NCBI GenBank assembly: GCA_039714075.1
Contig: JBDLKA010000001.1
Location: 121,412 to 185,411 of the forward strand
Origin: Candidatus Krumholzibacteriota bacterium
Lineage (GTDB): Bacteria; Krumholzibacteriota; Krumholzibacteriia; LZORAL124-64-63
DNA length: 64,000 nt
Reading direction: 5' to 3'
Below are positions 1 through 64,000 of this stretch, one piece after another. The notes below the pieces were generated by a model, which was not told where the DNA came from, made no database searches, and was given only the letters and a program-made list of their open reading frames with translations. The number at the start of each line of letters is the position of its first letter. Within the stretch, counting starts at the first letter, position 1. Position numbers and translations under genes: made by a program.

Positions 1-78
1 GAGAGTGGCGGCCAGGAAAAGGCGAATGGCCTCTTCGTCGTCGATAACCAGGATGAGGGGTTTCATCAGGGTGTTCAT
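1..78 (-). CDS. Response-regulator receiver-domain protein, 5' fragment (runs off the window edge)
   Basis: Minus strand reads (MNTL)MKPLILVIDDEEAIRLFLAATL, a typical receiver N-terminus (ILVIDDE). ATG at 78 or 66. Not in the ORF track. Confidence 0.8.
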   Translation of the reverse strand, partial: MNTLMKPLILVIDDEEAIRLFLAATL

Positions 79-189
79 CAGGGTATGGGATTCCCGGGTT
101 TGTCGTTCCGTGCAGGCAAACTTCCGCCCGGATTATGCATGGGCCAAGGTGCCTAAGCAAGGAGGGAATGGGCCGGCGGGGCATAGACA

Positions 190-213
190 AAGGCCGCTCT
201 ATCGAGCGGCCTT
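190..213 (-). terminator. Hairpin, possible terminator of the sugar transferase gene
   Basis: Inverted repeat AAGGCCGCTC-4nt-GAGCGGCCTT, about 50 nt past the stop at 262. Confidence 0.5.
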
Positions 214-261
214 GATCTATTCCGTTTCAAGCCAGGCGTAACGCAGCAAAAGCCGGAAGGT

Positions 262-1083
262 CTAGCGCGCCCCCTCGCCCTTCAGGACAACCGACACGGT
301 CGAGACCAGAATGCTGCCATCCTGCTTGAAGCCCGCATTCTTGATGTACCGGCGATCCAGTTCCACCTTGCGCCGGACCGATTCGATGGTGTCGTCATAC
401 CCGTTGATCACCTGGGCCAGGCCGGTGATGCCGGGAAGGACCAGCAGGCGGTCGCGGTAGTTGGGGATTTCCTTCTCCAACTGCCGGACAAAAACCATGC
501 GCTCGGGGCGGGGACCGATGATGCTCATCTCCCCGCGCAGGACGTTCAGGAACTGGGGCACTTCGTCAAGGCGGCTGCGGCGCAGGAATTTTCCCACCCG
601 GGTCACCCTCACGTCATTGACCCTCGCCCACTGAGGACCCGAGGATTCGGCGTTGGTGCCCATGGTCCTCAGCTTGATGACCTTGAACGGCCGGCCCGGT
701 TGCAGGACCTTGCGGCGGTCCTTACCGGTGAATCCGTGGCGCTGCCGACGGCGGTTCAGACCGACTCTCTCCTGGGAGTAGAAGGTCGGACCCGGAGAAT
801 CCAGCTTGATGATCAGCATGAGGGCCGGCAGCATCAAACCGAAAATGGCCAGAGCCAACAGGGAAACGACAATGTCGAACAGCCTCTTGACACCCGGATA
901 CAAGGACCCCTGCATGCGCTTGAGGTCTAGCCCCGGGCCGGCAGCGGTTTCAAGTCGTGCGGAAAGAGAATCCAGGGCTTGATCCTGAAGCCCCGCGGCC
1001 TCGAGATGAGGCATCATGGCCGTGGCCGTGGCCCCGCTCCGACCAGCAAGATCGGAATGGGCGGACCTGTTTCGCCGTTTCAT
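262..1083 (-). CDS. Bacterial sugar transferase (polyprenyl-phosphate phosphoglycosyl transferase, small PglC/WbaP C-terminal type)
   Basis: KRLFDI, DSPGP, KLRTM, RLDEVPQFLNVLRGEMSIIGPRPER and PGITGLAQV motifs. Start uncertain; ATG at 1083 has GGAGG upstream. Confidence 0.9.
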   Translation of the reverse strand: MKRRNRSAHSDLAGRSGATATAMMPHLEAAGLQDQALDSLSARLETAAGPGLDLKRMQGSLYPGVKRLFDIVVSLLALAIFGLMLPALMLIIKLDSPGPTFYSQERVGLNRRRQRHGFTGKDRRKVLQPGRPFKVIKLRTMGTNAESSGPQWARVNDVRVTRVGKFLRRSRLDEVPQFLNVLRGEMSIIGPRPERMVFVRQLEKEIPNYRDRLLVLPGITGLAQVINGYDDTIESVRRKVELDRRYIKNAGFKQDGSILVSTVSVVLKGEGAR

Positions 1084-1444
1084 GTCGGCACCCTCCAAGG
1101 TACTACTCTTACGTATAAATTTCTTCTGCATAATCCCCACCAATTCACCCTATGCCATAGCGCTGTCCGAAATACGGTTCTGGTGTCAAGGCTATGTTTA
1201 CAGTTCCCGGATTCCCCCGAACCGGGCACCTCGTTGATAGGATCTTTATTTTACCTGATCATCATCCCGATCGCAACCCAAAAATTGTCATTTGCCCACA
1301 TTTGACGGTCAATTAACAAAGGAAATGATTTTTCCTGGTTGCCAAAATCCCCCCATAGCACCATCCTACGATAATCAGGACCGTGGAAAAAGTGGCCAAA
1401 AATTCAATAATTTTTGACCTTTGAAACTTCAGGGTCGGAGGCCC

Positions 1445-2437
1445 ATGAAACTTCCCCGCCGATTAACTTCCCGCTCATTTGCCGTCATTGGCTTTTCCGT
1501 GGCTCTTTACGCCGCTGTCGCCCTGATTTTCGGCCTTGACGATATCCGCCGGGAACTGGCCGGATTTCCCGGCTGGCAATTGTGGGTTTTGGCGGCCCTC
1601 TCCTTGATAAATTACGCGCTGAGATTCTGGCGCTGGGAAGTCTATTTGCGAGCCCTTGACTCCCGAATCCCCCTGCGGGAGTCCCTTGGTCTCTATTTTG
1701 CCACCTACGTCATGGTGATCACACCCGGAAAGATCGGTGAAATTTTCAAGGCGGGAATTTTGCGGGAGAAGTTCGGGGTTTCCCTTTCCAGGGGATTACC
1801 CGTCGTACTAGCCGAAAGAATCTATGATTTCCTGGCCGTCCTGGTCCTGGCTGCGGTGGGAGTGTTTTTCTGGCCCGGCCCCCTGACCGGACTGACCACC
1901 GGGTTGCTGGCGGCGGCGGCCATCCCCCTGTTCCTGGCCTTGTTCCAGAACCGGAACATCAGGACCAGGCTTTTGGGACGGGCGGCGCGATCGGAAATGT
2001 TGTCCCGTCACCGGGTGGGCCTGGACGAGTCCATGGAATCGCTGAGCAGGCTGCTGGGGATCAAACATTCCCTGTTTTCCCTGACCCTGTCGACCCTGGC
2101 CTGGCTGTGCGAATGTCTGGGCTTGTGGCTCGTATGTCGGGGACTGGATTTTCCGGTGCCCCTGGGCGAGGCCCTCTTCGTCTACGCGGCGGGCACCCTG
2201 GTGGGTTCGCTGTCATTCCTTCCTGGCGGGCTGGGAGGAACCGAGGCCACGATCATCTGGCTGTTGGGCACCCTGTCCATGCCGGGTGCCACGGCCGCGG
2301 CGGTGGCCTTGCTCGTGCGGCTGTTCACGCTATGGCTCGCGGTGATCATCGGTCTGGTATTTTTTATGGCTTTCCGCAGCATACTTTTCAGTGAAGACGA
2401 GGAAATCCCCGAGCCCGGCGATACCCTCCCCAGCTGA
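1445..2437 (+). CDS. Lysylphosphatidylglycerol-synthase TM-region / flippase-like membrane protein (UPF0104)
   Basis: Multi-TM protein with LRFWRW, TPGKIGEIFK, ERIYD, LPGGLGGTE and RLFTLW motifs. Confidence 0.85.
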   Translation: MKLPRRLTSRSFAVIGFSVALYAAVALIFGLDDIRRELAGFPGWQLWVLAALSLINYALRFWRWEVYLRALDSRIPLRESLGLYFATYVMVITPGKIGEIFKAGILREKFGVSLSRGLPVVLAERIYDFLAVLVLAAVGVFFWPGPLTGLTTGLLAAAAIPLFLALFQNRNIRTRLLGRAARSEMLSRHRVGLDESMESLSRLLGIKHSLFSLTLSTLAWLCECLGLWLVCRGLDFPVPLGEALFVYAAGTLVGSLSFLPGGLGGTEATIIWLLGTLSMPGATAAAVALLVRLFTLWLAVIIGLVFFMAFRSILFSEDEEIPEPGDTLPS

Positions 2438-2448
2438 TACCTCGACCT

Positions 2449-3450
2449 TTAATTCCTGTCGTTGACCAGCCGGTCGTACCCGAGAAGGATCGTGATGACT
2501 GCCGCGACCGAGGCCAGGATCCAGGGAACATTGGCCCGGAACCAACCCTGTCTCTGGATAGTGACGTGGAGCGTATCACCGGGATATACCTGGGGATTGC
2601 CCATCGGATTGCCTTCCTTCAGGTACAGATCCAGGTTGATCAGGGTGGAAACGGCCTTGCCGCCGTCTTCATGGACCCAGTAGACCTTTTCCATGTCCGC
2701 CACGTCACTGGGAGCACCGGCCAGCATGATGACGTCCAGCATGGGCATGGGGTCCTCGATGGGGACGATGGTGGACACCCCCACCCCTCCGAACACCTTC
2801 ACGCCTTCGGCCGAGGGTACACCCGAGGTGCCTTCGAGCAGGGCGGGAATGATCAGGGTGTCGCCGTCGCGCAGCTCCATGGCGGGAAATGCGCGGCCCT
2901 CCATCAATCCGGACAGGTCCAGGTTATTGACCTGGGGAATGCCTTCTTCATCCCTGATGACGCGGGCGAGCCGCAGATTGGCTTCCTCGGTCGGGCCGCC
3001 TGCGGAGCGGATGACATCCCACAAAGAAGGTAAATAATCGAATGACTGGGTGCCGGGGCGCGCGACCTGCCCCATGACGTAGATGTTCGTGGCCCCGCCG
3101 CGGCTCACTTCCAGGTGCAGGGTGTCGATGTTGGGATAGAACAAACGCAATTTCTGCTTGATGAACAGCGAAGCTTCCTCGCGGGACATCCCCGCCAACA
3201 GAACGTCACCCACCTGGGGAATATTGGCGTAACCTCCCTGGTCCAGCACCAATTCACTATCCAGATCCGGACGCCCGGGAACCGACAGCTTGACCTTGTC
3301 ACCCACCCGCAAGGAAGTGGAAACATCCCCCTCCTGGCCCAAAACCAACAGGGGATTCAGCACCAGAGTCAGCACTACGACCCAGGCCAGCGGCCGCTTC
3401 CATGACCGGCACGGCGTTACCTCGGCAAACTCAGCGGATCGGTGCTTCAT
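2449..3450 (-). CDS. Polysaccharide export protein (Wza/Poly_export plus SLBB domains)
   Basis: Signal peptide, LRVGDKV...G.ANIPQVGDV..AG, IYVMGQVARPG, two GDTL repeats and a C-terminal hydrophobic helix. Confidence 0.8.
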   Translation of the reverse strand: MKHRSAEFAEVTPCRSWKRPLAWVVVLTLVLNPLLVLGQEGDVSTSLRVGDKVKLSVPGRPDLDSELVLDQGGYANIPQVGDVLLAGMSREEASLFIKQKLRLFYPNIDTLHLEVSRGGATNIYVMGQVARPGTQSFDYLPSLWDVIRSAGGPTEEANLRLARVIRDEEGIPQVNNLDLSGLMEGRAFPAMELRDGDTLIIPALLEGTSGVPSAEGVKVFGGVGVSTIVPIEDPMPMLDVIMLAGAPSDVADMEKVYWVHEDGGKAVSTLINLDLYLKEGNPMGNPQVYPGDTLHVTIQRQGWFRANVPWILASVAAVITILLGYDRLVNDRN

Positions 3451-3465
3451 GCTCTCCTCCGTACT

Positions 3466-4404
3466 TCAGGCAAGGTCCCGATACCACGCCACGGTTTTCC
3501 GCAAACCCTGGTCGATATCAATGTCCCCCACGTAGTCGAGATATTCACGGGCCAGACCGACATCGGCCTGGGAGTGTTTCACGTCGCCGGGCCGTGATTC
3601 ATCATAATGGGGTTCGACGTCGGTGCCAATGAGATCCCGGATCCGGAAACACAGATCCTTCACGGTCAGGCGATCGCCCAGGGCGATGTTGTAGGACCTG
3701 CCGCCGGCTTCGGGCCGCGCGGCGCAGGCGGCCAGATTGGCGTTCACCACATTGGCGATGTAGGTGAAATCCCGGGACTGGAGCCCATCCCCGTGAATGA
3801 CGGGAGGCTGCCCGGCCAGGAAAGCCGTGATGAACTTGGGCACGACCGCGGCGTATTGGCTGTTGGGATCCTGGCGGGGTCCGAAGACGTTGAAATACCT
3901 CAGGCCGATGGTGCTCAGACCGTACAGATTGTTGAAGACCGCGCCGTACAACTCGGACACCCTCTTGTTGACCGCATAGGGCGACATCGGCCGCGGCTGC
4001 ATGCCTTCATGTTTGGGCAGTTCCTCGGTATCGCCGTAGATGGAACTGCTGGCGGCGAAAACCACTCTCCTGACACCCTGCTGGTGGGCGCCCCAGAACA
4101 CCCGCAGGGTGCCGCCGATATTGTGCTCGTCGCTGGTCAGGGGATCCGCCACGCTGCGCGGGACACTGGGCAGGGCGGCCTGGTGAAAGACACAGTCCAC
4201 ACCCTGGCAGCACGCCATGACGGTGTCGATGTCGGTGATGGAACCGACATGGAGCTGAACATCATCGATGATGTCGGCGATGTTTTCCTCACGGCCGGTG
4301 GACATGTTGTCCAGCACGACCACTTCATGCCCCCGGCTGACCAGTTCCCTGCTCAAATGAGACCCGATAAACCCCGCTCCGCCTGTCACCAGGTATTTAC
4401 TCAT
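3466..4404 (-). CDS. NAD-dependent epimerase (UDP-GlcNAc/GlcNAcA 4-epimerase, WbpP-like SDR)
   Basis: TGGAGFIG, HQAALPSVPRS, ASSSIYG, SPYAVNK (YxxxK) and RYFNVFGPRQDP. Confidence 0.9.
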   Translation of the reverse strand: MSKYLVTGGAGFIGSHLSRELVSRGHEVVVLDNMSTGREENIADIIDDVQLHVGSITDIDTVMACCQGVDCVFHQAALPSVPRSVADPLTSDEHNIGGTLRVFWGAHQQGVRRVVFAASSSIYGDTEELPKHEGMQPRPMSPYAVNKRVSELYGAVFNNLYGLSTIGLRYFNVFGPRQDPNSQYAAVVPKFITAFLAGQPPVIHGDGLQSRDFTYIANVVNANLAACAARPEAGGRSYNIALGDRLTVKDLCFRIRDLIGTDVEPHYDESRPGDVKHSQADVGLAREYLDYVGDIDIDQGLRKTVAWYRDLA

Positions 4405-4441
4405 GTCCTGGACATCCCTCCGCTGGTTTTACGAACCCGGC

Positions 4442-5740
4442 CTAAAGCCTGATCAGATCGGCCGACTCATGCCCCTTGAGGGCGTTGCGCGTGTCGATGA
4501 CGACCGGACCGGCATCGATCAGCACGGCGTGGTCCACCGTCGGGTGCGGTGTGACGATGACCACGGCGTCAAAACCGGCAACGGCTTCGGACGACCACTG
4601 CTCCAGTCGTTCCGCTGAAATCTCGGCAGGCACCGACTCCACGTGGGGATCGTACCACGAGGTTTTTCCGCCCAGGTTGGACACCATTTCCATGATGTCC
4701 AGGGCCGGGGATTCGCGCATGTCGTCGATACCCGGCTTGTAGGCCACTCCCACTACCAGGACCCGGCTGCCGTTGACGGATTTGCGCCTGTCGTTCAGGG
4801 CGCGGGTGACCAGCTTCAGGACATGCCTCGGCATGAAGCTGTTCACCTGCCCGGCCAGGTCGATGAACCGGGCTTCCGACCCGGCCTGCTTGGCCTTCCA
4901 GGACAGATAAAACGGATCGATGGGGATGCAGTGGCCGCCCAGACCGGGACCCGGGTAGAACGGCATGAAGCCGAAGGGTTTGGTGGCGGCGCCGTCGATG
5001 ACTTCCCAGACGTCGATGTCCATGGCGTTGCACATCAGGGCGATTTCATTGACCAGTCCGATGTTCACACTGCGGAAGGTGTTCTCCAGCAGCTTGACCG
5101 TTTCGGCGACCCGGACCGACGAAACCGGAACCACGGTCTCCATCACCTGGCCGTAGAGATTGCGGGCCACCTCGGTGCAATTCGGTGTGACGCCCCCCAC
5201 CACCTTGGGAATGTTGATGGTGTGGAAAGTGGGGTTCCCGGGATCGACCCGTTCCGGGGAAAAGGCCAGGAAAAAATCCCGGCCGACTTCGAGGCCGTTT
5301 TCGCTCAGGATGGGCAGGATGACTTCTTCGGTCGTGCCCGGATAGGTCGTGCTTTCGAGGATCACCAGCATCCCGGAGTGCATGCTCTCGGCAATGGACC
5401 CCACGGCCGCCTGGATATAGGAAATGTCCGGATCGCGGGTCTTCCCCAGGGGCGTCGGCACGCAGATGTTGACACTGTCCACTTCAGCCAGCCGGGAAAA
5501 ATCCGTGGTGGCTACCAGGTGACCAGACTCCACGACACCAGCGAGATCCTCGCTGGAGATGTCGATGATGTAGCTGTCGCCTTTGTTCACCGCATTGACC
5601 TTGTTCACGTCCAGGTCGAATCCGATAACCCGGAAGCCCGCTTTGGCGAATGACACCGCCAGCGGCAACCCGACGTAACCCAGGCCCAGGATGCCCAGCC
5701 GGGCCTCCTTGCTCTTCAGTTTGCTGATCAATTGCTGCAT
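4442..5740 (-). CDS. Nucleotide-sugar dehydrogenase (UDP-GlcNAc 6-dehydrogenase, WbpA/WecC family)
   Basis: GLGYVGLP, ICVPTP, ESTTYPGTT, SPERVDPG, GGHCIPIDP and DMRESP motifs. Confidence 0.92.
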   Translation of the reverse strand: MQQLISKLKSKEARLGILGLGYVGLPLAVSFAKAGFRVIGFDLDVNKVNAVNKGDSYIIDISSEDLAGVVESGHLVATTDFSRLAEVDSVNICVPTPLGKTRDPDISYIQAAVGSIAESMHSGMLVILESTTYPGTTEEVILPILSENGLEVGRDFFLAFSPERVDPGNPTFHTINIPKVVGGVTPNCTEVARNLYGQVMETVVPVSSVRVAETVKLLENTFRSVNIGLVNEIALMCNAMDIDVWEVIDGAATKPFGFMPFYPGPGLGGHCIPIDPFYLSWKAKQAGSEARFIDLAGQVNSFMPRHVLKLVTRALNDRRKSVNGSRVLVVGVAYKPGIDDMRESPALDIMEMVSNLGGKTSWYDPHVESVPAEISAERLEQWSSEAVAGFDAVVIVTPHPTVDHAVLIDAGPVVIDTRNALKGHESADLIRL

Positions 5741-5871
5741 GAACATTCCTCGTTTGACATGAATGTAAAAAGCCATCGGGTCCGGACGAATCAGACCCTG
5801 CTTCCCTTATCATCGGCAATCCCGGCTGACGGTTTACCAACTCCTGGAAGTAATCAGGGGCCCGTTCCCGT

Positions 5872-6243
5872 TCACTTGTCCTGGTTCCGGAATTCCGCCT
5901 TCAAACGCTTCATTTCCACCCTGGTTTCCCTGAGATCCACCACTTTGTAATACAAACGGCGGAGAACCGAAAGGACAAAAAGCCCCATCAGGAACAGGGC
6001 TCCACGGCGGTACCAGGGGTTGAGGTCGGCCCCGTGGGTGGAAAACAGGTCGTCGATGGTGCGGGTGAAAACAACCAGCGTCACGGCAAAAGCCACATAA
6101 AGCAGGCAGTGGACCAGGCCGCTGCTGAAGTCCTCGCGGCAGCGGAGGTACTGGCGCAACGGAAAATCCCCGCCGGAGCCGTCCCGGAACCGGGATTCGA
6201 ACAGATCGGACTTTTTACGGGATCTCTTCGAAATCAGCATCAT
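5872..6243 (-). CDS. Hypothetical two-TM membrane protein with C-terminal coiled tail
   Basis: Two hydrophobic segments; co-oriented with neighbours; start uncertain. Confidence 0.55.
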   Translation of the reverse strand: MMLISKRSRKKSDLFESRFRDGSGGDFPLRQYLRCREDFSSGLVHCLLYVAFAVTLVVFTRTIDDLFSTHGADLNPWYRRGALFLMGLFVLSVLRRLYYKVVDLRETRVEMKRLKAEFRNQDK

Positions 6244-6427
6244 CGATATCCTGTTCCGTCAGGTCATTCATGGGACGGCCGGTCGGCGGCGAACTTCCAC
6301 TGTCCCGGACGTCCTGCTTGGGGGACGGTCCCGTGGGGCCGGACCCCACCATCGATTTAATGGAAAGATAGATCCGCCTGACCAGAAGGCCGAATAAAAA
6401 GAGAAGCAGGATTCTGAAAATATTCAT
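6215..6427 (-). CDS. Small hypothetical membrane-anchored protein (acidic C-terminus DIDDADFEEI)
   Basis: N-terminal hydrophobic helix and an acidic C-terminal motif; lies directly after tRNA-Arg. Confidence 0.65.
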   Translation of the reverse strand: MNIFRILLLFLFGLLVRRIYLSIKSMVGSGPTGPSPKQDVRDSGSSPPTGRPMNDLTEQDIDDADFEEIP

Positions 6428-6448
6428 GATTCACACGAAGGAAAGTGG

Positions 6449-6525
6449 TGGTACGCCCGACAGGATTCGAACCTGTGGCCTTCTGCTCCGGAGGCAGACG
6501 CTCTATCCAGCTGAGCTACGGGCGC
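6449..6525 (-). tRNA. tRNA-Arg(CCG)
   Basis: GCGCCCGTAGCTCAGCTGGATAGAGC...anticodon loop CTCCGGA...GGTTCGAATCC...ACCA; cloverleaf with encoded CCA. Confidence 0.97.
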
Positions 6526-6540
6526 ACGTGTGGTGGCGGA

Positions 6541-6569
6541 ATTATGGAACATGAATCCTTTGGCGTCAA
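6541..6569 (-). promoter_or_regulatory. Sigma70-type promoter of tRNA-Arg
   Basis: TTGACG-17nt-CATAAT, 15 nt upstream of the tRNA. Confidence 0.75.
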
Positions 6570-6601
6570 ATTCCATGTGAACACCATCGTCGGGCTTCTG
6601 A

Positions 6602-8320
6602 TCAGCCGTGCCCCAGCAACTGTCGCGCATAGGCAACCTGTTGATCGGGCCCGCCTGCAACCCGGCTTTTGTCGCCACCCAGAAGCCGGGCGATTTCCTC
6701 GACCCGGGCTTCCCCGGGAACAGGGACGACCTGCAGAACAGTTCTCCCGCCGGTTACCGATTTTTCCACCTTGAGGTGATGGTCGCCCCGGGCCGCGACC
6801 GTCGGCAGATGCGTGATACAGACCACCTGGCCTTCAGCAGCCAACCGGCCCAGCAGTTCGGCCACCGGGACGGCGTTGTCCATGCCGAGGCCGGCGTCGA
6901 TCTCGTCGAAAAGCTGCAGGGACTGGCGCGTACTCCCGCGCTGGAGAACGGACAGGCCCAGGAAGATCCGTGATTTTTCGCCCCCGGAGGCAATGCGGCC
7001 CACCTCGCCGAGACTCTCGCCGCGATTGGTCCGGGCCGACAGGCTGATCCGGTCGGCGCCCCGCCTGGTCAGACGGCATGGCTGATCCTCCACCAGCACG
7101 GCGCTTTCCCCGTCAAGATCCGGTTCGATGCCGAATTCCAGTTCGAGTTCGGGCAGGGCCAGCGGCCGGATGGTTTCCACCGCCCGGGCGGCCACCTTCC
7201 CCGCTCCCCTGCGGCGGTTCTCCCGCAAGGCTTCGGCCGCCGCGATCAGTTCGAGCCGGGCCGTGTCCCGCAAGGACGCCAGATGGTCGAGATCCGAGGC
7301 GGCCTCTTCCTGCCGGGAAATCCGTTCTGTCAGGACGCCGTGCAGTTCGATCAGGCCGTCACAGGTCCGGTCGTATTTCCGGCGGAGATCTTCATAAAGG
7401 GATTTGCGGGCTTCCCATTCGTCCAACTGTTCGGGATCGGCGTCGACGCGGTCGAGAAATCTCTCCAGGCCCGAGGCGGCTTCACCGACGGCGGCTTCGG
7501 CGTCCTTGATCAGTTCCATGATGCTTTGCAGCCGCGGGCTGGCGTCGGCCAGCGGCGCCAGGACACTGTCCGCGGAACCGAGCAGTTGCCGCGCGTTGAC
7601 GGGACCTTCGGCCAGACTCTCCCGCGCCTGCCCCGCGGCTTCCAGCAGGGCCCGGGCGTTGCGGCCAACCGCGAGACGCTCGGCCAACAACTCTTCTTCA
7701 TCCGGGTCCAACCCGGCCTCGTCCAGTTCCTGGTGCTGGTAGCGCCACATATCCAGTTGCTGGCGGGCGAATCCCTCTTCCTCGAGACGATGATCGTACC
7801 GGGATTGCAATTCCTGGAAGTTGATCAGGGCGGCGGCCACCCGGTCCCTTTCGGCTTCATTCTCCAGAACCGAATCAAGAAACTCACCGGGAAACATGGG
7901 CTGCGACAGGAGTCGTTGCTGATCCTGGCTTTGAATGGACAGAAGCTCGCCGCCCAACTGTTCCAGCAAAGGGAGCGAGGAAACCAGGCCGTTGATGAGA
8001 ACCCGGCTGCGTCCCTCGCGCTTGAGTTCCCGGCGCAGGACCAGCATTCCGTCGGACCCGAGCCGGATGCCCAATTCAGTCACGAAACGACCGGTTTCAT
8101 CCCGTCCGCTCAAATCGAAGACGCCCTCCACGAAGGCCAGGTCTTCTCCCTCGCGGATCAGACCGCGGTCGGCCTTGCCGCCGCCCAGGAGGGTTAGTGC
8201 GCCGGCGATGAGGGATTTTCCCGCTCCGGTCTCGCCGGTGAGCATCGTCAAACCCGTCTCGAAACCCAGGACCAGATCATCCACCAAGGCCAGGTTGCCG
8301 ACCCTGAGTTCGCGCAGCAT
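6602..8320 (-). CDS. recN: DNA repair protein RecN
   Basis: TGETGAGKS Walker A, coiled coil, IASGGEKSR, FDEIDAG and CITHLP; next to NAD kinase. Confidence 0.95.
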   Translation of the reverse strand: MLRELRVGNLALVDDLVLGFETGLTMLTGETGAGKSLIAGALTLLGGGKADRGLIREGEDLAFVEGVFDLSGRDETGRFVTELGIRLGSDGMLVLRRELKREGRSRVLINGLVSSLPLLEQLGGELLSIQSQDQQRLLSQPMFPGEFLDSVLENEAERDRVAAALINFQELQSRYDHRLEEEGFARQQLDMWRYQHQELDEAGLDPDEEELLAERLAVGRNARALLEAAGQARESLAEGPVNARQLLGSADSVLAPLADASPRLQSIMELIKDAEAAVGEAASGLERFLDRVDADPEQLDEWEARKSLYEDLRRKYDRTCDGLIELHGVLTERISRQEEAASDLDHLASLRDTARLELIAAAEALRENRRRGAGKVAARAVETIRPLALPELELEFGIEPDLDGESAVLVEDQPCRLTRRGADRISLSARTNRGESLGEVGRIASGGEKSRIFLGLSVLQRGSTRQSLQLFDEIDAGLGMDNAVPVAELLGRLAAEGQVVCITHLPTVAARGDHHLKVEKSVTGGRTVLQVVPVPGEARVEEIARLLGGDKSRVAGGPDQQVAYARQLLGHG

Positions 8321-9234
8321 CAGGACTCGCTCCCGCTGCGCCGCCGGGTGCCGCCCCAGTTCAATTTGTGTCGCAGGACACGGTAGAAACTGCTCTGGGG
8401 AAACTTGATCAGGTTGACTTCCCGGTGGGCCTCCCGGAAGGCCAGCCGGTCCCCGTTGGCCAGGACATTGGTCCGCTGCCCGTCCGCTGTCAGGATGGCA
8501 CCTTCACCTGTTTCATGAAGAAGCAGCTCTATCTTCGTACCGCCGGCCACTATAAGAGGGCGCATGCCGAGGCTATGCGGACAGATCGGGGCCACCAGCA
8601 GACAATCGACGGTGGACTGGCAAATGGGCCCGCCGGCGGAAAGGTTGTAGGCGGTGGAGCCGGTCGGTGTGCTGACGATGATGCCGTCGCCGAGAAAACG
8701 GCCCAGCGAGTCGCCATCCATCTGCAGTTCCATGTCCAGGGCCCGGGGCAAGGGCCCCATGTTCACCACCAGATCGTTGAGGGCGCTGGCGGTGGCGATT
8801 TTTTCTTCCTCCCGCCAAACCGAGCAATAGACCCGCGACCGGGTGTCCAGGTGGTATTGACCGGTAAAGACCAGATCCAGGGCTGCGGGGACCTCTTCCA
8901 GGGGAACGTCGGTCAAATAGCCCAGGGAACCGAGGTTGACGCCCAGCAACGGAACACCCGAAAGACCCAGCACGCGGCCGGCCCGCAGCATGGTGCCGTC
9001 TCCCCCCAGGGCAATGACCACATCGACCTTCTCGATCAGTTCCTTATTTGGCAGAACGGGAATAGAGGCCGGGACGCCTCCGGCAAGTTCTTCCGAGGCG
9101 AGCACTTCGACACCCGCGGCGGCACACCGATCGGCAATGGTCCGCACGGCGCGGGGCAAATCGGATTTGCGGGGATTCCCGAACAGGCCGATACGCGTTA
9201 TGGGTGCCATGTTGCTCTTTCCGGAACTGTTCAT
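8320..9234 (-). CDS. nadK: NAD kinase
   Basis: LGGDGTML, GVNLGSLGYL, ALND and DGIIVSTPTGSTAYNLSAGGP. Start at 9234 (ATGA overlap with the dxs stop) or 9210. Confidence 0.95.
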   Translation of the reverse strand: MNSSGKSNMAPITRIGLFGNPRKSDLPRAVRTIADRCAAAGVEVLASEELAGGVPASIPVLPNKELIEKVDVVIALGGDGTMLRAGRVLGLSGVPLLGVNLGSLGYLTDVPLEEVPAALDLVFTGQYHLDTRSRVYCSVWREEEKIATASALNDLVVNMGPLPRALDMELQMDGDSLGRFLGDGIIVSTPTGSTAYNLSAGGPICQSTVDCLLVAPICPHSLGMRPLIVAGGTKIELLLHETGEGAILTADGQRTNVLANGDRLAFREAHREVNLIKFPQSSFYRVLRHKLNWGGTRRRSGSES

Positions 9235-11141
9235 GAGGCGCTCTGGGCCTGGGAACCGTCGCGGCGTTGTTCGAAAGTCTCCTGGATCCTTCGGGCCAGC
9301 CCGACGCTGTCGAGCCCCATGTCCATCAGCAATTCGCTGCGCGAAGCATGTTCCTGGAAGCTGTCGGCAATGCCGATGTTCAGGACCCGGGGGTGGCCAA
9401 CCACACCCGGCCGCGCCGCCCATTCGAGGACGGCGGCCCCGAACCCCCCGGCCAGGGCGTTCTCCTCCACCGTCACGACCAGGCGGTTGCGCTGCCAGAC
9501 GGATTCCAGCAGGTCTTCGTCCAGGGGTTTGATGAAGCGCATGTCCACCACTTCGGCGGACAGCCCGGCTTTGGCCAGGATCACGGCAGCTTCGCGGGAT
9601 TCCTGAACCATGGAGCCGACGGCCAGGATGCAGAGATCATCACCCTGGGCGAGGGTCTCCGCCTTCCCCACGGGAATCGCGACCGGATCACCTTCCAGGG
9701 AAACGCCGGGCCCCGAACCGCGGGGATAGCGAATCGAAGAGGGACCATCCTCGCGGGCCAGCCCCGTGGCCAGCATGTGACGCAACTGGTCCTCGTCGCG
9801 GGGCGCCATGACGACCATGTTGGGGATCATCCGCAGGAAGGTGTAATCGAAGACCCCGTGATGGGTGGGACCGTCCTCGCCCACCACGCCACCCCTGTCC
9901 ACGGCGAAGACCACCGGCAGGTCCTGCAGGGCGATGTCATGGATGATCTGATCGATGGCCCGCTGCAGGAAGGTGGAATAGATGGCCACCACCGGTTTGT
10001 GTCCCTCGCTGGCCAGGCCGCCGGCAAAAGTGACGGCGTGACCCTCGGCGATGCCCACATCATGGAAACGGCCGGGGCAGCGCTCCTTCATGGCGGTCAA
10101 CCCCGTGCCCGAGGGCATGGCGGCGGTAACACCGTGAATGCGGCGGTCCTCTTCCGCCAACTGCGCCAATGTGTCCCCGAACACCGAGGTGTAGCTGGGC
10201 ACCGAAGGGGGCACGACCTTGATCCCCTCGGACTTGTCGAACTTGCCCACGCCGTGATAGCGCTGGCCGTCTTCCTCGGCGAAACGATACCCCTTGCCCT
10301 TGCTGGTGATGCAATGGATGAGGATGGGGCCCTGCATCTTGCTAACTGCTTTCAGGGTCTTGACCAGCAGGGGCAGATCGTGACCGTCCAGCGGCCCGAA
10401 ATACTTGAACCCCAGTTCCTCGAACAGGATGGTCGGGACAACCAGCTGCTTCAGGCTTTCCTTGATCCGGCCCGCCATCTTCTGGGCCTTGGAACCGTGG
10501 GGAATCTTGCCCAGCAGATCCCAGATGTCGGCCTCCAGGCGCACATAGCTTTTGCCGCTGGTGATCCGGGTCAGGTATTTTGAAATGGCCCCCACGTTGG
10601 GGGAAATGCTCATCTTGTTGTCATTGAGAATGACGATCATGTTGGTCCCGAGCTGACCGGCGTTGTTGAGACCTTCGTAAGCCAGGCCACCCGTCAGCGC
10701 GCCGTCCCCCACCACCGCCACGACCGCGTTGTCCCCGCCGGCGGCATCCCGCGCGGCCGCGAACCCCACTGCGGCGCTGATCGACGTGCTGGCGTGGCCG
10801 ACGCCGAACATGTCGTGGGGACTTTCCGACTGTTTGGGGAATCCGGCCACCCCACCCTTGCTGCGCAGGGTGCCGAATCGATCCCGCCTGCCGGTGAGGA
10901 TCTTGTGGCCGTAGGCCTGATGGCCGACATCCCAGACGATCTTGTCGGTCGGAGTGCTGAAAACCCGGTGCAGGGCCACGGTCAGTTCCACGACACCGAG
11001 ACTGGCGCCCAGATGTCCGCCGGAACGGGAAACCGAAGTGATGATTTCATCGCGCAGCTCGGCGCAAAGCTGGTCCATGGCAGCCAGGGGCAGCTTTTTG
11101 AGATCCTCGGGTCCTTCAATTTTTGGCAGGAGGGGTTCCAT
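9231..11141 (-). CDS. dxs: 1-deoxy-D-xylulose-5-phosphate synthase
   Basis: GGHLGASLG, WDVGHQAYGHK, GDGALTGG...N TPP motif, DVGIAEGHA and DRGG..GEDGPTH. Confidence 0.97.
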   Translation of the reverse strand: MEPLLPKIEGPEDLKKLPLAAMDQLCAELRDEIITSVSRSGGHLGASLGVVELTVALHRVFSTPTDKIVWDVGHQAYGHKILTGRRDRFGTLRSKGGVAGFPKQSESPHDMFGVGHASTSISAAVGFAAARDAAGGDNAVVAVVGDGALTGGLAYEGLNNAGQLGTNMIVILNDNKMSISPNVGAISKYLTRITSGKSYVRLEADIWDLLGKIPHGSKAQKMAGRIKESLKQLVVPTILFEELGFKYFGPLDGHDLPLLVKTLKAVSKMQGPILIHCITSKGKGYRFAEEDGQRYHGVGKFDKSEGIKVVPPSVPSYTSVFGDTLAQLAEEDRRIHGVTAAMPSGTGLTAMKERCPGRFHDVGIAEGHAVTFAGGLASEGHKPVVAIYSTFLQRAIDQIIHDIALQDLPVVFAVDRGGVVGEDGPTHHGVFDYTFLRMIPNMVVMAPRDEDQLRHMLATGLAREDGPSSIRYPRGSGPGVSLEGDPVAIPVGKAETLAQGDDLCILAVGSMVQESREAAVILAKAGLSAEVVDMRFIKPLDEDLLESVWQRNRLVVTVEENALAGGFGAAVLEWAARPGVVGHPRVLNIGIADSFQEHASRSELLMDMGLDSVGLARRIQETFEQRRDGSQAQSAS

Positions 11142-11182
11142 GCCTCGTCCTTTCCCTGCGTATCAACCGATTCCTGAAAAGA

Positions 11183-11638
11183 TTAACCCGGCCCGATCCC
11201 GAACGCCAGAGCGAAAAGACCGCCGAACACCACCCCGAACACCACGTGGGACACCTGATGGGTCCGGGGATCGAGGAATCCGGCCACCCGCTGGTGAAAA
11301 TGCCCCGCGTCCGGTAGCGACGCCACCAGATGGAAAACGGCTGCCCGTTGCCGAGTGGCGGCCACCCGCAACTTGACCGTGTCGTGGATCACGATGACCG
11401 CAAACACCAGGACAAAGGCGGTCTGTCCCGAATTCCAACCCGAGCGAAGGATGACCAACACCAGCAGGCAGGACAGGATGCTGGCCTGCAGGCTGGGCAA
11501 GCCCCGTCCCTGGGCGGCCACAGCCAGGTCGAAATGCCGTTTGGTGACGGAATACACCACTACCTTGAAGACCTGGACCAAAGTGCCACAGGCCACGACC
11601 ACCGCCCAAACCGGCCAATTGACGATTGAATTCAGCAT
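11183..11638 (-). CDS. Divergent PAP2-family (DUF212-like) membrane protein
   Basis: Q.FK, GLPS, IVIHD...R and H..S.V..G pattern; position between ispA and dxs is typical of this family. Confidence 0.7.
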   Translation of the reverse strand: MLNSIVNWPVWAVVVACGTLVQVFKVVVYSVTKRHFDLAVAAQGRGLPSLQASILSCLLVLVILRSGWNSGQTAFVLVFAVIVIHDTVKLRVAATRQRAAVFHLVASLPDAGHFHQRVAGFLDPRTHQVSHVVFGVVFGGLFALAFGIGPG

Positions 11639-11639
11639 A

Positions 11640-12551
11640 CTACCGGTCCCGGTTCCACATCAATCCGGCCAGGGCGCAAAGACGGTCGCCGGCGGCGCCC
11701 GCGGGCAGCGCCTCTTCCAGGTTCCGCAGGCCGCTGCGTCCCAGGCGCAACATTCTTTTCCTCGCGGCCGCCAAGCCTTCCACCCTGACCCAGGTGGCCT
11801 TGCCGGCGGCGACATCCTTGCCGGCGCTTTTCCCCAGTTGGGCCGTCGTCGCGGTCACATCCAGGATGTCGTCCGCCCCCTGGAAGGCCAGTCCGAGATC
11901 CAGCCCCGCCTTTTCAACCCGACCGAGGACCGTCGGCCCGCTTCCCGCGAGAAGCGCGCCACAGGAAAGGGAGGCCGCCAGCAAGCGGGCGGTCTTGTCC
12001 CGGTGGATGCGCCGGACCGAAGCCGCGGTCACCGGGGCGCCCTCGGCATCGAGATCGTTCTGCTGTCCCCCCACCATGCCCGCGGGGCCGACGGACCGTC
12101 CGACCAGGTCCACCAAAGGTCCGGCGAATTTCCCTCCGGAACGGGCCAGCACGCAAAAGGCCAGAGCCTGCAGGCCGTCACCGGCCAGGATGGCGGTCGC
12201 CTCGTCGAAGGCCACATGGCAGGTCGGTCGTCCCCGGCGCAGATCATCGTCGTCCATGGCGGGCAGATCGTCATGAATCAGGGAATAGGTGTGCAGCATT
12301 TCCAGGGCGCAGGCCGCGTCCATGACCGACCCGCGGTCGACCGCCGACTTTTTCCCGCTCCCGGTCAGGGCATCCCATGTCCACAGGGCCAGCACGGGAC
12401 GCAACCGCTTGCCGCCGCCCATCAGACTGTGCCGCATGGCGGCTTTCAACCGCGCGGGGATACCTTTTTCGCCGTTGAGCAGGCACCGCAGGTTATTCTC
12501 CACGGCCTTGCGTTCGGCTGAAAGTTCCCGCCGGAGTTCAGCCGGTTCCAT
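11640..12551 (-). CDS. ispA: Polyprenyl (farnesyl/geranylgeranyl) diphosphate synthase
   Basis: GGKRLRP, SLIHDDLPAMDDDDLRRG, GQQND, KT and FQ..DDILD...GKSAGKD. Confidence 0.93.
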   Translation of the reverse strand: MEPAELRRELSAERKAVENNLRCLLNGEKGIPARLKAAMRHSLMGGGKRLRPVLALWTWDALTGSGKKSAVDRGSVMDAACALEMLHTYSLIHDDLPAMDDDDLRRGRPTCHVAFDEATAILAGDGLQALAFCVLARSGGKFAGPLVDLVGRSVGPAGMVGGQQNDLDAEGAPVTAASVRRIHRDKTARLLAASLSCGALLAGSGPTVLGRVEKAGLDLGLAFQGADDILDVTATTAQLGKSAGKDVAAGKATWVRVEGLAAARKRMLRLGRSGLRNLEEALPAGAAGDRLCALAGLMWNRDR

Positions 12552-13425
12552 CCAGACCCTCTTTCCTGGCCATGGCTTCCCAGGTGTTTTCCAGGAGCAT
12601 GGCGATGGTCATGGGCCCCACCCCGCCCGGAACCGGGGTCAGGGCGGCGGCATGTCCCATCAGGGCGGCGGCGTCCACGTCGCCCACCAGACGGGTGCCC
12701 TTGGGACGATCGGGGGCGTCGATCCTGTTGATCCCCACATCCACGACCACGGCTCCCTTGCCTATCTCGGCTGTCCCCAGAGCCCGCGGAACCCCGATGG
12801 CGGCCACCACCACATCGGCCTCCGACGTCACCGACGCCAGGTCTCGGGTGCCGGAATGGCACATCGTGACCGTCGCGTTGCCGTCATCCCTCTTCAGGGA
12901 CAAAAGCAGGCTCAAGGGGCGCCCGACGATGACGCTGCGACCCACGACCGCGACATTTTTTCCCGCCATGGGGATGTCATAGTGGGCCAACAGGCGCAGG
13001 ATCCCCTTGGGTGTACAGGGAACAAAACGGGGGTGCCCAGCCACCAGACGGCCCAGGTTTTCCGGATGGAAACCGTCGACGTCCTTGGCGGGGTCCACGG
13101 ACATCAAAACCTTTTCCTGGTCCACGGTTCCGGGCAGGGGAAGCTGCACCAGGATCCCGTCGATGGCGGGGTCGGCGTTCAGTTGGGCGATGAGATCGAG
13201 AATCTCCCCTTGGGGCGTTTCCGCAGGCAGGCGGTGCGTCACATGGTGGAAACCGACTTCATCGCAGCCCTTTTCCTTGTGCCGGACATACACGGCCGAA
13301 GCGGGATCCTCTCCCACCAGCACGACGGCCAGACCCGGCTGGCGGGGAGCTGCGGCCACCTTGTCCCTCAGTTCGGCAAACACGGCGTCCCTGACGGGCT
13401 TGCCCTTGAGCAGAATCGTTTCCAC
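12538..13425 (-). CDS. folD: Bifunctional methylene-THF dehydrogenase/cyclohydrolase
   Basis: GILVQLPLP, KDVDGFHP, PCTP, GRSVIVGRP and TPVPGGVGPMT; GTG start after GGGGA. Confidence 0.96.
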   Translation of the reverse strand: METILLKGKPVRDAVFAELRDKVAAAPRQPGLAVVLVGEDPASAVYVRHKEKGCDEVGFHHVTHRLPAETPQGEILDLIAQLNADPAIDGILVQLPLPGTVDQEKVLMSVDPAKDVDGFHPENLGRLVAGHPRFVPCTPKGILRLLAHYDIPMAGKNVAVVGRSVIVGRPLSLLLSLKRDDGNATVTMCHSGTRDLASVTSEADVVVAAIGVPRALGTAEIGKGAVVVDVGINRIDAPDRPKGTRLVGDVDAAALMGHAAALTPVPGGVGPMTIAMLLENTWEAMARKEGLDGTG

Positions 13426-13435
13426 TGTCGTCCCC

Positions 13436-14998
13436 CTATTTGGCGAAGGAAGTCGCCCTGGTTTCGCGGATGACCATGATCTTGATCTGACCCGGATATT
13501 CGAGTTCGCCCTCGATCCGCCGGCTGACCTCCTCGGCCAGCATGGCGGCGTCCGCGTCGGACACCTTGTTGTGATTGACCAGCACCCTGACTTCGCGACC
13601 GGCCTGGATGGCGTAGGACTTTTCGACCCCGTCGAAACTGTCGGCGATCTCCTCCAGGTTTTCCAGCCGCTGGACGTAGGTCTCCACGCTTTCACGCCGG
13701 GCGCCCGGCCGGGACGCGGACACGGCGTCCGCCGCCGAGGTGATGAAGGTGTAGGGCGAGGTCGCCTCCACGTCCTGATGATGCCCGCCAACGGCATTGA
13801 TCACCGTCTCGTTCTCGCCGAACTTCTTGCACAACCGGGCCCCGATGACCGCGTGGGGACCTTCCACCTCGTGGTCGGCGGCCTTGCCGATGTCGTGGAA
13901 AAATCCACACCGGCGGGCCAGACGCTGATCCAGTCCCAACTCCCCGGCGACAACGCCAGCCACCGCGGCGACCTCCGCGGAATGCTTGAGCAGGTTCTGG
14001 CCGTAGCTGGTCCGGTAGTTCAGGCGGCCCACATAATAGTAGAGTTCCGCGTTCACGCTCTGGAGCCCCAGATCCAGGCAGGCCTGCTCCCCGGTCTCCA
14101 GGATCTTTTCGTGCATTTCCCTGCTGGTCTTGGCGACCACTTCCTCGATCCGCCCCGGATGGATGCGCCCGTCGTGGATGAGAATCTCCAGCGCCTGCCG
14201 GGCCACTTCCCGCCGCACGGGATCGAAGCCGGAAACGATGACGGCGCCCGGAGTGTCGTCGATGATCAGGTCCACCCCGGTGGCCAGTTCGAAGGCCCGG
14301 ATGTTCCGGCCCTCGCGGCCGATGATCCGCCCCTTCATTTCGTCGTTGGGCAGGTCGACCACCGAAATGGTCCGCTCGGCCACATGTTCGGAAGCGTAAC
14401 GCTGGATGGCCAGGCTGAGAATCTTGATCGCCTCGCGGCGGGATGAGCGGTCGGTATCCTCCCGCACCTGCTGGATGCTTTTGGCCGCGGCCAGACGGGC
14501 CGCTCCGACCATGTTCTCCATCAGTTGCTGCCTGGCGTGGTCGGCGGACATGCCGGCGACCTGCTCCAGCTTGGTGTTCTGTTCGGCGAGCAGGCCGGAC
14601 AACCTCTGCCGGTCCCGGTCCATTTCCCCCTGCCGGCTTCTCAGGTTCTCGTCCAGCTGATCCAGACGGCTTTCCTTCTGGTCGATGAAGGCGACCTTCT
14701 TGTTGAGGTTGTCCTCCCGGTTGTCCAGGGTCTCCTGGCGCCTCGCGCTTTCGGTGCGGATTCTATCGGTTTCCTGGTCGAAACGGGACCGGGCCTGGTA
14801 GAACTCTTCCTTGGCCTCGAGTTTGGCGGCTTTGAGCAGGTCGGAGGCCTCCTTGCGGGCATCCTCCAGCAACTTCTCCCGCACCTGGCCGGCCTGGCCG
14901 TGAAGTTTTTCATAGCGGATCCTGAACGCGATCCAGCCCAACAGGAAAAAAAGAACCGCGGCGGCAATGACATAGGCATACGCCGGAACCTGCGGCAT
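13436..14998 (-). CDS. rny: Ribonuclease Y
   Basis: N-terminal TM, coiled coil, KH domain (KGRIIGREGRNIR) and HD domain (HDIGK, ADAVSASRPGAR). Confidence 0.97.
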   Translation of the reverse strand: MPQVPAYAYVIAAAVLFFLLGWIAFRIRYEKLHGQAGQVREKLLEDARKEASDLLKAAKLEAKEEFYQARSRFDQETDRIRTESARRQETLDNREDNLNKKVAFIDQKESRLDQLDENLRSRQGEMDRDRQRLSGLLAEQNTKLEQVAGMSADHARQQLMENMVGAARLAAAKSIQQVREDTDRSSRREAIKILSLAIQRYASEHVAERTISVVDLPNDEMKGRIIGREGRNIRAFELATGVDLIIDDTPGAVIVSGFDPVRREVARQALEILIHDGRIHPGRIEEVVAKTSREMHEKILETGEQACLDLGLQSVNAELYYYVGRLNYRTSYGQNLLKHSAEVAAVAGVVAGELGLDQRLARRCGFFHDIGKAADHEVEGPHAVIGARLCKKFGENETVINAVGGHHQDVEATSPYTFITSAADAVSASRPGARRESVETYVQRLENLEEIADSFDGVEKSYAIQAGREVRVLVNHNKVSDADAAMLAEEVSRRIEGELEYPGQIKIMVIRETRATSFAK

Positions 14999-15068
14999 GG
15001 TCACTCCTTCCCGGGTTATGGAGCTGTCAGGAAGAAAACGGAGGCGTTGATCCGAAGCCGGTGGTCGA

Positions 15069-15236
15069 CCCCGCCCGGTCGTGTGAGCCGGAAGCAACTG
15101 AACCGTGTTGCTCCAGGTGGGTCACCTGTTCCGGCATTCAATCTTCCCGTTAGGGCATGATATCGGGCCGAAAACTCCGGTAACCCCTTAACGAAGTGTT
15201 GGCTCACTTGTACGACACATCACGTGCCGGGCAGGG
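15069..15236 (-). ncRNA. ssrS: 6S RNA
   Basis: Lies between zapA and rny, the canonical synteny. Closing helices CCCUGCCCGG/CCGGGCGGGG, GUCGU/ACGAC and GUGAGCC/GGCUCAC; internal CCCACCUG and GGUUCA. Ends approximate. Confidence 0.85.
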
Positions 15237-15549
15237 AATCACCACCATTTCGAGCGGTGCGGTCTTCCCCGACTTCCTTGATCAGCAGCCGGGTCAGGTG
15301 GGTTGTTCTATCTTCGAGCGAGGCCGTGGTTTCCATGCGTTTCTGTTGTTCTCGCAACAACTCGTCGGCGATATTGACGGCTGCCAGAATGGCAACCCGG
15401 TCGGTGGAAACAACGGCGGCACCTTTGGCGACCTCGTTCATTCGTTTATCAACGAAAGCCGCAACTTCTTGAACATACTCGGCATCGTCGCCACCCTTGA
15501 GGGTGTACTCCTTGCCGAAGATTGTGACTGTCACGCTCTCAGGTTCCAA
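15220..15549 (-). CDS. zapA: Cell division protein ZapA
   Basis: VTVTIFGKEYTL...VAAFVDKRM...AILAAVNIADEL; TTG start inferred. Confidence 0.9.
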   Translation of the reverse strand: MEPESVTVTIFGKEYTLKGGDDAEYVQEVAAFVDKRMNEVAKGAAVVSTDRVAILAAVNIADELLREQQKRMETTASLEDRTTHLTRLLIKEVGEDRTARNGGDSLPGT

Positions 15550-15599
15550 CTCGGACCGCTTCCCGCTAAAAGCCGGCTTCAGCCCCGGCAGACCATCGG

Positions 15600-15869
15600 T
15601 TAACCGATGGCCTCCAGTTTCTGAAGCAGATCTCCGACCTTGTCCTCGATTTCCTTCCTCTTCTGCTCGTAAACCTCGACGTTCTCCGCCTGCTGGCGGG
15701 AATCGCCGAGTTCGTGATTCAATCGGTTGTTCGCATCCTCGAGTTCGGTATTGATGGCTTCCAGCTCGTCGCAGCGACCGCTGAGACGGGTGTTTTCCGC
15801 CCTCAAGTCCTTGATCAGCGCCACGGCCTCCAGGACCTTGGCCTCGAGGATGTTGAGATTGCTGTCCAT
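15600..15869 (-). CDS. Coiled-coil cell division protein, ZapB-like
   Basis: All-coiled-coil 89-aa protein between pheT and zapA. Confidence 0.75.
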   Translation of the reverse strand: MDSNLNILEAKVLEAVALIKDLRAENTRLSGRCDELEAINTELEDANNRLNHELGDSRQQAENVEVYEQKRKEIEDKVGDLLQKLEAIG

Positions 15870-15951
15870 TGAGGTGTCCGCTCTCTTCCTTGATCCCGGT
15901 CATCCTGAAACATCTTGAATGGGGACCGATCCGGATATGTATGCCCGGAAA

Positions 15952-18410
<2,459 letters not shown>

Positions 18411-18414
<4 letters not shown>

Positions 18415-19436
18415 AACACACCTCGGAATTGGTTCAGGAAACGCAGATCGTTTTCATAGAGCAGCCGGATGTCGCCGATCCCGTATTTCAACATGGCGAT
18501 CCGGTCGATACCCATGCCGAAGGCGAATCCGGTGTAGACATCATCGGGGTATCCGGCGGCCTTGAAGACGTTCGGGTGCACCATGCCCGCCCCCATGATC
18601 TCCAGCCAGCCCGTCTGCCCGCACACCCCGCAGCCGGAGCCGCGGCAGGCCACGCACTGCATGTCAACTTCGACCGACGGCTCGGTGAAGGGGAAGTAGT
18701 GGGGACGGAAGCGGGTGGGTTCCTCGGCACCGAAGAAGTTGCGGACGAAGGTGTCGACCGTGTCCTTCAGGTCCGCCATGCTGACGGCCTTGTCCACCAC
18801 CAGTCCTTCGATCTGGTAGAACTCAGAACTGTGGGAAGCGTCGGCATTTTCGTTGCGGTAGACGCGGCCGGGAAAAATGCAGGCCAGGGGCGGTTCGTTC
18901 CGCTCCATGGTCCGGACCTGGACCGGAGAAGTCTGCGTGCGCAGACAGATCTTGGGATCGATGTAGAAGGTGTCCTGGATATCCCGGGCCGGATGATCGT
19001 CGGGAAAATTCAGGGCCGTGAAATTGTAGTAGTCCAACTCCACTTCCGGGCCGTCGTCCCGCGTGAATCCCATCCCGTAGAAGATGTCGCAGATGGATTC
19101 CAGCACCGACAAAAGGGGATGGTTCGTCCCCCCGGATGTCGGCGGAACACCCGGCAGGGTCAGGTCGCCCACCATGGCCGTCGCGAATCCGCCGCCGCCG
19201 ATTTCGCCCAGCCGGCTGTCCAGCAGGGCGGTCAGGTCCACCTTCAGGAGGTTCAGTTCGGCGCCCATCGCGGGCCGGTCCGCGGGATCCACATCCTTCA
19301 GGCCGCGCAGCAGGGAGGTTATCTCCCCCTTGCGGCCCAGCAAAGCCACCCGGATGGTTTCGATATCGGACTCGGTTTCAGCGGCCTTGATCCGCTCGAG
19401 GCCTTCGGACCTGAGTCGGTCGATGGTCTCCTTCAT
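18411..19436 (-). CDS. pheS: Phenylalanine--tRNA ligase alpha subunit
   Basis: HPARDIQDTFY, LRTQTSPVQ, FRPHYFPFTEPS and GFAFGMGIDR. Confidence 0.97.
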
Positions 19437-19531
19437 GTCAGGATCCCCTCTGCCGGGAGGTCCCGGCATGGTGGTTGAACCAGGATGCACATTTCCGCCC
19501 CTCGGAGCACGGGCCCCGCAACCCTATCGGA

Positions 19532-19885
19532 TCAAAGAGCGCCCTTGGCGGCCTCGGCCAACTTGTTGAAAGCGGGGGCATCGTGGACAGCCAGGTCAGC
19601 CAGCATCTTCCGATCGATATCGATCTCGGCCTTCTTCAAGCCGTTGATGAAATGGCTGTAGCTCAGGCCGTTCAACCGGGCGGCCGCGTTGATGCGGGTG
19701 ATCCACAACCGGCGAAAATCGCGCTTCTTGTTGCGGCGATCCCGGTAGGCGTAGGCCAGGGCGCGGTCCACGGTTTCCCGGGCGGCGATGTACTGGTTGC
19801 TTTTGCCGCCGACAAAACCCTTGGCCCTCTTCAGATACTTCTTCCGGCGCGCCTTGGCGGCAGGATTGTTTGTTGCTCTTGGCAT
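19532..19885 (-). CDS. rplT: 50S ribosomal protein L20
   Basis: [25 protein letters not shown] and DRKMLADLA. Confidence 0.98.
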
Positions 19886-19986
19886 TTCATTGCCTCCTCT
19901 ATCTCGGCCCCGTCAGGATGTTTCAGGAAATCGTTTCAGGAATTCCCAGGGACCGGACCACTTGGTTTCAGGTTATTTTCCCAGCC

Positions 19987-20184
19987 CTATTTGCCCAGCA
20001 TCTTGCGGGCCCGGGCTTCGTCACTGGGGGCCAGCAGGCCGCCCTTGCGCAGATTCCGCAGCCGCTTGGGGCTTTTGGCGGTGAAGAGGTGGCCGTGGAA
20101 GGCCTTGCTTCTCTTGATCCGTCCGCTGCCGGTAAGCTTGAAACGCTTGGCGGCCGCACGGTTGGTTTTCATCTTGTTGCCCAT
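19987..20184 (-). CDS. rpmI: 50S ribosomal protein L35
   Basis: [18 protein letters not shown]; lies between infC and rplT. Confidence 0.97.
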
Positions 20185-20324
20185 GGTTTTGCCTCTCTAT
20201 TCCTCACTGATTCCTGACTTGATTCATGAACGCACTGAATGGATCGACCCACGCTTCCGCAGGAAGCGAAGGGGATCATTCCGGCCGCCCGCCGACCGAT
20301 CTTCTGGATCCGGTCCGGCTTCTA

Positions 20325-20846
20325 CTAGCGGGCTTTTTTCGGAGCGATGACGAACGTGATCAACCGGCCTTCCCTCTTGGGCAGGGATTCCGGAGTCCCG
20401 AACTCTTCCACCTCGCCGATGAGGTGTTTCAGGAACTCCATGGCCAGGTCCAGGTGGGAAATTTCCCGCCCCCGGAACCGCATGACCACCTTCACCTTGT
20501 GTCCCGCTTCAAGAAAAGTGACGATGTGCTTTTTCTTGAACTCGTAATCGTGATCGTCGGTCTTGGGCCGGAACTGGATCGTCTTGACCTTGACCGTGTG
20601 GGACGCCTGCTTGGCCTTCTTGGCCTTCTTGGCCTGTTCATACTTGAACTTGCCGTAATCCATGATCTTGCATACCGGCGGACGGGCGGTCGGCGCCACC
20701 TCCACCAGGTCGAGTCCCCTGTCCTCGGCGATCGCGATCGCCTCGTTGGTCTCGAGAACACCCAGCTGTTCTCCGTCTTCATCGACGACCATGACCCGGG
20801 GAATCCTGATCATCCGGTTGACCCTGGTCAACTTGCTGTCCTTGAT
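20325..20846 (-). CDS. infC: Translation initiation factor IF-3 (non-canonical ATC start)
   Basis: LDLVEVAP..PPVCKIMDYGKFKYE and KVKVVMRFRGRE; GGAGGT lies 7 nt before an in-frame ATC at 20846. Confidence 0.95.
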   Translation of the reverse strand: MKDSKLTRVNRMIRIPRVMVVDEDGEQLGVLETNEAIAIAEDRGLDLVEVAPTARPPVCKIMDYGKFKYEQAKKAKKAKQASHTVKVKTIQFRPKTDDHDYEFKKKHIVTFLEAGHKVKVVMRFRGREISHLDLAMEFLKHLIGEVEEFGTPESLPKREGRLITFVIAPKKAR

Positions 20847-20921
20847 AGTCTCTACCTCCCTTTTGGGATGAATAAATCCCGAAGCCGTATCCGCCCGCCC
20901 TGCATAAAAACCGTCAGGCAC

Positions 20922-21047
20922 AAAAAAAGCGGACACATTGGTCCGCCACAGGCCTTTCCAGGCACCGGGTGTATAACCGCTCCGTCCTCTGCAAGTCCAG
21001 CGGGACTTTCAGGGCCAGCTACGGTGAGAGGGCGGACCTCTTCTTGG
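20922..21047 (-). promoter_or_regulatory. L20-leader-like attenuator upstream of infC-rpmI-rplT
   Basis: Terminator GCGGAC-CAAUGU-GUCCGC followed by U7 (20922-20946). Upstream GGUCCGCC (21031-21038) is complementary to the terminator 5' arm GGCGGACC. AGAAG...CUCUCACC context resembles the L20 leader. Confidence 0.75.
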
Positions 21048-21099
21048 ATTCGCTGCAGGGGATTACCCAGCCCCTGCCGCGTTGGAATAGCTGTATATA

Positions 21100-23019
21100 C
21101 TAGGTCTTGTTCCTGACCGCGTCAAGGATATCCTGGGCGACCTGGTCCACTTTCCTGGCCCCCTGATCCCCCTGATGCCGTATTCTGAGCGCAACTTCGC
21201 CGTTTTCGGCCTCCCGGCCGCCCACGACCAGCATCCAGGGCACCCGCAGCACTTCGGCCTCGCGGATCTTGAAACCGATTTTCTCGTCCCGAACATCTTC
21301 TCCGACCCGTATTCCGCTTTCCCGCAGCCTGGCGGCTACGGACCGGGCGTATTCGTGCTGGTCCCGGCTGACGGACAGTACCCGGACCTGTTCGGGAGCC
21401 AGCCACAGCGGGAAGTCACCCGCGAAGTGTTCGGTCAATATCCCGATGAACCGTTCCAGCGAACCCATGATGGCCCGGTGCACCATGTAGACATAACGGT
21501 CCTGGCCGTCGCTGTCGGTGTAGGTCACGTTGAAGCGCCGGGGCAGGTTGAAGTCGAACTGGATGGTGCTGGTCTGCCACCGGCGGCCGATGGCGTCGAT
21601 GAGTTTGACATCGATCTTGGGACCGTAGAAAACAGCCTCACCCTCTTCGCGCGTGTAGTCGAGACCGTGTTTACCCAGGGCCTTGATCAGCGAAGCTTCG
21701 GCGGCGTCCCACTCCTCGTCGGTGCCGGCGTACTTGCCCTTGTTTTCCGGATCCCGGACCGACAGCTCCACCTTGAAGTCGTCGAACCCGAAGGCCCCCA
21801 TGATCTCCTTCACCAGGTCGATGCACAGGCACACTTCGTCCTCGAGCTGTTCGGGCGTGCAGAAGTGGTGGGCGTCGTCCTGGGTGAATCCGCGCACGCG
21901 CATCAGGCCGTGCAGGGTTCCCTTGAGCTCGGCCCGGTAGACGGTGCCCAGTTCCGCGTAACGGACCGGCAGGCTGCGGTAGCCGCGGGTCTTACGCTGG
22001 AACATCAGGATGTGCCCCGGACAGTTCATGGGCTTGACGACGTAGGAACGTTCGTCCTGCTCGAAGACGTACATGTCGTCCTTGTAGAACTCCATGTGGC
22101 CTGAAGTCTCCCACAGGCCCGCCTGGGAAATATGCGGCGTCGTCACGGTCTGGTAACCGTTGCGGCGGTGAATGCCCTTCCAGTAGTCGATGATCTGCTC
22201 ACGCAGGATGTCGCCGCGGGGAAACCAGTAGGACAGCCCGGGTCCGGCATCGTCCATGATCCCGAACAGGTCCAGCTCCCGGCCCAGCTTGCGGTGGTCC
22301 CGCTTCTTGGCCTCTTCCAGCATTTCCAGATGGGCGTCCAGATCCTTCTTCTTGAAAAAACCCGTCCCGTAGATGCGCTGCAGCATGGGCTGGCTGCTGT
22401 CGCCCCGCCAGTAGGCGCCGGCCACGCTGAGCAGCTTGAAGGCCTTCAGGTCCTTGGTGTCGGGAACGTGCGGACCTTCGCACAAGTCCCGGAACTCCCC
22501 CATCCCGTAGACGGAAAGCTGCTCGTCACCCAGGGAGGCGATCTGCTCCAGCTTGTAGGGCTGGTCGCTGAACATCTTTTCGGCTTCCTGCCGGCTGACT
22601 TCCCGGCGCTCGATGGCGACCTTCTGCTTCGCCAGTTCGCGCATGCGCTTTTCGATGCTCTCGAGTTCCGCTTCGGTGAAGGGGTCTTCCCGGTCGAAGT
22701 CGTAGTAGAAACCGTTTTCGATGTCGGGACCGAAGGCGAACTTCACACCCGGAAAAAGATCCTGGACGGCCCACGCCATCAGGTGCGCCGTCGAATGACG
22801 CAACGTCGCCAGGCCTTCATCCGCCCCGCGGGTGATGACCAGCATCTCCCCCCCGGTCGTGACCTTTTCCACCAGGGGATGATGAACACCGTCGACGGTC
22901 ACGGCCAGGGCGCTGCGGTACAGGCCCTCGCCTATCTGCCGCACCGCGTCGCCATACGTCTGACCTTCTTCGATCTGCAGGGAATTCCCGTCCGGCAGTT
23001 TCAGCGACAGTTCCGACAT
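21100..23019 (-). CDS. thrS: Threonine--tRNA ligase
   Basis: TGS domain, RHSTAHLMA, DLCEGPH, RDHRKLG, KPMNCPGH, RVRGFTQDDAH and HRAIMGSLERF. Confidence 0.98.
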   Translation of the reverse strand: MSELSLKLPDGNSLQIEEGQTYGDAVRQIGEGLYRSALAVTVDGVHHPLVEKVTTGGEMLVITRGADEGLATLRHSTAHLMAWAVQDLFPGVKFAFGPDIENGFYYDFDREDPFTEAELESIEKRMRELAKQKVAIERREVSRQEAEKMFSDQPYKLEQIASLGDEQLSVYGMGEFRDLCEGPHVPDTKDLKAFKLLSVAGAYWRGDSSQPMLQRIYGTGFFKKKDLDAHLEMLEEAKKRDHRKLGRELDLFGIMDDAGPGLSYWFPRGDILREQIIDYWKGIHRRNGYQTVTTPHISQAGLWETSGHMEFYKDDMYVFEQDERSYVVKPMNCPGHILMFQRKTRGYRSLPVRYAELGTVYRAELKGTLHGLMRVRGFTQDDAHHFCTPEQLEDEVCLCIDLVKEIMGAFGFDDFKVELSVRDPENKGKYAGTDEEWDAAEASLIKALGKHGLDYTREEGEAVFYGPKIDVKLIDAIGRRWQTSTIQFDFNLPRRFNVTYTDSDGQDRYVYMVHRAIMGSLERFIGILTEHFAGDFPLWLAPEQVRVLSVSRDQHEYARSVAARLRESGIRVGEDVRDEKIGFKIREAEVLRVPWMLVVGGREAENGEVALRIRHQGDQGARKVDQVAQDILDAVRNKT

Positions 23020-23099
23020 CTGTGATCATCCATCCTCGGCTGATGTGGCGGGAAATCCCGAATCCCCACGCCACCGTCCCAATTGGCAGTAAGATGGCC

Positions 23100-23128
23100 A
23101 ATCTACACGCGGCTCAGGGGTCAGGCAA
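23100..23128 (-). promoter_or_regulatory. Probable thrS promoter
   Basis: TTGCCT-17nt-TAGATT. Confidence 0.5.
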
Positions 23129-23238
23129 GTCATAGGTCCCGATTTTCGGCCTTCAATTCAAAGCGGCGCGCGCGGAAAGGGGAAATCTCCTTGATTGCAA
23201 CCAACTGGGCGCCTCTAAACGGAAATATAAGGATTAAG

Positions 23239-23267
23239 TTGACCAAATATTCGATTTTTGATAATAT
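23239..23267 (+). promoter_or_regulatory. Promoter of secreted-protein copy 1
   Basis: TTGACC-17nt-TAATAT with extended TGn, 45 nt before the ATG. Confidence 0.65.
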
Positions 23268-23312
23268 TCTCGTATTCGCCCATTACTCAAGGTTACAACT
23301 TAGGGGTTAACA

Positions 23313-23924
23313 ATGAAAAAGATGGTAATCCTCGCCCTGGTCAGCTTGGTCGCAACTTCCGCATTCGCCGTTCTGGATCCCGATGACAACATGATGGGGG
23401 TCTACTTCGACACAATCGCTGAAAGCAATTGCCTGACCACCCCGGCCAGCGTCCCTTTCAACGCCTACATCATCCTCACCAACACCACCGCGCCTTCCAT
23501 CAATGCCTACGAGTTGGGCCTTGATGTGGTGGTTCCGGCCGGTATGGAAGGCATGATCTTCCGTCTGGCTTCCAACATCGCCGACTTGGTTGTCGCTGGT
23601 GTCGATGTAGGAACCAATGGCCCCTTGGGCGGCGATTTCATCGTCGGCCTGGCCGCTCCGCTTCCGGCACAGGAAGCTGTTATTCTGCACTCGTTCCAGT
23701 ACATGCTGCTGGCCGTGATGCCTGTGGAAATCTTCATCGGCGCTTCCTCGGCTCCTTCCATCCCGGGTGATTTCCCCGTGGTGCAGAATGCCGTAGGTTC
23801 CATTCTGATGCAGGTCGGACAGTCGACCGGCGGACCGGATGTGGCTGTCGCCACCATCAACACCGGTTGTGTTGTTGGTGTCGAAGAAGCAAGCTTCGGC
23901 AGCGTCAAGAGCCTGTTCCGGTAA
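23313..23924 (+). CDS. Secreted hypothetical protein, copy 1 (C-terminal VEEASFGSVKSLFR)
   Basis: Signal peptide MKKMVILALVSLVATSAFA; paralogue of the next two genes. Confidence 0.9.
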   Translation: MKKMVILALVSLVATSAFAVLDPDDNMMGVYFDTIAESNCLTTPASVPFNAYIILTNTTAPSINAYELGLDVVVPAGMEGMIFRLASNIADLVVAGVDVGTNGPLGGDFIVGLAAPLPAQEAVILHSFQYMLLAVMPVEIFIGASSAPSIPGDFPVVQNAVGSILMQVGQSTGGPDVAVATINTGCVVGVEEASFGSVKSLFR

Positions 23925-23963
23925 ACGGGTATGACTTGACGTCCACTAGGGGCGAATAAAGAC

Positions 23964-23997
23964 GGGGCCTGCTGTTTCAGCAGGCCCCTCTTTTTTT
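23964..23997 (+). terminator. Intrinsic terminator, copy 1
   Basis: GGGGCCTGCTG-TTT-CAGCAGGCCCC followed by TCTTTTTTT. Confidence 0.9.
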
Positions 23998-24028
23998 CAC
24001 CCCAATGGCGTTTCAACACCTGTGGCCG

Positions 24029-24056
24029 TAGACAAGACCCCGTTTTCTGATATACT
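24029..24056 (+). promoter_or_regulatory. Promoter of copy 2
   Basis: TAGACA-16nt-TATACT with extended TGn; conserved before copy 3. Confidence 0.65.
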
Positions 24057-24100
24057 CCAATCAATTGCATGTGCTAAATATTTTATGGAAGGTGAAACTA

Positions 24101-24712
24101 ATGAAACAGTTGATATTTGTTATATTGATCAGCTTGGTTTCGACGGTTGCGTTTGGCGTGGCGGATCCCGATGACGACATCATGGGTATCTACTTCGACC
24201 TGAACGCTGACGATAATTGCCTGACGGCTCAACCGGCCAGCGTTCCTTTCTTCGCCTACATCATTCTCACCAACACCACCGCCCCGGCCATCAATGCCTA
24301 CGAACTGGGCTTGACGGCTGCGGTTCCGGCCGGTTTGGAAGGCATGCTCTTCCGCCTGGCTTCCACCATCGCCAACGGTGTGGTCAGTGGTGTGGATGTC
24401 GGTACCAATGGTCCTCTGGGCGGCGATTTCATCGTTGGCCTGGCTGCTTCTCTTCCGGGACAGCCTGCGGTAGTTCTGCACTCTTTCCAGTACATGCTGC
24501 TGACACCAATGATTGTGGAATTCTACCTCGGTGCTTCCTCGGCTCCTTCCATCCCGGGTGATTTACCCGTGGTGCAGAATGCCGAAGGTTCCATTTTGAT
24601 GCAGGTCGGACTGTCGACCGGCGGACCGGATACTCCGGTTGCCATTGTCAACTGCAACACTTCTCCCGTCGAAGAAGCCAGCTTTGGCAGCGTCAAAAGC
24701 CTATACCGATGA
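24101..24712 (+). CDS. Secreted hypothetical protein, copy 2 (C-terminal VEEASFGSVKSLYR)
   Basis: Signal peptide MKQLIFVILISLVSTVAFG; RBS GAAGGTG; paralogue. Confidence 0.9.
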   Translation: MKQLIFVILISLVSTVAFGVADPDDDIMGIYFDLNADDNCLTAQPASVPFFAYIILTNTTAPAINAYELGLTAAVPAGLEGMLFRLASTIANGVVSGVDVGTNGPLGGDFIVGLAASLPGQPAVVLHSFQYMLLTPMIVEFYLGASSAPSIPGDLPVVQNAEGSILMQVGLSTGGPDTPVAIVNCNTSPVEEASFGSVKSLYR

Positions 24713-24749
24713 AATTGCCCTCGCCCATGGCTATTTTTGCACAAAAGGA

Positions 24750-24784
24750 AGGGGCCTGCTGATTTCAGCAGGCCCCTCGTTTTT
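24750..24784 (+). terminator. Intrinsic terminator, copy 2
   Basis: AGGGGCCTGCTGA-TT-TCAGCAGGCCCCT followed by CGTTTTT. Confidence 0.85.
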
Positions 24785-24816
24785 CCGCTCCAACGGCATT
24801 TCAACACCTGTGGCCG

Positions 24817-24844
24817 TAGACAGAACCCCATTTTCTGATATACT
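24817..24844 (+). promoter_or_regulatory. Promoter of copy 3
   Basis: TAGACA-16nt-TATACT with extended TGn. Confidence 0.65.
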
Positions 24845-24888
24845 CCCATCAATAGTATTCACTGAATATTTTCAGAAAGGGGAAACCA

Positions 24889-25497
24889 ATGAAACCGTTG
24901 ATATTTCTTATGTTGGTCAGCCTGGTTGCGACAGCTACGTTTGGTGGAATAGATCCCGATGACGACATCATGGGGGTCTACTTCGACTTGAACGCTGACA
25001 ACCATTGCCTGACCATACCGCCCAGTGTTCCTTTCATGGCCTACATAATTCTCACCAACCCCACAGCTCCCGCCATCAATGCATATGAGTTGGGCCTGAC
25101 GGTTGCGGTTCCGACCGGTATGGAAGCCTCGATCTTCCGTCTGGCGTCCACCATCGCCAACGGCGTGGTCAGTGGTGTGGATGTCGGCACCAATGGTCCT
25201 CTGGGGGGCGATTTCATCGTCGGACTGGCGGCACCGCTTCCGAGCCAGCTCGCTGTTGTCCTGCACTCCTTCCAGTACATGTTGCTGGCCAACTTTATCG
25301 TGGAATTCTACATCGGTGCATCCTCGGCTCCTTCGATCCCGGGTGATTTTCCCGTGGTCCAGAACGCCGATGGTTCCATCCTGATGCAGGTCGGAGTGCT
25401 CTCTGGCGGACCTGAATATCCCCTTGCCTGGATCAACGATTGCGCATTCCCAGTCGAGGAAGCCAGCTTTGGCAGCGTCAAGAGCCTATACCGGTAA
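24889..25497 (+). CDS. Secreted hypothetical protein, copy 3 (C-terminal VEEASFGSVKSLYR)
   Basis: Signal peptide MKPLIFLMLVSLVATATFG; paralogue. Confidence 0.9.
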   Translation: MKPLIFLMLVSLVATATFGGIDPDDDIMGVYFDLNADNHCLTIPPSVPFMAYIILTNPTAPAINAYELGLTVAVPTGMEASIFRLASTIANGVVSGVDVGTNGPLGGDFIVGLAAPLPSQLAVVLHSFQYMLLANFIVEFYIGASSAPSIPGDFPVVQNADGSILMQVGVLSGGPEYPLAWINDCAFPVEEASFGSVKSLYR

Positions 25498-25534
25498 AAT
25501 TGCCCTCGCCCAAGGCTATTTTTGCCCAAAAAGA

Positions 25535-25570
25535 AGGGGCCTGCTGTTTTCAGCAGGCCCCTCTTATTAT
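25535..25570. terminator. Terminator, copy 3 (probably bidirectional with convergent tRNA-Val)
   Basis: AGGGGCCTGCTG-TTTT-CAGCAGGCCCCT, flanked by AAAAAGA on the left and CTTATTAT on the right. Confidence 0.8.
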
Positions 25571-25574
25571 GCGG

Positions 25575-25653
25575 TGGTGGGCGATACGGGATTCGAACCT
25601 GTGACCTCTTGTCTGTCAAACAAGCGCTCTAACCAAAGCTGAGCTAATCGCCC
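25575..25653 (-). tRNA. tRNA-Val(GAC)
   Basis: GGGCGATTAGCTCAGC...CTTGT-TTGACAG-ACAAG...GGTTCGAATCC...ACCA. Confidence 0.96.
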
Positions 25654-25665
25654 ACCGGGAGGCAA

Positions 25666-25694
25666 AATATGTTCAGGACACACGGTATTGTCAA
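25666..25694 (-). promoter_or_regulatory. Promoter of tRNA-Val
   Basis: TTGACA-17nt-CATATT. Confidence 0.75.
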
Positions 25695-25715
25695 TTGAAA
25701 ACCGAATCGTCGGGC

Positions 25716-26570
25716 TCAGGTAAGGTAGTCGACCAGCCGTTCCCCGTGCCCGTGCTGCCGCATCTTGCTGAGAGCCTGGTTCCTGATCTGCCGGACACGT
25801 TCCCGCGAAAGATTGATGTCCTGGCCGATGGTCTCCAGGGAAGCCGTTTCCTGGCTGCCCAGCCCGTAGTAGCGAATCACGATGTTCTTCTCGCGCGGAG
25901 ACAGCAGATCCATGGCGTCGGCCAGTTCCTGCAGCAGTTCGCCCGAAACGTAATCCTGGTCGGGCGTCAGATCCTCGGGATCGGCCAGGGTATCGGCCAG
26001 GGTCACGTCATCGTCGTAAAGCGGCTGGTCGAGACTGATCAAAGGCCGGCTGGCGGCCCGGATCTGCCCCATCTTGCGCAGGTCCAGGCTCATGGCCTCG
26101 GCGATCTCGTCCTCGCCCACCTTGCGCTTGTGCTTCTGCTCCAGGTTCTGTGACACCCGCTTCATGCGCTGGGCCTGCTGGGAGCGATTGATGGGCAGCC
26201 GCACGGTATTGGTCTGCTCGGCGATGGCTTTCTGGATGGCCTGACGAATCCACCAGACGGCATAGGAGATGAAGCGGAACTCCCGCCTTTCATCGAACCG
26301 CTTGGCGGCGGTGATCAGACCGATATTGCCTTCGGCGATCAGGTCCATGTAGCTGAGACCCTGATTGAGGAATTTTTTGGCCACGCTGACCACGAAGCGG
26401 AGATTCGAATTGACCAGCTTGTCGAGCGCTGCCTTGTCGCCCCCCCGGATGCGGGTGGCCAGCTCGAATTCCTCTTCCCTCGTCAACAGATTATGCTTGC
26501 CTATGGTCTGCAGATAATGCTGGAGGCTCGAGTCTTCGCGACGGTCGCTGCTGAGTTCGATTTCGTACAC
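25716..26570 (-). CDS. Sigma-70 family RNA polymerase sigma factor (short RpoD/SigA-like; regions 1.2, 2, 3, 4)
   Basis: LLTREEE, NLRFVVSVAK, DLIAEGNIGL, FISYAVWWIRQ and LSRERVRQI; no region 1.1; GTG start after AGGAGG. Confidence 0.92.
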   Translation of the reverse strand: MYEIELSSDRREDSSLQHYLQTIGKHNLLTREEEFELATRIRGGDKAALDKLVNSNLRFVVSVAKKFLNQGLSYMDLIAEGNIGLITAAKRFDERREFRFISYAVWWIRQAIQKAIAEQTNTVRLPINRSQQAQRMKRVSQNLEQKHKRKVGEDEIAEAMSLDLRKMGQIRAASRPLISLDQPLYDDDVTLADTLADPEDLTPDQDYVSGELLQELADAMDLLSPREKNIVIRYYGLGSQETASLETIGQDINLSRERVRQIRNQALSKMRQHGHGERLVDYLT

Positions 26571-27026
26571 CGGCGTCCTCCTGAAGGCACCTGGACCTAC
26601 TCATCGGTCCGCTATTCCCATTTCCTTTTTCCGGCGAGATCCTGAACTTGACCACAATCTTGACCTGCGAGGTCAGCTATTTCCCGATGCCGCCATATCC
26701 TGTTATTACGCCAAACCGGCCACAGGGTTCCGAAAAATGCAGTATAGCCGCCGAAACCGGCCGGGCGAGAGGCTCTGAAAAAACCCTAACTCCAAGGGTC
26801 CCAACAGGTGCGCCAACGGGCGAGAATCTGTATCCTATCTCCCACTGGGAGTATATGGGTTATTCAAGGGTCAGTCAAAGACTATTTTGATCTGCTTTGT
26901 CAATAAAGACAAAACGAGCAGTCTTCATAAATTAATGAGATGCAGTATGGCCGATCAAGATGCTTAATCCCCAATCGACCATACCACATTTTTGAAAACT
27001 GTCAACCAACAAAACCGAAGCGGAAA

Positions 27027-28940
<1,914 letters not shown>

Positions 28941-28991
28941 TTCTATCTCCATTCAAAGTGTGTTTGAAACGAATTTGCTCATCGGCATAAA

Positions 28992-29007
28992 TACAAGGGG
29001 CGTGCCC
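28992..29007 (-). promoter_or_regulatory. Sigma54-like promoter of dnaK
   Basis: GGGCACG-CCCC-TTGTA compared with consensus TGGCACG-N4-TTGCW; about 50 nt upstream of the ATG. Confidence 0.5.
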
Positions 29008-29175
29008 AAAACAAAGATTGTGGAGATTCTATTTAATGGATTGCCATCAAATATGTTAGGACAATTGTCCGAAATTCGGTATATGACACAACCAAAGACC
29101 CAAAATCAAAATTGCGCCATTTTGTCAGACAGGACTGCCATCGAGGCGTAAAACCAGCGAGAACATGCTGCCAGG

Positions 29176-30138
29176 CTAACGATCCCGTCCCTGTTTCAAT
29201 CCTTTGCGAAAACAGCAAAGCACGGTGAGATTCATGAGCTGGAAATACAACCCGGGCCACCAGGGCCGGTGCGCCTTGCCCGACGGCCAGGAGGCCATCA
29301 GACCCCGCAGCGGATTACCAAGACCCGCGTCCATGAAGCCACGCAACAATCGGCTTTTCAGGGATAGTCCAGGCCGGCCCGGGACATCCACCACGTGATG
29401 GAGATTCATTTCCCGGATCCGGGACGGATGAATGCGCGCCAGATGCGGCAGGGAATGGCGTCCGCATTCGACCTTTTTCGCCAGATACTGTTCCAGGGTG
29501 TGATGGTGCACATGGACAGGGACCGGCGCAACGAGAGTCAGGAACTCGACCCCGGCCTTGTCTTCCAGCCGGAAGGCCACCTCCATGTCCTCGAAGCCAT
29601 AGGTGGAGAATTCCTCGTCGAAACCTCCGGCCTCCAGAAAGGCCCGGCGGGGGACCGCGGCGTTCTGGGTGACGAAAAAACGACCCGGAGCCGGACCGGG
29701 ATCCAGGCGGGCGACACCGCGGGAATCGAGGTAGTGAAAATGCGGTCCGTCCACCAGGGAGGGCTCGGTCACCGCATACCCGATGGTGCCGCAACCGGCG
29801 TGCGACCCCAGCACATCCAGATGAGCGCGCAGCAGATCCGGCGGAGCCACGATATCGTCATCCAGAAAGAGGATCCAGGTTCCGGCGGCCGCCCGGGCCC
29901 CCAGGTTGCGCGCCTTGGCCCGGCCGACGTTGCCGGGCGGGTCCACCACCACCAGATTGATGCCGCCGGTGCGGGTCAGGTTTTCCAGAAAATCACGTGT
30001 GCCGTCGGTGCTGCCGTCGTTGACGACCACGGTTTCCCAGGTGCAGTCGGGCGCCACCTCCTGCCGTGACAGGGCGGCCAAAGTCCGCTCCAGCAGGGCG
30101 ACCTTGTTGAAGGTGGGAATGACGACCGACAATTTCAT
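29176..30138 (-). CDS. Glycosyltransferase family 2
   Basis: SVVIPTFN, VVVNDGSTDGT, ARNLG, FLDDD and GGFDE..YGFED. Confidence 0.92.
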   Translation of the reverse strand: MKLSVVIPTFNKVALLERTLAALSRQEVAPDCTWETVVVNDGSTDGTRDFLENLTRTGGINLVVVDPPGNVGRAKARNLGARAAAGTWILFLDDDIVAPPDLLRAHLDVLGSHAGCGTIGYAVTEPSLVDGPHFHYLDSRGVARLDPGPAPGRFFVTQNAAVPRRAFLEAGGFDEEFSTYGFEDMEVAFRLEDKAGVEFLTLVAPVPVHVHHHTLEQYLAKKVECGRHSLPHLARIHPSRIREMNLHHVVDVPGRPGLSLKSRLLRGFMDAGLGNPLRGLMASWPSGKAHRPWWPGLYFQLMNLTVLCCFRKGLKQGRDR

Positions 30139-31283
30139 GCCGACCCGCCGTCCGTGACGTCCCTGAGCCTGGCCAGGCTAACTTCAGCGGGAAGTGCCCC
30201 GCCCCCGGTGAGGTGTTTGAAGACCGCATCCACGTATTCCATGTTGGCGTGGAACCCGGCCACCTGATGGGCCCTGGCCAGGGCCTGCCGGCCCGCCGCT
30301 GCCAGAAATTCCGGATCCCCTGCGAACCGCAGCATGGCCGCGGCCAGGTCCGCGGCGTTCCGGGGCGGAACGACCAGACCGGAAAACCCGTCCTCGATCC
30401 ACTCCACGGAAGACGGCAGGTCGGAAATGATGATCCCGCGGGCGCAGGACATGGCCTCCAGGAGGCTCACGGCGGTGGCATCGACCGAAGGTACGGAAAT
30501 AAACACGTCGCAGGACTGCAGGGCGGTGGCGAATTCGCGGTGGGGCAGGCGGCCGACCATGGCCATCACGTCTTCGATGCCCGCGGCGGCGGCCTTGCGC
30601 TGGAACGGCCCCGGGTCGCCCTCGTAACCCGAAAACAGGAACCGGGCCCTTGGTTCGCGCGCCTTGACCAGGGCCGCGGCCTCGATCACCGTGTCGATAT
30701 TGTAGTAGGGCTGGGTGTAGCTGCGCGGGGAGTAGTACAGAAGATGCTCATCCGCGAAACCCAGATTCCGCTTCCATTGCGGGTCCGCTCCGGGCTTGAA
30801 AACATCGAAATCAACACCCCACAGAACGCGGAAACTACGGTCGGGATCGGCGCCGAGGTCGGCGGCGACATCCAGGATATCGGTGGAGTCCCCGGTCAGC
30901 GCGTCGCAGTCGGACAGGGCCATGCGCGCCAAACGGTTCTTGAGGCCGTTTTCGAACGGGGTGACGTAGACATCATCACCCCAGACGGTCAATACGTTCG
31001 GGTGAAAACCGCTGAACCTCCCCCAGTAGCCGTAACCGGTCAGGAAGTGGGTATTCAACAGGTCGGGCTTGATGCGCTTCAACAGCCGACGGACCTTGAG
31101 CAGGGAAAAACCGTACCGCAGGGGCTTGGGCCCGAACCCGGACGAGATGTCGTGCACGGTGACACCTTCCACCGGGCCAGGCTGGACGGTCAGCAAATGG
31201 CATTCGTGCCCGCGGTCACTGAACCAGCGGATCCACCGTTCGGTGTGGATGTGTCGGCCGATGGAGAGGAATGCCAGCCGCAA
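30135..31283 (-). CDS. Glycosyltransferase family 4 (GT-B)
   Basis: PDLLNTH, TVWGDD, GVD, SLLEAMSC and G..GLVVPPRN; TTG start. Confidence 0.88.
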   Translation of the reverse strand: MRLAFLSIGRHIHTERWIRWFSDRGHECHLLTVQPGPVEGVTVHDISSGFGPKPLRYGFSLLKVRRLLKRIKPDLLNTHFLTGYGYWGRFSGFHPNVLTVWGDDVYVTPFENGLKNRLARMALSDCDALTGDSTDILDVAADLGADPDRSFRVLWGVDFDVFKPGADPQWKRNLGFADEHLLYYSPRSYTQPYYNIDTVIEAAALVKAREPRARFLFSGYEGDPGPFQRKAAAAGIEDVMAMVGRLPHREFATALQSCDVFISVPSVDATAVSLLEAMSCARGIIISDLPSSVEWIEDGFSGLVVPPRNAADLAAAMLRFAGDPEFLAAAGRQALARAHQVAGFHANMEYVDAVFKHLTGGGALPAEVSLARLRDVTDGGSA

Positions 31284-31335
31284 GGCGACCCCCGCAGGAT
31301 GATAAAGCCGTGGCGCTTCAATGGTGATTGGAACC

Positions 31336-31423
31336 TGGTGCCGGGAGCCGGAATCGAACCGGCACGGAGCAACGCTCCGAGGGATTTTAAGTCCCTTGCG
31401 TCTACCAATTTCGCCATCCCGGC
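31336..31423 (-). tRNA. tRNA-Leu(TAA)
   Basis: GCCGGGATGGCGAAATTGGTAGACGC...CTTAAAA...long variable arm...GGTTCGATTCC...ACCA. Confidence 0.97.
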
Positions 31424-31445
31424 ACGGAAGTTGTTGCTCACAGGG

Positions 31446-31474
31446 ATAATGTATAGATCAAGGCCGGGTGTCAA
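31446..31474 (-). promoter_or_regulatory. Promoter of tRNA-Leu
   Basis: TTGACA-17nt-CATTAT. Confidence 0.75.
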
Positions 31475-31526
31475 TGCCCCGGTGACAGTAAAAAACCGGC
31501 CCCGGGCCGGTTGATGCAGGTAGGAA

Positions 31527-31601
31527 TGGAGGCGGCACCCGGAGTCGAACCGGGGATAACGATTTTGCAGACCGTCGCCTTAACCACTTGGCCATGCCGC
31601 C
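31527..31601 (-). tRNA. tRNA-Cys(GCA)
   Basis: GGCGGCATGGCCAAGTGGTTAAGGC...CTGCAAA...GGTTCGACTCC...TCCA. Confidence 0.97.
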
Positions 31602-31627
31602 CCATTAGTCAGCCATATCCTGATGCA

Positions 31628-31656
31628 ATAATGTTTCATCGCCAGGGTGATGTCAA
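31628..31656 (-). promoter_or_regulatory. Promoter of tRNA-Cys
   Basis: TTGACA-17nt-CATTAT. Confidence 0.75.
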
Positions 31657-31677
31657 CCCGGCTCGCTACAATGACAA

Positions 31678-31700
31678 AGGAGGAGCCGGGGGCTCCTCCT
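31678..31700 (-). terminator. Terminator after tRNA-Gly
   Basis: AGGAGGAGC-5nt-GCTCCTCCT hairpin followed by TTGT on the minus strand. Confidence 0.65.
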
Positions 31701-31708
31701 CGTCGATA

Positions 31709-31784
<76 letters not shown>

Positions 31785-31799
31785 TCGAAACGTTCTGAA

Positions 31800-31828
31800 G
31801 AAATAGCTAATGCCCCCCGTTTTGTCAA
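31800..31828 (-). promoter_or_regulatory. Promoter of tRNA-Gly
   Basis: TTGACA-17nt-TATTTC (weak -10). Confidence 0.5.
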
Positions 31829-31829
31829 A

Positions 31830-32975
31830 TTAAAATGGCCCTGCGGACCGCCCCGGAACGAGTTCGCGATACAGGTCCGCCGTCATGGCCGCGACCCTCT
31901 CCCAGGAATAGTTCTCGATGGCCCGGACCTGGGCCCCTTCCCCGGACCTGGCCCGCTTTTCCGGATCATCCAGCAAGGCCGCCAGTTGCCGGCCCAGGTC
32001 CCGCACATTGCCGCTTTCGAAGTACACCGCCTCGTCGCCTCCCCCTTCGATGTTGGGCGGAATGTCGCTGACCAGGCAGCACCGGGCGTAGCTCATCCCC
32101 TCCAGCAGGGTGATCGACAAGCCCTCCAGGGTCGACGGCAGGACCACCAGGGAAGTGTTGGTGTACAACTCCTCCAGGATGGGGCCGTGGACGTATCCCA
32201 GGAACCGGACCCCCTCCGGAGCCATCGCGTGGAGCTTTTCCACGTAACTGCTGGTGAACCCCGCGTCGCCGGCGATCACAAGATCGAACCGCGCCCGCAG
32301 GGAAGCCGGCAGCTGCCGCCAGGCCTCCAGCAGGAGATGGCAGCCCTTCTCCGGAACGAGCCGCCCCACGAACAGGACGTAATCTTTTTCGATTCCCTGT
32401 TCACGGATCAGCATCGGCTCGCGGTAGACGGGCTGGACGATTCCGTTGGGAATGTAGTCCGTGGCCCTCTTGTGCTGCTCGAGGTAGTGCTCGCGAAGGG
32501 ACCGGGAGACCACGATGGTCCGGTCGGGCAGGCCGACGCTGGCCGATTCCCCGACCCGCAGGACTCCCCGCGCGAAACTCCCCCATTTGTCCCGCTGCCA
32601 GTCGAGGCCGTGCACGGTCACGACGGTCGGCAGGCGCTTGAACAGGCGCGGCACACCCGACAGCAGGCCGGGGCCCAGGGCGTGGTAGTGGACCACGTCC
32701 GCATTCTGGAACAGCACGTGGGCGGTGGATACGATGGTGTGGCTGATGGCGTCCAGGTGTTTGGAGGGGATGCTCGGCAGCCGGTGGACGCGAACACCCG
32801 GCAGATCAACGGTTCCACGGGTGTCGCTGTAATGGGGACGGCTATAGATGTCGACCTCGCAGCCGAGACCCGGAAGTCTGGCTGCGAGTTCGGCTACGTG
32901 TTTTTCAATCCCCCCGTGGACGGGCGGATATCCCTTCTGGCCGATCATGGCCACGCGAATGGGTCGGGACGCCAA
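31830..32975 (-). CDS. Glycosyltransferase family 4
   Basis: GGIEKHV, TVHGLDW.R.KW, IPNG, FVGRLVPEKG and EGLSITLLEGM. Confidence 0.92.
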   Translation of the reverse strand: MASRPIRVAMIGQKGYPPVHGGIEKHVAELAARLPGLGCEVDIYSRPHYSDTRGTVDLPGVRVHRLPSIPSKHLDAISHTIVSTAHVLFQNADVVHYHALGPGLLSGVPRLFKRLPTVVTVHGLDWQRDKWGSFARGVLRVGESASVGLPDRTIVVSRSLREHYLEQHKRATDYIPNGIVQPVYREPMLIREQGIEKDYVLFVGRLVPEKGCHLLLEAWRQLPASLRARFDLVIAGDAGFTSSYVEKLHAMAPEGVRFLGYVHGPILEELYTNTSLVVLPSTLEGLSITLLEGMSYARCCLVSDIPPNIEGGGDEAVYFESGNVRDLGRQLAALLDDPEKRARSGEGAQVRAIENYSWERVAAMTADLYRELVPGRSAGPF

Positions 32976-33001
32976 GAATTCTCCGCCTTTGCCGGTCGGG
33001 A

Positions 33002-34027
33002 TCAGGCAGTGAGCTCCAGGGAAATGCGGCGGCCGTCCTCTTTCAGGGACCGGCAGGCCGCTTCCAGCACTTCGACCACTTTCAGCCCATGGGTGCCGTC
33101 GCTCTGGCAGACAACCTTGTCCTGGATCATGTCCAGGAAATGGGCGGCCTCCGCCTTCAACGGTTCGTAGGTGTCGACGTGCGGCAGAAAGACGTCTCCG
33201 GACCGGTACAACAACTGGAACTCACCGAAGCCCTCGTAGTGCGGCTGCACATCCACGCCCTTGTCGTAGACGCGGATCTTTTCCGAGGGTGAGACATCAT
33301 CATACACCAGCATCTTGTTGCTGCCCACAAAAGTGCAGGTGCGGATCTTGTTGGGGTCCAGCCAGCTGACGTGGATGTGGACCAGCCTGCCGCCGGGATA
33401 CTCCAGGGTCACGAAAGCCACGTCCTCTATGCCGCGTTCCTTCTGGACGTAGCAGTGCCCGGTCGCGCTGACGGCCACGGGTTCGGCGCCGAACAGGAAG
33501 TTCAGCATGGCCACGTCGTGGGGCGCCAGGTCCCAGACCACGTTGGCGTCCTTCTGGAAGATGCCGAGATTCACCCGGGCGATGTTGACGTAGTAGATGT
33601 CCCCCAGCTCACCGTCGTCCAGGAGGGATTTGATCATCCGCACCGGCGGCGAATACACGAAGGTGTGGCCGACCATGAGCTTCAGGTCGGCGGCGGCGGC
33701 CGTCTTGACCATCGTCCGGCAGTCGTCGCTGTTGGTCGCCATCGGCTTTTCGACGAACACGTGCTTGCCGGCTTCCAGCGCTTCCATGCCCAGCTTGAAA
33801 TGGGTCGACATCGGGGTGGCGACCACCACCGCGTCGATTGCGGGATCGTTGATCAGATCCCGGTAGTCGGTCGTCTTGCGGGTGCCGGGGTAAAGCAACC
33901 CGACATGGTTGAGACGCTCTTCATCCAGATCGGAAATGGCGATCAAATCAGCCCCGGGCTGAAGGTTGAAATTGCGAATGAGGTTGGGTCCCCAGTACCC
34001 GCATCCGATCACACCAATGCCTATCAT
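33002..34027 (-). CDS. Gfo/Idh/MocA oxidoreductase (nucleotide-sugar 3-dehydrogenase-like)
   Basis: GCGYWGPN, GKHVFVEKP, VGHTF, WDLAPHD and HVSWL. Confidence 0.88.
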   Translation of the reverse strand: MIGIGVIGCGYWGPNLIRNFNLQPGADLIAISDLDEERLNHVGLLYPGTRKTTDYRDLINDPAIDAVVVATPMSTHFKLGMEALEAGKHVFVEKPMATNSDDCRTMVKTAAAADLKLMVGHTFVYSPPVRMIKSLLDDGELGDIYYVNIARVNLGIFQKDANVVWDLAPHDVAMLNFLFGAEPVAVSATGHCYVQKERGIEDVAFVTLEYPGGRLVHIHVSWLDPNKIRTCTFVGSNKMLVYDDVSPSEKIRVYDKGVDVQPHYEGFGEFQLLYRSGDVFLPHVDTYEPLKAEAAHFLDMIQDKVVCQSDGTHGLKVVEVLEAACRSLKEDGRRISLELTA

Positions 34028-34241
34028 TACCGGCTCGCTTTCATTGGACGAGTAAACGATATCCCAGCCCGGTCCACACCGGCGGACGCATCACTTGAAT
34101 ATCGACAAAACGAAACCATGCTTTAAACCCTGACAGGGTGTTTCAGGAAAATTCAGGAAGCTCCAGGATGGCGCCCCGGTTCCAGCGGGGACAGAGACGT
34201 CGACTACGGCAGTCCGGATGAAAACAAGCGAACTGCCGCTG

Positions 34242-34985
34242 CTAATAGCCTCCGGTGCCCTGAAGAACCACGGGAATGGTCTTCAACAGGATCTTGAAAT
34301 CCTGCCAAGGCGACCAACTGTTGATGTAGCGGATGTCCAGCCGCACCATTTCCTCGAAGGAGACGGTGCTGCGTCCGCTGACCTGCCACAGGCCGGTAAG
34401 CCCCGGAACAGCCTTCAGCCGTTCCATGTGCCAGGGTTGGTAGTTTTCAATCTCGTAGGCGATGGGCGGCCGGGGGCCGACCAGGGACATCTCGCCCCGG
34501 AGAATATTGAACAACTGGGGAAGTTCGTCCAGGGAAGTCTTGCGCAGGAATGTTCCCATGGGGGTGATCCGGGGATCGCCCTTCATCTTGAAGACCTGGT
34601 CGCCTTCATTCGTTTCGGCACAACCGTCTTCATCGCCGCCGATGAACATGGCCACGAACTGCCGGTGGATGGCGTCGTCGCTGTTGTGCTCCATGGAGCG
34701 GAATTTGTAGAACTTGAAAGGCTTGCCGTCACGACCAAGTCTTTCCTGGGCGAACAGGATGGGACCGGGGCTGGTCTTCTTGATCACCAGGGCGATCACC
34801 AGCATGACCGGGGAAACCACAACGAGCATCAAGGATGCCGCCAACAGGTCGAAGGCCCTTTTGAAACGGCCCTGGACGCCGAAATAGCGAGTGGTATCCG
34901 CGGGGATGAAGAGCTTAGGGGGATGAACAGCGAAATCGCCATCAACAACCGCTAAAGCTGCCGCGTCTTCCTTCATGGTGCACAT
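34242..34985 (-). CDS. Bacterial sugar transferase (small phosphoglycosyl transferase)
   Basis: KRAFDL, SPGP, FYKFRSM, DPRIT, SLDELPQL, MSLVGPRP and PGLTGLWQVSGRS. Confidence 0.93.
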   Translation of the reverse strand: MCTMKEDAAALAVVDGDFAVHPPKLFIPADTTRYFGVQGRFKRAFDLLAASLMLVVVSPVMLVIALVIKKTSPGPILFAQERLGRDGKPFKFYKFRSMEHNSDDAIHRQFVAMFIGGDEDGCAETNEGDQVFKMKGDPRITPMGTFLRKTSLDELPQLFNILRGEMSLVGPRPPIAYEIENYQPWHMERLKAVPGLTGLWQVSGRSTVSFEEMVRLDIRYINSWSPWQDFKILLKTIPVVLQGTGGY

Positions 34986-35462
34986 ACTCCCTTTGCCAAG
35001 GCAAAGTTGATGTTATCAAGGCTGAAAGACAATGAACGCGTTAGCTTTGGATCATCTGTTCCTTTCGGCTGTTAAAGGCTGTCGATCAGAATTCCCATCC
35101 GACCAACCATCGAACGCAAATGATAACACATGATTTAAGGTAATGTCCACCCTCCAATTTGTTTTTTTTTCTTCTTAACAATTTAAAAACAACCGGATAT
35201 GACCACTTTGTTGAGGCCCCCAGGTCAAATCCCTGGCAAAAAAGCCCTTAAAACCCCCATCTTGGCCAAATATCTTCATTTTTGAATAGCTTAAGGCGCC
35301 CGGATTCACGATATTTCTTTTGCCTTATGATAGTCGTGATCCTACACTGTCCGAACCCGAATCAACCAAGAGCGCTTCTCCTGATCGCCCTGATTGCCGA
35401 ATCGCTCCTGATTGTTTCGGGAACCATAGCTTTTGCGGATTCATTTGAGAGGAGCTTTAGAA

Positions 35463-36779
35463 ATGTCTGAAAAGCTGCAGATCCAACCTGCTTCCGGGAA
35501 ACTGGGCATCCTGACGCCCGGCATGGGAGCCGTGTCCACCACCTTCATCGCCGGTGTCCACGCCATAAGGGACGGCCTGCGTCTGCCCATCGGAAGTTTT
35601 ACCCAGATGGCTCACATCAGGCTGGGCAAGCGAACCGATGACCGCCAACCCCTGGTGCGGAATTTCGTCCCCTTGACCGAGCTTGGCGACCTGGCCTTCG
35701 GCGGGTGGGATATTTTCGAGGACTCGGTCTACGATGCCGCCGTCAACGCCGGCGTCCTGGAAAAGGAACTGCTGGACCAGCTCAAGCCGCAGCTGGAAAA
35801 GATCAAGCCCATGAAGGCCGTGTTCGACCAGTACTACGTAAAGAAGCTTGAAGGAACGCATGTCAAGACGGGCACCAAGATGGAAATGGCCGAGGCCCTC
35901 ATGGAAGACATGGAGAACTTCAAGAAGGAGAACGGCTGCGACCGTCTGGTGATGGTGTGGTGCGGTTCAACGGAGATCTTCATGAAGCCGACCGAGGTCC
36001 ACCAGACCCTGGCGGCCTTCGAAAAGGGCCTGCGCGAAGACAGCCGGGACATCCCCCCGAGCATGATCTACGCCTACGCCGCCATCAAGATGGGCGTGCC
36101 CTACGCCAACGGCGCTCCCAACCTGAGCGGCGATGTTCCCGCCCTCGAAGAGCTGGCCAAGGAGACCCGCGCCGGTGTCTGCGGCAAGGACTTCAAGACC
36201 GGCCAGACGCTGATGAAGACCATCCTGGCCCCCGGGTTCAAGGCGCGCCAGCTGGGTCTGTCCGGCTGGTTCTCCACCAACATCCTGGGCAACCGGGACG
36301 GCGAGGTCCTGGATGATCCCGAGTCCTTCAAGACCAAGGAAGAGTCCAAGCTCAGCGTGCTGGACAGCATCCTGCAGCCGGACCTGTACCCCGACCTGTA
36401 CGGCAACCTCTACCACAAGGTGCGGATCAACTACTATCCGCCCCGCGGCGACAACAAGGAAGGCTGGGACAACATCGACATCTTCGGCTGGTGCGGACGC
36501 CCCATGCAGATCAAGGTCGATTTCCTGTGCCGCGACTCCATCCTGGCCGCGCCCCTGGTGCTGGACCTCGCCCTCCTGCTGGATCTGGGCAAGCGCGCCG
36601 GTTTGCCGGGCGGCATCCAGGAGTGGCTGTCCTTCTACTTCAAGAGTCCCGTGACTCCTGACGGCCTGACCCCGGAGCATGACATCTTCATCCAACAGAC
36701 AAAGCTGAAGAACACTTTGCGCTGGATGATGGGCGAAGAGGTCATCACCCACCTGGGCCGGGAATATTACGACGGTTGA
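35463..36779 (+). CDS. ino1: myo-inositol-1-phosphate synthase
   Basis: GMGAVSTT, FGGWD, WCGSTE, NGAPN, GKDFKTGQT, NILGNRDG and CRDSILAAP. Confidence 0.93.
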   Translation: MSEKLQIQPASGKLGILTPGMGAVSTTFIAGVHAIRDGLRLPIGSFTQMAHIRLGKRTDDRQPLVRNFVPLTELGDLAFGGWDIFEDSVYDAAVNAGVLEKELLDQLKPQLEKIKPMKAVFDQYYVKKLEGTHVKTGTKMEMAEALMEDMENFKKENGCDRLVMVWCGSTEIFMKPTEVHQTLAAFEKGLREDSRDIPPSMIYAYAAIKMGVPYANGAPNLSGDVPALEELAKETRAGVCGKDFKTGQTLMKTILAPGFKARQLGLSGWFSTNILGNRDGEVLDDPESFKTKEESKLSVLDSILQPDLYPDLYGNLYHKVRINYYPPRGDNKEGWDNIDIFGWCGRPMQIKVDFLCRDSILAAPLVLDLALLLDLGKRAGLPGGIQEWLSFYFKSPVTPDGLTPEHDIFIQQTKLKNTLRWMMGEEVITHLGREYYDG

Positions 36780-36813
36780 CGGGCTTTGCGAACGCCTGCC
36801 GATCAATTGTCAC

Positions 36814-36846
36814 GCCGGTCCCGGTTTCATCCGGGGCCGGCATTTT
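36814..36846 (+). terminator. Terminator after ino1
   Basis: GCCGGTCCCGG-6nt-CCGGGGCCGGC followed by ATTTT. Confidence 0.7.
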
Positions 36847-36885
36847 CATGCTTTACCGCCGACAACGACAAAGACGGGGACACAA

Positions 36886-37545
36886 ATGGACTGGAAGATT
36901 GAAGTTCTGCCCGTAGGGCCGCTGCAGATGAACGCCGTCCTGCTTACGGGAAAGGGGTCCGACGGCGACGAGGCCATCCTGATCGATCCCGGTGAGGAAC
37001 CCGCCCGACTGCTGGCCGCAATCGAAGCGTCCGGCTGCACCTTGAAAGCCCTGCTGGCCACCCACGGACACTTCGATCACGTGGGCGCGGCGGCGGCCGT
37101 CCAGAAAGTCCACGACCTGCCTCTGCGATGCCATGATCAGGACCTCCCCCTGATCGACGAGATGCCCTCCATCCAGATGGCCTACGGTTTCCCCGCCAGC
37201 GCCATTCCCAATTGCCTGCCCGACCTTGCCGACGGCACCGAAATCCCCTTTGCCGGAGGAGTCATCGAGGTCCGGCACGTTCCCGGACATTCGCCCGGCC
37301 AGGTGATGTTCGTTCTGCCACGGCCCCGAACCGGGCCCGGACCAGGTTGCGCCATTGTGGGCGACTGCCTGTTCGCCGGCTCCATCGGCCGGACCGATCT
37401 GCCGGGTGGGGATTTTTCGACCCTGGAAAAAAGCATCCGGGAGCGCATCTACACACTCCCGGATGACACTGTTGTGGTTTCGGGCCATGGACCCGACACG
37501 ACCGTCGGCCGCGAAAAATCGAGCAACCCTTTCGTGCAGGGCTGA
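36886..37545 (+). CDS. MBL-fold metallo-hydrolase (YcbL/glyoxalase II-like)
   Basis: THGHFDHVG, PGHSPG, GDCLFAGSIGRTD, GHGP.TT...E...NPF. Confidence 0.92.
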   Translation: MDWKIEVLPVGPLQMNAVLLTGKGSDGDEAILIDPGEEPARLLAAIEASGCTLKALLATHGHFDHVGAAAAVQKVHDLPLRCHDQDLPLIDEMPSIQMAYGFPASAIPNCLPDLADGTEIPFAGGVIEVRHVPGHSPGQVMFVLPRPRTGPGPGCAIVGDCLFAGSIGRTDLPGGDFSTLEKSIRERIYTLPDDTVVVSGHGPDTTVGREKSSNPFVQG

Positions 37546-37571
37546 CCGGGACCTGCCGGGACGAAGGAGGC

Positions 37572-38411
37572 CTAACCGGCTTCCTTCTCCTTGGCCAGTT
37601 CCGCGGCTTCCCTGATCTCCACCTTTTTCTTTTCCAGCTTCTGGTGTTTCTTCAGGAATTCCTTCTTGATCCAGTCCCGGTACAGCGAGGCGCCGAGACA
37701 GCCCGAATCGTAGGCGTAGATGCTCTGGAAGTTGGCCGGAGCTTCCTCGATCTTGATATTGTTGGTGATGATGGTCTTAAAGATATCGGCCGCCGGGAAA
37801 ACCTGCCCCATTTCGCGCCGCACGGGCTTTTGCAGGGGCGTCCGGCCGTCCTTCTGGGTGATGAGAACCCCCAGCAGCTGCAGCCAGACATTTTGCCTTT
37901 CCTGGATCTTCTCGATGAGGACCTTCATCTGGCGCAGGGTCGATACGGCCAGACCGCTGCACTGGCTGGGGATCAAGGCGTAGTCGGCCGCCACCAGCGC
38001 ATTCTGGGTCAGGACGCCCAGATTGGGAGGCGTGTCGATGATGATCCACCCGTAGGAGGTCGAAAGCGACTCCACCACCTTGGCCAGCCTGTCGTTGATC
38101 TGGGTCTTGGCCATGCTCTCCAGGGAGGGATTGGCGGGCAGAATGTCGATATTCTCGTCATAGATGGTCGACGCGACCCCGTCCTGGGGCGTGATGGCGC
38201 GGCGCAGAACATCGAAAATGCTGCGGGCGGGCGGCTCCCCGTCCAGTTTACCCAGCAGAGTGCTGGTCGCGCTGCCATGGGGATCCATGTCGATGACCAG
38301 GCAGGATGAGGTGACGTCACTGTAGCGAGTCAATCCGGCGGCCAGATTGATAGCCGTTGTCGTTTTGCCGGTTCCACCCTTGTGATTCACAACTGCAATG
38401 ATATTACTCAT
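37572..38411 (-). CDS. ParA/Soj family ATPase (orphan)
   Basis: Deviant Walker A HKGGTGKTT, DMDPHG, IIDTPPNLG and EEAP. Confidence 0.9.
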   Translation of the reverse strand: MSNIIAVVNHKGGTGKTTTAINLAAGLTRYSDVTSSCLVIDMDPHGSATSTLLGKLDGEPPARSIFDVLRRAITPQDGVASTIYDENIDILPANPSLESMAKTQINDRLAKVVESLSTSYGWIIIDTPPNLGVLTQNALVAADYALIPSQCSGLAVSTLRQMKVLIEKIQERQNVWLQLLGVLITQKDGRTPLQKPVRREMGQVFPAADIFKTIITNNIKIEEAPANFQSIYAYDSGCLGASLYRDWIKKEFLKKHQKLEKKKVEIREAAELAKEKEAG

Positions 38412-38554
38412 TTAACAATCCCCTGGAAAGTTTCAAGGCCAATCTGAGCATAAACAGCGGTTAAGAAATATAATCCCAAACCCTTACAGGTGAAAGAAAA
38501 AAGGATCTCAAGCCTGTTTTTGTCCCCCATAGGGGACATTTATTTGCCTAATCA

Positions 38555-39361
38555 TCAGATTCTGGCCTGGATTCCAATCAGGAACTCAAAAAACACCAGG
38601 TGATCTTCCGTTTCAAATTCAATTACCGGCTGGTCGGGCAGGGTGGACTGGGGTACGTAATCCCCCACGGAAAACCCGGTGGCACCCAGGCGGGCCTCGA
38701 ACCGGAGTCCCCACACCCGCTCCAGGTTATGGAGATACCCCAGACCCAGGCGGGCTCCCACATTCGTCTGGGCCAATTTTTCGGCGCGAACGGGCCCCAG
38801 GTGGTTCAGCAAAACCGAAACCTGCGCATAGGGATAGGAAGAGGCCCGGGTCAGGCGGGCTTCCGCGCCAATTCCTAAAGTCACGACCGACATCCGGTCG
38901 AAAAGAAAAACCGCTCCGGTCTGCCCGACCAGGGCCTCGGCGGCAACATCCATCCGGGAGTAACCGAAGTCCGCCCGGACCGACCAGGTGTCACCCAGGT
39001 CCCGCGCCAGGAACAATCCCAAACTCACATTTCGATCCAGGGCAGCGGTGAAACGTGAGGACTGGAATCCCCCACCCGTGTCGGGATCCCAGGGAACGCC
39101 CACTCCATTGAGCACCTTGACCCGGAACAGGTCGCTTCCCCCCAGGACACCTCCGCTGGCACCCAGATACCAGCGCCGGGGGCGCGGGGCGCGGAATTCC
39201 TCCAGGTCCCTGGTTGCGGCCTCCTCCTCTTTCTCCACCGGAGGCTTCGGTTGGTGGCGCCCGGTTTCACTCCTGTCCTGGGCCGAAGCCATCGTCACCG
39301 GCAGGAGCAGAACCAACCCGCAGGCGGCCCAAAAGGTTATCCATTTAAGCGTTGAATTCAT
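38555..39361 (-). CDS. Outer-membrane beta-barrel protein (OmpA/OmpW-like, hypothetical)
   Basis: Signal peptide ending ASA; alternating amphipathic strands (SVRADFGY, LGIGAEARL, RLGLGY, GLRFEAR, EFLIGIQARI). Confidence 0.65.
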   Translation of the reverse strand: MNSTLKWITFWAACGLVLLLPVTMASAQDRSETGRHQPKPPVEKEEEAATRDLEEFRAPRPRRWYLGASGGVLGGSDLFRVKVLNGVGVPWDPDTGGGFQSSRFTAALDRNVSLGLFLARDLGDTWSVRADFGYSRMDVAAEALVGQTGAVFLFDRMSVVTLGIGAEARLTRASSYPYAQVSVLLNHLGPVRAEKLAQTNVGARLGLGYLHNLERVWGLRFEARLGATGFSVGDYVPQSTLPDQPVIEFETEDHLVFFEFLIGIQARI

Positions 39362-39370
39362 ATCAGTCCC

Positions 39371-40423
39371 TTACGGCTGGGGACGCTGGAAGGAGAAGGT
39401 GCTGGCCACGGCGTCCAGGCGTCGAAAATACCCCATCTTGTCCAAACCCGGGGCATACACCAGAAGATCCAGGACAACCATCCTTTGGCGCCGGGTGTCG
39501 GGAATGAAGTAGCACCAGAAGGCCCCTCCACCCGAGAATTTATTGCTGGTCCAGGCCCCTTCGAGCTTGACGCAGGTCACGCCCCCGATGACCGCGGGGC
39601 TCCACAGGAAGGAGGAAGGAATGATCTCTTCGTCATGGAGTTTTTCCCCGAGCAGGGCTCTCATGGCGGCCAGGCCTTCCTGATCATCCAGAAGAGCCGC
39701 AGGGTCGGCCGCCTTGCTGAACGCCAGGCTGATACCCCGCGAGGGTCCGTTTCGCATGAGTTCGAGGCCGGGAAAGCCCTTCGGTTCCAGTTGGTTCTGA
39801 CGGTAGTCCACGGGAAGTTCCAGGAAAACGCCGTACCGGTCCCAGTAGGCGTCCATCAGGGCCGTGTTCAGCCCTTCATACCGATGGCGCCGCAGAATGC
39901 GTTCGCGGTTGCTGTCCTCGAAAAGATCCCTGATGACGACCGTATTCTTGTTCAGGACACTGCCCAGGCTGTTGCGGTCCCGGGAAGCCACGACCACCAC
40001 CTGCTGGTAGGTGGACCACGGATCGACCACCCTGACCACGCCGCCGCCCCCCGCCTTCAGCCTCTCCCAGGCTTCGTCGGACATGAGCTTGCGGGCCGCC
40101 TTTTCCGCCTTGCCCCCGTCGCCGATACGCACCAGGAACAGGGCGTTCTTGTATCCCTTGGCAAGTTCCCACCGGGACGGGCCGAAAAAATCCGCCTTGA
40201 AAAGGGGTTCCGGTTTGATGACGAAGATTTTTTCGGGATTCATGCCCGCCATGAACCGGTCGGCCACCGGGCGCAGGGACAGGTCGGACATGACCACGGC
40301 CAGATCACTATAGGATCCGGCCGCCATCAGGATGCCTTTTTCGCTGTCCATCCCGCAGCCCGACACCAGCAGGCACGCCATCAGGATCAGCCCCGCCATG
40401 ATTCGCAACAATGCACTCTCCAT
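39371..40423 (-). CDS. Lipoprotein, DUF4837-like
   Basis: Lipobox LLVSGC; EPLF, W...Q, LEGAW...GGAF and YAPG..K pattern recalled for DUF4837. Confidence 0.65.
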   Translation of the reverse strand: MESALLRIMAGLILMACLLVSGCGMDSEKGILMAAGSYSDLAVVMSDLSLRPVADRFMAGMNPEKIFVIKPEPLFKADFFGPSRWELAKGYKNALFLVRIGDGGKAEKAARKLMSDEAWERLKAGGGGVVRVVDPWSTYQQVVVVASRDRNSLGSVLNKNTVVIRDLFEDSNRERILRRHRYEGLNTALMDAYWDRYGVFLELPVDYRQNQLEPKGFPGLELMRNGPSRGISLAFSKAADPAALLDDQEGLAAMRALLGEKLHDEEIIPSSFLWSPAVIGGVTCVKLEGAWTSNKFSGGGAFWCYFIPDTRRQRMVVLDLLVYAPGLDKMGYFRRLDAVASTFSFQRPQP

Positions 40424-40453
40424 CGGGAGGACCGAAGATCGAGACCCGGAAAA

Positions 40454-41176
40454 CTATTCCTGCTCTAGATTTAGGGCCTTGATATCGCTGGTGTCAAGCA
40501 GGGCTCTCATGGCCCTGATTTCCTGCTGTTGCTGGAACAGCATCCCGCTCAGCCTCTTGTTCTGGTTCCGCAGGCGGTTGATGAGGACCAGGTCGTTCAC
40601 GTTGCGTCCGGACCAACCACGGTCAAAGACGGTTCCGCCGGAACGGATGGTCCCTGCCGCGGAAACCGACCGCTGGATACCAGGGCTGTAAAGTCCCCTG
40701 CCGGAGAAATTTCCTCCGAGGAAAGGCCGCCGGTCCGCACTGCCGGGCCCGCCGTTGGTCGACAGGGTCACGCCGGGGGAAAGTTCGTCGCTGCCATTCA
40801 CGCCCCCGCCCGGGCCGCCTACCGGACCGAGGAACATCGCCAGGGCCAGGACAGCCGCCATCCCCACGGCCGCCGCGGCGCCGAAATTCCTGAACCAGCC
40901 CCACTTGTCCGGGTCGGCTTCATCCCAGGGGTAGACGGCCTGGCCGGCGCTCTGCTGAAGCGCCTGATTGAGCTTCAGCTGAAGCTTCCACTCGAAGTTC
41001 TCCGACAATTCAGGGGTCGTGGCCTCAAGGGCTCGCCGCCCCAGCAGAAGATCTTCCCGGTAATCCCGGCAATCGGCGCAGGAATCCAGATGACTGGTCA
41101 CATCACCCGTCACAGCCGGCGGCAGGAGCTCGTCCATCTCCAGGCTGATGTATTCCCTGACCTTTTGGCACCGCAT
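40454..41176 (-). CDS. Anti-sigma factor (zf-HC2 ZAS domain plus TM)
   Basis: MRC...HLDSCADC zinc motif and a single TM; follows the ECF sigma. Confidence 0.85.
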   Translation of the reverse strand: MRCQKVREYISLEMDELLPPAVTGDVTSHLDSCADCRDYREDLLLGRRALEATTPELSENFEWKLQLKLNQALQQSAGQAVYPWDEADPDKWGWFRNFGAAAAVGMAAVLALAMFLGPVGGPGGGVNGSDELSPGVTLSTNGGPGSADRRPFLGGNFSGRGLYSPGIQRSVSAAGTIRSGGTVFDRGWSGRNVNDLVLINRLRNQNKRLSGMLFQQQQEIRAMRALLDTSDIKALNLEQE

Positions 41177-41195
41177 AACAATCGTCCTTTCGACC

Positions 41196-41894
41196 TCAAT
41201 AGTCGTTGTCTTTTTCCTCGGCCACCCGGGCCTCTATTTTTTCGAGTTCCTGCAACAGGGTTTCGTTCTTCAGCATGGGTTTGATAAGCTGTCGGAACCT
41301 GTTGCGGGCCCGGTTGATTCGGGAGCGAACGGTACCGAGCTTCAGCCCCGTGACCTGTTGGATCTCCTCATAACTGAGCTGGTCGACCTCACGCAGCAAA
41401 AAGGGAATCCGGTATTTTTCCGGAATCCGGCTGGTGGCTTCGTTGATGATCCCCGCCAATTCCTCGCGGTGAATCCCCTCCGACGGATCGGCGGTGGTGT
41501 CCGCCGGATCGACCGGCATCTCGTCGTCCTCCGGAGCCGGATTCAAACTGATGATCCGGGGCCGGCGCGACCTCTGCCGCATCTTGTTGCGAACCAGATT
41601 GGTCGCGATGGTGAAGACCCACGTGGAGAATTTGGCTATTTCCCGGTACTTGGCCGCGTGTATGTAGACCCGGATCAATGTTTCCTGGGTCAGCTCTTCG
41701 GCCAGGGTCGGGTCCTTGACCATCCGCAGGATGAAGCTGAAAAGGCGTCCCTTGTACCGGGCCACCAGTTCGTCGAAGGCCTTCTTCTGGCCTTCCTGAA
41801 CCATGACGATGAGATCTTCATCCCGAAAATCACGAAGCTCGGCCCTGCGCGGGGCCGGTTGTCCGTTGAAATTTTCATCGCGTGACAGATTCAC
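41196..41894 (-). CDS. ECF RNA polymerase sigma factor (RpoE/SigW-like)
   Basis: AFDELV, AEELTQETLIRVY, FSTWVFTIATN and LSYEEI...GTVRSRINRAR; GTG start after AAGGAG. Confidence 0.93.
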   Translation of the reverse strand: MNLSRDENFNGQPAPRRAELRDFRDEDLIVMVQEGQKKAFDELVARYKGRLFSFILRMVKDPTLAEELTQETLIRVYIHAAKYREIAKFSTWVFTIATNLVRNKMRQRSRRPRIISLNPAPEDDEMPVDPADTTADPSEGIHREELAGIINEATSRIPEKYRIPFLLREVDQLSYEEIQQVTGLKLGTVRSRINRARNRFRQLIKPMLKNETLLQELEKIEARVAEEKDNDY

Positions 41895-41972
41895 CGTAGA
41901 CTCCTTTTGTCCTCCTGACGGACGGAACCGCATCTCATTTGTATGCTTCACCAGGCCAGGAGTTCCATAAAT

Positions 41973-42833
41973 TTAACGGGTTTCGAGAAACTGGGACAAG
42001 GGCCAAAGAGGCAGAAAAACCTCCGGTTCCGGGGTTTTGACGGCCATATCCAGCGGGGGCTCCAACCGCAGGGTGCCCGGCCGGCGGGAAGAGGTGACCT
42101 CCAACCCGTATCGGTCCGCCCCGGGCGGGCGGAACCAGCCCAGGGAAACGACCTCCCCTTGTCCCCCGGTTCCGCGGCCGCGAGCCACCATCCGGCCCCG
42201 GAAACCGGTCACCGGCCGCTCGCCCCCATCCTCCAGTTCCAACGACGACAGTTGAAAACGCCAGGTGTCGTCACCCGGGTCCGTGGTTGAACCGAAGGCG
42301 GTAAAATACGGGCGGGGAATCCCGCCCCCGCCACCATGGGACGCCGTAAACATGGCGAAAGAGAAATCCGGGCGCTGGTGGGGATAGTCCCGTACCGAAA
42401 CCGTCACCAGGCGAGCCAACTGGGCGAGCCCCGCGGGGACCTGCCGCCATTCCCGCCCCCAGGCGTTCAGGGTTCCGGTGTCTTCAGGACCGAGAATCAG
42501 GGTCCACCCGTCTCCGGTCCGGTCCAGTAGCGACCCCAGCGTTTCGAGCGGGTTGGTGTCGGGGCGGGGCGCGGGATCAAACGATTCCGCCGGCGACTCG
42601 GCGACTTCCACCCGCAGTGAGCCGTCCTCTCCGCCGAGCCAGCAGATGGTCCCGCGGGCCTGCCGGGAATACACCGAGGCGGTCCAGGCCGTGGCCGTCA
42701 GAATGGAATGGTCTTCCCCTGCCGGTGCCGCCGCCGCTTCCTGCCCAACCCACCAAAACCAGGCCAGGGAAACCAGCCAGCACCAAACACCGCGACAGCG
42801 GAGGGAACGTGAAGCGAGGGCGCAGACAACCAT
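41973..42833 (-). CDS. Hypothetical exported protein
   Basis: Fills the gap between the TPR gene and the ECF sigma, co-oriented; signal-like N-terminus. Confidence 0.55.
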   Translation of the reverse strand: MVVCALASRSLRCRGVWCWLVSLAWFWWVGQEAAAAPAGEDHSILTATAWTASVYSRQARGTICWLGGEDGSLRVEVAESPAESFDPAPRPDTNPLETLGSLLDRTGDGWTLILGPEDTGTLNAWGREWRQVPAGLAQLARLVTVSVRDYPHQRPDFSFAMFTASHGGGGGIPRPYFTAFGSTTDPGDDTWRFQLSSLELEDGGERPVTGFRGRMVARGRGTGGQGEVVSLGWFRPPGADRYGLEVTSSRRPGTLRLEPPLDMAVKTPEPEVFLPLWPLSQFLETR

Positions 42834-42837
42834 CGCG

Positions 42838-44748
42838 CTACTCCTTCTCCTCCCGGGCATTTTCGATATCCCCGATCAGGGTGCCGATCCTGTCGGGGTC
42901 ACCGCCCAGGGCCAGGGCGCGTTTGAGGACATCCAGGGCCTCGGAAGCCTGTCCCTGTTCGATGAGGACCATGCCCAGATGTTCCAGGATCACCGGATCA
43001 TCCGGCAACACGTTGACGGCCTGGATGAGAAAATCGAAGGCGTCCTCGAAGCGACCTTTGCGGTACATCACCCAGCCCAGGGAATCCAAGTAGGCCCCGT
43101 TGCCGGGATCAACTTCCAGGGCTTCGCGCACCAGGCCTTCGGCCAGGTCCAGGTCCTTGCCTTTTTCGGCCAGGAAATATCCCAGGGAATTGGCGACTTC
43201 GGGATCCTGGGGAAACTCCCGCCGCAAAAGCTCGAGCGCGTTCCTGGCCTTGGCCTCTTCCCCGTTTTCATCGTGGCAGATGCTCTTTTGAATGAGGGCG
43301 GTCAGGCGCAGATCGGGATTTTCGGCCGCCAGGGAGAACCGCCAGGCCGCCCTTTCGAGATCCTTCAGGGCGCGGAAGGAATAACCCAGCATCATCTGGC
43401 CTTCGGTGTCCTTTTCGGGCACCAGGGTGGTGGCGGTCATGGTCTGGACCCGGAACTCATCGAGTTTGGCCCGTTGGGAGGTGTCGGGAGCGGACGCCCG
43501 CAGGTCCCTTTCCCAGGCCACCAGCATGGCGCGCACGATTCCCAGCCGGATTTCCGGATCGTAGGGATCCAGGACAACGGCTTTGCGGTAATAGTCAACG
43601 GCCCCATCCCAGTTGCCGGTACTTTCCTCGACCTTTCCCCGCAGGTACCAGCCGCGCCCCGCGTCCGGCCATTTGGTCAGGATCTGTTCCACCAGCTCGG
43701 CGCCCTCCTGTTCATGGCCGGTGCCCAGCAGCAGGCGACCCAACCAGAGGCTGGGCCTGAGTCCGAGGCTCCCCTTTTCGGCCAGGGGTTGCAGGATGGC
43801 CAGGGCCTGGTCGATCTGATTGTGCTGCGCGTAATAATCAGCCAATTCCACCGAGAACGAATCGGCGGGCATTCCGGGGAAGGGAGCCTCCCGGGGAAAC
43901 TCGTCGATTTCTGTCGGGTCCACCGGGTCGGTGGTGTCCGGGGCCGCCAAGGTGGAAAAATGAAGGTCCGCTTCCCGGGCGACCGCCAGGGCCTCCTCAT
44001 GCAGGGAAAGTTCGGCCAGGGACCTCATTTTCACCAACCACAGCATGGGTTCATCGGGATACCGGACCAGGGCCTCGTCCATCAACGGAGGTATGCCCGC
44101 CGACTGTTCGGCCTGCCTCATGATGCGGGACATCTCGAGGTAGATGTCCCTCCCCCGCTCGGGGTGCAGATGCAGGCCGTCACGGAGAACGTCGATGGCC
44201 TGGGCGGTTTCCCCGTCGCGGGCGAGTATGGCGGCCTCGGCGGCCAGGACGTCGACGGAGGAGTTTCCCTGGCGGCGGATCTCGCGCAGATCCTCGAGCG
44301 CCTTGTCCCGGTCGCCGGCGGTCAGGTTCAGGGCCGAGCGCCGCAGGCGAAAGGACTGGGAATCCGGCCAGGCGCTGACCAGGGAATCCATGACGTTGAG
44401 GGCGTCCCGCAGGTAGCCCTCCTGGGCCAGGGCCGCCTGAAAGTCCATGGCGATGAGGATGACGTCGGGGTGGGCGCGGTAGGCCTGATGAAGGTAGGGC
44501 AGCGCGTCGGCCGTGTTGCCCTCGATCAACAGCCGGTGACCGATGACCCAGCTCGAAGCCACGCCCGGCGGAACCTCTTCATCTTCCACGATGGGAGGAT
44601 CCTGGTCCTGACCGTAGGCGAAGACGACGCCCGGGAATCCCGCTTCCAGGGACAGGGAGAAAGACAGGGAAGTGGACAGCATCAGGATCAACAGGAATTT
44701 TCCGCTGGGGTTCAGCACCCGGGCTCCTTGGTCAGGGTCGAGAATCAC
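42838..44748 (-). CDS. [11 protein letters not shown] tetratricopeptide-repeat protein
   Basis: Signal peptide, multiple TPRs, C-terminal NSLGYFLA...AYLDSLGWVMY...ILEHLG. Confidence 0.88.
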   Translation of the reverse strand: MILDPDQGARVLNPSGKFLLILMLSTSLSFSLSLEAGFPGVVFAYGQDQDPPIVEDEEVPPGVASSWVIGHRLLIEGNTADALPYLHQAYRAHPDVILIAMDFQAALAQEGYLRDALNVMDSLVSAWPDSQSFRLRRSALNLTAGDRDKALEDLREIRRQGNSSVDVLAAEAAILARDGETAQAIDVLRDGLHLHPERGRDIYLEMSRIMRQAEQSAGIPPLMDEALVRYPDEPMLWLVKMRSLAELSLHEEALAVAREADLHFSTLAAPDTTDPVDPTEIDEFPREAPFPGMPADSFSVELADYYAQHNQIDQALAILQPLAEKGSLGLRPSLWLGRLLLGTGHEQEGAELVEQILTKWPDAGRGWYLRGKVEESTGNWDGAVDYYRKAVVLDPYDPEIRLGIVRAMLVAWERDLRASAPDTSQRAKLDEFRVQTMTATTLVPEKDTEGQMMLGYSFRALKDLERAAWRFSLAAENPDLRLTALIQKSICHDENGEEAKARNALELLRREFPQDPEVANSLGYFLAEKGKDLDLAEGLVREALEVDPGNGAYLDSLGWVMYRKGRFEDAFDFLIQAVNVLPDDPVILEHLGMVLIEQGQASEALDVLKRALALGGDPDRIGTLIGDIENAREEKE

Positions 44749-45572
44749 TCAGGAGTACCTTTGTCACGGTCCAATTGTTCCAGGTCTTCCTCCAGGGTGT
44801 CCAGCGCTTCACGGGCGGCGTGCTGTTCGGCGGTCTTCTTGTTCCGCCCCTCGCCCAGTCCCAGAGTTCGTCCGTTGAAGGTGACGGCCACCTTGAAAAG
44901 CCGGTCGTGGTCCGGTCCGTCGACATCCAGGACCCGGTAACGGGGCGGACTCTTGTGACGGGCCTGAATGAGTTCCTGCAGCCGGCTTTTGTAATTGCGA
45001 AGGGACCGCCGAGCCAGCAGGCTGTCGCTTCCGATCAGGACGATCCGGTTGATGACGCCGTTGGCGGCGCCCAATCCGCCGTCGAGGTAGACGGCGCCGA
45101 TCAACGCCTCGGTGGTGTCGGCCAGGATCGACGAGCGGGTGCGCCCCCCGGTGGCGGCTTCGCTGCGGCTCATCCTGATGTGCACGCCCAGATCGATCTG
45201 GACGGCGACCTCGGACAATCTGGCGCCACACACCAGCAGAGCCTTCATCTTGGTCAGATCACCTTCGGACCGGTCGGGAAAATTCCGAAAGAGTTCTTCA
45301 TTGACCACCAGACCGAGAACCGCGTCCCCCAGGAACTCCAGCCTCTCGTTGGACCGTTCCCTTTCCTGACCCGTGACATGTACGTGGGAGCGGTGCAGAA
45401 GGGCGTTCCGGAGCAGGTTCCGATCACGAAAAACGTAACCCAATTTGGCTTCCAGCGCCTCGTACCCTTTTTCGTGATCCTCATCATCATATCCGTCCGC
45501 CGGCTGTTCCGCGGGGGGTGCCGAACCGGCCAATCTGGCCAGCACCTGGTGGAGAGAATCTTTCAGCCCCAT
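44745..45572 (-). CDS. rnc: Ribonuclease III
   Basis: NERLEFLGDAVL, EALIGAVYLD and dsRBD (NYKSRLQE...G.NKKTAEQ). Confidence 0.96.
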   Translation of the reverse strand: MGLKDSLHQVLARLAGSAPPAEQPADGYDDEDHEKGYEALEAKLGYVFRDRNLLRNALLHRSHVHVTGQERERSNERLEFLGDAVLGLVVNEELFRNFPDRSEGDLTKMKALLVCGARLSEVAVQIDLGVHIRMSRSEAATGGRTRSSILADTTEALIGAVYLDGGLGAANGVINRIVLIGSDSLLARRSLRNYKSRLQELIQARHKSPPRYRVLDVDGPDHDRLFKVAVTFNGRTLGLGEGRNKKTAEQHAAREALDTLEEDLEQLDRDKGTPE

Positions 45573-45657
45573 CGTCCCCAAACCTTTCCGGCGGGTCCGT
45601 GGGGGGCGGCCCGGGCGGCCGGCCCCCACTTCGGGATCATATGATTTTACCGACCGC

Positions 45658-46896
45658 CTACCGCCGGGCCCGGAGACAGAGGGTCACGTTGTGACCGCCG
45701 AATCCGAAGGAATTGGACAGGGCGTATTCGACGTCCTGTTCCACGGCCTGATTGGCGCAGTAGTCCAGATCGCACTCGGGATCAGGATTGTCCAGGTTGA
45801 CCGTCGGCGGAAGAACACCCCGGCCCAGGGCCAGGGCCGTGATCACGGCCTCCACTCCGCCGGCGGCGCCCAGCAGATGGCCGATCATCGACTTGGTCGA
45901 ACTGATCTTCAGGTTGCCGGCATGGTCGCCGAAGACCTGTTTGATGGCCCCGGTTTCCACCTTGTCGTTGAAGAAGGTGGAGGTGCCGTGGGCGTTGATG
46001 TAGCCCACCTGCTCCGGAGCGATGCCCGAAGTCCGCACCGCCTGGGTCATGGAACCGATCGCGCCCCGGCCTTCGGTGTCTGGCTGGGTCATGTGATAGG
46101 CGTCCCCCGTCATGCCGTAGCCGGAAACCTCTCCCAGGATGGTGGCGCCACGAGCCAGGGCGTGTTCCTCGGATTCGAGGACCATGACTCCGGCCCCCTC
46201 ACCCAGCACGAAACCGTCCCGGTCCACGTCGAACGGGCGGCTGGCCTTGTGGGGTTCGTCATTGCGGCTGGACAGGGCCTTCATGTTGGCGAAACCCGAC
46301 AGGGCCATGTTGCAGATGGCCGCTTCGGACCCGCCGGAAATCATGACGTCCGCGTGGCCGAGCAGGATCTGGTCATAAGCCGCCCCGATGGCGTGGCCGC
46401 CCGAGGCGCAGGCGCTCACGGTGCAGAAATTCGCCCCGCGGAAACCATAGCGGATCGATACCATGCCGGCGGCCATATCGCCGATCATCATGGGAATGAA
46501 GAGGGGGGAAACCGCACGGGCGCCACGGGCCACGAAGCGGCTGTGCTGGTTTTCAAAGGTCAGCATCCCGCCGATGCCGGAGCCGATGATGACGCCGGCC
46601 CGGTACGGATCGGACACCTCGGTTATGCCCGACTGTTCCATGGCTTCCACGGAGGCGGCCATGGCGAACTGGCAGAAGCGGTCCGCCTTGCGGGCTTCCT
46701 TCGGGTCCATGTGCGTGGTGGGATCAAAATCCCGGATCTGGGCGGCGAAAGTGGTTTTGAATCCCTCCAGATCCATGCCTTCAATGGGGCCGATCCCGTT
46801 CGTGCCGGCGGCCAGGGCCTTCCAGGAAGACTCCCTGTCCAATCCGACCGAGGTGACCATGCCCATACCGGTTATTACGACTTTGCGCGAAGCCAA
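45658..46896 (-). CDS. fabF: 3-oxoacyl-ACP synthase II
   Basis: SACASG, NAHGTST, KSMIGHLLGA and SNSFGFGGHN; TTG start after GGAGG. Confidence 0.97.
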   Translation of the reverse strand: MASRKVVITGMGMVTSVGLDRESSWKALAAGTNGIGPIEGMDLEGFKTTFAAQIRDFDPTTHMDPKEARKADRFCQFAMAASVEAMEQSGITEVSDPYRAGVIIGSGIGGMLTFENQHSRFVARGARAVSPLFIPMMIGDMAAGMVSIRYGFRGANFCTVSACASGGHAIGAAYDQILLGHADVMISGGSEAAICNMALSGFANMKALSSRNDEPHKASRPFDVDRDGFVLGEGAGVMVLESEEHALARGATILGEVSGYGMTGDAYHMTQPDTEGRGAIGSMTQAVRTSGIAPEQVGYINAHGTSTFFNDKVETGAIKQVFGDHAGNLKISSTKSMIGHLLGAAGGVEAVITALALGRGVLPPTVNLDNPDPECDLDYCANQAVEQDVEYALSNSFGFGGHNVTLCLRARR

Positions 46897-47040
46897 GGCT
46901 TAACCTCCAGGGTCTACTGGATATCCACCAGTCAAACCAGTGTCATAATCATACCCGGTTCCACCACACCAAAAAGGATGGAACCGGGCAACCTGTGCCG
47001 GGCCGTTGAAGGGTTCAACGGACCGGAATTGGGATTTTGA

Positions 47041-47277
47041 TCAGTCGAGGTGCGACTCGAGATAGTCGATCGCATCCTGAACCGTGCGCAGTTTCTCCTG
47101 ATCCTCTTCGGGGATCGTGAGATTGAACTGCTCTTCCAGATCCATGACCAGCTCAACCGTATCGAGTGAATCCGCACCCAAATCTTCGGTGAACGACGCT
47201 TCGGGAGTGATCTGCTCGGGGTTGACCGACAGTTTCCTCTGGATGATCTCGTACACCTGTTCCTGAATCGACGCCAT
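47041..47277 (-). CDS. acpP: Acyl carrier protein
   Basis: DLGADSLDTVELVM. Confidence 0.97.
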   Translation of the reverse strand: MASIQEQVYEIIQRKLSVNPEQITPEASFTEDLGADSLDTVELVMDLEEQFNLTIPEEDQEKLRTVQDAIDYLESHLD

Positions 47278-47314
47278 GTCAGGTTACCCTCCTGGGGAAC
47301 GTGAAAGGTTTATC

Positions 47315-48046
47315 TTACGCAATCATGCCGCCATCCACCACCAGGGTCTGCCCGGTGATGTAGGAGGCCTCCGGAGACAAAAGGAACTTGACCACGCCGG
47401 CCACGTCCTTCCCCTCGCCGAAGCGTTTCAGGGGAATCTGGGCCAGCATGTCCGCCTGTACCTTTTCAGGCAGATCGGCGGTCATGTCGGTGGCGATGAA
47501 GCCGGGCGCCACCGCGTTGGCGGTCACTCCCCGGCTGCCAAGTTCCTTGGCCACCGACTTGGTCAGGGCGATGATACCGGCCTTGGAGGCCGCATAATTG
47601 GCCTGGCCGGCATTGCCGGTCAAACCTATCACCGAAGAAATATTGATGATACGCCCGAATCGCGCACGCATCATAATGGGGGCCACGGCCCTTGTAAAGT
47701 AGAAGGTACCACCCAGATTGACATCGATGGGCGCCTGCCAGTTTTCGGGATTCATGCGCATCAGCAGGCCGTCGCGGGTCATGCCCGCATTGTTGACCAA
47801 CCCGAAGATGTCGCCGAATTTTTCGTGCGCTTCGGCCACGATACGCTGGACATCCTCGAAATCGGAAATGTCCCCCGGAAACGCGGCTACGCTGCCGTCG
47901 GGTCCCAGCTCGGCCGCCAGTTCCTCCAGTTTGTCGGCGCTGCGGGCCACGAGGGCCAAACGATAGCCGGCCTGGGCCAGTTCCCTGGCGATCGCTTCGC
48001 CGATGCCACGGCTGGCTCCTGTTACGATGACGGTTCCGTTGGTCAT
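47315..48046 (-). CDS. fabG: 3-oxoacyl-ACP reductase
   Basis: TGASRGIG, NNAGMTRD, NYAASKAG and PGFIATDMT. Confidence 0.96.
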   Translation of the reverse strand: MTNGTVIVTGASRGIGEAIARELAQAGYRLALVARSADKLEELAAELGPDGSVAAFPGDISDFEDVQRIVAEAHEKFGDIFGLVNNAGMTRDGLLMRMNPENWQAPIDVNLGGTFYFTRAVAPIMMRARFGRIINISSVIGLTGNAGQANYAASKAGIIALTKSVAKELGSRGVTANAVAPGFIATDMTADLPEKVQADMLAQIPLKRFGEGKDVAGVVKFLLSPEASYITGQTLVVDGGMIA

Positions 48047-48072
48047 TTCAAACTCCTCGAACTCGATTGGCT

Positions 48073-49062
48073 TCAATCACCGACCTGGCCAGCGGGCGGA
48101 TTGTTTTCGGCCAGGAATTCCAGCACCCCGTCCAGATCGTCCGCCGTTCCGACCGGCAGGAATTTTACTTCGGGATAGGCGCGTTTCGCAAGGTTTGTCA
48201 GGACGCGTCCGGGACCGATTTCCAGGACCACGCGCGGCGGGGTTCCGTTTCCGCCGCCGATGACCTTCATGATGTCGTGCCACAGGACGGGCGAGGTCAA
48301 CTGCCTGGCGAACCCGTCAGTCACGTCCGCGGCCGAAGTCACGGCCCGGGCATGGACGTTGGCCACCAGAGGCACGGCGGGTTCGTCGATTCGGATCCCC
48401 GCCAGGAAATCCCGGAACGCGGCCGCTGCATTTTCCAGGAGCGGGGAATGGAAAGCCCCGCTGACATTAAGAGGAATAACCCTGCGGGCCCCGGCCGCTG
48501 ACAGGGCCTGGCCCGCGGCGGCGACGGCATCCACGTCTCCGGAAATGGCTATCTGGGAATCGGAATTGTGGTTGGCCAGGACGACCACGCCCCCGGACGC
48601 GGAAACCCCGGCACATATCTCCCGCACCTTGTCGCCGTCCAGGCCGAGAACGGCGGCCATGGTCCCGGGAATCTCCTGCCCGGCGGCAAACATCAGTTCC
48701 CCCCGCTTGCGGACCAGACGCAGACCGTCGGCGGGTGACAGGACATCGGCGGCGACGGCCGCACTGAATTCGCCGAGCGAGTGGCCGGCCACCACCGAGG
48801 GCATCACGCCGAGATCGCGCAAAGCCAGGCTGACGGCCACCGAATGGGCGAGAATCGCGGGCTGGGCGTTGCGGGTCTCGGTCAGCACCTCACCCGGACC
48901 TTCGAACATGATCTCCGTCAGGTTCTCCCCCAGGATCTCGTCGACACCGCCGAGGAATTCGGCGGCCGGTCCGGACCCGGCGGCGAGATCCCGCGCCATG
49001 CCCACGCTCTGTGAGGCCTGGCCCGGAAAGATCATGGGAACGCGGTGGAGAATATCAGTCAT
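48073..49062 (-). CDS. fabD: Malonyl-CoA:ACP transacylase
   Basis: FPGQASQ, GHSLGE and VSGAFHS. Confidence 0.96.
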   Translation of the reverse strand: MTDILHRVPMIFPGQASQSVGMARDLAAGSGPAAEFLGGVDEILGENLTEIMFEGPGEVLTETRNAQPAILAHSVAVSLALRDLGVMPSVVAGHSLGEFSAAVAADVLSPADGLRLVRKRGELMFAAGQEIPGTMAAVLGLDGDKVREICAGVSASGGVVVLANHNSDSQIAISGDVDAVAAAGQALSAAGARRVIPLNVSGAFHSPLLENAAAAFRDFLAGIRIDEPAVPLVANVHARAVTSAADVTDGFARQLTSPVLWHDIMKVIGGGNGTPPRVVLEIGPGRVLTNLAKRAYPEVKFLPVGTADDLDGVLEFLAENNPPAGQVGD

Positions 49063-49110
49063 GTTGACCCCAGCGCCGGATGCTCCGGCGATTGAATGCC
49101 AAAAAGAGAA

Positions 49111-50103
49111 TCAGGACAGGGCCGCCGCGAGCTTGGCCGGCAATTCGTTCCGGACCTGCTCCCAGGCTTCCTTGACGGCGTTGGCGATGGCCCGGGTGGA
49201 ACTGCGGCCATGGGCGATGATGCTGATCCCCGCAACACCCAGCAGCATGGCGCCGCCCTGGACCTCGTAGGAAAAATCCCTCTGCAGCAATTGCAGAACG
49301 GGCCCGAAAGCCGCTTTCTGTTCGTCCGACAGATCCGGCCGCTGGCTCAGGGCGCCCATGAACCGGGCAAACCCCTCGACCAGTTTCAAGGTGTTGTTGC
49401 CGTTGTACCCGTCGGTGACCAGGACGTCGCAGGGACCGAGCATCAGCTGGTTGCCTTCGACGTTCCCGACAAAATTCAGATCCGAATCCTCGAGGAGCCG
49501 GAAGGTCTCCACGTTGAGATCGGTCCCCTTCTTGGGCTCGCCCCCGATATTCAACTGACCGACCGTGGGGTCGGCCGCACCCATCATTTCGTGGGCGAAA
49601 ACCTTGCCCATGCGGGCGAACGACAGCAGGTGTTCGGGGGTGCACTGGACGTTGGCCCCGGCGTCCAGCAGCAGCAGCTGGCCCTTGACCGTGGGAATCA
49701 CCGTGGCGATGGCGGGACGGTCGGCCTGGGGCAGGCGTCCGAGGATGATGAGGCTGGCCGCCACCATGGCGCCGGTGGAACCGGCCGAGACCACGGCCTG
49801 AACCCGGCCGGCCTTCTGGTCGGCCATGGCGCGAACGATGGGACTGTCCTTCTTGGACCGGATGGCCGAGGCGGGAGACTCTCCCATTTCGATGTCCTGC
49901 GTGCAGGGGACGACGGTCACGGGCAGGTCGGCGGCCTGCAGCCTGTCGATTTCAGCCTGGACGGCCGCGGCGTCTCCGTAGAGATGAAGGTCGAAAGGGG
50001 AATCCTTCGTCATTCCGGTCAAGGCGCCCTCGACCACGACGGCGGGACCATGGTCCCCTCCCATCGCGTCAACAGCTATGACGGGTCTTGCCCTGTTCGT
50101 CAC
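49111..50103 (-). CDS. plsX: Phosphate acyltransferase PlsX
   Basis: VDAMGGD, SAGSTGA, DAGAN, GNVEG and AHGRS. Confidence 0.95.
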   Translation of the reverse strand: MTNRARPVIAVDAMGGDHGPAVVVEGALTGMTKDSPFDLHLYGDAAAVQAEIDRLQAADLPVTVVPCTQDIEMGESPASAIRSKKDSPIVRAMADQKAGRVQAVVSAGSTGAMVAASLIILGRLPQADRPAIATVIPTVKGQLLLLDAGANVQCTPEHLLSFARMGKVFAHEMMGAADPTVGQLNIGGEPKKGTDLNVETFRLLEDSDLNFVGNVEGNQLMLGPCDVLVTDGYNGNNTLKLVEGFARFMGALSQRPDLSDEQKAAFGPVLQLLQRDFSYEVQGGAMLLGVAGISIIAHGRSSTRAIANAVKEAWEQVRNELPAKLAAALS

Positions 50104-50133
50104 GCCGACCTCCCTGCCAAACGGAAATGTCCG

Positions 50134-50313
50134 CTAGGACTCCACCACGAGGACTTCGCGCTCGCCGTAATATCCGCACTCCCGGCAGACCCGGTGGGGC
50201 AGGCGGGCGGCTCCGCAATGGGGGCACTTGTTGGGGTCCGGCGCGCTGAGATGCCAGTTGGCCCGGCGCTTGCCCTTCCGGGACTGGGACGTTTTTTTCT
50301 TGGGAACAGCCAT
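50134..50313 (-). CDS. rpmF: 50S ribosomal protein L32 (Zn-ribbon form)
   Basis: MAVPKKKTSQSRKGKRRANWHLSAPDPNKCPHCGAARLPHRVCRECGYY; 59 aa, below the ORF-track cutoff. Confidence 0.95.
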   Translation of the reverse strand: MAVPKKKTSQSRKGKRRANWHLSAPDPNKCPHCGAARLPHRVCRECGYYGEREVLVVES

Positions 50314-50340
50314 TTTCTTTTTCCTCCGGGAACCGGTCTC

Positions 50341-50820
50341 TCAGGGGAGTCCGTCCCATCTGGGATCCACCACGTTTTCACTGCAATCACAAGTGGCCTG
50401 GTTGCGGTCGATACCGCATTCGGGACACAATCCCCGGCAATCGGGTTTGCAGACCGGAGCCTGCGGATAGGCCAAAACCACACATTCACGAAGGGAATCC
50501 CGCAGGTCCACTTCGCCGGCCTGTTGGAGAATAAGGAGAGTTTCCCCCTCCGTCTCGTCCGTATCGACATCACGCAGGACCATGACCTCGACGGGCACAT
50601 CCCAGGCCAGGGGAAAGGTGCCCAGACAGCGGCCGCATTCGGTCCGGCCTTCGGCCCGCAACGTGCCGTTCAGCAGGAATCTGGTGTCCAGATTCTGAAC
50701 GACGAGCGTGCCGGTGACGGAGGCCTCCGCGGGCCGTCCCTCACCCATATCCAATTTCAGCGAGCCGGTGATGTCCAGCTCCGCGCGTCCGAATTCCTGT
50801 CTGTCGAGATCCAGCTTCAT
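50341..50820 (-). CDS. yceD: YceD/DUF177 family protein
   Basis: CGRCL, CKPDCRGLCPECG...CDC and DPRW; upstream of rpmF. Confidence 0.9.
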   Translation of the reverse strand: MKLDLDRQEFGRAELDITGSLKLDMGEGRPAEASVTGTLVVQNLDTRFLLNGTLRAEGRTECGRCLGTFPLAWDVPVEVMVLRDVDTDETEGETLLILQQAGEVDLRDSLRECVVLAYPQAPVCKPDCRGLCPECGIDRNQATCDCSENVVDPRWDGLP

Positions 50821-50900
50821 CCCAGTTCCGTTCGACCTGGATTCCAAAGTTCCTGGATTCCCACAGTTTCCGGCCATTTTTCCCGTAAATCGAGTCGCCC

Positions 50901-50929
50901 ACCTTAATAGGCGCCCCCTGCGGTGTCAA
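50901..50929 (-). promoter_or_regulatory. Promoter of the yceD-rpmF-plsX-fab operon
   Basis: TTGACA-17nt-TAAGGT. Confidence 0.6.
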
Positions 50930-50956
50930 GTCGCCCGGACGGCCGTATTCCGGTCC

Positions 50957-51361
50957 CTACCCGAAAATCAGGGCCAATTCCCGGGCCGCGTCCTCGGGAT
51001 TGGCCGAGGCATGGACCGCGTTGTTCTGCAGGGAAGCCCCGAAAAGGTCCCTGATGGTCCCGGTGGCCGCTTCGACGGGATTCGTGGCCCCGATCAATTC
51101 GCGCAGGGCGGCCACGGCATTTTCGCGCTCGAGGCGGATGGCAACAATGGGGCCACTGGTAATATAGTCACACAGGTCACCGTAAAAAGGGCGCTCCTTG
51201 TGCTCGCCGTAGAAATCCTCCACCAGCGCCCGGTCCAGTTGCCGCAGGTGGAGTCCGGTGATCCGGAATCCGGCCGCTCCGGCAATGGCCAGGATGGCCC
51301 CCACCTTCTGGTCGTCCGCGGCCACGATTTCGGGCTTTATCATGAAATAGGTCTGCTGCAT
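50957..51361 (-). CDS. ndk: Nucleoside diphosphate kinase
   Basis: TYFMIKPE, FYGEHKERPFY, GATNP, GTIR and NAVHAS. Confidence 0.94.
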   Translation of the reverse strand: MQQTYFMIKPEIVAADDQKVGAILAIAGAAGFRITGLHLRQLDRALVEDFYGEHKERPFYGDLCDYITSGPIVAIRLERENAVAALRELIGATNPVEAATGTIRDLFGASLQNNAVHASANPEDAARELALIFG

Positions 51362-51474
51362 TTCCAACGTCCTTTTCGGTCTTTCGCGTTCAGGCGGGCG
51401 ATTCCGGTTTTGGCTGCCGGATCCACCCGCCGTTCAGGTTGTCGATTCCGCGGATCTTTTCGGGGATATTCGCG

Positions 51475-52350
51475 CTACTTCTTCCAGATCTCCTGGAGAC
51501 AGGGCACGATATCCATGGGCCGGTCGGCCACGGGAATTCCCGCCCCTTCGAGAGCGACCTTCTTCTCCGCCGCCGTGCCGGTGCCGCCGCTGACGATGGC
51601 CCCCGCATGTCCCATCCGCTTGCCGGGAGGCGCCGTCTGGCCGGCGATGAAGCTCACCACCGGTTTGTCGACATGGGCCTTGATGTATTCGGCCGCCTGC
51701 TCCTCGGCGTCGCCGCCGATTTCACCGATCATCACGAAGGCCTCGGTCTTGGGGTCCTCGTTGAAAGCGATGATGGCGTCCATGAAGGTGGTCCCGATGA
51801 CCGGGTCGCCGCCGATGCCCAGGCAGGTGGTCTGGCCGAGGCCCGCGGCGGACAGCTGGTAGACGACCTCGTACGTCAGGGTGCCCGAGCGGGAAACCAG
51901 TCCCACGGGCCCTTCCTTCACGATGCTGGTCGGCAGGATGCCGAGTTTCGCGATGCCGGGAGCCAGCAGGCCGGGGCAATTGGGGCCGATCAGGCGGACG
52001 CCGCGCTCCTCGAGGTACGGCATGACCTTGACCATATCCACGGTGGGCACGCCTTCGGTGATGCAGACGATGAGCTTGCAGCCCGCGTCGGCGGCTTCGT
52101 AGATGGCGCCGGCGGCGCCGAAGGGGGGCACGAAGATCACGGAGGTGTTGACGCCGTGTTCGCTGACGGCCTCCTTGACCGTGTCGTAGACGGGAACCTT
52201 GTCCTGGAACATCTGGCCGCCGCGCCCGGGCGTGACCCCGGCGAGGACCTTGGTTCCGTAGGCGAGCATTTCGCCCGTGTGAAAACCGCCGTCACGGCCG
52301 GTGATCCCCTGAACGACAACCTTGGTCGAGTCGTCGACAAATATCGCCAT
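51475..52350 (-). CDS. sucD: Succinyl-CoA synthetase alpha subunit
   Basis: [26 protein letters not shown] and RMGHAGA. Confidence 0.96.
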
Positions 52351-52409
52351 GTTCAAAATCTCCTCGTCTGGCGCTCATGAACGCCGTAAATCAAATAATT
52401 TCAGGAGCT

Positions 52410-53543
52410 CTAGCCAGCCAACTCAATGGCTTTCTTAACGGCCTCGTCCATGGTTTCGGCCGGAACCAGGTCGGTCGCGGCCAACAGGGCGCGCCCTTCC
52501 TCTTCGTTCGTTCCGATGAGCCGGACCACGATCGGCACGTTGATGTCCATCTGCCTGGTCGCCGCGATGATGCCGTTGGCAACGTCATCACAACGGGTGA
52601 TGCCCCCGAAAATGTTGAACAGGATGGCCTTGACTTCCTTGTCCGACAGGATGATCTCCAGGGCGTTGACCACCTTCTCGGGATTGGAGCTGCCGCCGAT
52701 GTCCAGGAAGTTGGCGGGCTGGCCGCCGTAGTACTTGACCAGATCCATGGTGGCCATGGCCAGACCGGCTCCGTTGACGAGGCAGCCCACGTTGCCGGAC
52801 AGCTTCACGAAACTCAGGTTGGCTTCGCGGGCCGCGCGCTCGCTGGGGTCCTCCGCCTCGAGATCCCGCAGGGCCTCGTAGCCGGGATGACGGAACATGG
52901 CGTTGTCGTCCAGGTTCACCTTGGCGTCGATGGCGTGGCCGACGCCCTCGGGAGTGAAGATGAAGGGGTTGATCTCGGCCAGGCTGGCGTCCGAAGCCAT
53001 GAAGGCCTGGTACAGCTTCTGCATGGCCGCGGCCAGCTGCCGCGCCTTCTTGATGTCGTCCGGACACAGCCGCATGCCCATGGACATGGCTTCGTGGTCC
53101 AGCAAACCGAAACGGGGATCGATGGTCTCCTTGAAGATGAGCTCGGGCGTATCCTTGGCCACCTGTTCGATCTCGACTCCACCCTCGGCGCTGGCCATCA
53201 GCAGGACCCGCTTGCTGTTGCGGTCGATCAGCATGCCGACGTAGTACTCGCTGGCGATGTCCACCGCCGGCGTGACCAGGACCGTGTTCACGGTATGGCC
53301 TTTGATATCCATACCCAGGATCTTGGCGGCGTTCTCCTTGACGTCCTCGATGGTCGGGCAGAATTTGACGCCGCCCGCCTTCCCGCGTCCCCCGGTCAGC
53401 ACCTGGGACTTCACCATGACCGGCAGGCCGTACTCTTCGGCCCGGGCCACGGCGTCGGCGACCGTCTGGACAGCCGTCCCACCGGGAACCGGCAGACCAA
53501 ATTCGGTAAAGATATCCTTGGCCTGGTATTCGTGGATATTCAC
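52410..53543 (-). CDS. sucC: Succinyl-CoA synthetase beta subunit
   Basis: NIHEYQAK, GGRGKAGGV, NGAGLAMATMD, ANFLDIGG and NIFGGITRCD; GTG start after GGGAGG. Confidence 0.96.
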   Translation of the reverse strand: MNIHEYQAKDIFTEFGLPVPGGTAVQTVADAVARAEEYGLPVMVKSQVLTGGRGKAGGVKFCPTIEDVKENAAKILGMDIKGHTVNTVLVTPAVDIASEYYVGMLIDRNSKRVLLMASAEGGVEIEQVAKDTPELIFKETIDPRFGLLDHEAMSMGMRLCPDDIKKARQLAAAMQKLYQAFMASDASLAEINPFIFTPEGVGHAIDAKVNLDDNAMFRHPGYEALRDLEAEDPSERAAREANLSFVKLSGNVGCLVNGAGLAMATMDLVKYYGGQPANFLDIGGSSNPEKVVNALEIILSDKEVKAILFNIFGGITRCDDVANGIIAATRQMDINVPIVVRLIGTNEEEGRALLAATDLVPAETMDEAVKKAIELAG

Positions 53544-53608
53544 GTAATTCCTCCCAGCAATTTGGAGCAGCCGGCCGCACGAGAAGCGGCCGGCCGCCTG
53601 CGGTTCAA

Positions 53609-54925
53609 CTAGCCGATGAATTTGGCCAGTACCTCGTCCAGGTTCGGCGAACCGATTTCCTGGAGTTCGTATTTCACCCTGACGGTGGGTTTGTCGATCT
53701 TGACGATCCGGCTCAGGTCGATCGGGGTGCCGATCACCACGACGTCGCATTCGACGGCGTTGATGGTCTTCTCCAGATCCGCCACCTGTTCGTCGCCGTA
53801 CCCCATGGCCGGGAGCAGGGTCCCGATTTCCGGGTAGATTTCGAAAGTCTCGGCCAGCTTGCCCGTGGCCCAGGGCCGCGGGTCCACCAGTTCCTCGGCA
53901 CCCATCTTCATGGCCGCCACGACACCCGCACCGTAGGCCATGTCGCCGTGGGTCAGGGTCGGGCCGTCTTCGACGACAAGCGCGATCTTGCCCATCAGGT
54001 CCACATCGCCCTCGAGCGTCAGGGGACTGGCCGCGTCGATGATGACGGCGTCGGGATTGATCTCACGGATGTTGTCGCGCACGGTTTCGATATTCTCGAA
54101 TTCGGCCTCGACGACCTTGTTGATGACAACCACGTCGGCCAGACGCACGTTGGTCTCGCTGGGGAAGTAGCTCATCTCATGGCCGGGCCGGTGCGGGTCG
54201 GCCACCACGATGTGCAGGTCGCTCTGGTAGAACGGGGTGTCGTTGTTGCCGCCGTCCCACAGGATGATGTCCGCTTCCTTCTCGGCCTCGCGCAGGATGG
54301 CCTCGTAGTCGACACCGGCGTAGATGACGCCGCCAGCCATGATGTGCGGCTCGTACTCCTCCATCTCCTCGATGGTGCACTTGTGCTTCTCCAGGTCGGC
54401 GACTTCCGCGAAACGCTGGACTTTCTGGGCCGCCAGATCGCCGTAGGGCATCGGGTGGCGTACGGCGACGACCTTCTTGCCGGCCGCGCGCAGGATTTCG
54501 CAGATGCGGCGGCTGGTCTGGCTCTTGCCGCAGCCCGTCCGCACCGCGCCGACGCTGATCACGGGTTTGGTGCTCTTGATCTGGGTGTCGCTCTCGCCCA
54601 ACATGGTGAAGTCGGAGCCCGCCGCGTTGACGATGGAAGCCAGGCTCATGACCTGCTGGTAGGAGCGGTCGCTGTAGGCCATGACGCACATGTCGGGATT
54701 GTATTTGCCGATCAGGGCGACCAGTTCGTCCTCGGCCTCGATGGGAATCCCGGCGGGGTAGAGATCCCCGGCCAGCTCGGCGGGATATTTCCGGCCGTCG
54801 ATATCGGGAATCTGCGTGGCGGTGAAGGCCACGACTTCATAGGCCTCGTTGTTCCTGTACACACAATTGAAGTTGTGGAAATCACGGCCCGCGGCGCCGA
54901 GGATAATGACCTTGATCCTGCTCAT
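53609..54925 (-). CDS. COG2403-type P-loop NTPase (cyclic 2,3-diphosphoglycerate synthetase-like / arginine synthetase ArcE-like)
   Basis: GAAGRDFHNFN, RTGCGKSQT, VRHPMPYGDL, TIEEMEEYE, WDGGNND and VEDGPTLTHG. Confidence 0.8.
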   Translation of the reverse strand: MSRIKVIILGAAGRDFHNFNCVYRNNEAYEVVAFTATQIPDIDGRKYPAELAGDLYPAGIPIEAEDELVALIGKYNPDMCVMAYSDRSYQQVMSLASIVNAAGSDFTMLGESDTQIKSTKPVISVGAVRTGCGKSQTSRRICEILRAAGKKVVAVRHPMPYGDLAAQKVQRFAEVADLEKHKCTIEEMEEYEPHIMAGGVIYAGVDYEAILREAEKEADIILWDGGNNDTPFYQSDLHIVVADPHRPGHEMSYFPSETNVRLADVVVINKVVEAEFENIETVRDNIREINPDAVIIDAASPLTLEGDVDLMGKIALVVEDGPTLTHGDMAYGAGVVAAMKMGAEELVDPRPWATGKLAETFEIYPEIGTLLPAMGYGDEQVADLEKTINAVECDVVVIGTPIDLSRIVKIDKPTVRVKYELQEIGSPNLDEVLAKFIG

Positions 54926-54982
54926 GACGACTCCTTGAAGCCCGGAACGGGCTCGATTGGACAGGGAGAACCACCGAAAGGA

Positions 54983-55471
54983 TCAGGGCAGCTGCCGGAT
55001 CGCGTCGATGATCTGCGAGGTCGACCAGCCGGGTACCATCGGCACGCGGACAACGCGGCCCGCCCAGGATTTGACCTCGGGAGCACCCACGATATCCTCT
55101 TCACTGTACTCGGACCCCTTGACGAGCACATCGGGCCTGATCTGGAGAATGACCTCCAGCGGTGTCGGCTCGGCAAAAATAGTGACCGCGGAAACGGGTC
55201 GCAAGGCGGCAATTAAGGCGGCCCGGTCGGGCGCGGGCAAAAGTGGCCTGCCGGGGCCCTTGAGCTGGCGGACGGAAGCGTCGCTGTTGAGGGCCACGAC
55301 CAGTTCATCCGCCTGCTCCGCGGCCTGCATCAGGCTGACCAGGTGCCCACTGTGGATCAGGTCGAAACACCCGTTGGTGAAGGCGATGGTGCGCCCGGCG
55401 GCATGCACGGCTTTCGCCCAGTCCGCCAGCTGTTCCCGGGCCAGGATCTCTCCGCGCGCGAAAGCGGCCAT
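54983..55471 (-). CDS. hldC: D-glycero-beta-D-manno-heptose-1-phosphate adenylyltransferase (RfaE domain II)
   Basis: FTNGCFDLIHSGH, NSDASVRQLKGPGRP, PDVLVKG and STS. Confidence 0.9.
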   Translation of the reverse strand: MAAFARGEILAREQLADWAKAVHAAGRTIAFTNGCFDLIHSGHLVSLMQAAEQADELVVALNSDASVRQLKGPGRPLLPAPDRAALIAALRPVSAVTIFAEPTPLEVILQIRPDVLVKGSEYSEEDIVGAPEVKSWAGRVVRVPMVPGWSTSQIIDAIRQLP

Positions 55472-56454
55472 CAGTCCGGGTCCTTTTCATTCAGCGCCGC
55501 GGTCAGCTGCGCCGCGGTCACGGTGGCGGTGCCCAGTTCCCGCACGGCCAGGCCGGCGGCGTGATTGGCCAGGTCGGCGGCTTCGGCGAAGTCGGCCCCG
55601 GCGGACATGGTGGCCGTGTAGACGGCGATGACCGTATCCCCCGCTCCGGTGACGTCGTAGACTGTGGTCGCCTCGGTGGCCAGGTGGTGCTCGGCGCCAT
55701 CCTTCTCGAACAGGGCCATCCCGTGTTCTCCCCGGGTCACCAGCACGGCTTCGGCGGCGGTTCGCTCCAGGAGCTTGGCACCGGCGGCCTTGAGACTGGC
55801 GGCGTCGGTGATGCTCATGGCGCAGGCCTGCTCGGCTTCCTTCTGGTTGGGCGTCAGGGAAGTCACGCCCTTGTATTGCGAGTAATCCCCCTTCTTGGGA
55901 TCAACGACCATGGGCACGCCCGCGGCCCGGCCGGCGGCGATGAAGGCGGCCAGCGCCTCATGGGTCAGCAGGCCCTTGCCGTAGTCGCTGAGCACGATGC
56001 CGTCGAAGGGGCCCAGTTTCGCCAACCGGGACACCAACTTTTCCACCAGTTCCTCTTCGACCGGCCGGTCGTCCTCGCGGTCGGTGCGGACCACCTGCTG
56101 GTTATGGGCCAGGATACGGGTCTTGATGGTGGTGGGCCGGGATTCGAGTTCCAGGAGTCCCCCGGAGTCGATGTCATGTTCGTCGAGGAGGTTCTTCAAT
56201 TGACCCGCGGCTTCGTCTTTCCCGCACAAGCCGAACAGGACCGCGTCGGCGCCCAGGGCGCAGATGTTCGCCGCCACATTGGCGGCGCCCCCGAGCTTGG
56301 TGGTCTCGCTTTCCAGACGCACCACCGGAACGGGCGCCTCGGGACTGATGCGGTCCACCCTTCCCCACAGGAAACGGTCCAGCATGCTGTCACCGATCAC
56401 GGCCAGCCTTTGGCCGGGCAACCGCTCTATGATATCCTTGTATTTCGGGCTCAT
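55471..56454 (-). CDS. hldA: D-glycero-beta-D-manno-heptose-7-phosphate kinase (RfaE domain I)
   Basis: GDSMLD, RISPEAPVPV, GGAANVA, SDYGKG and DVTGAGDT. Confidence 0.92.
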   Translation of the reverse strand: MSPKYKDIIERLPGQRLAVIGDSMLDRFLWGRVDRISPEAPVPVVRLESETTKLGGAANVAANICALGADAVLFGLCGKDEAAGQLKNLLDEHDIDSGGLLELESRPTTIKTRILAHNQQVVRTDREDDRPVEEELVEKLVSRLAKLGPFDGIVLSDYGKGLLTHEALAAFIAAGRAAGVPMVVDPKKGDYSQYKGVTSLTPNQKEAEQACAMSITDAASLKAAGAKLLERTAAEAVLVTRGEHGMALFEKDGAEHHLATEATTVYDVTGAGDTVIAVYTATMSAGADFAEAADLANHAAGLAVRELGTATVTAAQLTAALNEKDPD

Positions 56455-56609
56455 GATCGCTTCTTTGGTTGGAAACGGTTTGACGACAGCGGGACAGGCG
56501 GTCCACCGCCGGACGGGTTCGATGGGCCGGAAGCTATCACCCCGTGTCCCGGGTGTCAATTTATCCATCCCGCAACAGCCCGTACCGGTCACGTTAGCAA
56601 GGAGATACA

Positions 56610-56915
56610 ATGAATAGCAAGAATCCCCAGCAACGTATCACCCTGGATCTGGGTGAAAAGGAAGCTGAAGGCATCTACTCGAACCTGACGCTGATTTCCC
56701 ACAGCCCCGCCGAGTTCATACTCGATTTCGCCCGCCTGGTTCCGGGCATGCCCAAAAGCAAGGTCCACGCGCGGGTCATCATGACGCCCCAGTCGGCCAA
56801 GGCCCTGGCGAAGTCACTGACCGTGAATATCGAAAGGTATGAAGAGGCCCACGGGGAGATCAAACTGGCCGGTCAGCCCGAAGCCAGCCAGAACATCGGC
56901 TTCCAGACAGGCTGA
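56610..56915 (+). CDS. DUF3467-like small protein
   Basis: EGIYSNL..ISHS.AEFILDF...PG.PK..V..RVIMTPQ.AK...YE..HGEI; RBS AAGGAG. Confidence 0.8.
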   Translation: MNSKNPQQRITLDLGEKEAEGIYSNLTLISHSPAEFILDFARLVPGMPKSKVHARVIMTPQSAKALAKSLTVNIERYEEAHGEIKLAGQPEASQNIGFQTG

Positions 56916-56930
56916 CCCAGGCGCACCGGC

Positions 56931-57830
56931 TTATTCTCCCGGCGGCCTGGTCTTCCAGCGCCGGTGCAGCCAGAAGTACTGCTCGGGAGCCTTGCGGATG
57001 GCCGCCTCCAGTCTCTGGACGTGTACTTCCGTCAGGCGGGCAACGGCGGTTTCCTCGTCCCAGTCGGGTTCGGCGGCAAACGGCGGATCGACGACGACCT
57101 TGTGGCTGCCGTCGGCCTGCCGGAAGATGAAACCGGTGACGATGGGAACCTTGAGCTTCCAGGCAAAGTAGGCCGTCCCCCGGAACACCGAAGCCTGGCG
57201 GCCCAGGAATTCCGTGAAATATCCCTCCGGACCGGCGTCCTGGTCTCCCACCAGCCCGATCAGTTCCTTCCGGCGCAGCGCCCGGATCATTTCCCGGATG
57301 GAGGTTCCCCCGGACCTGATGGTCCCGATTCCCGCCCGGTGCCTGATGTCGTTCTGCAGGCGGTCCACCCGGGCGTTGGTCTGCTCCTTGACGATGAAGC
57401 TGACCATCTGGCCTTCGGCCGCCACCCGGGCCCCCAACATTTCCCAGTTCCCGAAATGGCCGGACACCAGGAGGGCGCCCTGGCCCTCGGCCACCGTGCG
57501 GGTGAAATATTCCACACCCTCGATCTCCACCAGCTCCAGGAAATCCGCCTGCTTCAGTCCGGGAAAAGCCAGGAACTCCATCAGGGTCATGCCGAGGTTC
57601 CGGAAGAACGAATGGGCCAGGGCGTTGATTTCCCGGTCGTCCATATCCCCGCCGAAGGCGTGGCGCAGATTGTCCAGGACCACCTGGCGCCGAAAGCCGA
57701 CCACCCGCCAGACAAAGGTGCCCAGACCCCGGCCGAGAGCCAGCAGAAAACCCCGCGGCAGAGGGCGGGCCAAAAGGAGAAGCAGATACAGCAGGCTGAA
57801 ATCCAACAGCTGCCGGGGCCGGGAAGTCAT
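56931..57830 (-). CDS. Lipid A biosynthesis lauroyl/acyltransferase (LpxL/HtrB family)
   Basis: GHFGNWE, DQ, FLG and PEQYFWLHRRWK. Confidence 0.9.
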   Translation of the reverse strand: MTSRPRQLLDFSLLYLLLLLARPLPRGFLLALGRGLGTFVWRVVGFRRQVVLDNLRHAFGGDMDDREINALAHSFFRNLGMTLMEFLAFPGLKQADFLELVEIEGVEYFTRTVAEGQGALLVSGHFGNWEMLGARVAAEGQMVSFIVKEQTNARVDRLQNDIRHRAGIGTIRSGGTSIREMIRALRRKELIGLVGDQDAGPEGYFTEFLGRQASVFRGTAYFAWKLKVPIVTGFIFRQADGSHKVVVDPPFAAEPDWDEETAVARLTEVHVQRLEAAIRKAPEQYFWLHRRWKTRPPGE

Positions 57831-57907
57831 CGTGATACTCCATGTGAGACGGTGCCAAAGCGGACGCAAGGAATGGAGGATTCGAAACGCCCCGCACGGA
57901 GCAACCC

Positions 57908-58843
57908 TCATCCCGACCAGATTCTACGGGCTAGCCTGCCTCCGGGCAACCTCCGGATCAGGCCGGCCAGCTCCAGGGCCAGCAGACCTTCCTGCCAGGC
58001 GTCCTCGGTTCCCGGCCAGCGTTCCCGTAGACGGTCGCGGAAGACCCCTTCCAGGTCCAGCCGGTCCATGATCCAGCAGGCGGCGCTTCCGGCCTTGGGT
58101 GTGGAATGCTGGTCGCCATTGGGTAGATCCAGCCCGGGTTCTGTTTCCTCACTTCGCTCGGGCCGGCCCAGAACCCGCGCGATGTCCGCGACGCTTTCCA
58201 CCAGGTGCGCCCCCTCCCGCAACAGGTGATGGCACCCGCGGCTGGTTTCCAGATCGACGGGTCCGGGCACTGCGAACACCTCGCGGTTGTAGTCCACCGC
58301 CAGATTGGCAGTCAGCATGGCCCCGCTCTTCCGGGGCGCCTCGACCACGATGATCCCGCGGGCCAGGCCGGCGATCAACCGGTTGCGCTGGGGAAAGTGG
58401 AATTTGAGCGGTGGGGTGCCGGGCGGAAACTCGGTCAGGGTACAGCCGTCGCGCTCCAGCTTGGTCTTCAAGGCCCGGTGGGCCGAGGGGTAGACGCGAT
58501 CGCTGCCGGTGGCCATGACCCCGATCGACCGGCCCTGCACCGAAAGGGCTCCGCGATGCGCCTCCCCGTCTATGCCCAGCGCCAACCCGCTGACGATGAC
58601 CCATCCGTGGGCCGCCAGCTCGGCGGCCAGGGCCCGGGCCACGGCCAGCCCCCGGGCCGAGGCGCGCCGGGTTCCCACGATGGCGATTGCCGGTTCATTC
58701 AGGACGGCCAGACTGCCCCGGACATGGACCTCGCCCGGGGGGTCGTTTATCTCTTCCCACAACCGGGGCCAGTGGGGATGTCCGGGTTCGATTCTCTTTT
58801 CCGGTTGATCCGGTCCGCCTGAGGGGGAAACATGAGCGGCCAC
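57908..58843 (-). CDS. dprA: DNA-processing protein DprA
   Basis: AIVGTR, VSGLALGIDGEAH, FPQRNRLIAG, VVEA..KSGAMLTA, REVFAVPG and a C-terminal winged helix. Confidence 0.93.
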   Translation of the reverse strand: MAAHVSPSGGPDQPEKRIEPGHPHWPRLWEEINDPPGEVHVRGSLAVLNEPAIAIVGTRRASARGLAVARALAAELAAHGWVIVSGLALGIDGEAHRGALSVQGRSIGVMATGSDRVYPSAHRALKTKLERDGCTLTEFPPGTPPLKFHFPQRNRLIAGLARGIIVVEAPRKSGAMLTANLAVDYNREVFAVPGPVDLETSRGCHHLLREGAHLVESVADIARVLGRPERSEETEPGLDLPNGDQHSTPKAGSAACWIMDRLDLEGVFRDRLRERWPGTEDAWQEGLLALELAGLIRRLPGGRLARRIWSG

Positions 58844-58880
58844 ATGAATATTCCAGTCCGGGAGGACGTGCTTTTGAAAT

Positions 58881-59900
58881 TCAGTCGATCGTCTCGGGCA
58901 TGTTGTCGTGGTAGAGCTTCAACATCATCTTTTTCAGTTGTTCCAGACCCTGCCCCGTCGCGGCGGAAATCGCCAGCACGTCGATGGCGCCATGATCGCG
59001 GGCCCAGTCCTTTGCCGCGGCCATGGCCTCGGCTGCTCCGGCTTCATCGAGAAGGTCCTGTTTGGTGACCACCACCGCATAGGGCAGCTCGGACAGGCGG
59101 CGGCCGTGCCGCTTCAGCTCGGCCCGCAGGACATCCAACGCCCGCCGGGGCGACTCCAGTGACGGGTCCACAAGCAAGAGCAGGGCCCGCGTCCGCTCGA
59201 CATGCCGCAAAAATTCGTGCCCCAGGCCCTTGCCCTCGGCCGCGCCCTCGATCAGCCCCGGAATGTCGGCCAGGGTGCAGCTGTTGAAATCCCCCAGGTC
59301 GACGATGCCCAGGTTGGGAACCAGGGTGGTGAAAGGGTAGTCCGCGACCTTGGGACGCGCGGCGGTGACCACCGAAAGCAGGGTGCTCTTGCCGGCGTTG
59401 GGCTCGCCGACCAGACCGATATCCGCGATGAGTTTCAATTCCAGGCGCACGGTGACCAGACAGCCGGGCCGGCCGGGCTGGGCGTGCATGGGCGTCTGGT
59501 TGCGGGGGTTGCGGAATTCCCAGTTGCCCTTGCCCCCTTTGCCGCCCTTGGCCACAAGCAATTTCTGTCCCGGTTCCAGGAGGTCCCCCAGAAGCGTGTC
59601 CTGGTCTTCGCTGTAGACGGAGGTTCCGCAGGGGACCAGCAAGGTCACGTCCTCGCCATCGGGTCCGGTGCGGCGATTCCCTCCTCCGGCCTTTCCCGGG
59701 GAGGCCTTGTAGCGCCGACGGTAGCGAAAGTCCAGCAGGGTCGACATTTCACCGGTCGCCTCCAGCCAGACCGACCCGCCGGCGCCGCCGTTGCCGCCGT
59801 CCGGCCCGCCCCGCGGCATGTATTTTTCCCGGCGGGTGGAGACACAGCCTTCGCCCCCCTTGCCGGACTCGAGGGTGATGGTGGCGATATCGAGAAACAC
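58881..59900 (-). CDS. obgE: GTPase ObgE/CgtA
   Basis: Gly-rich Obg fold, GEPNAGKS, YPFTT, DIPG, TKQD and ISA. Confidence 0.96.
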   Translation of the reverse strand: MFLDIATITLESGKGGEGCVSTRREKYMPRGGPDGGNGGAGGSVWLEATGEMSTLLDFRYRRRYKASPGKAGGGNRRTGPDGEDVTLLVPCGTSVYSEDQDTLLGDLLEPGQKLLVAKGGKGGKGNWEFRNPRNQTPMHAQPGRPGCLVTVRLELKLIADIGLVGEPNAGKSTLLSVVTAARPKVADYPFTTLVPNLGIVDLGDFNSCTLADIPGLIEGAAEGKGLGHEFLRHVERTRALLLLVDPSLESPRRALDVLRAELKRHGRRLSELPYAVVVTKQDLLDEAGAAEAMAAAKDWARDHGAIDVLAISAATGQGLEQLKKMMLKLYHDNMPETID

Positions 59901-59953
59901 GTGATCATTCCTCCGGACAGTGGCAATCCAGGTTTACAGGTACGGTTGATCCG

Positions 59954-60436
59954 TCAAAAGGCGCGACCGGAAAGGGCCTTGGCCACAGGCTCCGGGACGA
60001 GTTTTCCCAGGGGTCCCCCGTGACGGATGACGTCCCGGACCAGGGTGCTGCTCACCGCGGCCAGGGAGGGGCGCGCCAGCAGGTAGATGTACTCGATGTC
60101 GGCGGCCAGCAGGGCGTTGACTCCCGCCAGGCTCCATTCGTGTTCATAGTCCCCCGGGGTCCTGATGCCCCGGATGACCGCGTGGGCACCCCGGCGGGAC
60201 ACCTCGTCCACCAGCAGCCCCGAGAAGGAATGGACTTCGACATTGCCCAGCCCCTGCACCGAAGCCCGGAAAAGATCGACTCTCTCGTCCAGGTCCAGCA
60301 GGCCGGCCTTGCCGGACCGGGCCACGACGACCGTCACCTTGTCGAAGAGCTTGAGCGCCCGGGTGATGATGTCGATGTGCCCCAGGGTCACCGGATCGAA
60401 GGATCCCGGATACAATACGTGTCGCTCCACCGTCAT
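59954..60436 (-). CDS. coaD: Phosphopantetheine adenylyltransferase
   Basis: [21 protein letters not shown] and VSSTLVR. Confidence 0.95.
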
Positions 60437-61014
60437 TCTCCTTCCGGGAGCCCGCCCGCGGCGCGCGCCACGGCCAGATGACTTTCCCCGTACCGCCGGA
60501 CCGTCCAGTCCAGTCCGCCCGACGCCGCCGGGGGCAGGTCGCCGGTGCGGGATCCGTATTCAATGATCCCCGCCCGGAATCCCGGGGCCGGCGCCAATCG
60601 TTCCAACCCCTCCATGATAGCCCCGGCGACCGGTCCATGGTAGGGCGGATCCGCCACCAGGATCCAGGGGGTCGGTTTCGCCGGTGGGTTCCAGCGGCCC
60701 AACCAGGCGACCGCCTCGGCGCAGACCAGCTGATATTGCCGCGATTCGGCCCCGCAGAGTTCGAGGTTGTCCCGGACCACCGCCAGGGACTTGCGGGACA
60801 GATCCACAAACACCACGGAGTCGGCCCCACGGCTGAGGGCCTCGATGCCCAGCCCGCCGGCGCCGCAGCAAAGATCCAGGAAACAGCTCCCTTCGACATC
60901 CGGTCCCAGGATGTTGAACAGGGCTTCCTTGACCCGGTCGGTCGTCGGCCGGACAGCCTCGCCGGAGGGGGATTTCAGCCGGCGCCCCTTCCAACTGCCG
61001 GCGATGACCCTCAT
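60433..61014 (-). CDS. rsmD: 16S rRNA m2G966 methyltransferase
   Basis: [40 protein letters not shown] and DPPY. Confidence 0.94.
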
Positions 61015-61547
61015 CGGCCCTCACCATCCTTCCTGCGGCCCCAGATCAGGCTGCGCAGCATGGAAACCCGGGCCAACTGCTCCACGTCCATGTCGGTGGT
61101 GCGCAGCCGGAAATCCGCGGCGGCGGCGTACAGGGGCCGGCGGCGGCGGAAAAGCTCCTCGATTCCCGCCCAGCCCAGCATGTCCACCAAAGGTCTTTGT
61201 CCGGGAGAATCGACTTTCAGGCGGGAGCGGATCACGTCCCAGGAGGCGTCCAGCCAGATGACGACGCCCCTGTCCCGGAGAAGGTCCACCGCGGCCGGGG
61301 TCTGCACGATGCCGCCGCCGGTATCCAGCACCAGGCTGCGGTCGGGATCGAGCCCGGACAGCGCGTCCAGTTCCCTGGCCCGGAAGGATTCCTCCCCGCC
61401 GGAGGCGAAGATCTCGGCAACGGAACAGCCGGCTTCCTCGGCGATGATATCGTCGAGAAAGACGGCCGGATGGTTGGTGGTGACCTGGAGCCTGCGGGTC
61501 AGGGTCGATTTGCCGCTGGCCATGAAGCCGATGAATGAAGTCCACAT
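61011..61547 (-). CDS. aroK: Shikimate kinase
   Basis: [11 protein letters not shown]...GE..FR..E, TGGG, RPL and R.PLY. Confidence 0.9.
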
Positions 61548-61566
61548 GCCCCCATCCTAATACAAT

Positions 61567-61594
61567 GCCCCCCGGGGAACAATCCCCGGGGGGC
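61567..61594 (-). terminator. Hairpin between pilQ and aroK
   Basis: GCCCCCCGGGGA-4nt-TCCCCGGGGGGC, a perfect 12-bp stem. Confidence 0.65.
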
Positions 61595-61617
61595 CGATGG
61601 CAGCCGTTGAACGAGTG

Positions 61618-63027
61618 CTAGTCCAGCTGGACGTTCGAAACGTTTTCCGGGTCGTAGATGATCTCCGCATCGGAGGTGATCATGTCCCGCTGCATGTATT
61701 CATCCGAAACGATGGTCGGGGTCACGAAGACCACCAGTTCCCGGCTGACCTTGGTATCGGTCGAGTGCTTGAACAGGGCCCCCAGCAGGGGGATGTCCAT
61801 CAGCAGGGGAATACCGCTGTCGAGCGTGCCGTCGATCTGACGGATCAACCCGGCGATGATCGCGGTTTCGCCGTTCTCGACCAGGACCCGGGTGTCGGAT
61901 TCACTGGTGTTGATGATGACGCCGCCCTGCACGGTGGCCTGGGAGGACAGATCACTGACTTCGTTATGAACGTCGAGAGTGATCTGCTCGTCCATGTTGA
62001 TGTGCGGGGTAACCTTCAGCATGATACCGATGGTCGTCAGCTGGGTGATGGCGTTGCCGGCCTCATCCGAGACGATCAGGGGAATCTTCTGTCCCACCAG
62101 GATGCTCGCTTCGCGGTTGTCCGTGGTGGTGATGATCGGGTTACTGATCAGGTGCGCCTTGTTCGAAACCTCGAGGGCCTCGACCTTGGCCAGGACACTG
62201 CCCCAGTCCTGCACCACACCGACCTGCAGGTTGCCGGCGGGGTTCTGGATCGGGTTGTTGATGTCCATGGTGTTGAAGAAGCTCTCGGCCTTCGTCTGGG
62301 GGTGAGTAATGGGATTGCCGCTCTGCGGATTGTTCACCGACCAGTTCACGCCCAGTTCCCTCGTCGCCTTGGAATCCATGTCGATCAGGCGGGCATTGAT
62401 TTCCACCTGAGGCGTTTTGGTATCCAGGTCGACCGCCATCTCGGAGATGAGGGCCACGCGTTCGGGGACATCGTTGATGATGAGACTGTTGGTGCGCACG
62501 TCGACGTCGATGTTGCCGCGCTCGGTCAACATCTGCTCCAGCGCGTCCTTGGTCTCTTCGGCGTTGGCGTAATGGAGGTTCACCATGCCGAGTTGCAGCT
62601 GCGCCAGGTCCTCGACCTGCTTGCGCGCCCGCTCGATGTCGAGACTCTCCTTGCGGAGTTCCTCGGCGGTGTCGATCCGGTAGATGCCCCGTTCCTCGAT
62701 GTAGTCGAAGCTGTGGGCCTTCAGGATGACGCCGAGCGCCTCTACCCACGGCACGTCTTCCAGCTTGACGGTGACCTTGCCCACGACGCGGGGCGAAGCC
62801 ACGATGTTGGTACCGGAAAATCCGGCCAGGGAGCGCAGAACCGTTCCGATTTCGGCATCCTGCACGTCCAGCGAGATGGGTACGGACTTGTACGCCTCGC
62901 CGGGATCGACAGCCTCAGGCGCGGCCGTTGGGACAGCATCCCCTTCCTGGGCCAGGGCGCCGAACGCACCTAGCAGCAGGAGAGCGACCACAACTGAGAT
63001 ATGAGTGAAGCGGATCCTTCCGAACAT
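61618..63027 (-). CDS. pilQ: Type IV pilus secretin PilQ (short form)
   Basis: ISLDVQDA (N0), VPW.EAL, D.RTNSLII, PQVEINARL, GIPLLMDIPLLGALF and ELVVFVTP. Confidence 0.9.
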   Translation of the reverse strand: MFGRIRFTHISVVVALLLLGAFGALAQEGDAVPTAAPEAVDPGEAYKSVPISLDVQDAEIGTVLRSLAGFSGTNIVASPRVVGKVTVKLEDVPWVEALGVILKAHSFDYIEERGIYRIDTAEELRKESLDIERARKQVEDLAQLQLGMVNLHYANAEETKDALEQMLTERGNIDVDVRTNSLIINDVPERVALISEMAVDLDTKTPQVEINARLIDMDSKATRELGVNWSVNNPQSGNPITHPQTKAESFFNTMDINNPIQNPAGNLQVGVVQDWGSVLAKVEALEVSNKAHLISNPIITTTDNREASILVGQKIPLIVSDEAGNAITQLTTIGIMLKVTPHINMDEQITLDVHNEVSDLSSQATVQGGVIINTSESDTRVLVENGETAIIAGLIRQIDGTLDSGIPLLMDIPLLGALFKHSTDTKVSRELVVFVTPTIVSDEYMQRDMITSDAEIIYDPENVSNVQLD

Positions 63028-63030
63028 TGT

Positions 63031-63513
63031 TTAACCCTCCGTTTTTTCCAGCTTGAGAACCACCTTGTTGGTGATTCCGTACAGGGTGACCCGCGCAGTA
63101 AGAGAATTCTTGCGGATGCTGACGACGCGGCCGTGTCGGACGCGATCGCCCACACGCAGGATGTAACCGAAACCTTCTCCATCTTCGACCAGGGCGAACT
63201 TGTCGTCCTGAGCCCACATCACACCCACCAGTTGGGCGCTGTTCATGTCCACGAGCTCGCTGGCCGTTTTCTTCTCGAAGTCGCCGGCGACCAGGACCGC
63301 GAAGGGGTCGGCCTTGCCGTAAGACTGGTAGAAGAACTCGTTGGCGCGGATCGCATTGATCCTGTCGCGCGAGATCTGGGACGGAGAAACCGTGCTGGCT
63401 TCCTTGCCCGCGTCCGCCTCTTCGTCGGCGGCGAGGGCCGGAACCGAGACCAGCAGTCCGATCAGGACGGCAAGGGTCAGGGCACAAGGCAGCCGGAATT
63501 TTTTCCTAATCAT
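63031..63513 (-). CDS. PilP-like type IV pilus assembly protein
   Basis: Signal peptide, DPF, LVGVMW...ALVED..G.GY..RVGD...GRVV.I; lies between pilO and pilQ. Confidence 0.75.
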   Translation of the reverse strand: MIRKKFRLPCALTLAVLIGLLVSVPALAADEEADAGKEASTVSPSQISRDRINAIRANEFFYQSYGKADPFAVLVAGDFEKKTASELVDMNSAQLVGVMWAQDDKFALVEDGEGFGYILRVGDRVRHGRVVSIRKNSLTARVTLYGITNKVVLKLEKTEG

Positions 63514-63525
63514 GGTTCTAACTCC

Positions 63526-64000
63526 CTAGTGACTGATGCCGGCCTGTTGGGTGACGGCTTCTTCGTTGTCGGCTTTGGCTTCGAGTTTATCGATAATGCC
63601 TTCGCCATCAGTAGTGCCCGTACCTTCCACGGGCACGCTCGGCCCCTGGGTATAGGCGGTCAGGATCAATTCCGTCTCCACCGTGTACGGTTGCTCATCC
63701 TGTTTGGCAGCGCCTTCCATGTTCAGGTCGGAGACGTTGACAATCCGGTTGAGATTGGCCAGCCGGCTCAGGAACACGCCGGTCTGGTGGTACCCGCCCA
63801 TGACCCGGACTTCGACAGGGTTGTCGGAATAGAAACCCTGGTTGACCGGAGTCTGGGGTTTGAACAGCTGGAATTCGATTCCGGACTGCTGACCGGCCGC
63901 AGTGACCTTGCGCAGCAGGTCCGGCATCTCGTTCTGCTCGGGCAACAGGGTCTGCGCCACCATCCACTGGTCGTGAAGAATGGCGTACTCCTGTTCGACC
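63526..64000 (-). CDS. pilO: Type IV pilus assembly protein PilO (3' part; runs off the window edge)
   Basis: LLP...EMPDLL..V...G..SG, FY...P, GGYHQ.G.FL..LA...RIVNV. Confidence 0.85.
   Translation of the reverse strand, partial: VEQEYAILHDQWMVAQTLLPEQNEMPDLLRKVTAAGQQSGIEFQLFKPQTPVNQGFYSDNPVEVRVMGGYHQTGVFLSRLANLNRIVNVSDLNMEGAAKQDEQPYTVETELILTAYTQGPSVPVEGTGTTDGEGIIDKLEAKADNEEAVTQQAGISH

Follow-up and report, generated by a model that had tools for sequence, protein, structure and literature searches.

A short C-terminal tail on unrelated secreted proteins of a Krumholzibacteriota bacterium and a candidate barrel-lipoprotein system that may read it

The window analyzed here, a stretch of 64,000 nucleotides from a Candidatus Krumholzibacteriota bacterium, contains three paralogous genes in tandem on the plus strand: paralogue 1 (23313..23924, 203 aa), paralogue 2 (24101..24712, 203 aa counted from the ATG at 24101), and paralogue 3 (24889..25497, 202 aa). 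Paralogues 2 and 3 each share 74% identity with paralogue 1, and all three begin with a signal-peptide pattern, which in paralogue 1 spans approximately residues 1 to 19 as judged by eye and is followed by a predicted cohesin-like beta-sandwich and a C-terminal tail. The proteins diverge just ahead of the end and then close with 14 residues that are identical save for an F/Y exchange, confirming the three secreted paralogues with a common tail that a previous sequence-only reading had described. The last 16 residues of paralogue 1 (23874..23921, plus strand) consist of a short linker and a predicted helix, and profile matches place the equivalent tails at 24662..24709 in paralogue 2 and 25447..25494 in paralogue 3, both on the plus strand. 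Upstream of paralogue 1 is a consensus match to a sigma-70-like promoter (23239..23268), and promoter-like matches with identical hexamers and spacing precede paralogue 2 (24029..24056) and paralogue 3 (24817..24844), all on the plus strand. Each gene is followed by a terminator-like hairpin (23964..23988, 24750..24777, and 25534..25563), the last of which is positioned so that it could also end the convergent tRNA-Val(GAC) gene on the minus strand at 25575..25653. This tRNA gene on the right and, on the left, a minus-strand ORF at 21100..23019, which from recognition of its sequence we take to be threonyl-tRNA synthetase-like, provide context only.

AlphaFold, supplied with an alignment of 120 rows, modeled paralogue 1 (pLDDT 88) as a beta-sandwich with a separate tail helix at residues 195 to 202, where pLDDT was 45 to 51; a single-sequence model made without an alignment (pLDDT 30) was discarded. 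The predicted body matched a cohesin in the PDB with a Z of 12.7 and an rmsd of 3.1 Å over 128 aligned residues, and the best 19 structural matches were cohesin or cohesin-like modules. A Pfam search with the three window proteins returned no match to a cohesin family or to any other. Judged from the predicted model, the bodies of the window paralogues fold like cohesin, and the genes are probably recent duplicates, separately transcribed, that encode tail-bearing cargo with this fold. The proteins might be S-layer, sheath, or fiber subunits, a role that the sequence-only reading had proposed. The sequence-only reading had also pointed out that the tail holds the only Lys of each mature protein; this is correct past residue 25 in all three paralogues but largely reflects composition, as Lys accounts for 0.95% of the bodies of tail proteins and 1.18% of the bodies of T9SS cargo, compared with 3.14% genome-wide.

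The tail follows the pattern V-[APG]-V-E-x-x-[ST]-[WF]-G-x-[VLI]-K-x-L-[YF]-R-stop. A 16-column profile found it at the end of 74 proteins of this genome, each match scoring at least 25 bits, with 72 flush with the stop codon and two within 3 residues of it. No internal copy scoring at least 14 bits was present among 5,872,357 six-frame windows of this genome, and the recurrence of the tail is not due to chance. The 74 bodies fall into 38 unrelated clusters, the cohesin-like family being the largest cargo family, so that the tail does occur on otherwise unrelated signal-peptide proteins, as had been predicted. A crude score detected a signal peptide in 68 of the 74, and a stricter test did so in 59, compared with 280 of 1500 long ORFs. 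Among 40 bodies scanned, there were matches above the cut-off to beta-helix, CBM20, LTD (twice), C39 peptidase, AhpC-TSA, and choice-of-anchor X models, and below the cut-off to the PEP-CTERM protein PepA and to ExeM. The tail is a detachable module of 15 to 16 residues at the C-terminus of Sec-type proteins with many different folds. It matched no entry in Pfam, NCBIfam, or the PDB, a protein atlas search returned only clusters without names, and in this genome it was neither confined to a single domain, nor internal, nor a core strand, nor a match to a known model. These observations support its description as a portable C-terminal tag, distinct both from a core strand and from described signal models.

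Several positions of the tail are nearly invariant among the 74 proteins (G in 71, K in 73 with R once, W/F in 71, Y/F in 71, and the terminal R in 66). The 10-residue core holds S, G, K, and R and includes no hydrophobic transmembrane segment, and the end has one terminal Arg rather than a basic cluster of 2 to 5 residues, in agreement with the earlier statement that the tail is not a transmembrane helix and not an LPXTG, PEP-CTERM, or GlyGly-CTERM signal. The proposal that the tail forms an amphipathic helix gains little from its mean hydrophobic moment of 0.45, which compares with 0.34 ± 0.16 for shuffled sequences and is the same at beta-strand periodicity. Membrane-targeting helices are present in MinD and in low-molecular-weight PBPs, and the tail might similarly be a receptor-free amphipathic helix that keeps exported proteins at the surface of a membrane or of the cell wall, possibly within the periplasm. 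The detached helix that is predicted, a net charge of +2 in 56 of the 74 tails, and the avidity that duplicated copies would gain fit this idea. We nevertheless consider it quite improbable, given the unremarkable moment, the sequence-specific conservation of G, K, and the terminal R, and the fixed distance from the stop in 72 tails, and it leaves unexplained the exchange of the tail with the T9SS CTD, the linker shared with that domain, and the gene profile, all described below. It is likewise unlikely that the tail docks on some other factor, for example by serving as a covalent acceptor through its invariant Lys or by binding a cohesin-like receptor, for which it would act as a "mini-dockerin." The near absence of K-to-R replacement and the cohesin fold of the largest cargo family speak for such docking, but a search of 50 genomes, nearly all of them tail-positive, detected the cohesin-like family in 5, and this family is therefore ruled out as a general, universal receptor of the tail. 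In addition, neighbor clustering around 71 tagged genes revealed no recurrent machinery or enzyme, only a modest enrichment of CTD genes (19/71 versus 413/3,067).

Beyond this genome, the tail is present in all 121 genomes examined of the window's phylum and in 73 of 201 Bacteroidota genomes, where it is found on one conserved small protein. A library of 1.84 billion proteins yielded 1,586 matching clusters, and among the best 150 of these, the last copy of the tail lies at most 2 residues from the end in 148. The expectation that the motif is strictly C-terminal was borne out in all 74 proteins of this genome but not entirely in the database, as 7 of the best 150 matches carry a second copy, whether tandem, internal, or N-terminal, and a single lipoprotein family accounts for 6 of these 7. 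Records labeled Krumholzibacteria and Eisenbacteria were matched, which substantiates the earlier statement that these lineages carry similar tails. The single-copy form is found across Bacteroidota classes and in records labeled Melioribacter and Ignavibacteriae. The neighbors of its gene, presumably maf-, pyrR-, and tmk-like as recognized by eye, differ by lineage, and a sequence search of the PDB with the single-copy protein found nothing convincing. Tail matches in two further genomes, G137 and G146, were taken as chance pattern matches.

The genome containing the window also encodes a T9SS, with SprA (468 bits; cut-off 200), PorU (467; cut-off 420) adjoining a PorV, six PorV-family genes above cut-off, and 158 proteins with a C-terminal CTD. 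GldN was not matched in this genome (92% complete) by a model that detects it in 49 of the 201 Bacteroidota. These components raise the alternative of a minimal T9SS signal, in which the tail would be delivered to SprA by a PorV-family shuttle, with PorU cutting the linker and anchoring the cargo and with the lipoproteins and barrel described below being bystanders or T9SS accessories. The distribution of the tail is consistent with this: matches to SprA and PorU were found in all 73 tail-positive Bacteroidota (71 with strong PorU matches), SprA was found in all 19 multi-copy tail genomes, and the tail was absent from all 39 SprA-negative Bacteroidota. In related proteins, as a portable tag would, the tail occupies the place of the CTD: one body ends in the tail at C110 and, at 65% identity, in a CTD at C106, and an untagged lipoprotein that shares 66% identity with a tagged one ends at the point where the tail would start. 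A minimal T9SS signal would also suit the longer homologues of the single-copy tail protein, as 17 of the 21 have its body as the domain directly ahead of the CTD, and the linker [AGPS]V[EDGP] is found in 64 of 132 CTD cargo and 35 of 74 tails, compared with 4 of 132 control windows. The PorU cleavage sites listed in Table 2 of PMC4560394 have the form X/(GSA)(VLI), and the dipeptide (GSA)(VLI) occupies a fixed position in 25 of this genome's 74 tails, against a background of 4.9%, as it does in 18 of 24 single-copy tails. Among 93 multi-copy tails from an independent set, however, the position behind the presumed cut is taken by Pro in 43 and by (GSA)(VLI) in 10.

Other data are harder to reconcile with a minimal T9SS signal. 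SprA is present in 162 of the 201 Bacteroidota, and 89 of these 162 do not have the tail. Known CTDs are described in PMC11285876 as beta-sandwiches of 67 to 108 residues whose architecture is essential, whereas the tail is approximately 10 residues and predicted to be helical. Neither TIGR04183, PF18962, nor PF13860 matched the three proteins of the window, 40 further cargo proteins, or 60 tails, the CTD profile of this genome matched no tagged protein, and no protein of this genome has both a tail and a CTD. Median cargo size is 208 aa for the tail and 739 aa for the CTD. A quick tree of 68 rows, which took in 30 of the 67 PorV matches from tail-positive genomes, contained no tail-specific PorV clade, and tandem and N-terminal copies are more readily expected of a binding module than of a cleavage signal at the terminus. 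A minimal T9SS signal is, on this evidence, a somewhat unlikely explanation, though the strongest of the rivals.

The dedicated machine that the sequence-only reading had postulated now has a concrete candidate in a lipoprotein pair, A and B, which came from phylogenetic profiling, and a predicted barrel, which came from gene order, although we infer its role. Among the 201 Bacteroidota, the tail and the lipoprotein family occur together in 72 genomes, the tail alone in 1, the lipoproteins alone in 3, and neither in 125, so that the family is present in 75 genomes overall and in 3 of the 128 that are tail-negative. The one tail-only genome carries lipoprotein A, and G309, the sole tail-positive genome among the 49 with GldN, has the lipoprotein family. 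Because 89 of the SprA-positive genomes lack the tail, the lipoproteins fit the tail far better than SprA does; this profile represents few clades, perhaps 3 to 5 independent events, and any gene that those clades kept would fit it. In the window's phylum, all 24 genomes searched carry lipoprotein A (2 of them belonged to the query alignment), and no match to it was obtained in four tail-positive genomes, G124, G126, G128, and G142; in G128, the barrel match reaches a contig edge. SprA and lipoprotein A were not found in G135 (six tail matches) or G140 (three matches, two of them real tails), and seven of these tail matches are on contigs whose fetched ends show 2 to 13 kb, in 8-Mb bins. We read these apparent counter-examples as probably mis-binned DNA.

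Lipoprotein A ends in a helix with the pattern of the tail, and lipoprotein B has no such end. Scored with a 9-column core profile made from this genome's tails alone, the ends of Bacteroidota lipoprotein A had a median of 11.6 bits and outscored the best block inside the same protein in all 23 cases, compared with 1 of 34 for lipoprotein B; in this genome, 72 of 3,112 called genes reach at least 10 bits with this profile. With a gapped tail HMM, the same lipoprotein A ends did not rise above controls (best 3.4 bits). The end helix of this genome's own lipoprotein A is degenerate (-8.9 bits), the median over 30 loci being -1.6. In 27 of these 30 loci, a gene for a protein of approximately 650 aa is directly upstream of lipoprotein A; this arrangement holds in all 27 loci of many-tail lineages, and the three exceptions are single-tail genomes. 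In Bacteroidota, this gene does not adjoin the lipoprotein genes. Within the tail-positive genomes searched, the gene was single-copy in five of five tested, three of them single-tail. With 20 amphipathic 9-mers, no membrane helix, and a terminal Phe, its product is, from composition, a predicted outer-membrane beta-barrel. The barrel had no match in Pfam or NCBIfam, and neither it nor lipoprotein B had a convincing match among PDB sequences. The lipoproteins had no family match to the Pfam or NCBIfam models searched, with sub-threshold DUF4440 and SnoaL_2 matches (E 4e-4 to 0.04) in 3 of 14 proteins as a possible pointer to an NTF2-like/SnoaL fold. Lipoprotein B is one gene away from porU-porV in G338, as would suit a T9SS accessory. 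The tail, lipoproteins, and barrel are undescribed in the literature searched, which was mostly outside subscription papers; preprint supplements could list further signal models.

We give about even chances to the tail being a portable docking helix read by a barrel-lipoprotein system beside an apparently GldN-less T9SS. Following Sec export, the helix [ST]-W/F-G-x-hydrophobic-K-x-hydrophobic-[YF]-R would dock at a specific site of an envelope system comprising lipoprotein A, lipoprotein B, and the single-copy barrel. This system would export or display small cargo at the surface, a location suggested by the types of bodies, and would work beside, or as an accessory of, the GldN-less T9SS (SprA, PorV, and PorU), to which large CTD cargo would be left. 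The ancestral state may have been a single tagged protein per genome, composed of a signal peptide, an FN3-like domain, and the tail, with the tag subsequently expanding to dozens of proteins in Krumholzibacteria- and Eisenbacteria-type lineages. More speculatively, the linker ahead of the helix could be a PorU-type cut site, and some cargo may be trimmed and covalently anchored. Our fuller proposal is more tentative, falling somewhat short of an even chance: that the FCB group has an undescribed outer-membrane export or display system in which the barrel and two lipoproteins recognize a C-terminal helix of 10 residues that arose from the end of lipoprotein A itself. Working in parallel to an apparently GldN-less T9SS, it would have a single conserved substrate in lineages of the Ignavibacteria type, whereas Krumholzibacteria and Eisenbacteria would have tens of them.

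As a sorting signal that has no membrane helix and no folded domain, the tail would fit neither of the known classes of signal at the C-terminus and, if tied to the barrel and lipoprotein pair, would imply a new way for proteins to reach the surface of Gram-negative cells. If instead the tail were a T9SS signal, this would overturn the view that T9SS cargo requires a folded CTD. The tail also provides a handle on ~2% of the called genes in this genome (71/3,295), nearly all of which are now annotated as hypothetical, and a pointer to envelope organization in T9SS-bearing lineages without GldN. The Bacteroidota classes with the single-copy form include cultured species, which opens the question to bench work, and a 16-residue display tag would be a useful tool.

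Like the T9SS type A CTD (TIGR04183, PF18962, and PF13860), it is C-terminal, occurs on many Sec-exported proteins per genome, is interchangeable on one body behind a similar linker, and in the samples tested is found only with SprA and PorU; it differs in being a predicted helix of approximately 10 to 16 residues rather than a beta-sandwich, in its small cargo, in its absence from many SprA-positive genomes, and in tracking a lipoprotein pair and a barrel that do not belong to the known components of a T9SS. Judged by the attribute list for tripartite C-terminal sorting signals in bioRxiv 10.1101/2023.06.07.544157, the tail has a stop-flush position (72/74), at least three nearly invariant residues, and signal peptides on unrelated bodies. 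It resembles LPXTG/sortase, PEP-CTERM/exosortase, GlyGly-CTERM/rhombosortase, and MYXO-CTERM/myxosortase signals in being short, C-terminal, and multi-copy and in sharing body types (PepA-like and ExeM-like), but lacks their transmembrane segment and basic cluster, and it has no candidate intramembrane protease, the genes co-occurring with it being those of the outer membrane. The window bodies share a predicted fold with cohesin modules (PDB 2vo8, 2w1n, 3l8q, and 2xdh), from which they differ in their 6 to 14% identity, in having no Pfam match, and in being stand-alone single modules. Slam (type XI) and curli CsgG (type VIII) are small dedicated outer-membrane export systems made up of a barrel and a lipoprotein. 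Although the barrel and lipoproteins proposed here have no family match among the models searched, the likeness to these systems, by analogy only, is one of a single barrel with accessory lipoproteins serving small, Sec-exported cargo.

Each of the three window genes (23313-23924, 24101-24712 and 24889-25497, all on the + strand) encodes a protein with a signal-peptide pattern and a common 14-residue end, as the sequence-only reading had it, and none of the proteins matched Pfam or NCBIfam above the cut-off. A near-identical terminator-like hairpin lies 3' of each paralogue and promoter-like hexamers are the same for paralogues 2 and 3 (both consensus matches), so that the array, judged from its sequence and set between a thrS-like gene and a tRNA-Val gene, looks as though an entire transcription unit had been duplicated in tandem. 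Just past the latter is an ORF recognized by eye as a sigma-70-family sigma factor (25716-26570). The window itself covers C1:121412-185411 of the host genome. AlphaFold, supplied with 120 homologues, predicted a beta-sandwich at approximately residues 23-185 (pLDDT 88) and, at low confidence, a separate tail helix at 195-202. The modelled body fold is cohesin-like: a structure search with it gave a best Z of 12.7 (rmsd 3.1, 128 aligned), cohesin or cohesin-like modules filled the top 19 rows, and Foldseek was in agreement. This family is lineage-restricted cargo, with 24 members in the host genome (4.06 Mb, 92% complete), weak matches inside three proteins with a type IX secretion system (T9SS) C-terminal domain (CTD; E 5e-4 to 7e-3), and a presence in 5 of the 50 other genomes searched; the tail is retained in 118 of the 120 homologues.

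Our results establish that the tail is a detachable terminal tag. A loose-pattern search placed 63 of 105 matches one residue ahead of the stop, and an iterated profile found 74 matches of at least 25 bits in the host genome, 72 flush with the stop, and no internal copies of at least 14 bits. The 74 tagged proteins form 38 clusters, and their bodies, 40 of which were scanned, include matches to beta-helix, CBM20, LTD, C39 peptidase, AhpC-TSA and choice-of-anchor X, with sub-threshold similarity to PepA and ExeM. A crude signal-peptide score was passed by 68 (of the other six, one is truncated where its contig stops and five look by eye to be mis-started or frameshifted) and a stricter test by 59, compared to 280 of 1500 controls; the tagged proteins would be exported via Sec. 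It is also clear that the tag can be exchanged for a CTD: two bodies 65% identical end one in the tail and the other in a CTD. In a further pair, of lipoproteins 66% identical, one is tagged and the other breaks off at the point at which the tail would begin. The ORF at C7:11212-11676 in this genome ends in the tail and overlaps the adjacent tagged gene in a different frame; it is probably a remnant left by a frameshift. Lysine and arginine are strongly depleted in both secreted cargo classes of this proteome (K 0.95-1.18% versus 3.14%).

Sixty tails gave no convincing match to NCBIfam or Pfam models, and the tail profile had no match in the PDB. Among 1.84 billion representatives there were 1,586 tail matches, and in 148 of the best 150 the last copy lay at most two residues from the end; seven of these 150 carry two copies, probably an over-representation since two copies raise the score. 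The tail is very probably a sorting or docking signal of some kind, and its invariant G and K, together with its terminal position, point to specific recognition. Docking on another receptor, or chemistry at that lysine, we regard as improbable; that the predicted helix is simply a receptor-free membrane helix seems about as improbable.

The tail was found in 121/121 genomes of the window's phylum, with 6 to at least 67 matches each, and a pattern scan of species genomes gave at least 126 loci. The 80 titled loci among the matches listed are mostly labeled Eisenbacteria or Krumholzibacteria or are unnamed, with Ignavibacteria, Kapabacteria, KSB1 and Zixibacteria also present, although deposited labels are unreliable taxonomy. 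Of 35 genomes from the matches listed, 19 have 25-87 tail matches, 13 have one or two, and the others have six, three and none. The single-copy tagged protein is conserved, with a signal peptide, an FN3-like domain and the tail in ~135 aa. Among 21 longer homologues its body directly precedes a CTD in 17, and 16 of those 17 carry PF18962. In a Bacteroidia-labeled genome that also lacks lipoprotein A, a membrane-protein-like ORF without the FN3-like body (L105:700-1233) has a tail-like end that is probably a coincidence.

A single lipoprotein family accounts for six of the seven two-copy proteins, and among its members in the host genome are lipoproteins A and B, a pair encoded within an operon. 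On contig C27 of the host genome, a ksgA-like gene is followed by a 702-codon ORF of barrel-like composition without a family match, lipoproteins A and B, and a divergent polysaccharide deacetylase, with secD/secF-like genes two steps beyond. The barrel gene lies directly upstream of lipoprotein A in 27 of 30 loci, the three exceptions being single-tail genomes, and is single-copy in 5/5 tail-positive genomes tested (three single-tail). A lipoprotein-domain profile (15 rows, five bearing a tail copy), whose matches cover the domain at loci distinct from the single-copy tagged gene, was positive in 75 of 201 Bacteroidota genomes: 72 had both profile match and tail, 3 the lipoprotein alone, 1 the tail alone and 125 neither. 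The lone genome with a tail and no profile match has lipoprotein A. Lipoprotein A occurs in 24/24 genomes of the window's phylum; it was not found in four tail-positive genomes, in tail-negative G169, G171 and G183, or in G135, G137, G140 and G146, whose tail matches are chance or doubtful. In tail register, it ends in [ST]-W-S-[DE]-L-K-x-x-F in Bacteroidota and [TS]-W-G-x-L-R-G-x-[FLY] in many multi-copy genomes. An ungapped core profile confirms this tail-like end in 23/23 Bacteroidota and 22/30 other loci, a gapped HMM gave no support, and the end in the host genome is degenerate. The tail demonstrably co-occurs with lipoproteins A and B. It may have arisen as a copy of the lipoprotein A end, a candidate direction. 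In the favored reading, which we consider about as likely as not, the barrel and lipoproteins would be its reader.

Several loci show other arrangements of this family. P0268 has one tail copy directly after the signal peptide and another at its end, flanking the domain; one genome has five or more tagged genes in tandem (L114-L117); C62:3-1292 of the host genome fuses a multihaem cytochrome c region to the domain; and L323 (G022) has a TAG stop within the lipoprotein A match, with a tail-like helix just ahead.

A direct T9SS signal, the main rival, is a rather unlikely reading. The host genome encodes SprA, PorU adjoining PorV, six PorV-family genes above the cut-off and 158 proteins with a C-terminal CTD, and GldN was not found in this 92% complete assembly. 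Among the 201 Bacteroidota, the tail occurs in 73, SprA in 162 and GldN in 49; SprA and a PorU match accompany the tail in 73/73 (PorU strong in 71). The tail is found in 0/39 SprA-negative genomes, which look like a single clade of small genomes and so count as about one event. The T9SS is thus a poor predictor of the tail, although always present in these samples. Only G309 combines tail and GldN, and it has both lipoproteins. The tail front resembles the pre-CTD linker (64/132 CTD cargo versus 4/132 controls) and also the PorU site, given as X/(GSA)(VLI) in PMC4560394, in 25/74 host tails and 18/24 single-copy tails. Just 10/93 independent multi-copy tails fit that site and 43/93 have Pro there, so PorU-type cleavage cannot be general, and trimming of the tail by PorU would be speculative. 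At C41:6013-10436 and C38:8730-14349 of the host genome, PorV-family barrel genes follow a CTD gene and precede genes recognized by eye as TPR-like and ExbB/ExbD-like, possibly a power source of a GldN-less T9SS. Across L208-L264, four tail-positive GldN-negative genomes have 11-19 PorV-family matches, compared to 3-5 in three GldN-positive ones; many of the matches immediately follow a gene whose product has a CTD-like strand at its end, an arrangement reminiscent of cognate pairs. The barrel-lipoprotein and T9SS readings could become one if GldN-less T9SSs use the barrel and lipoproteins as accessories.

A literature search, with most subscription papers outside its scope, found no description of the tail. 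It differs from tripartite signals, whose criteria in bioRxiv 10.1101/2023.06.07.544157 include a membrane segment and a basic cluster, as it has neither, and from T9SS CTDs in lacking the folded domain described in PMC11285876.
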